Positions 1 through 49,064 of a DNA stretch of 49,064 nucleotides are shown here, piece after piece. The position numbers and the translations under genes were made by a program. Location of the stretch: the IMG/VR virus record IMGVR_UViG_3300012953_000047, positions 1-49,064 of that record. One strand, given 5' to 3'. Under the pieces are notes generated by a model. The model was not told the DNA's origin and made no database searches. It saw nothing but the letters and a program-made list of their open reading frames with translations. Within the stretch, counting starts at the first letter, position 1, and the number at the start of each line of letters is the position of its first letter. Source of the stretch: a virus. Its lineage: Duplodnaviria > Caudoviricetes.

Positions 1-139
1 AACCGCCACCAAATCGGGGATACCCATAAGATTTTACTTTACCTGATTTTTTTGGTTGGCACGATTTTGATTTACTATCAAAGTAATATCCTTTAGGGCA
101 TTTATTAGCCTCGTTAATAAATGTGTTCAGGGATTTCAT
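1..139 (-). CDS. Hypothetical protein (5' part, runs off the window); possible head internal protein
   Basis: Manual translation MKSLNTFINEANKCPKGYYFDSKSKSCQPKKSGKVKSYGYPRFGG...; its ATG overlaps the TGA of the upstream ORF (ATGA); not in the ORF track. Confidence 0.7.
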   Translation of the reverse strand, partial: MKSLNTFINEANKCPKGYYFDSKSKSCQPKKSGKVKSYGYPRFGGG

Positions 140-294
140 CTTTTGACAATCATTTCAAACCACTCATCACTCATGCCAGTGATAATGTAGTCAGCGGACT
201 CTTTGTCCTGGGCATAACCTTCTTGAATCAAATGCTCAACAACTAAATTATATCTTTCCAGAATTTCTCTGGTTTCTCTAGGTGTCTGTTTCAT
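136..294 (-). CDS. Small hypothetical phage protein (52 aa)
   Basis: Manual translation MKQTPRETREILERYNLVVEHLIQEGYAQDKESADYIITGMSDEWFEMIVKR; lies just downstream of a late promoter at 318-324. Confidence 0.75.
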   Translation of the reverse strand: MKQTPRETREILERYNLVVEHLIQEGYAQDKESADYIITGMSDEWFEMIVKR

Positions 295-317
295 TTTAGA
301 TACTTTATCCGTATTCT

Positions 318-324
318 TATTTAG
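318..324 (-). promoter_or_regulatory. T4-type late promoter (CTAAATA)
   Basis: Matches the gp55-type late promoter core, ~24 nt upstream of the ATG at 294. Confidence 0.7.
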
Positions 325-326
325 AT

Positions 327-353
327 AAAAAAAGGACCCCCTTGCGGGGGCCC
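327..353 (-). terminator. Rho-independent terminator downstream of g23
   Basis: GGGCCCCC-GCAA-GGGGGTCC stem with GNRA loop followed by T7. Confidence 0.9.
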
Positions 354-373
354 AGCACTTCCTTCACACGGAT
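327..373 (-). ncRNA. Candidate ~47-nt small RNA with an arm complementary to the Yfr1 motif
   Basis: Lies between a sigma70-like promoter (380-408) and the terminator; no ORF; carries GUGUGAAGGAAGU at 369-357. Confidence 0.45.
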
Positions 374-379
374 GTGAAG

Positions 380-408
380 ATTATATCACATGAGGTTCTT
401 AACAGCAA
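380..408 (-). promoter_or_regulatory. Sigma70-like promoter overlapping the g23 stop codon
   Basis: TTGCTG(408-403)-17 bp-TATAAT(385-380) with extended -10 TGn supplied by the TGA stop. Confidence 0.55.
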
Positions 409-1810
409 CACGTCTGTAGTAACGGTTCTGGTTGATGTTCAGAGCACCTGCACCTTGACTGGTTCCTTCTGCAAATGGGTTGGCGACGATCCCGTAACGG
501 GTCTTGAAGCCAATTTTTGGTTGGAAGGAGTTCTCACCAACGGCGCGAACCATTTGGAGAGGAACGTAAGGACAATAGAACAGACCAGCGTCATAAGGGG
601 AAGTACCCTTATAACCTACAACGTAATACTGGTTACCTGGGGTTGCGTTAGCAGAGGTCAGGTTTGCAGCATATGGGTCGATGTAGACGCGGAATTTGCC
701 CATCAGGGTTCCGGCGAAGGTGTTGCCGGTGTCATCAACGTTAAGGTTTGCGTTGAGTGCAGGGGTGTAATCGAGAACACCAGCCATGGTCAATGCAGAT
801 GCTACGTCTGCAGAGCACATGATGATGTTGCCCTTCCCGCGACGAGTTCTTTGTGCGATAGCGTTGGCATCGCGCTCGATCTGGAACAGGAGACCCTTGA
901 ACTTCTCAACACTCCAGCGACCGTTGGAGTCGATGTCGAGGTCGAATACACCAGCGGTAGCGGTGTTCTGAACAGCACCTTGCTCAGCAGTCTTGTAGAT
1001 GGTTCTGATGACTTCGCGGTTGATCTCAGCAAGAATCTCAGTAGAGAGAATGTTTGCGAGTTCCGCTTCAGCATTCAGACCATGGATTGCCTTAAGGTCT
1101 TGTGCGAGTTCTAAGGAGTACTCAGCCTTCAGTGCTCTAGACTTCGCAGTAACGGTGACTTTCTCGATTGAGAATGCCATCTGGTTGAAGGCATTGTTAC
1201 CAGTGCCATCAAGAGATTCTGCGTCGTCAGTACGCATGCCCTGACCAACTCTGTAGGCGAGGGAGGATGCGGAACCAACTGGGTTAAGTACAGATGGGTT
1301 AGTACCGGACTGTGCGGTAGTACCCATACCAGCGATAGGATCGGTCATTCCGTCTTCGCCGTTGGACGCCTTGTCGCGGCCGGAGAATGCGGAATCAACT
1401 TCGTTGTAGAATGCCTCGGTGCCAGACTGTGAAGTGTAGCGTGAGCGCATTGCAAAGATCAGTCCAGTAGGACCGGTCATTGGTTGAACGCCTGCGAGGT
1501 CATATGCGACCAGGTTAGGCATTGCGCGTCTGATCAGGGAGATCAGAACTGGATCGAAACCAGCGGTCGGGCCGGTTGCGGTTGCGCCAGCAGAGAAACC
1601 TGCATTAGCACCAGTCTGGGTGTTAACGTTAGGTTGCTCAGTCAGGAAGGATCCTGAATCGGAGAAAGCACTTTGCTCTCTTAAAAACTTTTCTTGGTTT
1701 TCAAGCAGGGTAGCGGTGACGGCTCTCTTATGGGAATCTTCGATTGAACCAAGACCCTCATAATTGAGGAGAGGTGCCCACTTTTCCTGCAATTGCTCTG
1801 AATTGAACAT
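386..1810 (-). CDS. g23: Major capsid protein gp23
   Basis: T4-like MCP motifs: KWAPLL, LISLIRRAMPNL, GVQPMTGPTGLIFAMR, SRALKAEYSLELAQDLKAIHGL, GLFYCPYVPL, YYRRVAV. Confidence 0.99.
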   Translation of the reverse strand: MFNSEQLQEKWAPLLNYEGLGSIEDSHKRAVTATLLENQEKFLREQSAFSDSGSFLTEQPNVNTQTGANAGFSAGATATGPTAGFDPVLISLIRRAMPNLVAYDLAGVQPMTGPTGLIFAMRSRYTSQSGTEAFYNEVDSAFSGRDKASNGEDGMTDPIAGMGTTAQSGTNPSVLNPVGSASSLAYRVGQGMRTDDAESLDGTGNNAFNQMAFSIEKVTVTAKSRALKAEYSLELAQDLKAIHGLNAEAELANILSTEILAEINREVIRTIYKTAEQGAVQNTATAGVFDLDIDSNGRWSVEKFKGLLFQIERDANAIAQRTRRGKGNIIMCSADVASALTMAGVLDYTPALNANLNVDDTGNTFAGTLMGKFRVYIDPYAANLTSANATPGNQYYVVGYKGTSPYDAGLFYCPYVPLQMVRAVGENSFQPKIGFKTRYGIVANPFAEGTSQGAGALNINQNRYYRRVAVKNLM

Positions 1811-1861
1811 TGCGGTTTTACCTAATTTAAATGTTTACGTTTGATTTAATATTGAAATCAG

Positions 1862-2995
1862 TTATTTGCTAAATGATGAAAGAGTTTTCAGGTATGCAGC
1901 CATCGAACCATTAATGGTTTCGGGTGAACTGTCAACACCCTCAGAAAGATTCTCTTTCTTAGCTGAAGGAGAAACTGCTTTTGAAGGGAAATAAGATTCC
2001 TTCAAAGTCTCCAGTTTTTCACGATATTGATTTTCACTTTCAAACTCCACACTTTCGGCAAGTGAGGCGAGCTTCTCTTTCTGTGTCTGTGCAAGACCTT
2101 CAGAGACTTGATCTACGATTCCATCAGCAACCGACTCTGCGAGACGCTTGTTAAGGGAAACATTTTTCTCAATTTGCTCGTTGAGTTTTGTTTCCATGTC
2201 ATCTAGTTTTTCTACCATGCTCTCAAGTACATCATACTTTTCTTCAGGGATTGATACATAATGTTCTTCAAAAAGACTCTTCATTCCAGTGAGGAACGAT
2301 TCGGTCATCTCACTCTTGAGTCCTGCTTCAACTGCGAGTTGGTTCTCAGTGTACCACTCTTCAGCAACGTACTCAAGGTAAGAATCGACACGCTCATTTA
2401 ATTCCTTCTTAATGTCCTCAACTTCTTCAGCGAGAACTTCGGAATAGCGTGCTTCCAGGGCTTCTTTGACTTCAGCAACCTTTGCAGTAATTGCTGTTTC
2501 AAAGATAGTGCGTGCTTTCTCCTGGAACTCTTCAGAGAGTTCTTCGCCTTGGAGAAGAGCATTAACATCTTCTTCGATGTCATACTCAGCGACGACTTCT
2601 TCTTCGACTGTTTCTTCTTCAGTAGTCTCTTCTTCAGCAACTACTTCTTCTTCTGCAGTCTCTTCTTCGGCAACCACCTCATCGGTGACTTCCTGATCTT
2701 CTTCGACAACGGCTTCGGTATCGAGTTCTTCTTCCTCTTTCATACCTTTTGCTGCTTCAGCAGCTTTAGCGCCCTTATTTACTACGTCTTTGACTTGCTT
2801 TAAAGATCCACTTGGGGTCTTTAACTTTGCAGAGTCATCATCAGGCTTATAGTTATCGGGGGTAGGACCACCGAGATCTTCATAAGAACCTGCTACTGAC
2901 GTATCCATAGCGTCCGCTGCTCCCGCTTTAGCATTTACAGCGGTCTTGGATTGCTTTGTGCCTACTTCCATTTCTTGTAAATCTCCACGAGACAT
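1862..2995 (-). CDS. g22: Prohead core/scaffolding protein gp22
   Basis: Acidic coiled coil with LSEEFQEKARTIFETA, VDSYLEYVAEEW, FLTGMKSLFEEHY; sits between g21 and g23. Confidence 0.95.
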   Translation of the reverse strand: MSRGDLQEMEVGTKQSKTAVNAKAGAADAMDTSVAGSYEDLGGPTPDNYKPDDDSAKLKTPSGSLKQVKDVVNKGAKAAEAAKGMKEEEELDTEAVVEEDQEVTDEVVAEEETAEEEVVAEEETTEEETVEEEVVAEYDIEEDVNALLQGEELSEEFQEKARTIFETAITAKVAEVKEALEARYSEVLAEEVEDIKKELNERVDSYLEYVAEEWYTENQLAVEAGLKSEMTESFLTGMKSLFEEHYVSIPEEKYDVLESMVEKLDDMETKLNEQIEKNVSLNKRLAESVADGIVDQVSEGLAQTQKEKLASLAESVEFESENQYREKLETLKESYFPSKAVSPSAKKENLSEGVDSSPETINGSMAAYLKTLSSFSK

Positions 2996-3033
2996 TTGAA
3001 CTCTCCGAACCTTGTACGAATTTAATCTATATT

Positions 3034-3041
3034 TATTTATA
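3034..3041 (-). promoter_or_regulatory. T4-type late promoter (TATAAATA)
   Basis: Exact T4 late consensus upstream of g22. Confidence 0.85.
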
Positions 3042-3076
3042 AATTAAAATATTTTATATGTAAGCGGTGATACTGC

Positions 3077-3728
3077 TTACAGTGAATTTAAGAAATCATT
3101 GAATAGATTTAACTTATGTTCTTCTAAACGTCTTTGGTCAACCAAAGTGTTTATTTTTTCTTTGAGTGCTTTCCGCGAGTTTTTCACGGAGGATGCCACC
3201 ATCCCAAATCCACTCTTTCCCTTCCATGATGCCCTGAACAAAAGCATCAGGTGCAGACGGATCTGCAACGATGTCAGCAGCAGTTGCCAACATGAAATCT
3301 TCACCGACTTCCATAACTCCCGCTTTATTCTGGGAGATTGAACCAATGCCACGAGAGGAAACGCCAAGAGTAACACCTTCCTTTAAAAGTGACTCTGCAA
3401 TCTTACCCATTGGGGTAGAAAGAATTTGTGCTTTTCCAATAAAGTTATTACCTTCTTGACGAAGAGAAGTAATCTTATGTGAAACTCTGTCGAGATTAAC
3501 AGTAGGACCATCGGGGTGACCCAATTCCCCAAGGGCACGACCTTTAGAAATATAACTCTCAGTATATCTCGCAACTTCCTTTTGCATCGTTGGAAGACGA
3601 TACATTCTTTGGTTACGGTTCACCTTTTCAGTTTGCAGGAAAGGACCCTCAATATAGAGTCTCTTTGCTGCACCCTTACCTTCGGTGATAACTTTTACTG
3701 ATTCAATTTCTTCTCTAATGAGTTTCAT
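3077..3728 (-). CDS. g21: Prohead protease gp21; +1 frameshift in an A6 run at 3154-3159 (in-frame stop at 3138)
   Basis: LYIEGPFLQ, NRNQRMY, ALGELGHP, SH, LGVSSRG, ADIVADPSAPDAFV motifs; the expected C-terminus INTLVDQRRLEEHKLNLFNDFLNSL is in the next frame ending at 3077. Confidence 0.93.
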
Positions 3729-3733
3729 TTGCC

Positions 3734-4297
3734 TTACGTGTTTTGAATTTGTTGGAAATAAAGTGCTCCGCCGCCACCTGCATCAGCCTTACCTTGAAGA
3801 ACTGAAATTCTTTGAGTTGCAAATACAGATGCTCCAGAGTTTGCAGCAAATGCAGTACTGATACCAGCAGTATTAGCTTCAACCGTTACTGAGGATTGGA
3901 AGTTTCCACCAATATCAGAGGTTGTATTTACAGCAGTGACTTGCGTATTAGAGATCAGGGTATTATAGTTGGAGTCATTTGCATTAACCATGGTAATTCT
4001 GTCACCAACACCGAAAGGCATTTGAGTTCCTTCGGGTGCAGTAATAACAGTGGTTGTTCCTTTCGTAACGCTAGCAACTACTTGAGATGCTTTGGTCATT
4101 GCAAGAGTTTCGGGTTCGCCTGTAGCAACATAAAAATTGGCATCTGTTGCTACTGGATCAGTTCCAATTGCAACGTGACAACCCTTTCCTTTTGCAACAA
4201 CACGCAGTGCATTACTCTGCACTCTAAAAGCAGAGGACGTTGTTGCGGTTCCAGCGATATTAACAGAAGCTCCTGCTCCTACTGGTCTTAAAGTCAT
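3734..4297 (-). CDS. Conserved hypothetical, probable virion protein (187 aa)
   Basis: Beta-rich A/T/S/G-rich ORF between g67-like and g21, behind a late promoter. Confidence 0.8.
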   Translation of the reverse strand: MTLRPVGAGASVNIAGTATTSSAFRVQSNALRVVAKGKGCHVAIGTDPVATDANFYVATGEPETLAMTKASQVVASVTKGTTTVITAPEGTQMPFGVGDRITMVNANDSNYNTLISNTQVTAVNTTSDIGGNFQSSVTVEANTAGISTAFAANSGASVFATQRISVLQGKADAGGGGALYFQQIQNT

Positions 4298-4321
4298 TGA
4301 TATACTCGGGTCATTTATTTT

Positions 4322-4329
4322 TATTTATA
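4322..4329 (-). promoter_or_regulatory. T4-type late promoter (TATAAATA)
   Basis: Exact consensus upstream of the ORF starting at 4297. Confidence 0.85.
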
Positions 4330-4330
4330 A

Positions 4331-4498
4331 TTACTCTTCCGAGTCAACTTCGACTTCGGCATCAAACATTGAAGTTGCTACCTGCGGCCTTTGGTTTTCT
4401 ACTTTTTCAGCAGCTTTTGTATAAAGAACTTCTTTAATTTTATCGCTGATCCCTGCTGGTGATTCATCAGCAACAATCATATCCATTAAATCATCCAT
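4331..4498 (-). CDS. Small acidic prohead core protein, gp67-like (55 aa)
   Basis: Manual translation MDDLMDMIVADESPAGISDKIKEVLYTKAAEKVENQRPQVATSMFDAEVEVDSEE; position after g20 and acidic tail fit gp67; missing from the ORF track. Confidence 0.75.
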   Translation of the reverse strand: MDDLMDMIVADESPAGISDKIKEVLYTKAAEKVENQRPQVATSMFDAEVEVDSEE

Positions 4499-4529
4499 GA
4501 AAATATGTTATAAGAGTAACATCAGATAA

Positions 4530-4537
4530 TATTTATA
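4530..4537 (-). promoter_or_regulatory. T4-type late promoter (TATAAATA)
   Basis: Exact consensus upstream of the ORF starting at 4498. Confidence 0.85.
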
Positions 4538-4542
4538 AACTA

Positions 4543-4773
4543 TTAATTTCCCTCATGAAAATCGTGCTCCATAATCATTGCATAAGTTTTATATTTTAAT
4601 GACATCAAATATTCTTGCTCCTCTGGAGGTCGGGCAGGAGAACCTGGCCAAGTTTCAACTGAATAGCAAATATGAGCGTAAAACATGCGAAGTTCATCGA
4701 TTCCCATGTTTAATTGAACATACCAATCAGTGCTCCAACGTTCGTTATCTTCAAATTCGTATTCATCATACAT
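4543..4773 (-). CDS. Hypothetical protein (76 aa)
   Basis: Fills the gap between g20 and g67-like; contains WPGSPARPPEEQEYL. Confidence 0.75.
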   Translation of the reverse strand: MYDEYEFEDNERWSTDWYVQLNMGIDELRMFYAHICYSVETWPGSPARPPEEQEYLMSLKYKTYAMIMEHDFHEGN

Positions 4774-4828
4774 TATAGATTACCACTAATAAATGAATTA
4801 TCAATGAATCTAGTAGTTTCAGTCAAAA

Positions 4829-6496
4829 TTAGATTTCTCCTCCTTTTGGTAATTCTGGTGCTTCGGTTGGGGAACCATCAATCTCAGGTTCCATTTGCGG
4901 CTTTCCCAAATCATTGCCTGCTTCAGACTCCGGTGCAAAAGGCAATCCAGTTGTAGGATCAATGGTTGCAGGATCAGGAATTGTGCCGTCCTTAATTTCT
5001 TTTTTGATAAGTCTGTCTTGCTCAAGGATCTCTTCATCCGTTTGACGCAAGATCTTACGACGGACATAATCTTGTGAGAAGTATTTTCCAATATAAGGTT
5101 CTGCTGTTTGAAGGCTACCCAGTCTTTCGTTCAGTAGTTCAGACTCCTTAAGTTCGGAGAAGTGATTGTCATAGAGGAAATCATACTGAATGTGCTCACT
5201 CATTGTTTCCCAATCATCGGGAGTAATTACATTCTTTAGAATTAATTGAGTCTTCAGCATGTCATTAAACATGTTGGAGAATCTTTTTCTCAAACGACCC
5301 ACAAACTTAGTGAATTTGAGTTCGTCTCTCAGGATTTCAGAAGATCTCCCCAAGTTAAACCCACCTTCTCCATCCATTCTCGATGGAGGGACGTTAAGCG
5401 AACGGTAGAGTTTCTTTTTAAAATACTCAATATCAGTGATTTCACCCAAGTTTTGTCCGCCAGGGAGAGTGGAGATTTCAGTTCCTCTTCCACCCTCACG
5501 CCTGGGAAGCCAGAAGTCTTCGAGCATTGCCATGTACTTTTTGTCATCACGAATTTCTCCGGTGTTTGCATCGTATACAAGTTTGTTGCGATAACGCATC
5601 ATCACATCACGCAGATATTGTTCTGCTTTGACTTTTGGAAGATTACCAACGTCAATGTAGAAAATTCTACGTTCAGGAGCACGGGACAATCTATAGATGA
5701 CCAGTGAATCCTCAATCATTCTAAGTTGGTTGATGGATTTAATGGCCTTATGAAGATACGAAAGAACCGTTCCTTTGTTACGGTCTACGAGACCTGATGT
5801 ACAATACGTGATCGCATCCTTTGCAATCTTGATTCCCTGCTCAGAACCTTGCGATGCAATGGTGGAAGTTGGATATGAAAGTTTTGGATTATACATGTAA
5901 TACTCATCAATTTCTGGAAACTGATAAGCCATTGGATCTTCTTCCAATCTAAAGACACTAGGTCTCTCTTTATTTGGATCTCTTTTCTTTTGAACTCTGA
6001 TATGACGCATCTTCATTGCATCAATATATCTAAGTTCTTTAATACCTTCTTCAGGTTTTTTGAAGTCGATTACTTTATGGTAGTAAATACGACCATCAAT
6101 GTACCAGTTTCTATAGATCTCGTGAGCCTTTTTATCAAAATCCAATAAATCTAAAATGTGCTTAAACTCACTACGAATATTATTTTTTATACCATCACTA
6201 GCATTTAAATTATCAAGATCAATCTCAATGGGACTATCGTTTGAATCGGAAACAATAGCTTCATTAACAATATCTTCAATAGCACTATCCGTTTCTGGAT
6301 GAAGGGCCATTTCACGATATCTTTTAATTAAATCAGTTTCGGTTTTATATACACCCTCAATATCCAGATGCGTACCAAAAAAACCACTACTCATGTAGTG
6401 CGATACCCCGTCCTCATCGTTAGGAGCGACGGGGGAAACCGCAGTCTTTGATAGTGGTTCATTGTCCTCTATCGAGAACCCAAATAATTTGGACAT
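4829..6496 (-). CDS. g20: Portal vertex protein gp20
   Basis: YREMALHPE, WYIDGRIYYHKVID, NQLRMIEDSLVIYRLSRAPERRIFYIDVGNLP, EDFWLPRREGGRGTEI. Confidence 0.99.
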   Translation of the reverse strand: MSKLFGFSIEDNEPLSKTAVSPVAPNDEDGVSHYMSSGFFGTHLDIEGVYKTETDLIKRYREMALHPETDSAIEDIVNEAIVSDSNDSPIEIDLDNLNASDGIKNNIRSEFKHILDLLDFDKKAHEIYRNWYIDGRIYYHKVIDFKKPEEGIKELRYIDAMKMRHIRVQKKRDPNKERPSVFRLEEDPMAYQFPEIDEYYMYNPKLSYPTSTIASQGSEQGIKIAKDAITYCTSGLVDRNKGTVLSYLHKAIKSINQLRMIEDSLVIYRLSRAPERRIFYIDVGNLPKVKAEQYLRDVMMRYRNKLVYDANTGEIRDDKKYMAMLEDFWLPRREGGRGTEISTLPGGQNLGEITDIEYFKKKLYRSLNVPPSRMDGEGGFNLGRSSEILRDELKFTKFVGRLRKRFSNMFNDMLKTQLILKNVITPDDWETMSEHIQYDFLYDNHFSELKESELLNERLGSLQTAEPYIGKYFSQDYVRRKILRQTDEEILEQDRLIKKEIKDGTIPDPATIDPTTGLPFAPESEAGNDLGKPQMEPEIDGSPTEAPELPKGGEI

Positions 6497-6517
6497 AATT
6501 AACGGTTAACTTTTAGT

Positions 6518-6524
6518 TATTTAT
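6518..6524 (-). promoter_or_regulatory. T4-type late promoter (ATAAATA) abutting the g19 stop
   Basis: TGATAAATA upstream of g20. Confidence 0.75.
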
Positions 6525-7114
6525 CAACCGTTAGGACCGCCAGCTTTTGAAAGCGTGAATGACTGTACCTGGAAGGTAACAGTAAACTCTTCAATAGTGT
6601 CACTGCTATCATATGAAAGATCGATCTGAGAAACTTCCGTTGGGAAGATATCGATGAATTCATACTCAGCAAGAACTACATTGGAATCGCCTGCATTATT
6701 TTTGCTGCTTGCAACAGAACCTCTGCCAAGTTGGAATACAGTCGCATTGGTCATGTATGCAGCAGGGTCAGTTGCTCCTAAGTTGTTTTCCAACTTAGCA
6801 ATTTCATTCATCCACTCTTCCATCGCTGTTCTGAGAGCAAAACCTTCATCATTGATGATGGTAATGGTCCAGGTGTCGATGGTTCTATCTCCAGCAACTT
6901 TAAAAATACGACCTCTGAAAGGAACATCGACATTAGCGATGTTTGAGGCAGGCAGGTTTGCTGCCTTACACATAAATCTAAAGTTTTCTGCATCCCAAGC
7001 AATACCTGCTGGGAGAGTTGTTAATTCTACCTCAAATAGATTGGGGCGTGCGCCGCCCCCAATGAGTGCAGATTTAAATTGAGAAATTGACTTGTTTTCT
7101 CTAGATGTTGCCAT
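6524..7114 (-). CDS. g19: Tail tube protein gp19
   Basis: GGGARPNLFEV, FMCKAANLP, VPFRGR..KVAGDRT..WTITIINDE, IFPTEVSQIDLSYD, IEEFTVTF. Confidence 0.97.
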   Translation of the reverse strand: MATSRENKSISQFKSALIGGGARPNLFEVELTTLPAGIAWDAENFRFMCKAANLPASNIANVDVPFRGRIFKVAGDRTIDTWTITIINDEGFALRTAMEEWMNEIAKLENNLGATDPAAYMTNATVFQLGRGSVASSKNNAGDSNVVLAEYEFIDIFPTEVSQIDLSYDSSDTIEEFTVTFQVQSFTLSKAGGPNG

Positions 7115-7133
7115 TTTTGTATCCTCCTAGTGT

Positions 7134-7140
7134 TATTTAG
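7134..7140 (-). promoter_or_regulatory. T4-type late promoter (CTAAATA)
   Basis: Upstream of the g19 SD (AGGAGG) and ATG. Confidence 0.75.
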
Positions 7141-7151
7141 ATTAATCTGGA

Positions 7152-9404
7152 TCAAACTCTACCTGCAACCTCTTCAAAGCTCACGCCTGTGCGTGTAGCA
7201 ACGAAGGATAAGGTTACGAAGTTGATTGATTTCGCAGGCTTCAGGAAGATGTCTGCTCTAAACTCATTATTATCAATAACATCAGGAGTGTTATTTGTTG
7301 TGTCACAGATAACAAGGAATCCGAAAATACCTCTCTTTGCTTCAACATCTCTCAAGAATGGTTCAACAATGTTTCTGAAGTTTGCTCTTGTTAACTCATC
7401 GTTGAGTTCAAAGAGTTGTGCTTCAGCAGCACTTTCAAGTGCTTGCTCAATAGTGAGGAACAAGCGGCGAACATTGATTCTATCGAACGCAGATGCAAAA
7501 CCGAGAGCAGTCTTGTCTCCGAAGAGCATGGTGCCTACACCAGGTTTTGTGATAATAGAGTTGATTCTTGAAGGATAGAGACGATCTCTTTGTGCCTTGG
7601 TTGGGTTGTATGCAAGTTTAACAACGTTATTGAGGACACCTCTTTGTTGACCTGCAGGTGAGAACCATGGATAAGAGTTAATCGAAGTTCTAGTCATCAA
7701 TCCAGCAACATCAGCGTTGGTTGGAATATAACGGAACTCATTATTAAATCTGTCATACTTATATGCGTATCCAGAATCGAACGTTGCATACGAGGAGGAA
7801 CTGAGCGAGGAATAATATGCGAGTAAGTTTTCAGTTTGAGTCTCAGTGTTTGTTACATTGACCAGATCAGATCTATGTGGTCCAATCACTGCCATGCAGT
7901 CTTTTCTTTGTCCTGCAATAGAAGTCAGATGATTTGCTTTTGCTTGAGAAAGATCTCTTGAAGCAAGACCAGGGCCCATGATCAAGTAATCTACGGCAAT
8001 TTCATCTCTATTTTGGAATAACTCGTAGGAAGTCTTAAGATTTCCAAGAGTTGCGGTCATACCACCGTTTGAACCTCTGGCAGGAACTCCTGCACTGTAA
8101 TCTTCACCACCACCAAGGGAGTAAGAAACGTTTCCAAGAGCAGCAAAGACATTGTTTTGAGCAGCTCTACCCCAGAGACCTTCTCCAGTTGTGTATGGAG
8201 TATATGACGTGGAGAATCCAGTTGCTCTAGGAGTAACGGTCTCGCCATCAATTGTCGTATGGAAAGTATCTGCAGCTGCAGATGGATTGAGTCCAGCGAA
8301 CAGATTCTGAGAGAAGTCTGCAATATAATCTTTGTAGTAATTCTTTTGTGGAGAATTTACTGCAGAGATCGAATCTTCTGCTTTAGACAGTCCAACGTGC
8401 TTCTCAATGATATTACCTTCGATGCCAGTAACAACACCATAATCATCAACAACTACAACGTGGAGAGCATCGTTCTCACCACTGCGGTTCAGAGTATACT
8501 GATTGGTTACTGGTTTTGGTGCAATCGTGCTCCAATAAATCGTGGAGTTCTCAAGATTAAGAGTTTGCTCGTTATACCAATCTTTAACACTATCAGGAGT
8601 GTAAGTTGATACGGTTGCAGCAAGTCCAGTATTGATACCGGCATTGTTGACAAACATCAGAGCGTCTGAAGTATCGAATGATGCCTCAAGTGCCTTCTCT
8701 TTATAATCAATTCTGGTTTCGGTTCCAGTGTCCGTTGATGCACCAGAAACTCTAGCAACAATCTTAACGTCGATTGTACTATTTGAGTTGGCTGTATCAG
8801 TCTTAACTCCGGTAATAATTCCTTTAAGGAAACCAGTGAAAGGAGTTGTCGTTCCAGCACCAGGAAGAACAACTGCAGAAAGTTGAGCGGTAACACCGTG
8901 TCCGACGACAGCACCTGCATTTCTCAGGTTGTCGGTGGTAATACCAATTCTTTGGTCACCAAGGTCATCAATCTGACAAACCTTAAGTGAGTTTGCCCAG
9001 GATCCTGGGTTTTTGGCAGCATAATAAAAATCAGTCGCAGACTTGTAATTCGACTGATAATCGTCATAGCTCTTGATCTTCAACACAGAAGTGCTAGCAA
9101 CACCAACACCAGCGTTTGCGTTATTAAGATCTGCGTCGTCTGTCCTAACAACTTTCAGGACTCCGCCATAAGAAAGATAGGACGCTGCACTCATCCAATA
9201 CTCGTATTGGGCGTCTGTTGAAAGAGGTTTTCCAAATGCACTAATAAGATCTGTCTCATTAGTAACCTCAATTGGATCATCGATAGGACCAATTCTAAAG
9301 GGTCCAGCAATAGCTCCAATGTTATCTAATACATTATCAGCTCTTCCTACTGTTAAGTCAACCTCCCTAATTCTTACACCGGGAGATAATTGAGGAGTCG
9401 CCAT
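7152..9404 (-). CDS. g18: Tail sheath protein gp18
   Basis: SPGVRIREVD, PWFSPAGQQRG, LFGDKT, FDRINVRRLF, FELNDELTR, KPAKSINFVTLSFVA. Confidence 0.98.
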   Translation of the reverse strand: MATPQLSPGVRIREVDLTVGRADNVLDNIGAIAGPFRIGPIDDPIEVTNETDLISAFGKPLSTDAQYEYWMSAASYLSYGGVLKVVRTDDADLNNANAGVGVASTSVLKIKSYDDYQSNYKSATDFYYAAKNPGSWANSLKVCQIDDLGDQRIGITTDNLRNAGAVVGHGVTAQLSAVVLPGAGTTTPFTGFLKGIITGVKTDTANSNSTIDVKIVARVSGASTDTGTETRIDYKEKALEASFDTSDALMFVNNAGINTGLAATVSTYTPDSVKDWYNEQTLNLENSTIYWSTIAPKPVTNQYTLNRSGENDALHVVVVDDYGVVTGIEGNIIEKHVGLSKAEDSISAVNSPQKNYYKDYIADFSQNLFAGLNPSAAADTFHTTIDGETVTPRATGFSTSYTPYTTGEGLWGRAAQNNVFAALGNVSYSLGGGEDYSAGVPARGSNGGMTATLGNLKTSYELFQNRDEIAVDYLIMGPGLASRDLSQAKANHLTSIAGQRKDCMAVIGPHRSDLVNVTNTETQTENLLAYYSSLSSSSYATFDSGYAYKYDRFNNEFRYIPTNADVAGLMTRTSINSYPWFSPAGQQRGVLNNVVKLAYNPTKAQRDRLYPSRINSIITKPGVGTMLFGDKTALGFASAFDRINVRRLFLTIEQALESAAEAQLFELNDELTRANFRNIVEPFLRDVEAKRGIFGFLVICDTTNNTPDVIDNNEFRADIFLKPAKSINFVTLSFVATRTGVSFEEVAGRV

Positions 9405-9441
9405 GTTGTGTTTCTCCGTTTAATCTCATTTGTTCTGAAAA

Positions 9442-9448
9442 TATTTAT
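9442..9448 (-). promoter_or_regulatory. T4-type late promoter (ATAAATA)
   Basis: Upstream of g18. Confidence 0.7.
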
Positions 9449-9485
9449 TAAAAAGTGACTTTTCGCGGGGGAAACATGACGTGAA

Positions 9486-9698
9486 CTACCAATCTGGATA
9501 TTCCCACATGACTGAAGATTTTTTTACTCTTGTTTTACAACACTCTTTACATTCATATGAGTATGAAGAGGCGACTGCTCCCCTATCTTTTCTTGTTCTG
9601 TAGAATCCATCAACTAAATTTTTAAGTTCTCCGCAAACCCTACATTTACGATCCTGTAGTAATAGATGTCCTAATTGTATTTGTCCATCTAAATCCAT
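9486..9698 (-). CDS. Small zinc-ribbon protein (70 aa)
   Basis: CRVC...CKEC; likely start MDLDG at 9698 overlapping the g17 stop (TAATG). Confidence 0.75.
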   Translation of the reverse strand: MDLDGQIQLGHLLLQDRKCRVCGELKNLVDGFYRTRKDRGAVASSYSYECKECCKTRVKKSSVMWEYPDW

Positions 9699-11344
9699 TA
9701 CATATAATCCCACATATATGAACGATCCCCATATTCATCAGTATGCCATCTGTCTCCATCGGCATCTACAAAACTAGTATCATCTAATCCATCTGACATA
9801 AATCCAAATGGAGCCATATCCTGTTCAATTTGATTTTTCTGCTCATCATATAATCTTTTTCTTACATCTTGGTCAGTAAGTTCTTTAAAATAATCTTGTG
9901 CTACTAACCATGCATAAATTACCAAGCACATTGCAAGGTCATCATTACAACCCTCTTCTGCCTCAAATGAATTGCTTTTGGAGATAAAGGTTGTTAGTTC
10001 TGATATGATCTCATAATCATTGAAGATGACTTTATCACTCTCAATCATTGTTTTAAGATTGAGAGATCCAACCTTTTTAACAGTCTTAGACATTTTGACA
10101 CCTAACTGTGTCTTTTTGCCTGAGAATCCTTGACCAACAATCTGGCCTGCTCTACCTCTCATAGAACACATAAGGAGATTTTGATATTCAAGATCATAGT
10201 TTAAAATTGAAGCGACTTGATCTCCAATATCATTTACCTCACATAAAATAAATGCATTATTATATCTCTTTGCTATTTCAAAAATAATATTGGGAAATAA
10301 CATTGGTTTAATGTCATTGTTCCTATATTTTCCAACCACTTTATGTGGGAAAGATGTAATATCTGCAATAATAAATGCTGAGTAATCTTCACCTACACCT
10401 CTTGCAACATCAACCGTTACAACATAATCATGTTTTGGCTCTGGTTCTACATATATGTCTAGACCGGCATTACTAGTCTGTGGGTTTTCATATACTAATG
10501 TTCTAAGTTTACTTGGAGCGATGAGCGTGTCAATAGATCCAAGGAACTCACATTCAAACTCAATCTTGAACTGCTGCTCTGATGTGTTAGCAATGGTCTG
10601 CTGTCGCCACTTGTCATCTCTACCTGGGACTTCAGACCAATGAACATCAGTTGGAATATATTCGTTCTTTCCTTTCTCTGCGTCGTGCCAATATCTGTAA
10701 AAATGGTTCATGCCGTGAGGCGTTGAAACCATTATGACTTTTGTGCTTTTACCAGAAGTAATAGTAGGATAAACAGATGCAAAGAAGGAGTCAGCGATGT
10801 GATTAGGGACGAAGGCGAACTCATCGAGAAAGAGGATATTGAACGACATGCCTCGGACAGCACTCGCAGATGTAGAAGCTGCCAAAATTTTACTGCCATT
10901 TTCTAACTCCAGTGATCCTTTGTTCCAAACCATGATGCCTTGCTGCATCCACTTGGGCAAGTTTTCGTATGCAGTTTGCAATCTGCCCAACAACTCTCTT
11001 GCCGTTGCTGCTTTGTTTGCAAGTATGCCTATATTAACACTATCATTAAAAATTGCATAGTGTAAAAGATATGAGACACAGGTGGTTGATTTACCAGTCT
11101 GCCTTGGCATCTTGCAGATGTTAAATCGATTCTCATGAAATCTATTAATTAACTTCTCTTGAAAGTCATAGGGTTTGAAGGCGACAAGACCCTCATCAAG
11201 AGAAACAATCTTTACGTAATTTTTTGCGAAGTAAACGGGATCATCTTTACATTTAACAAATTCTAAAATTTGATCTTGAGTAAATTCAATAGCAGTATTT
11301 GCTTTTTTTAGATTCGGATTACCAAGGTATACATCATCAGGCAT
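9698..11344 (-). CDS. g17: Terminase large subunit gp17
   Basis: YLGNPNLK, Walker A PRQTGKST, Walker B ILFLDEFAF, motif III STPHG, nuclease VDVARG and DDLAM. Confidence 0.99.
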   Translation of the reverse strand: MPDDVYLGNPNLKKANTAIEFTQDQILEFVKCKDDPVYFAKNYVKIVSLDEGLVAFKPYDFQEKLINRFHENRFNICKMPRQTGKSTTCVSYLLHYAIFNDSVNIGILANKAATARELLGRLQTAYENLPKWMQQGIMVWNKGSLELENGSKILAASTSASAVRGMSFNILFLDEFAFVPNHIADSFFASVYPTITSGKSTKVIMVSTPHGMNHFYRYWHDAEKGKNEYIPTDVHWSEVPGRDDKWRQQTIANTSEQQFKIEFECEFLGSIDTLIAPSKLRTLVYENPQTSNAGLDIYVEPEPKHDYVVTVDVARGVGEDYSAFIIADITSFPHKVVGKYRNNDIKPMLFPNIIFEIAKRYNNAFILCEVNDIGDQVASILNYDLEYQNLLMCSMRGRAGQIVGQGFSGKKTQLGVKMSKTVKKVGSLNLKTMIESDKVIFNDYEIISELTTFISKSNSFEAEEGCNDDLAMCLVIYAWLVAQDYFKELTDQDVRKRLYDEQKNQIEQDMAPFGFMSDGLDDTSFVDADGDRWHTDEYGDRSYMWDYM

Positions 11345-11351
11345 AAGTTAA

Positions 11352-13004
11352 TCAGCAGTTCCAAGCTCTTAATGATTTATTAATTCTAGAATCTGGGTCG
11401 TTTGCAGTTTTTTTACTAGTTAATTTTGCCTTCATTCCTTTCATTCTAGCGCAGAACGACGCGCGACGGGGGTTTCCAACCTTCTTGCTTGGTGCTTTAA
11501 GGTCAGATCCTGGATTTTCTCTTTCGTAAGACTTCCTTCCTTTTTCATTGAGTCCGCCTTTTTTGTTTTTTCCTTCCTTGTTTGTCCATGCTGCTCCTTC
11601 TGCAACTTGGAGGAATGGTTGTCCGGGTTCATAATCGGAAACTGTGAAAGTTGATAGTTTTGAACCTGGATAAACCTTACCTATCTCGGATTGAACGTCT
11701 GCTCTGGTGGGTCTAGATGCTGAGGGGAAGAACATTCTAATCATGTAATACTTTCCTTTCCAAACAAGTGTCACTGCAATGATGTTTCCAGTTTTTGCTG
11801 GGATACGAACGGCTTCTTGAACTTCCGTTCCTTTCCAAATACCATTAGTATCTACAACTGGACTCATATTTGATGGTCCGACAATATCCGTAACTTCTGC
11901 GAAGGCCTTTCCATCAGCAGTCTCGATGGTCTCTTCGTTTGCCTTTACACAACGGTTGTATGTCTTTCCGAAAAGTTTTTGTGTTCCCGCTTTCTTGTAC
12001 CCTTTCCAACACTTCTTACCAGCTTCATTGATTTCAATAGCACCAATAGATTCTAAAGCAGCAAGTTGTGCTGGAGAGAATCCTTCTTTCTTTGAACTAT
12101 TGCCCCAATTAGCGGCACCCACTTTACGGCATTTTACAAGGGCACCGGAAGCATATGCTGAAGGCCATACGCTGTAGCGAGATTTGACTTTATGGTAACA
12201 GGCATCCTTACTTCCACTGCCTTTACCTTTTTTGTCTTTTGCTTCGTCAATATTCAATATTTTATCACCAACATTTACATTATTGGCCTCAAACCATCCA
12301 CGGTTTACTTCTAAAGCGTAGAGAACGTTTGCATCAGATGTGATTGAGGACTCATTTAATGGTTCTAATTCTTTAATAGTTTCGATTACACCATTTTCGT
12401 TGATAAAAGCAATATCAAGAGATATGGTGGTGTTCTTCATGTGGAATGACTTTTCTCCTGATTCGTTAAAAACGAAAAGCATACCACAGTTTTCACCTAG
12501 ACTTTCCCTGAACATCAGACCTGCATTAAATGCATCCAACGAAGATGGAACTTCGATATGAAGAGGTAGAGTTACAAATTCTTCTTTGCTCATTTTTTTC
12601 TTAGGCTTAGGATCGGTAGATACGTAAGTTGGTTTTGCTGCACCAGATTTTGATTGTTGTCCGGGGTCTGCTGCTTTCTTTCTTCTAGCGGCAGATTTTC
12701 TTTCTGCGGGAGTCATACTTGATCTCTTTGCAGATGATACACACTTAGGTGTACCTTCCCCTGGTTTATCACTTGCACAGGTTCCACCTGTTACAACATT
12801 AACCCAACCTTTTTTGCCATCTTTTGATTTGGACTTACCAAACCAGTCACGAAGACCTTCCTCACTGATAGAGGCACCATTCTCCTTACGGAGCATTCCT
12901 TTTGGATCTACCATGAAACCCTTTGGGATTGGTTTACAAACTTTATCTGTATAACAGTAATATGATCCTGCTTTACATTTTCCGTTCTTCTTTCCCTCTT
13001 TCAT
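11352..13004 (-). CDS. Modular basic virion-associated protein with an internal DUF192-like domain (550 aa)
   Basis: GLMFRESL..NCGMLFVF..FHMKNT.ISLDIAFI..YALEVNRGWF is DUF192-like; flanked by Lys/Cys-rich modules; late promoter upstream. Confidence 0.8.
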   Translation of the reverse strand: MKEGKKNGKCKAGSYYCYTDKVCKPIPKGFMVDPKGMLRKENGASISEEGLRDWFGKSKSKDGKKGWVNVVTGGTCASDKPGEGTPKCVSSAKRSSMTPAERKSAARRKKAADPGQQSKSGAAKPTYVSTDPKPKKKMSKEEFVTLPLHIEVPSSLDAFNAGLMFRESLGENCGMLFVFNESGEKSFHMKNTTISLDIAFINENGVIETIKELEPLNESSITSDANVLYALEVNRGWFEANNVNVGDKILNIDEAKDKKGKGSGSKDACYHKVKSRYSVWPSAYASGALVKCRKVGAANWGNSSKKEGFSPAQLAALESIGAIEINEAGKKCWKGYKKAGTQKLFGKTYNRCVKANEETIETADGKAFAEVTDIVGPSNMSPVVDTNGIWKGTEVQEAVRIPAKTGNIIAVTLVWKGKYYMIRMFFPSASRPTRADVQSEIGKVYPGSKLSTFTVSDYEPGQPFLQVAEGAAWTNKEGKNKKGGLNEKGRKSYERENPGSDLKAPSKKVGNPRRASFCARMKGMKAKLTSKKTANDPDSRINKSLRAWNC

Positions 13005-13061
13005 AATATTTTTAGAATTTGCTGGTTGACCAGGTTAGACTTTTTTAAAAAAGTCTCTTAT

Positions 13062-13069
13062 TATTTATA
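13062..13069 (-). promoter_or_regulatory. T4-type late promoter (TATAAATA) containing the upstream stop codon
   Basis: Exact consensus. Confidence 0.8.
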
Positions 13070-15308
13070 CTTTTGTCAATGTTTTTGATATTTTAAACAC
13101 CGTAGACGAACTAAATGCAGGAGTAGCTCTCACTCTTACGTTGCCAGAATTTATATCAGCATCAAATGTTGCAAGGGAAGATCCTGTCTTAATTGTTCCA
13201 AATTCTGCCATATAAACATCAGTACCATCGTGCAAAACATTCAAAGTCGTTACATGATATAACGATCCTCTAGTTATTTGTATTTGATATTGTGCGGATC
13301 TAAAGATAGATGCATCAAAAGTATCGATATTAGATTCTGATGTTGTTGTGGTTGTTGCTGTAGCAGCGTCTAATTTAATTATTGTGGTTATGCTTCCAGC
13401 ACCAATTTCTAAACCACTTCTAGCGGTAGCAATACCAATAGAATCTACATGAGTGACATCATCATAAGTTACTGTGCCACCAACACTTAGGTTCCCAGTA
13501 AGAGTAAGATTAACTCCAGTGGCACCATCTGCTAATGTTGTGGCTTCTCCAGTTCCACTAAGTGCTGTACTAGCAATACCAACCCACTCTGTTCCGTTAT
13601 AGATTAAGAGTTTGTTGGTGCCTATGCTCTCATCAAAACTAACGTCTGCAAGATCTTTTATGAATCCAGCACCACCGCCACCAATGGATGACAGTTGAAC
13701 CTGAATTCTATTGATAAACAGTCTATAATGATCCTGAAGTTGTTTCAGAGTCACATAGTTCTTGTCTAATGATGTGAGAGGGTCTCCAGTCTTAGTATCA
13801 GGACTTCCTGGGGTAATAGGAGTATCTTCGGTCAGAAGTGCCTTTTCACTGAACTTGGAAAGAACATCTTCAATGTGATTTACTTTTTCAATGAGAGCCT
13901 GATTTTTCTCCTCAATAGAATCAATATGAAGTTTGTTAATTACATCTTGAACTTCTTCTTTGATATTTTCAATATGCTCATTCTGCTTTTTAATGTGTAC
14001 TTCATTGGTGTTTAAGTTAATCTCAAGATCTTTAATTTGATCAACCAGATTTTCCTCAAACTTATAAACTTCTTTCTTCAATCTTTCATGATATGCAGAT
14101 GTACTAATATCAAGATTAGCTTGAAGTTCTAAAACATCTTGAACTGTAGTTTCCTCAATCTTTTCAAGTTTTTCTGCAAAATTTTCTAATCTGCCAGAAA
14201 ATCCTTTCAGTTTCTTATCTTCTGTTACTTCTCTTTTCTTTGAATCTTTACATAATCTTGCATAAGATTCAAAGATTTCTCCAGTTTGATTTTTTGATTC
14301 CTGAACAGTTGTTTTAACTTTTTCTAAAAGAGAATCAATATCAGTTTCTTTGATATTATTAACTTTATAAAGATTATCAATTTGCTCTGTTAGATCACTA
14401 ACCTTTTTCAAGACAGATGTTTCTAACTCTTTGACTTCCTGTTCTGATTTTAATTTAGACTCCACCAGCATTTTGCTGTACTTTGGAATCTCCGTATTAG
14501 CAAATTCTTTGACTGTGGAATTTAATTCTTCTAATCGTTCCTGATATGTTTGATTGATGAAGTTAATTTTTTCATCAAAAATATTTTGAGCCTCACTAAT
14601 TTTCTCTTCTGTTCTTAATTCAGTTTCAACAAAAAACTTTTTGTATTCGGGCAAATTTTCATTGACAAGATTGACTATATCTCCAACCTCATCCCTTATG
14701 GTGGACAGACTATGTTGGTTGATAGTCTCAACTTCCGATAAAGTAGTTGTAACTTCCTTATTAACGTCTGCCCTAATCGTATCAAGATTTTCTTCTACAG
14801 AATCTTTTAGATTTACAAATCTATTATCAATTCTAATTTCTGATTCTGAAATTAAATCTTTATATTTTGGAACTTCAAAATTTATAAATGAATCAACCAT
14901 TTCAGATAAATCTGAAAAGTCATTACTAATTTTACTTACAATATCTTCGTTTACTCCCGTTATCTTACTTTCAATTTTTACAATCGCTTCTTCTACAAAG
15001 AAAAGATGAGCCATCATGGCATCATCTAAATCTTCCTTTTTGATCAGAGTTTGAATCTCTTTTTTTACATCACCAATCTCATTAGAAATAGTTTCAACTT
15101 TTTCGACATTTTCCTTGAAACTTTCAAATGTTGAAGAAAAATCTGTCAAAGATTGAATGTGATTCAGATTACTTTTAAACGCACTAAAAGCTTCCGAGAT
15201 CTTCTCAATCTTCTTTGGTTCAGAAGAAGAAAGTTCTTCTTTCAAAGAATCAAAAGAACTTTTCTCTTCGGGTTTAATATAAAAATCGGAAGGCTTCTTT
15301 AATGCCAC
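13065..15308 (-). CDS. Long coiled-coil protein with fibre-like C-terminal domain (747 aa), probable structural protein
   Basis: ~490 aa E/K-rich heptad region, then GGGG..DLADV..LIYNGTEW and a beta-sandwich-like C-terminus. Confidence 0.75.
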   Translation of the reverse strand: MALKKPSDFYIKPEEKSSFDSLKEELSSSEPKKIEKISEAFSAFKSNLNHIQSLTDFSSTFESFKENVEKVETISNEIGDVKKEIQTLIKKEDLDDAMMAHLFFVEEAIVKIESKITGVNEDIVSKISNDFSDLSEMVDSFINFEVPKYKDLISESEIRIDNRFVNLKDSVEENLDTIRADVNKEVTTTLSEVETINQHSLSTIRDEVGDIVNLVNENLPEYKKFFVETELRTEEKISEAQNIFDEKINFINQTYQERLEELNSTVKEFANTEIPKYSKMLVESKLKSEQEVKELETSVLKKVSDLTEQIDNLYKVNNIKETDIDSLLEKVKTTVQESKNQTGEIFESYARLCKDSKKREVTEDKKLKGFSGRLENFAEKLEKIEETTVQDVLELQANLDISTSAYHERLKKEVYKFEENLVDQIKDLEINLNTNEVHIKKQNEHIENIKEEVQDVINKLHIDSIEEKNQALIEKVNHIEDVLSKFSEKALLTEDTPITPGSPDTKTGDPLTSLDKNYVTLKQLQDHYRLFINRIQVQLSSIGGGGAGFIKDLADVSFDESIGTNKLLIYNGTEWVGIASTALSGTGEATTLADGATGVNLTLTGNLSVGGTVTYDDVTHVDSIGIATARSGLEIGAGSITTIIKLDAATATTTTTSESNIDTFDASIFRSAQYQIQITRGSLYHVTTLNVLHDGTDVYMAEFGTIKTGSSLATFDADINSGNVRVRATPAFSSSTVFKISKTLTKV

Positions 15309-15332
15309 TTATTATTACCTCAGTTATAGTTA

Positions 15333-15339
15333 TATTTAT
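15333..15339 (-). promoter_or_regulatory. T4-type late promoter (ATAAATA) overlapping the g16 stop
   Basis: Upstream of SD GAGG and the GTG start at 15308. Confidence 0.7.
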
Positions 15340-15761
15340 TTTTTCTCTGTGTCTTCATTTTGAGACTTGAGAAATTTGGACAGATCCGAAGTAGATCCAA
15401 CAAAAAGTGCATTCGTTACATTAGTGGGACCTTTTTTAGATTCTTCATTAACATCTTTCAGTTTTTTCTGAAGATCCATTAATTTATCAGTTGCGTCTGC
15501 CACATTTTTAATTAATTGGCCTGCAACTTCATATGCTCTGGGCATTTCACTTTCTTGTGCAAGTTCCAGAATACCATTAATTGCTTCTTGTCCTTTCTCA
15601 ATTATACTATACAGATTCCCACGAGTATAGTCATAGTCTTTACCAACATCATCTTTTTCTATTTTTAGTCTTTTGGCAACTTCTACTGACTCTTTTTCGG
15701 CAGAGACAATCTCTGTCTCTACGTTAAATGCTTCATCCAGACCATCATATTTTTTAGTCAT
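15336..15761 (-). CDS. g16: Terminase small subunit gp16
   Basis: DYDYTRGNLYSIIEKGQEA, PRAYEVAGQLIK, NALFVGSTSDL. Confidence 0.95.
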   Translation of the reverse strand: MTKKYDGLDEAFNVETEIVSAEKESVEVAKRLKIEKDDVGKDYDYTRGNLYSIIEKGQEAINGILELAQESEMPRAYEVAGQLIKNVADATDKLMDLQKKLKDVNEESKKGPTNVTNALFVGSTSDLSKFLKSQNEDTEKK

Positions 15762-15763
15762 GA

Positions 15764-16771
15764 TTATGTTATATCTCCATCAAATCCAAAGTCATCTCCA
15801 GCTTGTACGCTGTCACTATCTTCTCTGGCAGTATAATCAATGCCTTTGACTTCTGCACCTCTAAGATGTGAGGTGACAATTGTTCCATCCTTCCCCCTTT
15901 CCACGGTGATTTTATTATCAGAAATCTTGGTAACAAACATTTCTTCACCACCAATTTCAATATATTTTTTGAGAGTGATAGAAGATCCAGTATCTACATT
16001 AAATGCAGTTGCATGACCATCGATGTCCTCAGCAAGATTAGTGACAACATCTCCAGAGTAATCTTTAATAGCTCTTGGTCTAACTCTATATGTAAGATCT
16101 CTAACTGTGCTATTACTGTCTCCGGAGTAGTAAGAAACAGAAGAACTCTTGACGATATCTTTGGTCGCAGCAGAAATAGGGCCGAACAGATAAGTCTTTG
16201 CTGTAAATTTCAATGTATAAAGAAGAACTCTACGAGTAGAGAAATCTCCTTCATAATCATCTTGCATTGTTATATTTTCTAATATAACAGGAATATCTTT
16301 TTTTTCGTTTATTGTACCAACCAAATTAACTGTCAAATTATATTGTGGTTGAAAGTATGGAAGAATTTGTTCTACAATCTGTAGAGCATCATCGTTCAAT
16401 TTAGACATAATGCTCAGTTCAAATTGCATATTATATGGAACTGGCATATATGCTTTCTTGACATCAGCATCACTATCTGGATCTTTAACCGTAAACTGTT
16501 GAGTTGTAGTTACCTTTCTCGATTGATCGTAAGTTAATCCAATAAACTCAAATGACATCCTAGGGAGAGTCATCGCCGTCCCTTTACTTAAATCGGGAGA
16601 TTGTTCTAGTCGTGCTAAAAACTTTTGAGTAGGTCCATAGGCAAGAGGAACTCTAACAATACTAGTAGTATTGTCAGAAGAGTCTTGATGTTGAATCTCT
16701 ATTGAATTAAAAAGAGTACCAAAAGATATGATAGTCTTTCTTAAAATTTCGTTGTAAAAATATTCAAACAT
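15764..16771 (-). CDS. g15: Tail terminator/sheath stabilizer gp15 with C-terminal extra domain
   Basis: YFYNEILRK..FGTLFN, VPLAYGP, LPRMSFE, QIVEQILPYFQP, DDYEGDF. Confidence 0.96.
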   Translation of the reverse strand: MFEYFYNEILRKTIISFGTLFNSIEIQHQDSSDNTTSIVRVPLAYGPTQKFLARLEQSPDLSKGTAMTLPRMSFEFIGLTYDQSRKVTTTQQFTVKDPDSDADVKKAYMPVPYNMQFELSIMSKLNDDALQIVEQILPYFQPQYNLTVNLVGTINEKKDIPVILENITMQDDYEGDFSTRRVLLYTLKFTAKTYLFGPISAATKDIVKSSSVSYYSGDSNSTVRDLTYRVRPRAIKDYSGDVVTNLAEDIDGHATAFNVDTGSSITLKKYIEIGGEEMFVTKISDNKITVERGKDGTIVTSHLRGAEVKGIDYTAREDSDSVQAGDDFGFDGDIT

Positions 16772-16809
16772 TGGTCAAACCTACAATACTCCACCTATTA
16801 AGATATCTT

Positions 16810-16816
16810 TATTTAT
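16810..16816 (-). promoter_or_regulatory. T4-type late promoter (ATAAATA) overlapping the g14 stop
   Basis: Upstream of g15. Confidence 0.7.
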
Positions 16817-18801
16817 GGAGTGCCGAAGGGGTTCTCCTCAGAGAAGTCTAAAATTGCATCAGCTTCGGTCTCAATTGCATTATTATCTGCAAAATTGGTA
16901 AGTGGTGGGAATGTTTCTGATTTTCTGAATACGTATTGAGCTCCGGATTCGGCACCAGTTAAAGTTTCTCCCTGAGTGAAACTTCCAGTTACATTCATGA
17001 CCTCTAATTGATTAGTTGACTCATTCCAAATTCTTACTCTAGCAGTTGTTCCACTTAAAGATCCAGTTATGATCTCATTAAACTTAAACGATCCAGTAGA
17101 ATCTGAAGCAGGATCTTCAATTGTTATCGTAGGCGTTATCACATAACCATGTCCAGAATCTGTGATATAGATTTTTTCAATCGCTCCAGCAGAGGTTAGC
17201 GTAGAAATACCAGTTGCTGTAGCAATCCCTAAAGTAGCATGGAAGTCGATGTAGTTCTTATCACCAACGGTATTAGAAATTGATACTACTGGCGCTGTTG
17301 CATATCCACTACCACCGGATGTAATTATAATACCAGTGACGATACCGCATTGATCTCTTCCAAGTTCAAATACGGATGTTGCTATACCAACATTTGTTGC
17401 AGCAGTTGACATGATAAGACTGCTTTGGCCAATACCAGAAACAAATGCATTTTCTGCAATGAAATTGTAAGAGTCACTATATCCAATACCTAATCTCACT
17501 CTATCTCCAACGATGACTCCAAGAGTATTAATTCCTGTGATCGTTGTAGATCCGATGCCAACAGTTCCTTGATAATTAAGAGAATTGAATCTTATAGTTG
17601 CGATACCAGTTGCTGTGGCCCCTGACCCTGTAGGTGCCCCAAAAGTGACTGTAGGTGCAGTTCTATAGAATGCCCCACCAGTGGTGCCTCCAGGGAACAG
17701 GAAGGCGGAAGAACCAATACTTATGGGTGCAGACACAACGCTTCCACTATTAATAACTGCAGTTGCGGATGCACCAACATGTTTTGGTGTGGAGAATGTT
17801 ACTGTAGGAGAATTAACATATCCTCCACCTGAAGAACTTACAGTGACTACTCCAACTCCACCAGTTGTAGAAATTCCTGATGTAGCAGCTGCTCCAGATC
17901 CTCCACCACCACTAAATTTAACCGTGGGTGCAGAAGTATATCCTGTTCCTGGATTAACTATTGCTACTTGTTGAACAGATCTTAATTTATTATTTGTGTT
18001 TGTATTGCAAACATTTATACCACTTATCATTTGAGAAGCTGTTCCTATTCCAGTTACTGAACCTGCAACTCCTACTGATGAAACTCCGACTGTTGGTAAA
18101 GTGTTATAACCCGCTCCTCTATTAGTGAGCCTTATGAACCTGATACCATTGTTTACGAGTGAAGTAAGTGCCGTGGCAGTAGTTCCTGTTCCAACAACAT
18201 ACAGAAGTTGTGCAACTCCAATAATTGTTGATACACCACTTTCGGATGTTCCATCATAATCATCTCCGATCAACTCATTATCAATCTCTTCAACTCCAGT
18301 ATCGATAACTTCATCTTCAATACGGAAGAGTTCACACCTCAACTCATAAACATAATTTTTTTGTAATTGATAGAATGGTTTTTCGTGCTCAACATATTTA
18401 ATTTCAAATAAACGATCCCCTAATGGAAAATATATTAAATCTCCCTCTTTTGGACGAGTTGAAAGTTTTACATCCGATTCATTCTTCATTAAGGGAGAAA
18501 TATAAGTCTCAAATCTCTCCTTGGAAATAATTAAAGTTATTTCATTCGTTGCTTGAATGCCAAATTTAGATAGCAGTGTTGGATTATCACCATATCCTTC
18601 AAAAGATTCGATATAAGCCTCTATTGGATAGGCATCATCAAACTTTGATTCTATTACTTCCTTTAGAACAGTGTTCTGTGTTAGATATTTTCTTGGCAAA
18701 TAATGTACATTTATGCCATATATCCTTAACTGTTCGTTAATTATATCTTGAACAAGATTTTGCTCCCCAGAGGACCCTTGTTGAAAAAATGGATTTAACA
18801 T
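16813..18801 (-). CDS. g14: Neck protein gp14 with large G/S/T-rich insertion
   Basis: LNPFF, EQLRIYG..YLPR, LLSKFGI, RPKEGDLIYFP, FEIKYVEHEKPFYQL; C-terminal ILDFSEENPFG. Confidence 0.93.
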   Translation of the reverse strand: MLNPFFQQGSSGEQNLVQDIINEQLRIYGINVHYLPRKYLTQNTVLKEVIESKFDDAYPIEAYIESFEGYGDNPTLLSKFGIQATNEITLIISKERFETYISPLMKNESDVKLSTRPKEGDLIYFPLGDRLFEIKYVEHEKPFYQLQKNYVYELRCELFRIEDEVIDTGVEEIDNELIGDDYDGTSESGVSTIIGVAQLLYVVGTGTTATALTSLVNNGIRFIRLTNRGAGYNTLPTVGVSSVGVAGSVTGIGTASQMISGINVCNTNTNNKLRSVQQVAIVNPGTGYTSAPTVKFSGGGGSGAAATSGISTTGGVGVVTVSSSGGGYVNSPTVTFSTPKHVGASATAVINSGSVVSAPISIGSSAFLFPGGTTGGAFYRTAPTVTFGAPTGSGATATGIATIRFNSLNYQGTVGIGSTTITGINTLGVIVGDRVRLGIGYSDSYNFIAENAFVSGIGQSSLIMSTAATNVGIATSVFELGRDQCGIVTGIIITSGGSGYATAPVVSISNTVGDKNYIDFHATLGIATATGISTLTSAGAIEKIYITDSGHGYVITPTITIEDPASDSTGSFKFNEIITGSLSGTTARVRIWNESTNQLEVMNVTGSFTQGETLTGAESGAQYVFRKSETFPPLTNFADNNAIETEADAILDFSEENPFGTP

Positions 18802-18806
18802 AATCC

Positions 18807-19649
18807 TTATCCGATCATATCCAATGGAGGAAGCTCATACATGTTAGACATTTGTTCTCTGATAATTTCAAGATCTTTCATTCCATCATCATAGATTTGT
18901 CTGCCATTTAGTTCTGTTCCGCCAGGAAGTTTTACTCCTTGGAACTTGATCAGATTTTGTCCCCACTGTTTTTTAATTAAAGCCGTCAGATACTTCTTCA
19001 AAAAGGAATCATTATAAACTCTGGCATGATCTGAGGGATCTATTATTCGATAACAATCAAGAATTATACGATCATCTTTTCTAACACTACCAAAATCAAT
19101 ATCTAGATATAAACGATCTTGCCTCTGATTAAATCTAATCATCTTTTCCGTACTCAATGCAAAATCGATATCTTCAAGATATCTTTTAGTCATCGCATAA
19201 CTAAGAATTTCTGTTGATCCTAAACCATAGATATCATTCAGGAATAGTTGATATTTAACACTGAACATGTTATTTGTTGCAGTATTAGATCCGTCAAAAC
19301 GAAAAATTTTGTTTACACCAATAACAGCTGGTGGAATTTGAATGTAGTTATTATTTTCTTCAAATTCAAAAGAAGTTGTGCTGCCTACACTATGTGTGAC
19401 CGTTGTTGTCGTTATTCCACTAACTCCTGCTGTTCCAGGACCCTTTCCTCTGTTTACATCGTCCTCAGTAAATTTATAATGCAAAAAAGTTTGTATTACT
19501 CCATCAAAATGTCTTTCATGAAAATATTGAATAGCATCATCTACCAGATCTTCGATCTGCTCGTCAGCAACATTGATTTCTAATACTGGAGCCCCAAGTT
19601 GTCTCTTACAATAGGTAATGAGTTCTTGTCGGGTAGATGGTTGTGCCAT
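18807..19649 (-). CDS. g13: Neck protein gp13
   Basis: YCKRQLGAPVLEINV, LIKKQWGQNLIKF.GVKLPGG.ELNG, PPLDMIG. Confidence 0.96.
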   Translation of the reverse strand: MAQPSTRQELITYCKRQLGAPVLEINVADEQIEDLVDDAIQYFHERHFDGVIQTFLHYKFTEDDVNRGKGPGTAGVSGITTTTVTHSVGSTTSFEFEENNNYIQIPPAVIGVNKIFRFDGSNTATNNMFSVKYQLFLNDIYGLGSTEILSYAMTKRYLEDIDFALSTEKMIRFNQRQDRLYLDIDFGSVRKDDRIILDCYRIIDPSDHARVYNDSFLKKYLTALIKKQWGQNLIKFQGVKLPGGTELNGRQIYDDGMKDLEIIREQMSNMYELPPLDMIG

Positions 19650-19671
19650 TTACAATATATTACCTTTTTTA

Positions 19672-19679
19672 TATTTATA
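19672..19679 (-). promoter_or_regulatory. T4-type late promoter (TATAAATA) containing the upstream stop
   Basis: Exact consensus upstream of g13. Confidence 0.8.
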
Positions 19680-20067
19680 GTGCCGTTATTGATGACACTC
19701 CTGGACGTACAAGAATATTACCATTAACTAACGTGTAGAATGTATTTCCAGAACTGACAATCACATCATATACATATCGACCTTCATTTAGCAATTTAGT
19801 CTGCGTTCCACCAAGAGAAATGCGAACCTTACCATCAAGAGCACTTGTAAATCCAACAGCAAAAGTTGCTGCAGGAAAAGCAGTAGACCCGATAGATACG
19901 CTCTTGGTCATCTGAGATGAACCAGAATACCCCTCAAGACTAAAGGCAGTATTGGATGTACCTACAACCTCAAAGTTCCCTTCAAAGTTTGCTCCACCAA
20001 GCATACTAAAATTAGCTTCTGGCGAAGCACTTGCATCTGGATCAAAAGTTATTTTCTTAGTTGCCAT
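19675..20067 (-). CDS. Hypothetical virion structural protein (130 aa)
   Basis: GKVRISL...T..L.EGRYVYDV..GNILVRPGV, an adaptor-like beta domain seen in phage tails. Confidence 0.75.
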   Translation of the reverse strand: MATKKITFDPDASASPEANFSMLGGANFEGNFEVVGTSNTAFSLEGYSGSSQMTKSVSIGSTAFPAATFAVGFTSALDGKVRISLGGTQTKLLNEGRYVYDVIVSSGNTFYTLVNGNILVRPGVSSITAL

Positions 20068-20242
20068 CTGTCGGTAATCCTATGATCTGCATTGTCTCTT
20101 GTTGCTTATAATAAAGTTTGGCAAATGATTTGGCAATGGTCCTGAGAGTTTCACGATCATCGCAGTCATCAATTTCTGTTGCTATCTTTTGATATGCAAA
20201 ACTCTTTGATAAATTTTTAAGTTCAATTGTGTCAGGATCCAT
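20057..20242 (-). CDS. Hypothetical protein (61 aa)
   Basis: Overlap-coupled to both neighbours; LSKSFAYQK..KLYYKQQE. Confidence 0.75.
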   Translation of the reverse strand: MDPDTIELKNLSKSFAYQKIATEIDDCDDRETLRTIAKSFAKLYYKQQETMQIIGLPTDGN

Positions 20243-20453
20243 TTGTTAAGCTCCTTAATAGTGATTTGATTTCATTTAAATCATCTTTCATACTAGCAAC
20301 GTCAGTCTCAAGATTTTCTATAGTTCGCTTTTCGTCGTCTTTTACATTACGACGACGTATGTAATCATTATATTGAGACTGACTTGTATTAATAATACAG
20401 TTGTTTGTAGTATCTCTAACAAGATGAGTTTGATCCTTTACTTTATGCTTCAT
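20232..20453 (-). CDS. Hypothetical protein with C-terminal coiled coil (73 aa)
   Basis: KVKD..LVRD...IIN..Y..Y..R, then a heptad DLNEIKSLL; directly after the 2643-aa gene. Confidence 0.8.
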   Translation of the reverse strand: MKHKVKDQTHLVRDTTNNCIINTSQSQYNDYIRRRNVKDDEKRTIENLETDVASMKDDLNEIKSLLRSLTNGS

Positions 20454-20454
20454 A

Positions 20455-23400
20455 TTATGCGGTGGCGATAACTCTCAAGTCCTTCATTCTAGGTGGATAG
20501 GTCTGATTCGTACTTGTCATAACAACCTTGACTCTAAACGACTTGAATGCTGGAAGATTATCAGTAGTGAATGTATATTCTCTGAAATCTAAGTCTTGAG
20601 AAGCAAATCCGGCGACATCAGTTACTATGTTACGAGTATCAGATTTACCGTTACTATTTTCAAAAGCGATAATTTCTCCCTTATCATTCAAGTTATCAAA
20701 ACCAGGGAATGGTACAAATATAGGATCAAAATTAGCAGTTTCACTAATCGCGTAGAATACTCTGATATCCGCATATTGGTTGATATGAGCATCAAGTATA
20801 ACCTTGAGTGAAGAAGCAGGATTTTCTAAATTGTTCTCCTTAGAAATATACTGACAAGATGTTGGATCATCATTCAAACTATTGACTCTATTATCTTGAG
20901 CATAATTTGTAATTGGAGCATCAATTCTGTTGGTTGTAAAAATTGCACTCAATCTTTGAGTATCAACAACAGGCGAGAGGAACTCGTTGTCAGTAGTAAG
21001 TTCAAGTGTGATGTTCAATGAACGCTCTCCTGGAAGATCTTGCAGTGATGCTGCATTGGTCTCATTAACTCTTGAAGCAATAATTCTTGGTGAAGTAAGA
21101 TAATTGCTGTTATTAAGAGTAAGAGCATCTCTACCTTGAACAACGAATGGAAGATCAGTACCATCCGCAGATCCATCACCTAAACTTGTCCCCGAAATAG
21201 ATCTCATCGAAGCATTGATATTAGTTCCAGGGAGAGTCAGATTCTGAATCTGTGGTGTAATAATCTCATACTGCATGTTCTGAGTGGCCTTGGCACCGAA
21301 CCCACCGGTTGATTTGGTTTGATTGAGGTAGAGAATTGGGAAACTCTCTCCAGTCGTTCTGGCAACACCAGAGGATGCCATATCAACCTTAAAGTTATAA
21401 GAATCAAACGTGATTGGATTACTAACAGTAACATCGCTGAGAGCGTGTTCTTTGTTAATTCTTCTTAACGATACCCCACCAAGTTCATATTTGTAAATAG
21501 GTGTTCCTGCTGCGTAATCGGTGGCAGATGTTCCATCAACCTGTCTGGTAATTCCTCCAAGAGTATTACCATTAGTTTCAGTGTAAGACACAATCTCTTC
21601 ACCAATTAACAGGTAACCAGCATTAGTTGTACCAACACCAACGCTTTCAAACGTTCCAAACAGAGTTGCATCATCGATACTGATATCACCCGTAGATGAT
21701 TCATCGTATGCTACGGAGATCTTCGTTGGAATAACGTCAGGTTCAATGTCAGAAAGGATTACTCTATTGGTCTCATGGTGCATTCCATGATTCCTATGAT
21801 CAACAACGATATGAAGACCATCAGAAACGGTAGTAACAGAACTGACCCGAGCGGCAGAATTTTCTCCACCAAGGGTAGTACCAATACCGACACTATTGGT
21901 AAACATGATTGTGTTTCCAACACCTGTGATAAAGTCTCCCTGAACATTATCAAGAATCAGTTCATTTGTAGCACCAATAGAAACAATAGAGAATCTAGCA
22001 TTTCTTCCAGTAGCCTGATTACCAAGTCCGCTAGAAAGTTCAAGAACATCACCAACGGTGTAACCAGATCCACCACTACGAACCGTCGCAATAGAGACGA
22101 CGCCGTTAACAACATGAATGTCTGCAGTCAAGTTTTGGCCTACACCAGTTATATTGGATAATGAAGTATTGTCATATCCAAAACTCCCGCTGTGTGGAGT
22201 AAATCCAATACCAGCATTGTTAAGATTAAGTTCACCTGTTGCAGATCCCGCGCTACCAACATAGTTGCCAGTTGCATTAGAATTTATTTGATAAATCGTG
22301 TTTCCGAGTTCGGGAACATGACTATCATTATCTGCAAAGTTCAGACCTGTTGTTAATCCAACTCTAATCTTTCTAGAATTCAGATTAATTGAATCTGGCA
22401 TCAATGTAGGAACTTGAGCATTTCCTTCAGCAAGAACTGGACTATACAGTTCCATAGTTCCAGAAGAGGAGAATCTTGCTCTGTTAATTACAAACTTAAG
22501 ATCTTCCCACTGGCTTGGTTCCCAAGTAGAACCATTTTGAGATTTAAAGAAGGATCCAAGATCTGGTTGAGTAGAAACGAACTGATCTGTAAGTTTGTCA
22601 TTTTCACCAACTCTAGAAATCCAAACCTTATACTTCGTAGAAGCAGAAACTAGGACCATTGCATATTCAGTCTGCTCTTCAACGTATACTGGAGCATCAA
22701 AGAAGATTCTAGTTCCAACATCACCATCAGTAGATGTTTGAATCTCTGCAGGAGGGAGCGTTACTTCGGAGAATGGTAGAATAGTTTCCGTTGGAATACC
22801 ATTTTCCATTGTCCTCAATTGAAGTATCACTGGAATATCATTAGTATCAACTTCTGCGAAGAAAATATCAATACTGGTTAGGAATACTCCAGTATCACCA
22901 AACACAGTAAACGACTGTGCAATTGGATCTCTACCTCTTCTTCTCCGTCTTCTATTTCTTCTTCTCCGACCTCTTCTTCTCCGTCTTCTGCTGTTACGTC
23001 TTCCACCTCTCCGTCTTCTTGAGGCTCTTCTTCTTGCAACTCTTCTTCTTACGACTCTTCTTCTTCTGACACGACGAACAGGTGGGCGACCACGACGTGT
23101 ATGACCACCACCACTATTACTGCGTTGTGGAGGTCTAGGTGTAGCAGTTGGAGGTCCAGAGTTAGGTCGCCTTGCTGGGGGATCGGGTGGCGCTGGTGGT
23201 GGAGTAAAGGTTGTGAATGATTCGGTTGTTGTGACTGAAGCACCTTCTTGAATAGCTACTGTTGTACCTGTAAACTCTTCACGATCAATTTGCTCTCTTT
23301 CAGCAAGAACTTCAACTTTAGCATTTCTTACAGAAACAATAGTTTCTTGTACTGTCTCCAGAGTTCCAGATGCAGTGTAAGTTTCTGATGCTAATGTTAA

Positions 23401-26400
23401 TGCCTCTTCCTCACTGTTCTGCTTATTATCAATTAGAACAAAAGTTTTTGTTCCAGTCGTGAACTTAGGATTTGCATTAATTCTTGGTGAAGGAATAAAG
23501 AAACTTCCTAAGATATCAGAACTTAAATCGGTAATGAGTCTATTGTTTACAACTCTAGCACGAGCACCTGAAGTAACTCCATATAGAGTCATTCCAGTCT
23601 CAATATATCCAAAGAATGATCCTGCAGGTTGTTCTGCAAGTGCTAAGGTATCAACATTAATCAGTGTAGAAGTTGCAGAATATGTAGAAGGAAGTGTTTG
23701 TGCAGATCCTAATGCAAACAGTTCAAATTCACCTCTTTGGGCTTCATCTGATTTTGCTCCAACAGTTGATGTATATGGATTACTTGCATATATTCTTTCT
23801 GGAGCATTATATGGACCAGATTTGTGATTTGGTTGACACAATCTGAATTGTATTTGCAATCCAGTTCTAAAAGATGCTCCTCCAGCAGCAAGACTCTTAA
23901 TCGGTCTTCCATGAACAGTCTCTCCAACTTGGAAAGATCCTGAGAGCATCTGAATTTCCATAAGTTTTGGAAAACAGAATCTGGATACGTCAATACCCTC
24001 AAAGAAAGGATAGACTTGAGTTAATGGTTTAAATCCTCTACCAACAAACTCAATATTTCTGGATCTCATGAAAGAGATTACCTCTCTGCTGAGAGTTCTA
24101 TCTCCAAGACTCTCAGTTTCAAGTTGAGGTGTAATTAACTGTCTTCTACCAGTTCTAACGTCAGCTCCAGTTCGGAAATTATCAGTAAATGTATCTTGGA
24201 AAGTAGTTCTAGTAGTGGCTTGGAACCTGGTAGTTGATGTTCCACCACCAGCAGTCCTTCTACTAGTAAACCAGCTTCTACGACCTGTGACTTCATTTCT
24301 TTCTGACCTACGAGAAGTAGTTCTAGTGCCGGTCCACTGAGTTTGCCATGCATTCCAAAGAATTGGTGTTAAACCAGTTTGTGGATCAAATCCACCAAAC
24401 GTCCTAGCCGCAGATTCTACAGTGCTTGCATAACTGCCTTCAACATCAATAACCTTTGCTTTAACTCTAGAAGTATCAGTCCAAGTATCTGATGCTGGAG
24501 TGAGTTTAATATTTGCTCTCCAGAAGCTCAACAGGAATGGAGTAACGCTCTCGGTTCTAGTTGCATATTCCTGAGCAAGATATTCAACCTCTTCATAGTC
24601 TAGAGTAATAACATCTCCAGTTCTTCTAGTATTAGTTCCCTCTGGGAATCGATCCACCGCAGCTTGTGTTAAATCTACAGCTGAAGGATCAACTGGACCA
24701 ACTACCAAATCAATAGAATTTGTATAGTGTGATGCTCTACATTCCTTGCCAGCTTGGTCAATACTATTTTTAATAGCTCTAGTATCTTCTTGAGGTAAGA
24801 ATGATGTGAAGTTATCTACAAAGAAACCTGATTTAAATTTGTTTAATCCCGAATTATCCGGTACAAACAAGTTAGCAGTTTCTGTTTCTAGAATAGAAAG
24901 AGAAGTATAATACTCTAGATTTCTAATTCTATCTTCCAGTTTTCCGATGTCACGCATCGTATATCTCTTATGATCTAAGAAATGAATCGATGCGTCTTCC
25001 GTAGAATAGAGGTACGGAGGAAGTGTGATAGTTGCAATTTCTAGTGCATTATCAAGAGGATCTGGTTTTTCTGGGTTCTCCGCTGGATTACCCATTTTTA
25101 ATTCAAAGTCCCCTCTATCATTAATGTATAATCTATCAATTCTTCCACCATAGAAAGAATAATTTGTTACAATAGATTCGTCAGGAGCTAAAATATTAGT
25201 CGCAGAATTTCCAGAGGTAGTAAAAGTTCTACCTAAGAATTCAAGTGGAGATCTAGTGCTTTCTGCAGTAATATAATCAGATACTTTTGGTCTAATATCA
25301 ATGATATCAGTATTTCTATCTCCATTAACTGCTTGAATTTCGGTTCCGTATTCAAAAGTATTATATGAATTAGTTGTGGTTATGTCTCCATCATCAGAAG
25401 AATCATAAAATCCATTTTTAAAGTAGACTTTTAATTGCCTAGATGGTTCTTTAGCATTAGGATTTCTATTTAAGAAACCATAGTCATAGAAAGTTGATTT
25501 CTGACCATTATTAAACGTATAATTTGTAGAAACATCTTTACTTGGAATATCTAAGGAAGAAATTACTGCTTGTAAGTCGGATTCTTCAAAGGTAACAGTC
25601 TCTCCTTCACTGAAACCAAAATCATTTAAATCAATGTAGCTAAGTTGCTCATCTGCAACTTTTTCCGCAACTATAGCAACTGATCCTGAAGTTTTGCCTG
25701 TAATTTTTTCTCCAATTATTAAATCAGATGTTTTACCTGTAGGACCAGAAATTGAATTTAGGGTTAATCTGGGTGCAGATGCCTGTGCTGTATTATTTGA
25801 TTCAAAAACTCCCAAAATTTCTATAATATCACCAGTATTGAGAGAAATTCTCTCATCTTGCACTCTTGTTCCATATGGATAATTTCCATATGAAAGACCA
25901 TCATTTAGAGTGGTAGCCCCAACACCAGAACCAACTAACTTAGATGTATTAACAACTAGACTGTTTACTCTATTCTTTCTCTTAAGTTTTGCTTTGGGTT
26001 TTATTTTCTTAAGCGTGGTGACTAATTTTGCCTCCATGTTGGCAGACAAATCAGCACCAATATTATTAACTTGAAGAACTGTATTACCACTGGTAAATGC
26101 TAATTTATCTGATGTCAGAACTTCAGTGGTTCCATCACGCCTTACAAGAGAATATCTTTCCTCATCAAATGCTAGGAATGTTTCATTGTTTCCAGCAACA
26201 ACACCAGAGTTTAGTTCATTATTTGTTGTAATAACAACATCAAAAGATTTTCTAATAATCAGTTGTGCATCGCTAAGATCAACATTTGAAATGTTTCTCT
26301 TTGGCATTTGTGTATATAACCTATTATCCTCAGATTCTGCTAAAGGAGTGGTAATAAGTCTTAAATCAGATACACTTACAATATTTGCTGCCCCTACTTG

Positions 26401-28386
26401 AGGAATTGATCCCTCACTTACTTTTGATACTGTTGTAACACCAGTGATTGTAACTTGAGAACTACCAACACTAACAATTCTTCCTAAAGTTTGTGTTGAC
26501 TGACCAGTTGAAGTATCAGGGTTTGTAAATGCAAGTATATTGCCAACCCTCAAACCTCCAGGGAATCTTTCTGAAATACTAGTTACCGTGCTAATACCAG
26601 TTGCTGCAACTCTATCAGTAACTTGTGCTTGTCCAAAGAAGAATAAGTCTCTTTGAATAGTGTCTGCAACGAAAGTTAGACCAACTCCAACAACACCAGG
26701 TCCAACAGATACAGAAGGACCACCGTAAATTGCCTTAACGTCAGCCATCGAGTGTGCCGTGACTGCTAGAGCAACTCTACTGTCCTCTACACCATTAAAA
26801 ATAAATGGTTCATTTTTTTGGAAATTTCCTATAGTATCATAAAGTTTTAATGATGTACTATCGGTTACAGCATCTCTCAAAAATGCAGTTGATCCACTAT
26901 ACTTTCCTTTTACAAAAGTAGGTATAGTAAGATCAATCTTCTCATTTAAAGTTATATTTGTTTGTAATCTAACATCAAAAAGTGAAATATCCCACTGATT
27001 TATAGATGAAAATTCTGTGTCATATGATCCAGACTCTAATGCACAATCATATATTCTTGCTAAACCAATTTCTTCACCAGGAGCACCCGTGGCAACACCA
27101 ACTCTTTGATCACGTAAACTTACAACATAAGTATTTCCAATACCAATTTCAGGAGCTCCCTTAATATTATTCGTTCTTACAGTTACTCCAGTGTTATAAT
27201 TTACTGCTTGATTTTCTAAAGATGATGATTGTCTTGTTTTTGGAAAACTTATATAAGCGGTATCTAAAGATCTTACCTCGTATCCTTTAACAAACGCCTT
27301 TCCTGGTGCAATAGCATATAAACCAACATCATCACTTGCTGGTCTTCCATCCGGAGTATCTTGTCCCGCTGGATAAACACCATCATTACCAAGATTATTA
27401 TTAAGAGAATCTCTAATTTCTACTCCAAATGCAGTAACTGTGTAATCTCCAGATTCTGCGAATGTTCTCCTTGCTAATTCATCTCTAAGTAACTTATATT
27501 GAGAAGTATCATTAACGAAATCACTTTGAAGTACACCATCTTCAATTTTTGAAAGTTCTACGAAGTTATTATTATTAAGGTCTTCAAAATCTTTAAATGC
27601 TAAAGTTGCAGTAATCTTAAGTCTATCAGCACCTGGTGCTGCATAGTTATTAAATCCCTTTGAGTTATCGGCAAGTGTAGGATCTTCATCAGCATTGACA
27701 ATGCTTTCTTGAATATTAAATCCAACTCTTCCGGTAGGAAGGTTATCATACTGATCTAATAATAAAGTTTGTTGTGCAACATTGACAAAATTGCCTCTAA
27801 TAAAATATACACCATTATCAACTGAGAAAACAGCTCCAGTAGTTACGGAGTTTTCTGATAAAGTTGATGCAAAAGATTCTCCTGCAGGGACAAAAACACT
27901 ATTTTCTGGGCCAGAAAGAATATTTTCATCACATGCTAAAAGTTCACCATCATTAAATTCTGACTGTGCATTATCACCAACACCAGACGAAAGATATGAA
28001 ATATAAATTGTATGGACATCAAAATCACTCTGCTCAGGAGTAATAAAATTTACGACCTCAGCACTAACTCCAGTTGTAAGACCATATATTCTTTTACCTA
28101 CTAACTGCGATATGTATGCGTCAACTGGAACACCTAAGTGAGTTGGATTAATAGAAACACCAGTATATCCAGTATCAAAAGTGGTATTTCCCGGAATTAC
28201 TTTGGCTCCCTCTTTAAATATGTGGGAACCAAACTGTTCAATTTGATTTTGAAGAATCGACTGTAGTCCTGTCAGTTCCCTCGCTTGAACAGGGTATCCA
28301 GGTTTAAACAGAACCTTATAATAATCATTTGATGAATCAAAATCATCAAAATATGGTGATACATTGAGGTTGGTTTGTTGCGCCAT
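20455..28386 (-). CDS. Large baseplate/tail structural protein, DUF4815/VrlC-like (2643 aa)
   Basis: NLNVSPYFDDF..YKVLFKPGYPVQARELT, RYTMRDIGKLEDRI..LEYYTSLS, KSGFFVDNF, DPIAQSF, GSFFKSQNGSTW..EDLKF, DLRVIATA. Confidence 0.88.
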   Translation of the reverse strand: MAQQTNLNVSPYFDDFDSSNDYYKVLFKPGYPVQARELTGLQSILQNQIEQFGSHIFKEGAKVIPGNTTFDTGYTGVSINPTHLGVPVDAYISQLVGKRIYGLTTGVSAEVVNFITPEQSDFDVHTIYISYLSSGVGDNAQSEFNDGELLACDENILSGPENSVFVPAGESFASTLSENSVTTGAVFSVDNGVYFIRGNFVNVAQQTLLLDQYDNLPTGRVGFNIQESIVNADEDPTLADNSKGFNNYAAPGADRLKITATLAFKDFEDLNNNNFVELSKIEDGVLQSDFVNDTSQYKLLRDELARRTFAESGDYTVTAFGVEIRDSLNNNLGNDGVYPAGQDTPDGRPASDDVGLYAIAPGKAFVKGYEVRSLDTAYISFPKTRQSSSLENQAVNYNTGVTVRTNNIKGAPEIGIGNTYVVSLRDQRVGVATGAPGEEIGLARIYDCALESGSYDTEFSSINQWDISLFDVRLQTNITLNEKIDLTIPTFVKGKYSGSTAFLRDAVTDSTSLKLYDTIGNFQKNEPFIFNGVEDSRVALAVTAHSMADVKAIYGGPSVSVGPGVVGVGLTFVADTIQRDLFFFGQAQVTDRVAATGISTVTSISERFPGGLRVGNILAFTNPDTSTGQSTQTLGRIVSVGSSQVTITGVTTVSKVSEGSIPQVGAANIVSVSDLRLITTPLAESEDNRLYTQMPKRNISNVDLSDAQLIIRKSFDVVITTNNELNSGVVAGNNETFLAFDEERYSLVRRDGTTEVLTSDKLAFTSGNTVLQVNNIGADLSANMEAKLVTTLKKIKPKAKLKRKNRVNSLVVNTSKLVGSGVGATTLNDGLSYGNYPYGTRVQDERISLNTGDIIEILGVFESNNTAQASAPRLTLNSISGPTGKTSDLIIGEKITGKTSGSVAIVAEKVADEQLSYIDLNDFGFSEGETVTFEESDLQAVISSLDIPSKDVSTNYTFNNGQKSTFYDYGFLNRNPNAKEPSRQLKVYFKNGFYDSSDDGDITTTNSYNTFEYGTEIQAVNGDRNTDIIDIRPKVSDYITAESTRSPLEFLGRTFTTSGNSATNILAPDESIVTNYSFYGGRIDRLYINDRGDFELKMGNPAENPEKPDPLDNALEIATITLPPYLYSTEDASIHFLDHKRYTMRDIGKLEDRIRNLEYYTSLSILETETANLFVPDNSGLNKFKSGFFVDNFTSFLPQEDTRAIKNSIDQAGKECRASHYTNSIDLVVGPVDPSAVDLTQAAVDRFPEGTNTRRTGDVITLDYEEVEYLAQEYATRTESVTPFLLSFWRANIKLTPASDTWTDTSRVKAKVIDVEGSYASTVESAARTFGGFDPQTGLTPILWNAWQTQWTGTRTTSRRSERNEVTGRRSWFTSRRTAGGGTSTTRFQATTRTTFQDTFTDNFRTGADVRTGRRQLITPQLETESLGDRTLSREVISFMRSRNIEFVGRGFKPLTQVYPFFEGIDVSRFCFPKLMEIQMLSGSFQVGETVHGRPIKSLAAGGASFRTGLQIQFRLCQPNHKSGPYNAPERIYASNPYTSTVGAKSDEAQRGEFELFALGSAQTLPSTYSATSTLINVDTLALAEQPAGSFFGYIETGMTLYGVTSGARARVVNNRLITDLSSDILGSFFIPSPRINANPKFTTGTKTFVLIDNKQNSEEEALTLASETYTASGTLETVQETIVSVRNAKVEVLAEREQIDREEFTGTTVAIQEGASVTTTESFTTFTPPPAPPDPPARRPNSGPPTATPRPPQRSNSGGGHTRRGRPPVRRVRRRRVVRRRVARRRASRRRRGGRRNSRRRRRRGRRRRNRRRRRRGRDPIAQSFTVFGDTGVFLTSIDIFFAEVDTNDIPVILQLRTMENGIPTETILPFSEVTLPPAEIQTSTDGDVGTRIFFDAPVYVEEQTEYAMVLVSASTKYKVWISRVGENDKLTDQFVSTQPDLGSFFKSQNGSTWEPSQWEDLKFVINRARFSSSGTMELYSPVLAEGNAQVPTLMPDSINLNSRKIRVGLTTGLNFADNDSHVPELGNTIYQINSNATGNYVGSAGSATGELNLNNAGIGFTPHSGSFGYDNTSLSNITGVGQNLTADIHVVNGVVSIATVRSGGSGYTVGDVLELSSGLGNQATGRNARFSIVSIGATNELILDNVQGDFITGVGNTIMFTNSVGIGTTLGGENSAARVSSVTTVSDGLHIVVDHRNHGMHHETNRVILSDIEPDVIPTKISVAYDESSTGDISIDDATLFGTFESVGVGTTNAGYLLIGEEIVSYTETNGNTLGGITRQVDGTSATDYAAGTPIYKYELGGVSLRRINKEHALSDVTVSNPITFDSYNFKVDMASSGVARTTGESFPILYLNQTKSTGGFGAKATQNMQYEIITPQIQNLTLPGTNINASMRSISGTSLGDGSADGTDLPFVVQGRDALTLNNSNYLTSPRIIASRVNETNAASLQDLPGERSLNITLELTTDNEFLSPVVDTQRLSAIFTTNRIDAPITNYAQDNRVNSLNDDPTSCQYISKENNLENPASSLKVILDAHINQYADIRVFYAISETANFDPIFVPFPGFDNLNDKGEIIAFENSNGKSDTRNIVTDVAGFASQDLDFREYTFTTDNLPAFKSFRVKVVMTSTNQTYPPRMKDLRVIATA
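22933..22989. repeat. 21-bp direct repeat (36-bp period) within the Arg-rich tract
   Basis: ACCTCTTCTTCTCCGTCTTCT at 22933-22953 and 22969-22989. Confidence 0.85.
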
Positions 28387-28392
28387 GGTTTA

Positions 28393-29943
28393 TTAGAACT
28401 GCAGTATAATTTTTATATCTTCTTTTTGGTTTGAAGATCTTGTAATAGCTGGTCGGTTGTCAATATAAATTATGTCTCCAGAATATTTTTTAACCTCTGG
28501 ATTTGACAAACCATTTGTAAATGACTGTCCAAGGTAATATGTTCTATTATTTAGAGTTGTAGAGAGACCACTAAATGTAGTTGAAATACTCAATCCAGAA
28601 GTCGTTCCTACAATACTAATAGATCCATTTCCAGTTATTGAATTAGAGAATCTTGTCAATCCAAATCCGTATGTTGGAGACGTTTGTGCCGTTCCATCAG
28701 TGTTAAATCCCGCAAGAGTTCTATCTTGCCAGTACTTTAAAACTCCAGTAACCTGGTCATAACTTATCACTCTACCTATTGCAGTAACACCCGTGCCAAC
28801 TGTTTGAGTAATAGTAGAGTCTGCAGTGAAAGTTGCTGAACTATATCCAACACCAACCAACCTCATTGCATATACTGCACTAGCTTTTGATAGTGAAAGA
28901 TTAGAGGTAGAATTAAAAGATTTCGGATTTTTTACAATACCAATTCTAGAAATTTGATTTCCTGTGATAAAATCGGGGTTTTCAGCATCATTTTCAATTC
29001 TTGAATACATGAGTGCATTTTTGGCACCCAATTCTCTGTAAATGTCTTTTCCATGTCCACCAGGTGGAGAAATTATAACTTCAAGACTTGGATTAGCTGT
29101 TCCGGTTGGAACATTTCCTGCAACTAAATCGACACTACCAAATGAATAATCTTTTCCTGGATTTGAGATTGTGACACTATCAACTTGTTGATCATTGTTA
29201 ATAACCACAGTACACTCAGCTTCACTTCCATCTCCTTTGATGGGAACTCTAGTGTAAGTTCTATTTGCGGTTCCTAATCCAACACCTCTATTGTTTACAA
29301 TAACTGTTTTAATACTTCCATCAATAGCATTATCTCTTATAGATGCATGCTCAGTGCTAGTTTCCCAATTTAAAGGAACTGGCATAAATTCAGTGGAATC
29401 AAATTTAATTAAATCAGATGGTTTTATCGTATAGAGATATTTCCAAATATATCCATCACCACTTGTCCCGGCAGATCTTGGTTCTAAATCAGTGAATGTC
29501 GGTTCATCTAGAGAAGGTCTTCCATTAGGATTTTCTGGATTTGTTCCATTATCTAAACAAATATACACTCTAAAATCACTGTTAATCGCATAGTAATTTG
29601 CAGAGTATAATGAAGTGCCGTTAGCATTTCTTGGAATATTTGATATACTATAATCATGCCTATAGTAATCGAAAGTTGTTCCAGAATTCCAACTTACCTT
29701 TCTAATGACAAGTTTAATGTCCTCTGAGGTTATTTTCTTCATAGCGATCATGGTGTCCCATGTATCGTTAGTCTGACTAAAATTATCCACAGGGCTAGGA
29801 GGATCATCATCCCAATCAGATTGTATATCTGTCGGGTTTGGTAACCCAACAAAAGCATAGTATGAGTTATCAGAAGTAGTAACGCCAGAAACAAAGTTCT
29901 TTGCGTTTAATATTCTAACCTGATCAGTTATAATGGCAGCCAT
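28393..29943 (-). CDS. g8: Baseplate wedge subunit gp8
   Basis: MAAIITDQ.RI.NA, MIAMKKI, VYICLDN, DGYIWKYLYTI, GGHG.D..ELGA, YIDNR..ITRS.NQKEDIKIILQF. Confidence 0.93.
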   Translation of the reverse strand: MAAIITDQVRILNAKNFVSGVTTSDNSYYAFVGLPNPTDIQSDWDDDPPSPVDNFSQTNDTWDTMIAMKKITSEDIKLVIRKVSWNSGTTFDYYRHDYSISNIPRNANGTSLYSANYYAINSDFRVYICLDNGTNPENPNGRPSLDEPTFTDLEPRSAGTSGDGYIWKYLYTIKPSDLIKFDSTEFMPVPLNWETSTEHASIRDNAIDGSIKTVIVNNRGVGLGTANRTYTRVPIKGDGSEAECTVVINNDQQVDSVTISNPGKDYSFGSVDLVAGNVPTGTANPSLEVIISPPGGHGKDIYRELGAKNALMYSRIENDAENPDFITGNQISRIGIVKNPKSFNSTSNLSLSKASAVYAMRLVGVGYSSATFTADSTITQTVGTGVTAIGRVISYDQVTGVLKYWQDRTLAGFNTDGTAQTSPTYGFGLTRFSNSITGNGSISIVGTTSGLSISTTFSGLSTTLNNRTYYLGQSFTNGLSNPEVKKYSGDIIYIDNRPAITRSSNQKEDIKIILQF

Positions 29944-29962
29944 TTTGAGAGGGATTTTTCTT

Positions 29963-29969
29963 TATTTAG
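29963..29969 (-). promoter_or_regulatory. T4-type late promoter (CTAAATA)
   Basis: Upstream of g8. Confidence 0.7.
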
Positions 29970-29975
29970 TATGAA

Positions 29976-32900
29976 TTATGTACTATAATTTTTGACCTTT
30001 AGTGATTTTTGTCTAATCACAACAGGGCCTGTTTCAATTCCAGTAATACCATTTGAAGTATTTGCTGTGTATGATTGATTCTTAAATCTATCCGTGAGGA
30101 CCAGTTTGCCCCAACTATACTCACCATAGAAACTAGCAGTTGATAATCCAGTTAATCCATTCAAACTATTTACACTCACAACAACCTGAGTTAATGTAGT
30201 TAGTCCAAAACCAATAGCATCGGTTGACACTCCAGTAGTGACATGTGCCACTCTGTAAACTCCATCCATAAAGGACGTGCCAACACCAACAACGGCATTG
30301 TTTTCGTCTAAGGAGGTTACACCATGACCAACGTTTGAATTTCTAATAACAAACAAATCACCAGTAGCAATTCCACTTGCAGTTATTGCGGATGGTTGGG
30401 TAATAGCACCATCTCTCAAGAATGAATCAGATGGAATAACGAGATCAAGAACAAGTCCAGTAACAGCAACACCCGCGATAGATGTTGTGCCAATGCCGGT
30501 TATAATTCCAAAATCACCCGAGTAAGAATCAATCGTATTTTTCTCCGTTACAAAGGTTGGAGGTCCAATCAATACTCTAGGATGAGTTGTTTGTGCATAA
30601 CCAACTCCACCTGTATCAACAGAGATAGCAGTTACAGATCCACCAGATATAGTCGCTGTAGCGGTTGCCCTAGAGGTTGTTCCCAACCCAACAGGATTCT
30701 GTATGGTTACGGATGGAGCACTGGTGTAACCTTTTCCTCCATCTGAAATAACTATTGATGCAACTGTTACACCATTTCCAACAACTGCTGTTGCAGCAGC
30801 TGCTACGTTCTGAGGATTATCTATGAAAAGAATGTCCTTTTGGAAATCAGTGCTAACTTTATTTTCATTCTTAGCGTTGAAGAATGGTTTTACATTATCA
30901 ACACTAACAATTGTGGATCCAATACCAACAGATTTAATTATATGAGTTGATGGGAAGATCCTTGCGTTATAAAGATCTCTGGCCTTACTAACGTTCTTAC
31001 CATTAACAATTCTATCTTCAGTTTGTCTACACCACTTAACAGGCCTCAACATTCTGGTCAGATCACTAATACCGCCTCCAGAGTATGGATTTGTATCAAC
31101 AGAACTTGATGATGTTATCTCAGAAACTGTACGTGCATCTTCCTGTAAGAATTTATCTTGATTTATATTTAATGGTGTTTGCTTCAGTTTTCTGTTGTAT
31201 CCAATAGTAAGATCATCACCAGTCTTTACAGTCTCAATAATGTCTCTGTCAATAACATCTGCTCCACCAGTTCCTCTATAGAAAATTAGTTTAAATGTAT
31301 CACCCGCTTTAGGTGCTTCTTCAAAACTAAAGTTACTTCCTCCAGTGAAGAAATATGATTCTTCAGGAACTTGGAGAATATCATTAACAAAGAGTAATAA
31401 AGTATCTTGAACTTTTACAAGTGATCCGGGTGCAGATTGGATAGAGAAAGAATTTCCATTTAAACTAATTGGGAATGTCTTTGTTACTCCATCAAACAGT
31501 GAAGATACATCATCAAGAACTTGAAGTTGTCCGATAGACCATGCTACGAATGAATCAGAATCAATTTCCAAAATATCAACTACAAATTCTTCAAAATTAG
31601 AAGATGCTGTTGTGGGTATTCCAGTGGCACCTCCAGATGGAATAGTCAAGACTTGACCAACACCATATCCATATCCAGTATTTGATATTGAGAAATCTAT
31701 AACACTAGATCCTTGACCAACAACAACATCAATAGTTGCATTTACTCCACCAGATCCAAGAGAATCTGAACTATATTCTAATGGGATATTTACGTAACTA
31801 TGTGGAGCATCAATAATTACCTTAAGTAATTCATTTACTTTACCACCCCTTGCATATAGGTGACCTCTTGTCGATATTCCACTATCAATTTCAAACTCAG
31901 TTGGACTCAATATTCTCAACACGGAAGCACCATCAAATGCAGGATCTTGACCACTAGCTGAGTTATTATTTGCTCTAGGTGCAATTAATGCTGGTTGTAC
32001 AAATCCACCAGAAACATATTGTGTAGGAACAGTGGATATACCAACATTAATTGTAAATTGAGTAGCACTAGCAACACCAACTACTGGTGTACCATCAAAT
32101 ATAGGATCACCCTCTCTTGGATATGCGTGCTGAGTTGCATAGCTGTTCTTAGAACATGTGAATCTTAAGGACTCTTTCTTCAGTTTAATACTTCTTCCAG
32201 GTAATAATGTGTGTGCGCCTATGGTTAGCACTAACACACCTGTATCAGCAGCGTAGGTTGCGTCAGACACGTTATAGAAGTTTAATCCGGACGCTCCTAC
32301 ATTTATTGTTATAGTGTTGTCAGTAACAGCAGTAATCGCAGTCTGTATTCCAGCTATTGGATCAGTTGGTCTTGGATATGGATGATCACTTCCATACTGA
32401 TCCATCTCACATCTGAATACAATTGAACTTGTTCCAATACCTACAGTATCACTTGTAGATAGACCATGACTTGGTATTGTAAGTACAAACAAACCCGTCT
32501 TTGCATCATAAGTTGCATTTGTTGCAGTAAATTCAGTTCCTACACCAGTTGTTACTGAGTTAGTAGTAGCATAAAGGAAAGCGTGAGGATAATCACCACC
32601 TTGTATTACAGCACTACTTGCAGCACCTATAAATCTGTGGTCATATTGCTGACCAACAGGAGATTTAGATACATCTAAAGTTATGGTTGTTGATGTAGTT
32701 GATGCAATTGATATTGCAGTATCAAAGAAACGATCTCTGTTTCTTGGATAGATATGATTTACTGTAGCACCAAGTCCACATGTAAATGCCAAACCAGTTA
32801 ATATCACATCACTACTCTTTCCTGTTGTAGAAAGGCCGTGTGCCCCTGAAGTGGTGACGGTCATGATACCCGTTACATTATTATAAATTGCACTTTGGAC

Positions 32901-35900
32901 GCCAACAGAAGGTGCATAATCGCAAGTAAATGCAATACCAGATACAATCACTTCATTACCAACAATTAGATTATGTTCAAATGCAGTAGTTACAGTTGTT
33001 ATGCCAGTGATCGAAGAATAACCAACATTATAAATGTCTCTTGGTTTATAAAATACTCTACTATCTGTTATAGCAACTCCGGTAACATGACCATTGGAAA
33101 CTGCAGCGGTTCCGATTGGAGTCACATCAGCACCATTTAGTTTTTCTCTCTGGATTGAAACATTTACAGTTTGTATTCCTGATCTGTATCCAGAACCGGT
33201 ATTTCCAACAGAGATTGATGTGATAGTTCCTGCAATAGAAACAATTGCAGTTCCTCCAGCAGATACAAGCGGTTGATATCCAAATCCTTCAGAAGATCCA
33301 ACAGAAACAATAACACCACCGACAGGGATATTTGCATTATTTGGATCATATGCAACAGAACTTGCAGTTCCTGTAAATCTTATACTGGAAATTCCACCAA
33401 CTTCGGTTAAATTATAATCATAATTATTTCCTGGTCCTTGGAATATATTATTAATCAATACCACTGCATTATTAGTGGCAACTCCTGAAACGTTAGTTCC
33501 GTTATCAGTCGTCAGAGCAAATTCTGCATCTTTTCCAGTGAATTGTTGTGCAATATCATCATAGAGATAATTTTGACTGTAGGCCTCTCCTGTAGAACCC
33601 GGTACTCCAGATCTAGTGAATACTCTTCCATTAAAGGAAGATGATGTCACTATTCCAACCCAGTCTCGGGAGTCTGGAGGACTATCTGGTAACACAACTG
33701 GATTTAATCCATTTGGAGCTTCAGCAAAGTTTACGTAGTTATCAACAATATTGTAACCACCTCTTAGTTTAGTTACTGTGGCTCCTGTATCATGACCCAC
33801 GATTGCAGTTCCCAACCATCCTCTCTGAACTTTAATTGCATTAGTGCTTCCAATACCAACGCCGAGAATTTTCATAATCTCGCCAGTGTCTTCCGGACCA
33901 ACCCGGATGTAATCTGCTCCAAAGAATGAAGTCAGTCCAACAAATTTTATAATGTCGGTATTTTGAATGGCCTTGTCTGCCAAAATAGTTGTAACAGAAG
34001 TTCCTGCAACAGGAGACTGAATGATGTTATCAATAGAGAGTATAACTTTTTGATTTTGATTTTTTGAAGTAAAACTATGAGATGTTCCAACACCAACACT
34101 AGTAAAATTAAGAGGAACTGCAATTGTTTTGAGAGCATCTTCTGCAGATCTTGCTAATTTAAATTTACTTTCGCTCTGTTTAATGACAAACACTGACGTT
34201 GGCATTTGAGTTGTAGATCCAACCCCAACGAATGTAGTTCTACCAATACCAATAGCATGAGTTCCAATTCCAGTAGAGGGTTCATATACAAGTTCTTCGC
34301 CAGTTACGAAGAAGTGATCGGGTATGGTGATAGTGTCGTTTGACACATCAACAGCAGCCGTAGAAGACCCATCAACAACTCTTCTGAATATATCAAGAGT
34401 TTTATGCTGCATATTGAACTGTCTCTTAACAGTATTTTGAGTTCCTGTGTATATTGCGTTCGAGTTTTCAATTGCTGCATTACCAAAATCAAGTTCAGTC
34501 TCTCCACCAACAGCTCTGGCAGGAACTGGAGATTCATTGGCCTCTGGTCTCATGGCATTCATGTAAGTTTTCACTTCAATTTTTGCACCAGCATCTGGAG
34601 TAAATGTCAATTCAGTATTATTTGAACCGTCTGAAGCTCTTCTTCCACTAATTGTTCCGAGTCCAACGAAAGCACCTGAACCAATCTGAGTGTTGCCATA
34701 CTCCATGACTTGAATACTTTCAGGATCTTCATCATTATAATCATCAATGATCATAACTTCAGACACCTCATATCTGCCATTTGTTGTATCAGATACCTGA
34801 ACAAAGACATATGCTGCATCATAGTCATCACTATAACTTGCAATTCCTACTGCTACAGGAGTTGAAGTTGATGGAATAGTAGTGGACTTTGCTTCAATCG
34901 AACTATGGGCAAATTCATACGTACCAATTCCAGTATATGCTTCAGAAGCCAATCCAACAGTTATAGTATTAACATATGCAGTGGTCATTCCTGCAATAGG
35001 TGTATATGTTACTCTTAGGTCATTTCCACTTATATTGGCACCAAATGTGCCTATATTTGATCCAGTAGATGATGCATCAAGAGAGTGTATTGTTAATTGA
35101 CCATATTCCATCATTTGAACATTTGTTCCATCATGAACAACAGTCAATTCATCATATTCAACACTACCGTCACTACCCTCAACATTTACAAGAATTTTCG
35201 CTGATCTACCACCAGAAACGGTTGTTCCAATTCCTGCTAAAGTTACGATAGTAGTTTCTGCTCCACCAGCCATTTGAGTGACGGAAGATGCAATACTAAC
35301 TAATCCACCAGTTAAACCTGTAGATTCTCCGATAGTGGTGCTTCCCACTGTGATAAACTCTTGTGTTGTGGTAACACCCAAGATATTGGTATCAATATTA
35401 TATGCGAAGAATTCTACATCATAATTATTGAGTTCAAACTTATTTGGGAAGAATTGTATAACTGCTTCAGTACCTTCAATAGCTGCATCAAAAGATCCAA
35501 GATCAACAACCGTATGAACAGATCCATATTGATTAATCATTGCAAATCCACGCCCCGTATCATAGACGGCGTTAATCAGCATGATCTGTCTTTCACCTGT
35601 GAATAATCTATCCCTAATATATGCTACGAATTTTTGAGCTCTATTGTTAGCAAATCTACCTCTAAAGACTTCTTCAAATCTTGTGGTTCTAGCATTATTG
35701 TTGAATTCTGCACTAAAATCATCTACAGTAAGAACCCTATTACCAACAGACTCTGCATAATCTTGAAGAATTTTTGTGCTGAAATTAATCTCATCAGAAT
35801 AATCTCTAACACTTCCTCTTAAATAATTTTCAGATACTAAATCAAAATTATCAACACAATTCAAACTCTTTACACGATCTAAATTGTAAATTAACTCAAT

Positions 35901-38900
35901 ACTCTGATTAGTGATTGGTTTTAACGTAGCTTGATCCTGTCTAGGAAGACTTGATTCAATATCAAGACTTGAGAATTTTCTAAATCCAGCAGCGTGATTT
36001 AACTGCGATACAACTTCATCCCAATCTTCAAATGGAACTTCTGACTTAATAGAATATGAGAAACTTTGGTAGTATTCATTATCATGTATTCTTTGAGTTT
36101 CTTTATTCAAAAATCCTTTATCATATTCCCAACCATCATCCATGATAGAAAAATAATCTATATTGTGAGTGGTTTCAAAAGAAATTACTTCTTTTACACG
36201 ACCCTTTCTTCCTGTTTGGTCGGATTTAATGATATCTTCAACGGAAAAATCTTTAGAACTTTCAACAGTCAAATATTTGTTCTTAGCATCCCACTCAAAT
36301 ACATCAGCAGATTGTTTGCCATTATTGACACTTTCTCCTACATCAAAGACATTTGATTTAAGAATAGGATTAAATTGTGGGAAATCCACTTCTTTAACTA
36401 ATATTGCTGAAGAATTTTTAGCATTAAATTTACCAGTTGTTTGACCTGACCCAACTAGTCCGGCCATACTGTAGGTGACAATTCCAACAGAACTCAGATT
36501 TTGGAATACCTCAGTAATTTCAAATCTGATATAATCATAATTTTCTGAATTAAATCCTAAAGCAGTTGAACCAATACCAACACTAACATTTTCTACTAGA
36601 ACTTTATCTCCAACCGCAAATGGGAATGTGTCAACTGTACTAAAAGCATCTCTTAAAGTTACTGTTACTTCTTCATTGGCATCATCATAACTGAGGTTGC
36701 TTGCTCTAATACCATTAGGATTTCCAACAGGGATGATTGATGGAGCAATACTTGCCAGGTCATTGGTATTTTGTAATATTTCAACACCAGCACCTAAAGT
36801 GTATTTTAATTTTATATCATCAACTCTCTTTTTAGTTTTTCCATCAAGAACGACCAAACTTGGAGCAGTGTTATATCCTCTACCTACTGAAGTAACTCCA
36901 ACAGATTCAAGACCAGTTAATGGTTCAATTCTAAAGGTTTGTGGAAGTTTGACTGTAGGCCTGAGTGTACGGTCTGATGAATAATCAAATCCAATGTTTT
37001 TGATTGAAATTGATTCAACCTTACCTATACTAGTACTAGCAGGTTCTAACAGAGAGCCCCTACCAAGAGAACTTGTGACTGTAGTAATTCCTGGAATTAT
37101 TTCATAACCAGCACCTTTATTTGTAATAGCAACTTCAGTTATGGAACCATAGGTATTTTCTGAATTAGTTGTATACGACAGTTTTGCTGAATTATGGCTA
37201 TATGATGATGCTTCGGGAACCTCTGTTGCCTCATAAGTAAAGGTATTGTCGCTAGATACTGTTATATTTTGTTGCCCATTATACTTACTATTTTGTATTA
37301 TGAGTTTATTTGATGTTGAATCTCGATCCTCAGAAATTTCTCTATTAACTGCTAAGTTATAAAGATCTTTGATTGGAGATAATCTATAGTAAAGTGTTTC
37401 TGGAGTATCTTTCTTTACTCTAAGAGTGACTTTAGCATCTGTTGTTACACCAACAGTGCCAGTTGACGTTATGTCAAAAGTTCCATCATCATTAAGGGTG
37501 CCTACTCCAAAGTATTCATTTATAAAATTCTCATCAGTATAGAATTTTAACTCAAATGCTGGGAAAGACGTTGCATTTTGAGTGTATGCTAAAGTATTAT
37601 CAGATAAGTTGAAGTTTACAATAGAATTTTTGTATAATTTTATTGATGGATTTACTGGATAAATTTCTCCACTAGACGCTGTACTGATCGCAACGAAATT
37701 GGGCAGTGATTTTATAAGTTGGAATTTATCCTCCGTTAACTGAATTGTGTCTTTGTCAACAACATAAACAAAATATTCAGTATCAGTTTCTAATCCTCCA
37801 GATGAAGAATCTGCAATATGAATTACTTTTTGACCAGTTTCTAAACCATGATTACTGAGACTTATTGAACTTCTTACTGGAATTACATTTGATGTGGTAG
37901 TAAATCCAGCAGTTGTTATTCCACCAGAGGTAAATGCTAAACCGGTAACTATGGATTTTCTGTTAGTTCTATTGTAGAGTAAATTGATCGAAGTAGTATT
38001 TTCTGGACTTACATTTATAGTGACAGTATCATTATTCAATAAACCATGGGTTCCTGAAGTTGATACAGTTACTTGATTTTTTTCAATCTTTCCTTTAATT
38101 GCTGGATGCGTTGTTTTAAAACTATGATACGTACCAGTTCCTATTCCAAGGAAATGCATGATACGCTGATGTGAGGTAGTGTCTGCTACTCCAACAAAAG
38201 ATCCTGTGGTGCCAATACCAATCTTCACTGTAGAAAGACCGATAAAATCGACACCAAGATTTGCTACAAACAGTTTAGAATGTTGATTAAGAAGTGTAGT
38301 ATTTGGATTTGTGGCAGCAATACCAGTATTTGGATTAGTAGCTATTCCAATGGAACTTCCACTATTTGTTTCATATGTTAAGACATCTCCAGTCTTTAAT
38401 CCATGATTTGGAAGATAGATTGCTCTAGTTTCAACAAAAATTTGAGTTTTTCCGGATCCTGGGTTGGAAATTCCTAAAGTTGTTCCAATTCCAACTGACG
38501 TAGAAGTACCTTGAGATAGACCTACTGCCTCAGCAGGATTAAAGTAATATTCTTTGTTAATTTTTTGTGAAATATCAGTAGTAATTCCAACACTGAATAA
38601 CACTTTTCTTGGTAAAGACTCTAAGTTAGAAGATTCTGCATGTGAAGTACCTACGGTAGAATTTTCTTGACGTAAAACTCTAATTCTTGAAGCAGGCCCA
38701 TCAACATTCAAAATTCTGACATTTTCACTACCGATCTTGAATATGTCATTTTCATTTACAAATCTTAAGTCACCGATAACTGAGAAATAAGTTACGATTC
38801 CAGTAGCGCCAATATTATCAACTGCTTTAGTGATCGATAATGATGCTGTATTTACACCAACATTGATAAAATCACGCAATTCTGCAGTTGTTGTTGTCAA

Positions 38901-41900
38901 TCCAGATATAGTAACAATATCACGATTAAGTAGTCCATGAGGTGATGTGTGTATTCCTAAGAACTGAGTAGGAGTTAATCTATAAAACTCAACATTATTC
39001 AAGGTAGTCGTATTGACACTTACCGTTCCAATTCCTTGACCAGAAATTCTAGTAACGGATCCACTTGGAATAAAAGAATTGTTTTCTTGTTTTTCAAAAA
39101 CAATTTCATCACCAACTTGATAACTTTGTCCACCAGTTACAATTCCTATGGAATCTACTGAGCCTTTCTTAACAAACTTTATCTGTGATTCTTGTTCAAC
39201 TTCTCTATAAGATTGTTTTACATAATTATAACCACTATTATCTTCCTCTAACGAATATGGATAAGTATTACGAGTCCAAGTGGTTTCATTTAGATCAATA
39301 CGATCTTGTCTAGAATTTGGATCATAGTTAAACCCATTTGGAGTCGAATAAAAACTATTTCCAATTAAATATGGGAATTTTGGTTGTTTGAAGTTTTTAA
39401 AGATGCCATCTCCAGAGGCAACAGCATCAATGGTAGCAAAGTATGCATATGTTCCATTTGGATATTCTGGAGTAAGACCAAATCTTCCATTATGTTTATC
39501 AAGGTAAGACTCATCAGTATTTTCAAACCATTTAAAATCCTCAACAAAAAATTCTGGTGGGAATTCACTTGTTGGAGGTCTGGTTGCCCTCAAATTTAAG
39601 GTATATCCAGATTTCATTTGGGTTACAACTCCACCAGCCTTAGTGGTGTATCCATAAGGACCATAAATTGGATTTCCATCATATGCCCATCCAATTATGG
39701 GGGAGTGAGCATCTGAAGTGCTTTCAGATCCATTAACCAACGTTAGATCTTTTTTACCAAATAAAGTTTTACCATCCGCAGATGATCCATATAAACTAGA
39801 TCTTAATGGTCTAGGTGCATAAACATATCCACACTGCAATCCAGTACGGTTAAGAGACTGATCAATAAAAACATCATCCGGAGTTAATTGTGGTAAAGTT
39901 TTTCTAAACTTATTAACAGTCCACCGCTGAATATTTGGTTTAAAGTTTGCAAGTTCTCCAGAAGTTACCACATCAACAGAAGTGGTGGATGATCCATATC
40001 CAGCACCAGAATTAGCAATATTTACTGAAACAATATTCCCTTCAGAGTTTAATTCTGGAATGAGTATAGCTCCCGTGCCGATTCCAAGAACTTTGATCTC
40101 TGGTGCAGTATTGTAGTCAGTTCCTGCAGCACTAACTATGACATCAGTAATTCTTCCATTAGTTACAATGGGAGTTATTTCACCATCTCTACCAGAATTT
40201 AAATCTATTAGGGGAGGTCTTTCATAATTTAAAATATTAGTAACACCATATCCTACGCCATTATTTTCTAAGAAAATATTTGTAATTTCACCTCTGATAA
40301 TCGGTTGAATTTGAGCTCCAAAAGATTTCCCTTCAATACTACTAATTCCCAAATTACCTGAGATTGATACTGTTATATCCTGATAGTTGAAAGTGTGCTT
40401 TCCATCTCCAATATTATCAAAATTTTGATATTGCTTAGTTCTATAATAAAAATCTGACTGAGTAGACCCAACACCAACTGCAGACAGTTTAAATTGATCA
40501 TCATTTAAAACGGTCACATAATAGCCTGTGGAGTTTGTCAATCCTCCTATCGCAGTACCACTTGTAGTGTACTTTAAAATCTCTCCACTATCATATCCAT
40601 GATTTTCAATATTGATCAAATTAAGAGCAGTATTTACTCCAGCAGATACACAATTAGTTTGCCTATTTTTATACCCACTACCACTATTTGTTACATTGAT
40701 AGAACTTACAATAGATTTTCCTTCTAAAGAATTAAGAGAATGAATTCCTTCACCAAAATCAGTAAATGTAACGATACCTATTCCAGTAGAAGCTTCGCTT
40801 AAATTTTTGTGTAAAGTTAAAGTGTAATTATTAATAACATTTACATAGTAAGTTGCATCACTAGTAAGTCCAACAAGTGCTTTTTTACCAAAAGTCTTGT
40901 AAACTACCCTTTCTCCATTTCTGAATTTATGTGTGGTAGAAAATCCAATAGTAGAAGTATCAACACCAACTCCAGCAGATCCTATACCGCTAGCATCAAA
41001 AGTAACATTATGGGGAATGGTGATCAGTTTTGCTTCAGCAGTCGCTCCTTCACCAGATCCTCCAGAAATTTTGATTACGGGAACATCGAGATAATCAAAT
41101 CCAGAATCAATAACTCTGATTCCTTTTAAATTACCTTCAACCCCACAAAATCCTGTTGCACCTGTTCCAACTGAATCAGTTACTCCTAAAGCAGGTGGAT
41201 TGATTACATCGTAATTTTCTCCTCCATTCGTAACTGAAATGGAAGACAACTCTCCATAAAAACAAGTATCTGTTGACTTATAATTTAAAACTTCAACACC
41301 ATTGATTAGCATGCCATTGTATCCTGGCATTGTTTCGTATTCTTTTCTATCTTTAGATTGAGTTTTTATTTCTCTGAGCAGTTGTTGTGCTTCAATCCTT
41401 CTTAGAAAGACCTCATATAACTCAAAGTCATTACTTATGATAGTTACGGTATCAGTAGAACCTTCTACCTCTACAAAAAGACCATTATGGATATTTGCCC
41501 TACTTCTAGCTAATTTAATAGTATTAGCATCTACTCTTTTGACAAAATATGCCGCTTCATCAAATAGAGAACTAATAAGAAATTCTTGATCAATAATTGT
41601 GCCGTCTGATAAGGTTCTTTCAACAAAACCTTTTTGTGGCGTGTAAATGATCTTATCACCTGTGTAGAAATTATGATCAACCCCGTCTGTAATTTTCAGA
41701 TCTGTGCTTCCGACGACAAATGTTCCAGAAACAGTAAATTTTTGAAGTTTCGGATCCATTTTTGTATTTGGATCTGATGGTAATGATGAAGATGCTATAA
41801 GAACCTTAGAAGAATTTGGATCATCATCAATCGTAGCATGTGGGTAATTTGTATGCTTTGCCCCAACCATTCTTATGATTGTGCCATCTTCTTCAACATG

Positions 41901-43601
41901 TTCATGAGATGGACCAGAGTATCGCTTTCCATTAACAAATCCACCATCTGGTTTCAAATAAACATTTTGAATATTTGCTATTAATGAATTTAAATCAGTG
42001 TGTATATTAGAATCAACTTTTCTAATTTTTCTAGTTACCCTTAATATAAGACTTGCATCAGTAATACCAGTTCCTCTGAAAAGGCAAGTATTATCACCAA
42101 AAATATCAGTAACTACAAATTCATCTGGCAATATTAAACCATTAACATCGGTTAAAGACAGCGTGTCTCCTATTCTAAGAACATGGCTATCTTTTGTTAT
42201 TAATCTGTAGGTATTGTTGGCCGCATCAACAAGTACAAGACTCTCTACATCATAATATTGTGCCGTATTAAATAACCAATTATTTTCTTTTACGGTCGAT
42301 CCAGATTTTCCTAAAGTTTTTATTTTCGCCTTAGAACCCGTTTTTTGATAATATGTATTTCTAGGAACAGAAACACCATTTAAAACAGATCTAATCTTTA
42401 TTCTGACTCCATTATCAACAGGATTTCCAACATATGCAAACGTATCTTGATCAATAGCAGTTCCATCATTTATTTTTGAGGTAATTCCTTCAGTTTCAAC
42501 ATTTAAAAATTGATTTAAAGTTTTATCAGAATAAGTACAAACTCCAACAGTTCCATTTGAATATTGGAAAGTTAAAGTCCCTTCCTCCGGAAACCCAACA
42601 GTAGTGTCAACATCAATGAATGATTGACCTTCTACAACATCTCCAATTATAAATGTTTTGGGATGTGGAGAAAAGTCTCCATATAGCAAGTCAGATGATC
42701 CATCATTTTGAATTAAAGATCCATCGACGGCTATCTTATAATATTTTGCTGTCCCAATACCGGAGTAAATTTTTTCTACGCTGGATATTGGAGCATATGC
42801 TTTTCGGATATTTTCAAATTCATCCTGGAAAAGAGTTCTGTTAAGTAAATTTTCAGGATCTCCCTCTACAACTTCAACGATTAAATTTCTATTGATTCTA
42901 TAATTAGCGTCTGAAGGGGTAATTACAGAATCAATAGGGCGAATTATTTGAGCACTTTTTCCATACAGAGCTTTGAAAAGAATTTCAAAAGACTTATCGG
43001 TTCCTCTTGAAGAATAGAAACTCTTAGAATTTTTAATAAATGATCTTTGATTTAAATCAGAAAATAAATCTTTATCACTTAATCCAGATAAAAGTTGCTT
43101 CTTTGTTTTTCTTAAAAACTCATCTAAAAAGATAGCAGTTAAGTTTTCAACTTCAGTATATGGTTCGTGTGCGGCCGCAGTCGTATTATCAAAAACTAAT
43201 TCTTCAGAATCATTTGCATTGTCATATGAAACAGTTCCAGAAAATCCTCTGATACAAGTTTCAAAAGTTACATCTGTTTTAAATCTATAATATATGATTT
43301 CGTTGTTAATTTTAATTAAACCGTCAGAATCTGGAAATCCCTCAGTGCTTTCGACGTATATATTACCAACTCTAAATTGATCAAGTTGATATGTTAAAAC
43401 CGTATTTTTAACAAAACCATCAGTTGTAGTTTTTTTTATATATTCATCAATATTTTGAATTATATCAAGAGGGCCACCTTGATATTCCTGAGATCTATAG
43501 TACCTTGATAAAAATTGCCCAATCAAAGGAAATTCTTCCCTCACATAAGAGGGTAATTGGCTCTCGACGATGGAACTAATTTTTACTCTGTTTTCTTTCA
43601 T
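29976..43601 (-). CDS. g7: Giant baseplate wedge protein gp7-like (4541 aa), multi-repeat
   Basis: Between g6 and g8; QLPSYVREE.P..FL..YY..QE, FY.SRGT..SF.ILFKALYG, IHDNEYYQSFSYSIKS..HAAGF; YHYH-like segment at ~39370-39710. Confidence 0.85.
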   Translation of the reverse strand: MKENRVKISSIVESQLPSYVREEFPLIGQFLSRYYRSQEYQGGPLDIIQNIDEYIKKTTTDGFVKNTVLTYQLDQFRVGNIYVESTEGFPDSDGLIKINNEIIYYRFKTDVTFETCIRGFSGTVSYDNANDSEELVFDNTTAAAHEPYTEVENLTAIFLDEFLRKTKKQLLSGLSDKDLFSDLNQRSFIKNSKSFYSSRGTDKSFEILFKALYGKSAQIIRPIDSVITPSDANYRINRNLIVEVVEGDPENLLNRTLFQDEFENIRKAYAPISSVEKIYSGIGTAKYYKIAVDGSLIQNDGSSDLLYGDFSPHPKTFIIGDVVEGQSFIDVDTTVGFPEEGTLTFQYSNGTVGVCTYSDKTLNQFLNVETEGITSKINDGTAIDQDTFAYVGNPVDNGVRIKIRSVLNGVSVPRNTYYQKTGSKAKIKTLGKSGSTVKENNWLFNTAQYYDVESLVLVDAANNTYRLITKDSHVLRIGDTLSLTDVNGLILPDEFVVTDIFGDNTCLFRGTGITDASLILRVTRKIRKVDSNIHTDLNSLIANIQNVYLKPDGGFVNGKRYSGPSHEHVEEDGTIIRMVGAKHTNYPHATIDDDPNSSKVLIASSSLPSDPNTKMDPKLQKFTVSGTFVVGSTDLKITDGVDHNFYTGDKIIYTPQKGFVERTLSDGTIIDQEFLISSLFDEAAYFVKRVDANTIKLARSRANIHNGLFVEVEGSTDTVTIISNDFELYEVFLRRIEAQQLLREIKTQSKDRKEYETMPGYNGMLINGVEVLNYKSTDTCFYGELSSISVTNGGENYDVINPPALGVTDSVGTGATGFCGVEGNLKGIRVIDSGFDYLDVPVIKISGGSGEGATAEAKLITIPHNVTFDASGIGSAGVGVDTSTIGFSTTHKFRNGERVVYKTFGKKALVGLTSDATYYVNVINNYTLTLHKNLSEASTGIGIVTFTDFGEGIHSLNSLEGKSIVSSINVTNSGSGYKNRQTNCVSAGVNTALNLINIENHGYDSGEILKYTTSGTAIGGLTNSTGYYVTVLNDDQFKLSAVGVGSTQSDFYYRTKQYQNFDNIGDGKHTFNYQDITVSISGNLGISSIEGKSFGAQIQPIIRGEITNIFLENNGVGYGVTNILNYERPPLIDLNSGRDGEITPIVTNGRITDVIVSAAGTDYNTAPEIKVLGIGTGAILIPELNSEGNIVSVNIANSGAGYGSSTTSVDVVTSGELANFKPNIQRWTVNKFRKTLPQLTPDDVFIDQSLNRTGLQCGYVYAPRPLRSSLYGSSADGKTLFGKKDLTLVNGSESTSDAHSPIIGWAYDGNPIYGPYGYTTKAGGVVTQMKSGYTLNLRATRPPTSEFPPEFFVEDFKWFENTDESYLDKHNGRFGLTPEYPNGTYAYFATIDAVASGDGIFKNFKQPKFPYLIGNSFYSTPNGFNYDPNSRQDRIDLNETTWTRNTYPYSLEEDNSGYNYVKQSYREVEQESQIKFVKKGSVDSIGIVTGGQSYQVGDEIVFEKQENNSFIPSGSVTRISGQGIGTVSVNTTTLNNVEFYRLTPTQFLGIHTSPHGLLNRDIVTISGLTTTTAELRDFINVGVNTASLSITKAVDNIGATGIVTYFSVIGDLRFVNENDIFKIGSENVRILNVDGPASRIRVLRQENSTVGTSHAESSNLESLPRKVLFSVGITTDISQKINKEYYFNPAEAVGLSQGTSTSVGIGTTLGISNPGSGKTQIFVETRAIYLPNHGLKTGDVLTYETNSGSSIGIATNPNTGIAATNPNTTLLNQHSKLFVANLGVDFIGLSTVKIGIGTTGSFVGVADTTSHQRIMHFLGIGTGTYHSFKTTHPAIKGKIEKNQVTVSTSGTHGLLNNDTVTINVSPENTTSINLLYNRTNRKSIVTGLAFTSGGITTAGFTTTSNVIPVRSSISLSNHGLETGQKVIHIADSSSGGLETDTEYFVYVVDKDTIQLTEDKFQLIKSLPNFVAISTASSGEIYPVNPSIKLYKNSIVNFNLSDNTLAYTQNATSFPAFELKFYTDENFINEYFGVGTLNDDGTFDITSTGTVGVTTDAKVTLRVKKDTPETLYYRLSPIKDLYNLAVNREISEDRDSTSNKLIIQNSKYNGQQNITVSSDNTFTYEATEVPEASSYSHNSAKLSYTTNSENTYGSITEVAITNKGAGYEIIPGITTVTSSLGRGSLLEPASTSIGKVESISIKNIGFDYSSDRTLRPTVKLPQTFRIEPLTGLESVGVTSVGRGYNTAPSLVVLDGKTKKRVDDIKLKYTLGAGVEILQNTNDLASIAPSIIPVGNPNGIRASNLSYDDANEEVTVTLRDAFSTVDTFPFAVGDKVLVENVSVGIGSTALGFNSENYDYIRFEITEVFQNLSSVGIVTYSMAGLVGSGQTTGKFNAKNSSAILVKEVDFPQFNPILKSNVFDVGESVNNGKQSADVFEWDAKNKYLTVESSKDFSVEDIIKSDQTGRKGRVKEVISFETTHNIDYFSIMDDGWEYDKGFLNKETQRIHDNEYYQSFSYSIKSEVPFEDWDEVVSQLNHAAGFRKFSSLDIESSLPRQDQATLKPITNQSIELIYNLDRVKSLNCVDNFDLVSENYLRGSVRDYSDEINFSTKILQDYAESVGNRVLTVDDFSAEFNNNARTTRFEEVFRGRFANNRAQKFVAYIRDRLFTGERQIMLINAVYDTGRGFAMINQYGSVHTVVDLGSFDAAIEGTEAVIQFFPNKFELNNYDVEFFAYNIDTNILGVTTTQEFITVGSTTIGESTGLTGGLVSIASSVTQMAGGAETTIVTLAGIGTTVSGGRSAKILVNVEGSDGSVEYDELTVVHDGTNVQMMEYGQLTIHSLDASSTGSNIGTFGANISGNDLRVTYTPIAGMTTAYVNTITVGLASEAYTGIGTYEFAHSSIEAKSTTIPSTSTPVAVGIASYSDDYDAAYVFVQVSDTTNGRYEVSEVMIIDDYNDEDPESIQVMEYGNTQIGSGAFVGLGTISGRRASDGSNNTELTFTPDAGAKIEVKTYMNAMRPEANESPVPARAVGGETELDFGNAAIENSNAIYTGTQNTVKRQFNMQHKTLDIFRRVVDGSSTAAVDVSNDTITIPDHFFVTGEELVYEPSTGIGTHAIGIGRTTFVGVGSTTQMPTSVFVIKQSESKFKLARSAEDALKTIAVPLNFTSVGVGTSHSFTSKNQNQKVILSIDNIIQSPVAGTSVTTILADKAIQNTDIIKFVGLTSFFGADYIRVGPEDTGEIMKILGVGIGSTNAIKVQRGWLGTAIVGHDTGATVTKLRGGYNIVDNYVNFAEAPNGLNPVVLPDSPPDSRDWVGIVTSSSFNGRVFTRSGVPGSTGEAYSQNYLYDDIAQQFTGKDAEFALTTDNGTNVSGVATNNAVVLINNIFQGPGNNYDYNLTEVGGISSIRFTGTASSVAYDPNNANIPVGGVIVSVGSSEGFGYQPLVSAGGTAIVSIAGTITSISVGNTGSGYRSGIQTVNVSIQREKLNGADVTPIGTAAVSNGHVTGVAITDSRVFYKPRDIYNVGYSSITGITTVTTAFEHNLIVGNEVIVSGIAFTCDYAPSVGVQSAIYNNVTGIMTVTTSGAHGLSTTGKSSDVILTGLAFTCGLGATVNHIYPRNRDRFFDTAISIASTTSTTITLDVSKSPVGQQYDHRFIGAASSAVIQGGDYPHAFLYATTNSVTTGVGTEFTATNATYDAKTGLFVLTIPSHGLSTSDTVGIGTSSIVFRCEMDQYGSDHPYPRPTDPIAGIQTAITAVTDNTITINVGASGLNFYNVSDATYAADTGVLVLTIGAHTLLPGRSIKLKKESLRFTCSKNSYATQHAYPREGDPIFDGTPVVGVASATQFTINVGISTVPTQYVSGGFVQPALIAPRANNNSASGQDPAFDGASVLRILSPTEFEIDSGISTRGHLYARGGKVNELLKVIIDAPHSYVNIPLEYSSDSLGSGGVNATIDVVVGQGSSVIDFSISNTGYGYGVGQVLTIPSGGATGIPTTASSNFEEFVVDILEIDSDSFVAWSIGQLQVLDDVSSLFDGVTKTFPISLNGNSFSIQSAPGSLVKVQDTLLLFVNDILQVPEESYFFTGGSNFSFEEAPKAGDTFKLIFYRGTGGADVIDRDIIETVKTGDDLTIGYNRKLKQTPLNINQDKFLQEDARTVSEITSSSSVDTNPYSGGGISDLTRMLRPVKWCRQTEDRIVNGKNVSKARDLYNARIFPSTHIIKSVGIGSTIVSVDNVKPFFNAKNENKVSTDFQKDILFIDNPQNVAAAATAVVGNGVTVASIVISDGGKGYTSAPSVTIQNPVGLGTTSRATATATISGGSVTAISVDTGGVGYAQTTHPRVLIGPPTFVTEKNTIDSYSGDFGIITGIGTTSIAGVAVTGLVLDLVIPSDSFLRDGAITQPSAITASGIATGDLFVIRNSNVGHGVTSLDENNAVVGVGTSFMDGVYRVAHVTTGVSTDAIGFGLTTLTQVVVSVNSLNGLTGLSTASFYGEYSWGKLVLTDRFKNQSYTANTSNGITGIETGPVVIRQKSLKVKNYST

Positions 43602-43611
43602 TTGTTTTTTG

Positions 43612-45546
43612 TTATCTTACGATATTTCCTGCACTATAGCTGGAACTGACTGTGTAATTGGAACCCGATGGACTTGATCCTGAACTAATTTGATCAACAA
43701 CCATTTCAACAGATGTTCTATCTAACTGGAGATAGAGATCTTGTAAACCAATAACATCATTAGATAATGGACATGTCGATATTTCTAAAATTTGTTGACT
43801 ATCTTTGATTTTTCCTGCAATAATATTGATAGGATTCAATGTTACCCGACCTTTTTCATAATTTACTAGACCAACACCGCTTCTTCTCAAAATTGGAGTC
43901 GTGGACTCTGGAGTTGCCAAAGAGAATAAATTAATAACTCCAGTCTTCTTATCAGCGTTGGGAACGTCAGTAAGATAAACATCCTCATTAATATCTATCA
44001 CCCTAAAAGCAGAGGACTTTATGTTGTATCCATTCATGTTTTTAACATAAAATTCATTTCCAAAATCAATCGCATATTCTGCAAATTGACCTAATGCCAA
44101 CCTCAAATCCCTTCTAATTTCAATAGTTGTTATATTTGAGGTTATTGCAGCATGACTTTGGTCAATCAATCTTAAGAATTGACTATATTTAAATCTCGCA
44201 CCATATCTATTTAATTCACTTGAATCTGCGTATTTTGTAATATTATTTTGAATTTTTGTTGCTAATTCATTGGCATTTGATGCCAAACTTGGGTTATAAT
44301 ATATTTTACTCTGAGATTCAACATAAAGGTACTTCAGATCTAAGATTTCTGGAATTATTCCTGCAACAGAATACTTTCTAAGATCTCTTTTTATGTTTTC
44401 TTTAATGGTGTTTGGTATAAAGTCACCATTTCTTGGTTTTATGCTAATAAAAACTTTTCCATATTGTGGAGGTATCAAATCTTCTCCACCATATACCGAA
44501 ATTGACTCAGCTTCGGGATAAATTTTGTTTGGAATTAAAATTTCAAAGTCATTTGCTGTTAATGCCCGGTTTTGGGTGGCATAAATTTGAGGAGCATACT
44601 TTCTAACAGATTCAACACTCTCAATTTCTTCACCACCACTAGAAGGCAATGATACAGTAACTAAAGATATTCCACTTGTTACTGGAAAAATCGTGTTGCC
44701 TTTAGTATACTCTAATCTACCACTAAAAAGGAAATCGGATATGCCATTTCCTGCAGGCCCAGATGTTCTTATATAAGATATTTCAATAACACTGCCATTA
44801 TCTATTTTTTCTCCAAAAATCCCATCTCCAAAAATTAATTCATATCTTTCATCTTCTACTTCTTGCACAAAATAAATTTTTGAGTTCCCATTAATGGCAG
44901 AACCCATTTTATCGTCAAATAAGTTATCTTGACGAGAATATTTTAGACTGATGGTTGAGTTTATTGTTGGTTTGACCTTTACAACTAAAGTATCTAAGTC
45001 TATACCAGAATTTGTCAATAAAAATCTTTGATTTGTATTAGAATAATCAACTTCATACGATTGATTTACGACACTTCCCTCATAAACCTCAACTTCATCA
45101 AAAAGAGCTACCTGATCAATAACAGATGCAGTTATATCTTGGGTTATACCATAAACAAATGATTGATTATTAAAATTTCCGCCAGATGCAACAACAGGCC
45201 CCTTCTTTAGTGTCAGTGTAGTTGGTGGATTTGTGACATCTGAAAGATCTGCAAAGAAATTGATCGTTGATCTTGATGCTTTTTTGGATCTAGGTACATA
45301 TCCAATGTTTCTTGCAAGAGATACAACATTTTCTCTTAATGTTGCACTATCAATGAACACCTCATTTGCCACCATGTTGGTGTTGTATGCGGTAATATAG
45401 GTGTTATATGCTAATACATCAATAATCGTTGACAGATTAGATCCCTCAAAATCATAATCAGTGAAATTTGAGTATGTTTTTAAATAATTTTTGAGAGTAT
45501 CTTTAATCTGGTCAAAATCCAGACTAGAAAAATTTAAAAGAGACAT
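43612..45546 (-). CDS. g6: Baseplate wedge subunit gp6
   Basis: LDFDQIK, FTDYDFEGSNLS..DVLAYNT, NEVFIDSA.LRENVVS.A..IGYVP, FGDG, QNRALT..D, GKVFISIKP. Confidence 0.96.
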   Translation of the reverse strand: MSLLNFSSLDFDQIKDTLKNYLKTYSNFTDYDFEGSNLSTIIDVLAYNTYITAYNTNMVANEVFIDSATLRENVVSLARNIGYVPRSKKASRSTINFFADLSDVTNPPTTLTLKKGPVVASGGNFNNQSFVYGITQDITASVIDQVALFDEVEVYEGSVVNQSYEVDYSNTNQRFLLTNSGIDLDTLVVKVKPTINSTISLKYSRQDNLFDDKMGSAINGNSKIYFVQEVEDERYELIFGDGIFGEKIDNGSVIEISYIRTSGPAGNGISDFLFSGRLEYTKGNTIFPVTSGISLVTVSLPSSGGEEIESVESVRKYAPQIYATQNRALTANDFEILIPNKIYPEAESISVYGGEDLIPPQYGKVFISIKPRNGDFIPNTIKENIKRDLRKYSVAGIIPEILDLKYLYVESQSKIYYNPSLASNANELATKIQNNITKYADSSELNRYGARFKYSQFLRLIDQSHAAITSNITTIEIRRDLRLALGQFAEYAIDFGNEFYVKNMNGYNIKSSAFRVIDINEDVYLTDVPNADKKTGVINLFSLATPESTTPILRRSGVGLVNYEKGRVTLNPINIIAGKIKDSQQILEISTCPLSNDVIGLQDLYLQLDRTSVEMVVDQISSGSSPSGSNYTVSSSYSAGNIVR

Positions 45547-45948
45547 TTATCTTGTCGGTAGCAATACAAACTCTAATTGTTGTGGCGGAATATCAATGCC
45601 AATGATGCGATAAGTCAATCTACAATCAAAAGCATTATTTTCATAATCTGGAAAAGTTTCAACGGATAACAAACGAACCCTTGGCTCATAATTATTGATT
45701 GAATTTTCAATCTCATCACGAATTGAAATTGCACTAATGTCGTCAATATTTTCAAAAAGCAATTTAGTTACGTTTGATCCAAAATCTGGATCAAAAAATT
45801 TCTCTCCAGGAGACGTTGAAATGATATTTCTTATAGAACGTGCAATAGCATTTGCATTTTTAAGCACTACAAGATCATTATTCAGGGGATTTGCCTGAAA
45901 ACTTGCACTTATATCTTTAAAAGATTGACTTACCCGTTCTAAAGGCAC
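45547..45948 (-). CDS. g25: Baseplate wedge subunit gp25
   Basis: FKDIS, AIARSIRNII.T.PGEKFF.PDFGS, LLFEN, NYEPRV; GTG start. Confidence 0.95.
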   Translation of the reverse strand: MPLERVSQSFKDISASFQANPLNNDLVVLKNANAIARSIRNIISTSPGEKFFDPDFGSNVTKLLFENIDDISAISIRDEIENSINNYEPRVRLLSVETFPDYENNAFDCRLTYRIIGIDIPPQQLEFVLLPTR

Positions 45949-45969
45949 AAAAATACAGCAATTATGTAT

Positions 45970-45976
45970 TATTTAT
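45970..45976 (-). promoter_or_regulatory. T4-type late promoter (ATAAATA)
   Basis: TGATAAATA abutting the upstream stop, upstream of g25. Confidence 0.75.
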
Positions 45977-46137
45977 CAACCAAAAAGTGGTTCTGGTTCG
46001 ATCTCAGGATCAAAAAGTTCACTCTCTTTGATTTTGTCAGTCTTTTTTGGAGTAATTTTGTCATTAGCAATTTCACGAAGCATTTTTTGGTGCTGATCGT
46101 TAGCTAAATTCTCTAAAAAGTCGTTAGTTGGAGTCAT
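45976..46137 (-). CDS. Hypothetical protein (53 aa)
   Basis: Manual translation MTPTNDFLENLANDQHQKMLREIANDKITPKKTDKIKESELFDPEIEPEPLFG; SD GAGG; not in the ORF track. Confidence 0.7.
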   Translation of the reverse strand: MTPTNDFLENLANDQHQKMLREIANDKITPKKTDKIKESELFDPEIEPEPLFG

Positions 46138-46807
46138 TTTCCTCTTTTTCTTTTAAAATTTCTCTTTCTTTTGCTGTTTTCCAAAAATATTCATCTTCAC
46201 GACCCATTCCGAGTCGCTCATAACCGTTTTCAACGCTATAATATTCAGTTGAAACCTTAAAATCAGGCATTTTGGGGTCAACAGGAGTCAAACTGTTATC
46301 GTAAATACGCATTCTATTGTTTGGATAGAGTGCATACTGTCCATTATCTAGTTCAATCAGGTTTGATGACTTGTGTTCAGCTGGATTTTCACTTGTTGCA
46401 TAGTCAACAACATCAGGATCCTGGTGATAATTGTCCAGAGTACACACATAGGTGCCCTTCTGAATGCCAAAATCCCTTGTATACAATTCATAGTCCATAG
46501 AGCCAATAAATTGCTTCTGAACTGCCACAACACCATAGTCCATACAGTTCCAGAACTGTAGGTTAGGAAGGTCCATATCGGGGTCTGGAAGCGTCGGAGA
46601 CGAGAGAAACGCGCTTATAGGTAGTTTGTCATACATTGCCGCATATTCAGGCAAATACGTCTCAAAATAAAAAGCACGCCCAGGAATCGACTTTGCCGAT
46701 ACCCAGACGCCCTTTACAAATTCACCGTGACCTGATTGATGGTCAGTAAGATATTCTTTACGAACCCAAACTTCAACCGAGGGGAGGTTACAAATAAGTG
46801 CCGCCAT
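46124..46807 (-). CDS. Conserved hypothetical phage protein (227 aa)
   Basis: Intact ORF; WVRKEYL.DH, AMYDKLPISAF, LQFWNCM, EHKS...LDNGQYALYPNNR; function unknown. Confidence 0.85.
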   Translation of the reverse strand: MAALICNLPSVEVWVRKEYLTDHQSGHGEFVKGVWVSAKSIPGRAFYFETYLPEYAAMYDKLPISAFLSSPTLPDPDMDLPNLQFWNCMDYGVVAVQKQFIGSMDYELYTRDFGIQKGTYVCTLDNYHQDPDVVDYATSENPAEHKSSNLIELDNGQYALYPNNRMRIYDNSLTPVDPKMPDFKVSTEYYSVENGYERLGMGREDEYFWKTAKEREILKEKEENDSN

Positions 46808-46828
46808 AATAAGTTACATTGCTTTACC

Positions 46829-46835
46829 TATTTAA
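46829..46835 (-). promoter_or_regulatory. Possible late promoter (TTAAATA) overlapping the upstream stop
   Basis: Variant of the nTAAATA core ~21 nt upstream of the ATG at 46807. Confidence 0.5.
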
Positions 46836-46978
46836 CCTTTGCCTTGTCCACGATAGAGTTTCTTTTTACCATTACGCGAGGTCGCGGCCAATTTTGTGTT
46901 CACCGAGCGGCCTTGGCGAGTCTTTTTCGGCGGTGCCTTTTGAAAATCAAAGTTACCACCACTGAACATTCGTGCCAT
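46832..46978 (-). CDS. Small basic protein (48 aa)
   Basis: Manual translation MARMFSGGNFDFQKAPPKKTRQGRSVNTKLAATSRNGKKKLYRGQGKG; SD GGAGG; not in the ORF track. Confidence 0.75.
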   Translation of the reverse strand: MARMFSGGNFDFQKAPPKKTRQGRSVNTKLAATSRNGKKKLYRGQGKG

Positions 46979-46979
46979 T

Positions 46980-47153
46980 TCAACATTCCTCCATAGAGAT
47001 TAAATTTGCATCAAACATGTCCTTACCTTCTGAAGGACTTTCATAAAACCTTTCTGCAAGGTCTTGTATCACTTCAAGAGACTCTTCGTGCGAGAGATTC
47101 TCATAGATTCTCTCTCCTGCATAAAGAATATTAAAACGAACCTCAGATGACAC
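46980..47153 (-). CDS. Hypothetical protein (~57 aa)
   Basis: Likely GTG start at 47153 (SSEVRFNILYAGERIYENLSHEE..), overlapping the end of the upstream gene. Confidence 0.65.
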   Translation of the reverse strand: MSSEVRFNILYAGERIYENLSHEESLEVIQDLAERFYESPSEGKDMFDANLISMEEC

Positions 47154-47913
47154 GAGTTTTCTCGTGACCGACTCTGATACGAGGATCGCACCAGATTTCA
47201 TAGTCTGCATCCTTTGCATCAAGACAGAATGAGACATCCTCACCACACATGTCCTGAACTTCACCAGACTCAAAGACTTGCATCTTTGGAGCAAACCAAG
47301 GGTATTCTAGATTCTCAAAGACTCCGTGCTTAATCAATACCCAACCAAAACCTGTATAATCAACAGTAAAAGGCTTCTTACGCTTACTGATGGATTCGAC
47401 AGTCTCGTGATTCATCACTCCACCATTCTTACGGAAGTCATCTTCTTCCAACCAGTGTGCGACAGAGGTTGTGTGTCCATCTTCAGTGGCATACCAACCA
47501 GCAGTAATCTCACGCTCTGTACCATCTTCACTCAGAGATAGATCACAGAGCTGCCAGAACTTGGTCGTATCAAAAACAATATCACTGTCAATCCATAACT
47601 GATAATCATATGTCAGTTTACCATCCCATGGTACTTGCTTTGATCCACGAAGAACATTTGCACCTAATACCTTACAACGTGCAAAGTTAACCATTGATGA
47701 GTAATCCTGACTGATCTGAATACTCATACCATTCTGTACCATATCAAAGCACAGTTGTACAAAATTCTTTAGAAAGGTATATGAACATCCACGACCAGGA
47801 AGACAGAATACAATTGCCTTACCGCGCATCCGCTCCTTGATTGCATCAATATCCCATTCAGGGCCTTTCGGTTGTTTTGGTGCAACAGTCTTTACTTTAA
47901 ATCCTTTAGCCAT
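47143..47913 (-). CDS. GT-A fold glycosyltransferase-like protein
   Basis: IVFCLPG, VNFARC, YQLWIDSDIVF (DxD), VDYTGFGWVLIK..VFE, GEDVSFC, IWCDP.IRVGH. Confidence 0.75.
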   Translation of the reverse strand: MAKGFKVKTVAPKQPKGPEWDIDAIKERMRGKAIVFCLPGRGCSYTFLKNFVQLCFDMVQNGMSIQISQDYSSMVNFARCKVLGANVLRGSKQVPWDGKLTYDYQLWIDSDIVFDTTKFWQLCDLSLSEDGTEREITAGWYATEDGHTTSVAHWLEEDDFRKNGGVMNHETVESISKRKKPFTVDYTGFGWVLIKHGVFENLEYPWFAPKMQVFESGEVQDMCGEDVSFCLDAKDADYEIWCDPRIRVGHEKTRVI

Positions 47914-47936
47914 AGTTTTGAATAACCTTCAGTTCA

Positions 47937-47965
47937 ATTCTATCGTAGTATGTAGTCTGTGTCAA
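47937..47965 (-). promoter_or_regulatory. Sigma70-type early promoter
   Basis: TTGACA-17 bp-TAGAAT upstream of the glycosyltransferase-like gene. Confidence 0.85.
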
Positions 47966-47976
47966 TGTGGTCGGCA

Positions 47977-48168
47977 TCAGTATGAATGTTCTTCAGAAGC
48001 ATACTCTGGGCGACTTACCTCCTCATATGACAAATCCTCAAGAGTATAGTCGGTATGTAATAAACCAACCATTCCCTTGAGGGCTTCCCATGTATGATGA
48101 AACTGGGATTCACTCAGATTATTGTATAGACACTCATCCTTTGCATAGATGTGATATATCTTAGTCAT
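47977..48168 (-). CDS. Hypothetical protein (63 aa)
   Basis: Strong SD AAGGAGG; KIYHIYAKDECLYNNL. Confidence 0.8.
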   Translation of the reverse strand: MTKIYHIYAKDECLYNNLSESQFHHTWEALKGMVGLLHTDYTLEDLSYEEVSRPEYASEEHSY

Positions 48169-48247
48169 AGCCTCCTTTGTCTTGTTACAGTATCTAGAAA
48201 AAACCTATAGAGGGCGTTTTTGGCCCCCGAAATTTTTTCTTAGAATC

Positions 48248-48352
48248 TCAACTCTTTTTGCCTTTACGCCTACAGTTTGCTGCTGCTTGCTTTGCAGTTT
48301 TTGCAGGACCAGAACGCTTGTCACGCTTACCAGACTTCGTGGTTTTGTACAT
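48248..48352 (-). CDS. Very small basic protein (34 aa)
   Basis: Manual translation MYKTTKSGKRDKRSGPAKTAKQAAANCRRKGKKS; no obvious SD. Confidence 0.5.
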   Translation of the reverse strand: MYKTTKSGKRDKRSGPAKTAKQAAANCRRKGKKS

Positions 48353-48364
48353 AATAAAAATCTC

Positions 48365-48488
48365 AGGAATTTTTTTGAATAAAGTGAAATAGAGGTCGCG
48401 TTTTGTCACCTCTGTAGGTTAGGGTAGTTAAGCGTTTTTATCACGCCGCGCGGCATAACAACAACGAACCGCGCCATAACTGTGTTTA
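48365..48488 (-). other. Structured non-coding region (candidate ncRNA/leader or origin)
   Basis: Several GC-rich inverted and direct repeats downstream of a strong promoter; no credible ORF. Confidence 0.45.
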
Positions 48489-48494
48489 ACCTAT

Positions 48495-48523
48495 ATCATA
48501 TCACGGAGGATAACTGATGTCAA
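48495..48523 (-). promoter_or_regulatory. Sigma70-type early promoter with extended -10
   Basis: TTGACA-17 bp-TATGAT, preceded by TGn. Confidence 0.85.
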
Positions 48524-48541
48524 CCCCCGTGACAGTAAGTC

Positions 48542-48799
48542 TCAAAGTTCTGCAAACATTTCATCCAGTTCAACAACATTAACTGCAGGGTCATTCCACT
48601 TAACACCATCACCAGTTGTAGCATCATTCATTGAACATGCTTCGAGGCAATCTACAAAGGTCTGATAATCCTTTGATTCCCGTGCTAAGTGATAAAGACC
48701 CTCCTCATTGCTGATCCAGAGTGCAACATTCCAGGTCTCATAATTTGCCCAACCGTTGTAGGTTGTGTCTGTGAGATTGGTCTGGAAAGTGGTGGTCAT
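48542..48799 (-). CDS. Conserved hypothetical early protein (~85 aa)
   Basis: YNGWANYETWNVALWI.N.E.LY; start chosen at ATG 48799 (alternative 48814). Confidence 0.8.
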   Translation of the reverse strand: MTTTFQTNLTDTTYNGWANYETWNVALWISNEEGLYHLARESKDYQTFVDCLEACSMNDATTGDGVKWNDPAVNVVELDEMFAEL

Positions 48800-48817
48800 A
48801 GAGTTTTGAATCATGCT

Positions 48818-48848
48818 TACACTAGAGGGACACTTTGTGGGGCCGGCT
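48818..48848 (-). repeat. 31-bp intergenic repeat, copy 1 (putative early promoter element)
   Basis: AGCCGGCCCCACAAAGTGTCCCTCTAGTGTA; 27/31 identical to copy 2. Confidence 0.8.
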
Positions 48849-48874
48849 TATGTCACCAACCCCATGAGTGAATA

Positions 48875-48979
48875 TCAGTCTGCCTGTTGAATCTCCTCAG
48901 CAAAACTGTCAATCAGTGCCAGGAGTTCGTTACCATTAGCGGCACGATTCATCAGGGACAGCATCAGTTCAGTGGTCAT
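48875..48979 (-). CDS. Small hypothetical protein (34 aa)
   Basis: Manual translation MTTELMLSLMNRAANGNELLALIDSFAEEIQQAD between the two repeat copies. Confidence 0.65.
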   Translation of the reverse strand: MTTELMLSLMNRAANGNELLALIDSFAEEIQQAD

Positions 48980-49000
48980 AGTCTGTGTGTGATTGGTATC

Positions 49001-49031
49001 TACACTAGAGAGACACTTTAATGGGCCGGCT
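49001..49031 (-). repeat. 31-bp intergenic repeat, copy 2
   Basis: AGCCGGCCCATTAAAGTGTCTCTCTAGTGTA. Confidence 0.8.
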
Positions 49032-49032
49032 G

Positions 49033-49064
49033 TTACCACTGCTCAGGAACTTGCAGATCTTCGA
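49033..49064 (-). CDS. 3' end of a gene entering from outside the window
   Basis: ...EDLQVPEQW-stop immediately before repeat copy 2. Confidence 0.4.
   Translation of the reverse strand, partial: EDLQVPEQW

Follow-up and report, generated by a model that had tools for sequence, protein, structure and literature searches.

What is a promoter-like signal doing on the stop codon of a phage capsid gene, followed by a short stretch and a terminator, and which host RNA would the resulting transcript meet? The question is raised by the end of g23 in the window, by which we mean the whole stretch of 49,064 nucleotides analyzed here (a virus of the Caudoviricetes, record IMGVR_UViG_3300012953_000047). 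In a preliminary description the transcript was proposed to be an early phage sponge of the cyanobacterial small RNA Yfr1, with the capsid mRNA staying shielded. Here we surveyed the unit, its complementarity and its distribution, and the results point to the host tRNA-Val(CAC) as its likely partner.

The unit at the end of g23

The g23 DNA of the window is 79-81% identical to that of Synechococcus phages, its best DNA matches being for example SynMITS9220M01, Bellamy and S-SM2. The features of the locus are given below.

386..1810, minus strand: g23, gene of the T4-like major capsid protein, an ORF of 474 aa (PHROG 138 major head protein, E 7e-174)
403..408, minus strand: -35-like hexamer TTGCTG, weak, within g23 codons and 17 nt from the TG (by sequence)
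388-386, minus strand: TGA stop of g23; the final codons and the stop overlap the promoter-like site
380..388, minus strand: extended -10 box TG-n-TATAAT (TG 388-387, TATAAT 385-380) on the g23 stop codon, predicted sigma70 promoter
374..379, minus strand: leader from the -10 box to the predicted start; by folding, it pairs with the head only in the long g23 mRNA
379-373/368-362, minus strand: 7-bp hairpin (fold prediction)
355..372, minus strand: 18-nt head, perfect complement of nt 23-40 of WH7803 tRNA-Val(CAC) (anticodon loop, 5' stem strand and flanks)
369-357, minus strand: the 13-mer GTGTGAAGGAAGT (by sequence)
327..353, minus strand: intrinsic terminator-like hairpin of 8 pairs with a U7 tail, common to the g23 mRNA and the predicted small RNA
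327..373, minus strand: predicted small RNA of ~47 nt, head plus terminator, as placed by the promoter and terminator positions
318..324, minus strand: CTAAATA, late-promoter-like box before the next small ORF at 294-136 (by sequence)

The description of the final codons and stop of g23 as a sigma70-like promoter was confirmed, with its coordinates, on the minus strand, and transcription would start near A373. A consensus promoter scan does not list the site at 408-380, because its -35 hexamer matches at only 3/6 positions. The terminator-like stem at 353-334 is followed by seven T at 333-327 (minus strand), and the predicted small RNA is 47 nt long and folds with one hairpin. It had been described as lacking an ORF, and indeed no minus-strand ORF of at least 30 aa was found between 385 and 294.

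The CTAAATA box, like the TAAATA boxes of other units, is taken by us to be a T4-type late promoter; it stands behind the g23 terminator in relatives whether or not they have the motif, and is probably a neighbour and not a part of the small RNA. Two small minus-strand ORFs (294-136 and 139-2) come after the terminator and this box; they belong to no PHROG family and were treated as neighbours. An Rfam search of the window gave no family at the gathering score, the 14 weak matches up to E 10 being terminator-like and none of Yfr1/Yfr2 type. Of the RNA runs, 24 were listed, none with half the words, and the four examined gave in every case contigs of g23 relatives, none covering 327-373, which is neutral on expression.

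Predicted pairing with Yfr1 and with tRNA-Val(CAC)

The 13-mer had been described as the complement of the conserved Yfr1 11-mer with two extra A's, and it is so when compared with the 11-mer as given in a passage of PMC2190773. A bulged match of this kind was obtained in only 9 of 20,000 shuffles of the 20-nt head, and the head is predicted to pair with Yfr1 across the two bulges at -11.5 kcal/mol, having, as Yfr2 has, a 5' head able to pair. Passages of PMC6778093 and PMC2518516 state that Yfr2 counteracts Yfr1 through imperfect pairing, which is in favour of a sponge of Yfr1 or Yfr10 working like the host Yfr2, possibly alongside tRNA binding.

Opposite the two "bulged" A's, tRNA-Val(CAC) has U's, which lie in its anticodon loop and stem. 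The partners compared were 41 distinct tRNAs of Synechococcus WH7803 together with Yfr1 of this strain, which serves as a stand-in for the host of the window. With nt 23-40 of WH7803 tRNA-Val(CAC), positions 372-355 of the window form 18 contiguous Watson-Crick pairs without a gap. The ensemble binding energies, which leave out tRNA tertiary structure, modified bases and EF-Tu, are -20.8 kcal/mol for Val(CAC), -11.5 for Yfr1, -10.0 for Val(GAC) and -4.2 or weaker for the other 39 tRNAs, and none of 20,000 head shuffles reached more than 14 nt of complementarity against any of the 41 tRNAs. The phage head matches both RNAs because removal of two U's from the 5' side of the tRNA-Val(CAC) anticodon arm gives the ultraconserved 11-mer of Yfr1, as seen in WH7803 (L599 against L624).

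The same complementarity is kept in other units. In 47 distinct g23-linked units, which were selected on a 9-nt core and are related sequences, not independent ones, identity to the tRNA complement is 95-97% at nt 28-24, 70% at nt 23, 21% at nt 22 and 0% at nt 21; that is, conservation of the head decays where the tRNA complementarity ends. The extra A's are nearly invariant and paired with the tRNA, a point against the Yfr1 sponge. Among 27 units that were enriched for 3' variants, no more than 25-62% pairing is left past tRNA nt 27, and the family-wide core is therefore about 11-14 nt. tRNA-Val(CAC) is bound better than Yfr1 in 102/102 units folded (47/47, 42/42 and 13/13), a set that left out units with spacers below 7 nt and late-type units. 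The median binding in the g23-linked set is -18.4 kcal/mol for tRNA-Val(CAC) and -12.9 for Yfr1, the second value being a further point for some Yfr1 binding. For the unbulged Yfr1 complement there were 42 viral matches, spread over 39 loci; a -10-like box accompanies one of them, and none (0/42) has both box and terminator.

The unit has no match to an Rfam family, Yfr1 is not its best predicted partner, and its presence does not follow the Yfr1 hosts. The gap-free tRNA complement, the preference for the tRNA in every unit folded and the failure of the unbulged complement speak against the claim that Yfr1 is the main target. What survives of the proposed small-RNA sponge is a conserved unit with its own -10 box and terminator, and we regard the Yfr1 explanation as improbable. 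With a modelled binding of about -11 to -13 kcal/mol, there may be a side effect on Yfr1.

Of the 119 matches of the window 17-mer in bacterial genomes, 101 lie antisense to a tRNA-Val(CAC) called by ARAGORN; the other 18 have no tRNA call, several of them being at contig ends, and the two commonest matched tRNA sequences are mostly from picocyanobacteria. Scanning with the 5' portion of the head also matched viral tRNA genes read backwards (tRNA-Val(CAC) by ARAGORN). Complements of equal geometry were searched as exact 15-mers for tRNA-Leu(CAG) and tRNA-Ala(CGC), and promoter box, hairpin and U tail were found in 0/69 and 0/107 viral matches, respectively. In the window itself the next best anti-tRNA run is 13 nt, and by position none of the other stretches lies in such a unit. 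Exact copies of the cyanobacterial tRNA-Leu(CAG) 5' half, fused with unrelated sequence, were also seen (L883, 4 copies; L903; L907); they are probably attachment-site remnants.

Spread of the unit, further designs and hosts

The 15-mer CGTGTGAAGGAAGTG is estimated to occur in ~450 IMG/VR stretches. Of 120 matches fetched, 34 follow a g23 end, and the remaining ones are placed behind small genes, TTGACA-type promoters in tRNA clusters, TAAATA-type boxes and tRNA 3' ends; many units lie within phage tRNA clusters. A regular expression found a promoter-like box and hairpin in 99/120 and also a U tail in 84/120, which bears out the expectation that the motif would recur in other phage genomes between a -10 box and a terminator. 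When the scan was anchored only on the g23 end and the -10 box (TGA-TATAMT), 120 matches were obtained, 93 of them at g23; the exact 13-mer is present in 88 of these, variants that keep the 9-nt core in 2, one is cut off, and 2 are without the motif. Among 80 close g23 relatives with 76 recognised ends, -10 box and motif are both present in 3 and both absent in 73. Because the two are present or absent together, the unit reads as a mobile cassette, gained or lost as one piece. Its patchiness (3/76 close g23 relatives) counts against the best reading given below.

Spacer and terminator sequences vary freely among units, with the stem pairing kept. A conserved -35 box was rejected: TTGCTG is found in 9/47 g23-linked units, with 14 hexamer forms at the same spacing. 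The 7-bp hairpin is present in the window at 379-362 as described, but it was rejected as a conserved feature, its exact form being found in 0/47 other g23-linked units. The head is antisense behind three kinds of start (sigma70-type, late-type and tRNA 3' end) and behind many different genes. The label of an "early" RNA can be kept for the sigma70-type copies only, as 20/131 distinct units lie behind a TAAATA late-type box.

Like a trans-acting phage small RNA, the predicted unit has its own promoter-like box, an intrinsic terminator and no ORF, and by prediction a conserved, exposed seed with a specific host complement; in folds of the short forms the mean pairing probability of the head is 0.22. 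On this sequence evidence it is a real, conserved phage small-RNA unit and apparently an undescribed one.

It could also be what is left of a tRNA-Val(CAC) gene in inverted orientation or of an attachment site, or else a DNA- or protein-binding element unrelated to tRNA pairing. Such an origin is plausible, given that longer exact copies of the tRNA-Val(CAC) 3' part are found in other viral contigs (L770, L786 and L787), as in attachment sites. A neutral relic would decay; here the head stays constant as spacers and hairpins change, it is kept antisense behind all three start kinds, and -10 box and motif come and go together. We hold this explanation to be quite improbable.

Some further observations were made on the surroundings of the unit. 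In many phages it stands not behind g23 but behind a small cysteine-rich gene ending C-K-x-x-C-K/R-x-x-L-M (five loci noted, one of them gp134 of Syn9); this gene and g23 both end in Leu-Met-stop, which may ease cassette exchange. Seven loci were noted with an extra conserved stretch between head and terminator. In four contigs the 15-mer lies in a conserved GC-rich, probably coding context without promoter or terminator, and is likely unrelated.

In the long g23 mRNA the head may be partly covered. The six-base leader pairs with the head by at least 4 bp in 30/47 g23-linked units against 4/47 for shuffled leaders, in several registers, and the pairing is above that of shuffled leaders in 34/47, all these counts resting on related, not independent, sequences. 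For 42 units with their own TTGAC-type promoter the numbers are 11 against 4. The long form is still predicted to bind tRNA-Val(CAC) at -17.8 kcal/mol, compared with -20.8 for the short window form; the idea of a shielded capsid mRNA thus holds for the tendency of the leader to pair, but not for a loss of binding. An older hairpin spanning the stop codon makes up part of the leader. A short hairpin (ATGTGA...TCACAT-like) is found across the stop, just after the end of g23, in most g23 relatives that lack the unit, and the window keeps it at 391-372 as an alternative to the 7-bp hairpin. A CRP-like site TGTGA..TCACA at 390-373 was considered and rejected: its two halves are spaced by 8, and relatives lacking the motif have the TCAC half too, in the form of the mRNA hairpin across the stop.

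Two other designs against the same tRNA were found. In S-RSM4 (L743:1501-1516) and Syn1 (L736:1501-1514) a 14-16-nt complement of tRNA-Val(CAC) nt 33-48 adjoins the wcaG RNA. As a 15-mer this second design is the exact complement of nt 33-47, on the other side of the anticodon, and its 84 viral matches consist of 52 wcaG-like by pattern, 3 tRNA genes and 29 others; these last include the five short units of the third design, described below, and three long exact copies resembling attachment sites. Rfam confirmed wcaG in 15/20 loci tested, abutting the motif in 13/20; the window has no match to wcaG (RF01761), its matches being only in other phages. The second design is predicted to bind tRNA-Val(CAC) at -15.2 and Yfr1 at -5.3 kcal/mol, and such poor binding is a further argument against the Yfr1 sponge. 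The third design, in five short units, consists of a complement of the acceptor-stem 3' strand, a linker replacing the T arm, a complement of the anticodon and variable loop, and a terminator. The three designs have only the anticodon complement in common, and therefore the tRNA explains them and Yfr1 does not.

Beside these designs it was seen that the wcaG hairpin unit repeats once after the 15-mer, usually with a phage tRNA (Gly or Leu) next (L754-L836), and that the third-design units (L753, L785, L832, L760 and L804) stand behind a promoter-like box or a tRNA gene. Long exact, attachment-site-like copies of the cyanobacterial tRNA-Val(CAC) 3' part occur in viral contigs (L770, L786, L787 and L755). 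wcaG is called a riboswitch candidate in a passage of PMC2864571; from these sequences, it may be a tRNA-binding RNA.

On the host side, the 17-mer is present in 186/251 genomes of the family of WH7803, nearly always in one copy: in 181/187 genomes of at least 2.1 Mb against 5/64 of at most 2.0 Mb, which from their size we infer to be Prochlorococcus. Five small genomes were checked and have the valine tRNAs GAC and TAC only. The Yfr1 11-mer is in 251/251 genomes of the family, chance matches included, and a passage of PMC6778093 gives yfr1 as missing only in low-light II/III Prochlorococcus.

Among 28 hand-picked and mutually related isolate genomes, where the contrast is suggestive and not decisive, the unit is in 7/17 Synechococcus-isolated and 0/11 Prochlorococcus-isolated phages (Fisher p 0.023). 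MIT9303, a large-genome strain, was the host of isolation for two of the latter. The cultured carriers are Syn9, with the unit at record positions 119421-119437 between gp134 and gp135, S-SM2, Syn33, Bellamy, S-PRM1, S-SKS1 and S-CAM9; neither the stand-alone nor the wcaG-linked design was found in 8/17 Synechococcus phages. A 30-nt BLAST gave 279 records, highly redundant, of which 232 are named Synechococcus, 22 Cyanophage and 2 Prochlorococcus, compared with 389, 61 and 24 for g23; 25/279 fall outside the names Synechococcus and Cyanophage and, among the matches listed, are weak or coding. The sequences thus favour, suggestively, a unit confined to Synechococcus phages among the cultured phages examined. 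The expectation that it would track the hosts having Yfr1 failed: it tracks hosts having tRNA-Val(CAC), and a Yfr1 sponge accounts poorly for its absence from Prochlorococcus-isolated phages when the 11-mer is in every family genome.

Function and comparison with known systems

The best explanation, to which we give a probability of about 0.55, is that the unit yields an anti-tRNA RNA of ~47 nt which slows the decoding of GUG through the host tRNA-Val(CAC). The host RNA polymerase would start near A373 at the extended -10 promoter and make the ~47-nt RNA. The GUG of the head would meet the CAC anticodon, and from there base pairs would form through the loop and along the 5' strand of the stem, so that the arm opens. 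A tRNA held in this way could not decode GUG and may be degraded; it would probably be uncharged too, because the identity elements for ValRS are at the anticodon. GUG-rich host mRNAs would be slowed and the GUG-poor phage mRNAs largely spared, and in the long g23 mRNA the leader would partly mask the head.

GUG makes up 66/1113 valine codons (6%) in 22 ORFs of the window and 0/27 in g23, compared with 1053/1891 (56%) in 72 ORFs from 100 kb of the stand-in host WH7803. It is the third-largest codon gap between host and phage. Only Val(CAC) is targeted though the gap for CUG is larger, and therefore a plain codon shut-off does not explain the choice. The window uses the other four-fold codons ending in G just as rarely (GCG 6.7%, ACG 8.7%, CCG 4.3%), which counts against an avoidance specific to GUG. 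In 20-kb samples, extra GUG avoidance in carriers is not significant against Synechococcus phages without the unit (p 0.24) and has p 0.039 against all non-carriers. The median GUG ratios are 1.14 and 1.48 against 1.70 in Synechococcus phages without the unit, with Syn9 at 2.57, in the wrong direction. Since tRNA-Val(TAC), of host or phage, may read GUG by wobble, such reading may blunt the effect of sequestration. In Synechococcus WH5701, tRNA-Val(TAC) was below detection according to a passage of bioRxiv 10.1101/2024.04.25.591146, and Val(CAC) would therefore be the sole GUG reader there.

The RNA may instead bind tRNA-Val(CAC), its fragment or its precursor for a purpose other than slowing host translation, either by neutralising a non-coding role (as fragment, defence signal or nuclease substrate) or by using the tRNA as a cofactor or sensor, as the wcaG version might in cis. 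The specificity for a single tRNA, with no units for Leu(CAG) or Ala(CGC), the want of significant extra GUG avoidance in carriers, and the fact that one tRNA is approached from either side of its anticodon, and within a riboswitch candidate too, would all suit such a role. Against it, decoding would be blocked by an 18-bp duplex over the anticodon regardless of what the RNA is for, and we consider this alternative possible but rather unlikely. Returning to the anti-tRNA reading, its wider form seems to us on balance probable: cyanomyoviruses would have dedicated anti-tRNA RNAs of at least three designs (stand-alone head, wcaG-embedded and tRNA 3'-half mirror), which all address the anticodon of one host tRNA, tRNA-Val(CAC), disable it by RNA only and shift the ribosomes away from host mRNAs towards those of the phage; the wcaG "riboswitch candidate" would be an RNA that binds a tRNA.

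If this is true, viruses that infect a major group of photosynthetic bacteria would be taking over their hosts in a new way, by an antisense RNA against one host anticodon; the orphan wcaG RNA would gain a candidate partner, and a 47-nt design for switching off one tRNA would be at hand. It would also open to direct testing the question of how cyanophages of low GC manage in Synechococcus hosts of high GC, for which phage-borne tRNAs have so far been the explanation. As Syn9 is a cultured phage carrying the unit, an experimental test is within reach. In the full-text literature searched, which has most subscription papers outside it, neither the element nor any phage RNA directed antisense against a host tRNA was found described.

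Several known systems come near to the unit. The T-box riboswitch, a long cis leader with a specifier pairing of 3-4 bp and an antiterminator, also presents a codon to the anticodon of a tRNA, as the window RNA does with GUG. Unlike it, the window RNA is a 47-nt unit with one hairpin and 18 bp that would open the arm; no T-box match was obtained from Rfam in the window, and the 47-nt unit has no layout of stem I and antiterminator. In T-even infection, and with anticodon nucleases such as PrrC, host tRNA is cut by proteins, and to our knowledge the removal of tRNA in phage infection uses proteins. The likeness lies in one isoacceptor being disabled during infection with codon use shifted; the agent here, unlike in these cases, would be an antisense RNA.

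The Yfr2 family, as described in passages of PMC6778093 and PMC2518516, likewise has a GUGUG-AGG-like 5' head able to pair with the Yfr1 motif; the window unit differs in being phage-encoded, with head and terminator only, without Rfam match, and with a head that is complementary without gaps to tRNA-Val(CAC) and not to Yfr1. Phage and prophage small RNAs and sponges such as SprY, CfrI of S-PM2 and ipeX (passages of PMC12197685) are likewise short, with their own promoter and terminator and with pairing in trans, which is predicted here. The predicted target of the present unit is a tRNA anticodon arm, and the words "tRNA" and "anticodon" have 0 occurrences in that review.

The wcaG RNA (RF01761; PMC2864571) is likewise a non-coding RNA of cyanophages, and its 3' flank complements the same tRNA; unlike it, the window unit has none of the wcaG hairpins, and the part of the arm it would pair with is the 5' side. 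wcaG was published as a riboswitch candidate, and the passages of PMC2864571 examined here name no tRNA partner. A tRNA taken out of use by RNA pairing is described for tRNA-LysT and tRNA-ArgU of E. coli in bioRxiv 10.64898/2026.09.02.748885. There two cellular tRNAs pair by acceptor and T arm at about -8.6 kcal/mol, whereas here a dedicated viral RNA is predicted to pair with the anticodon arm.
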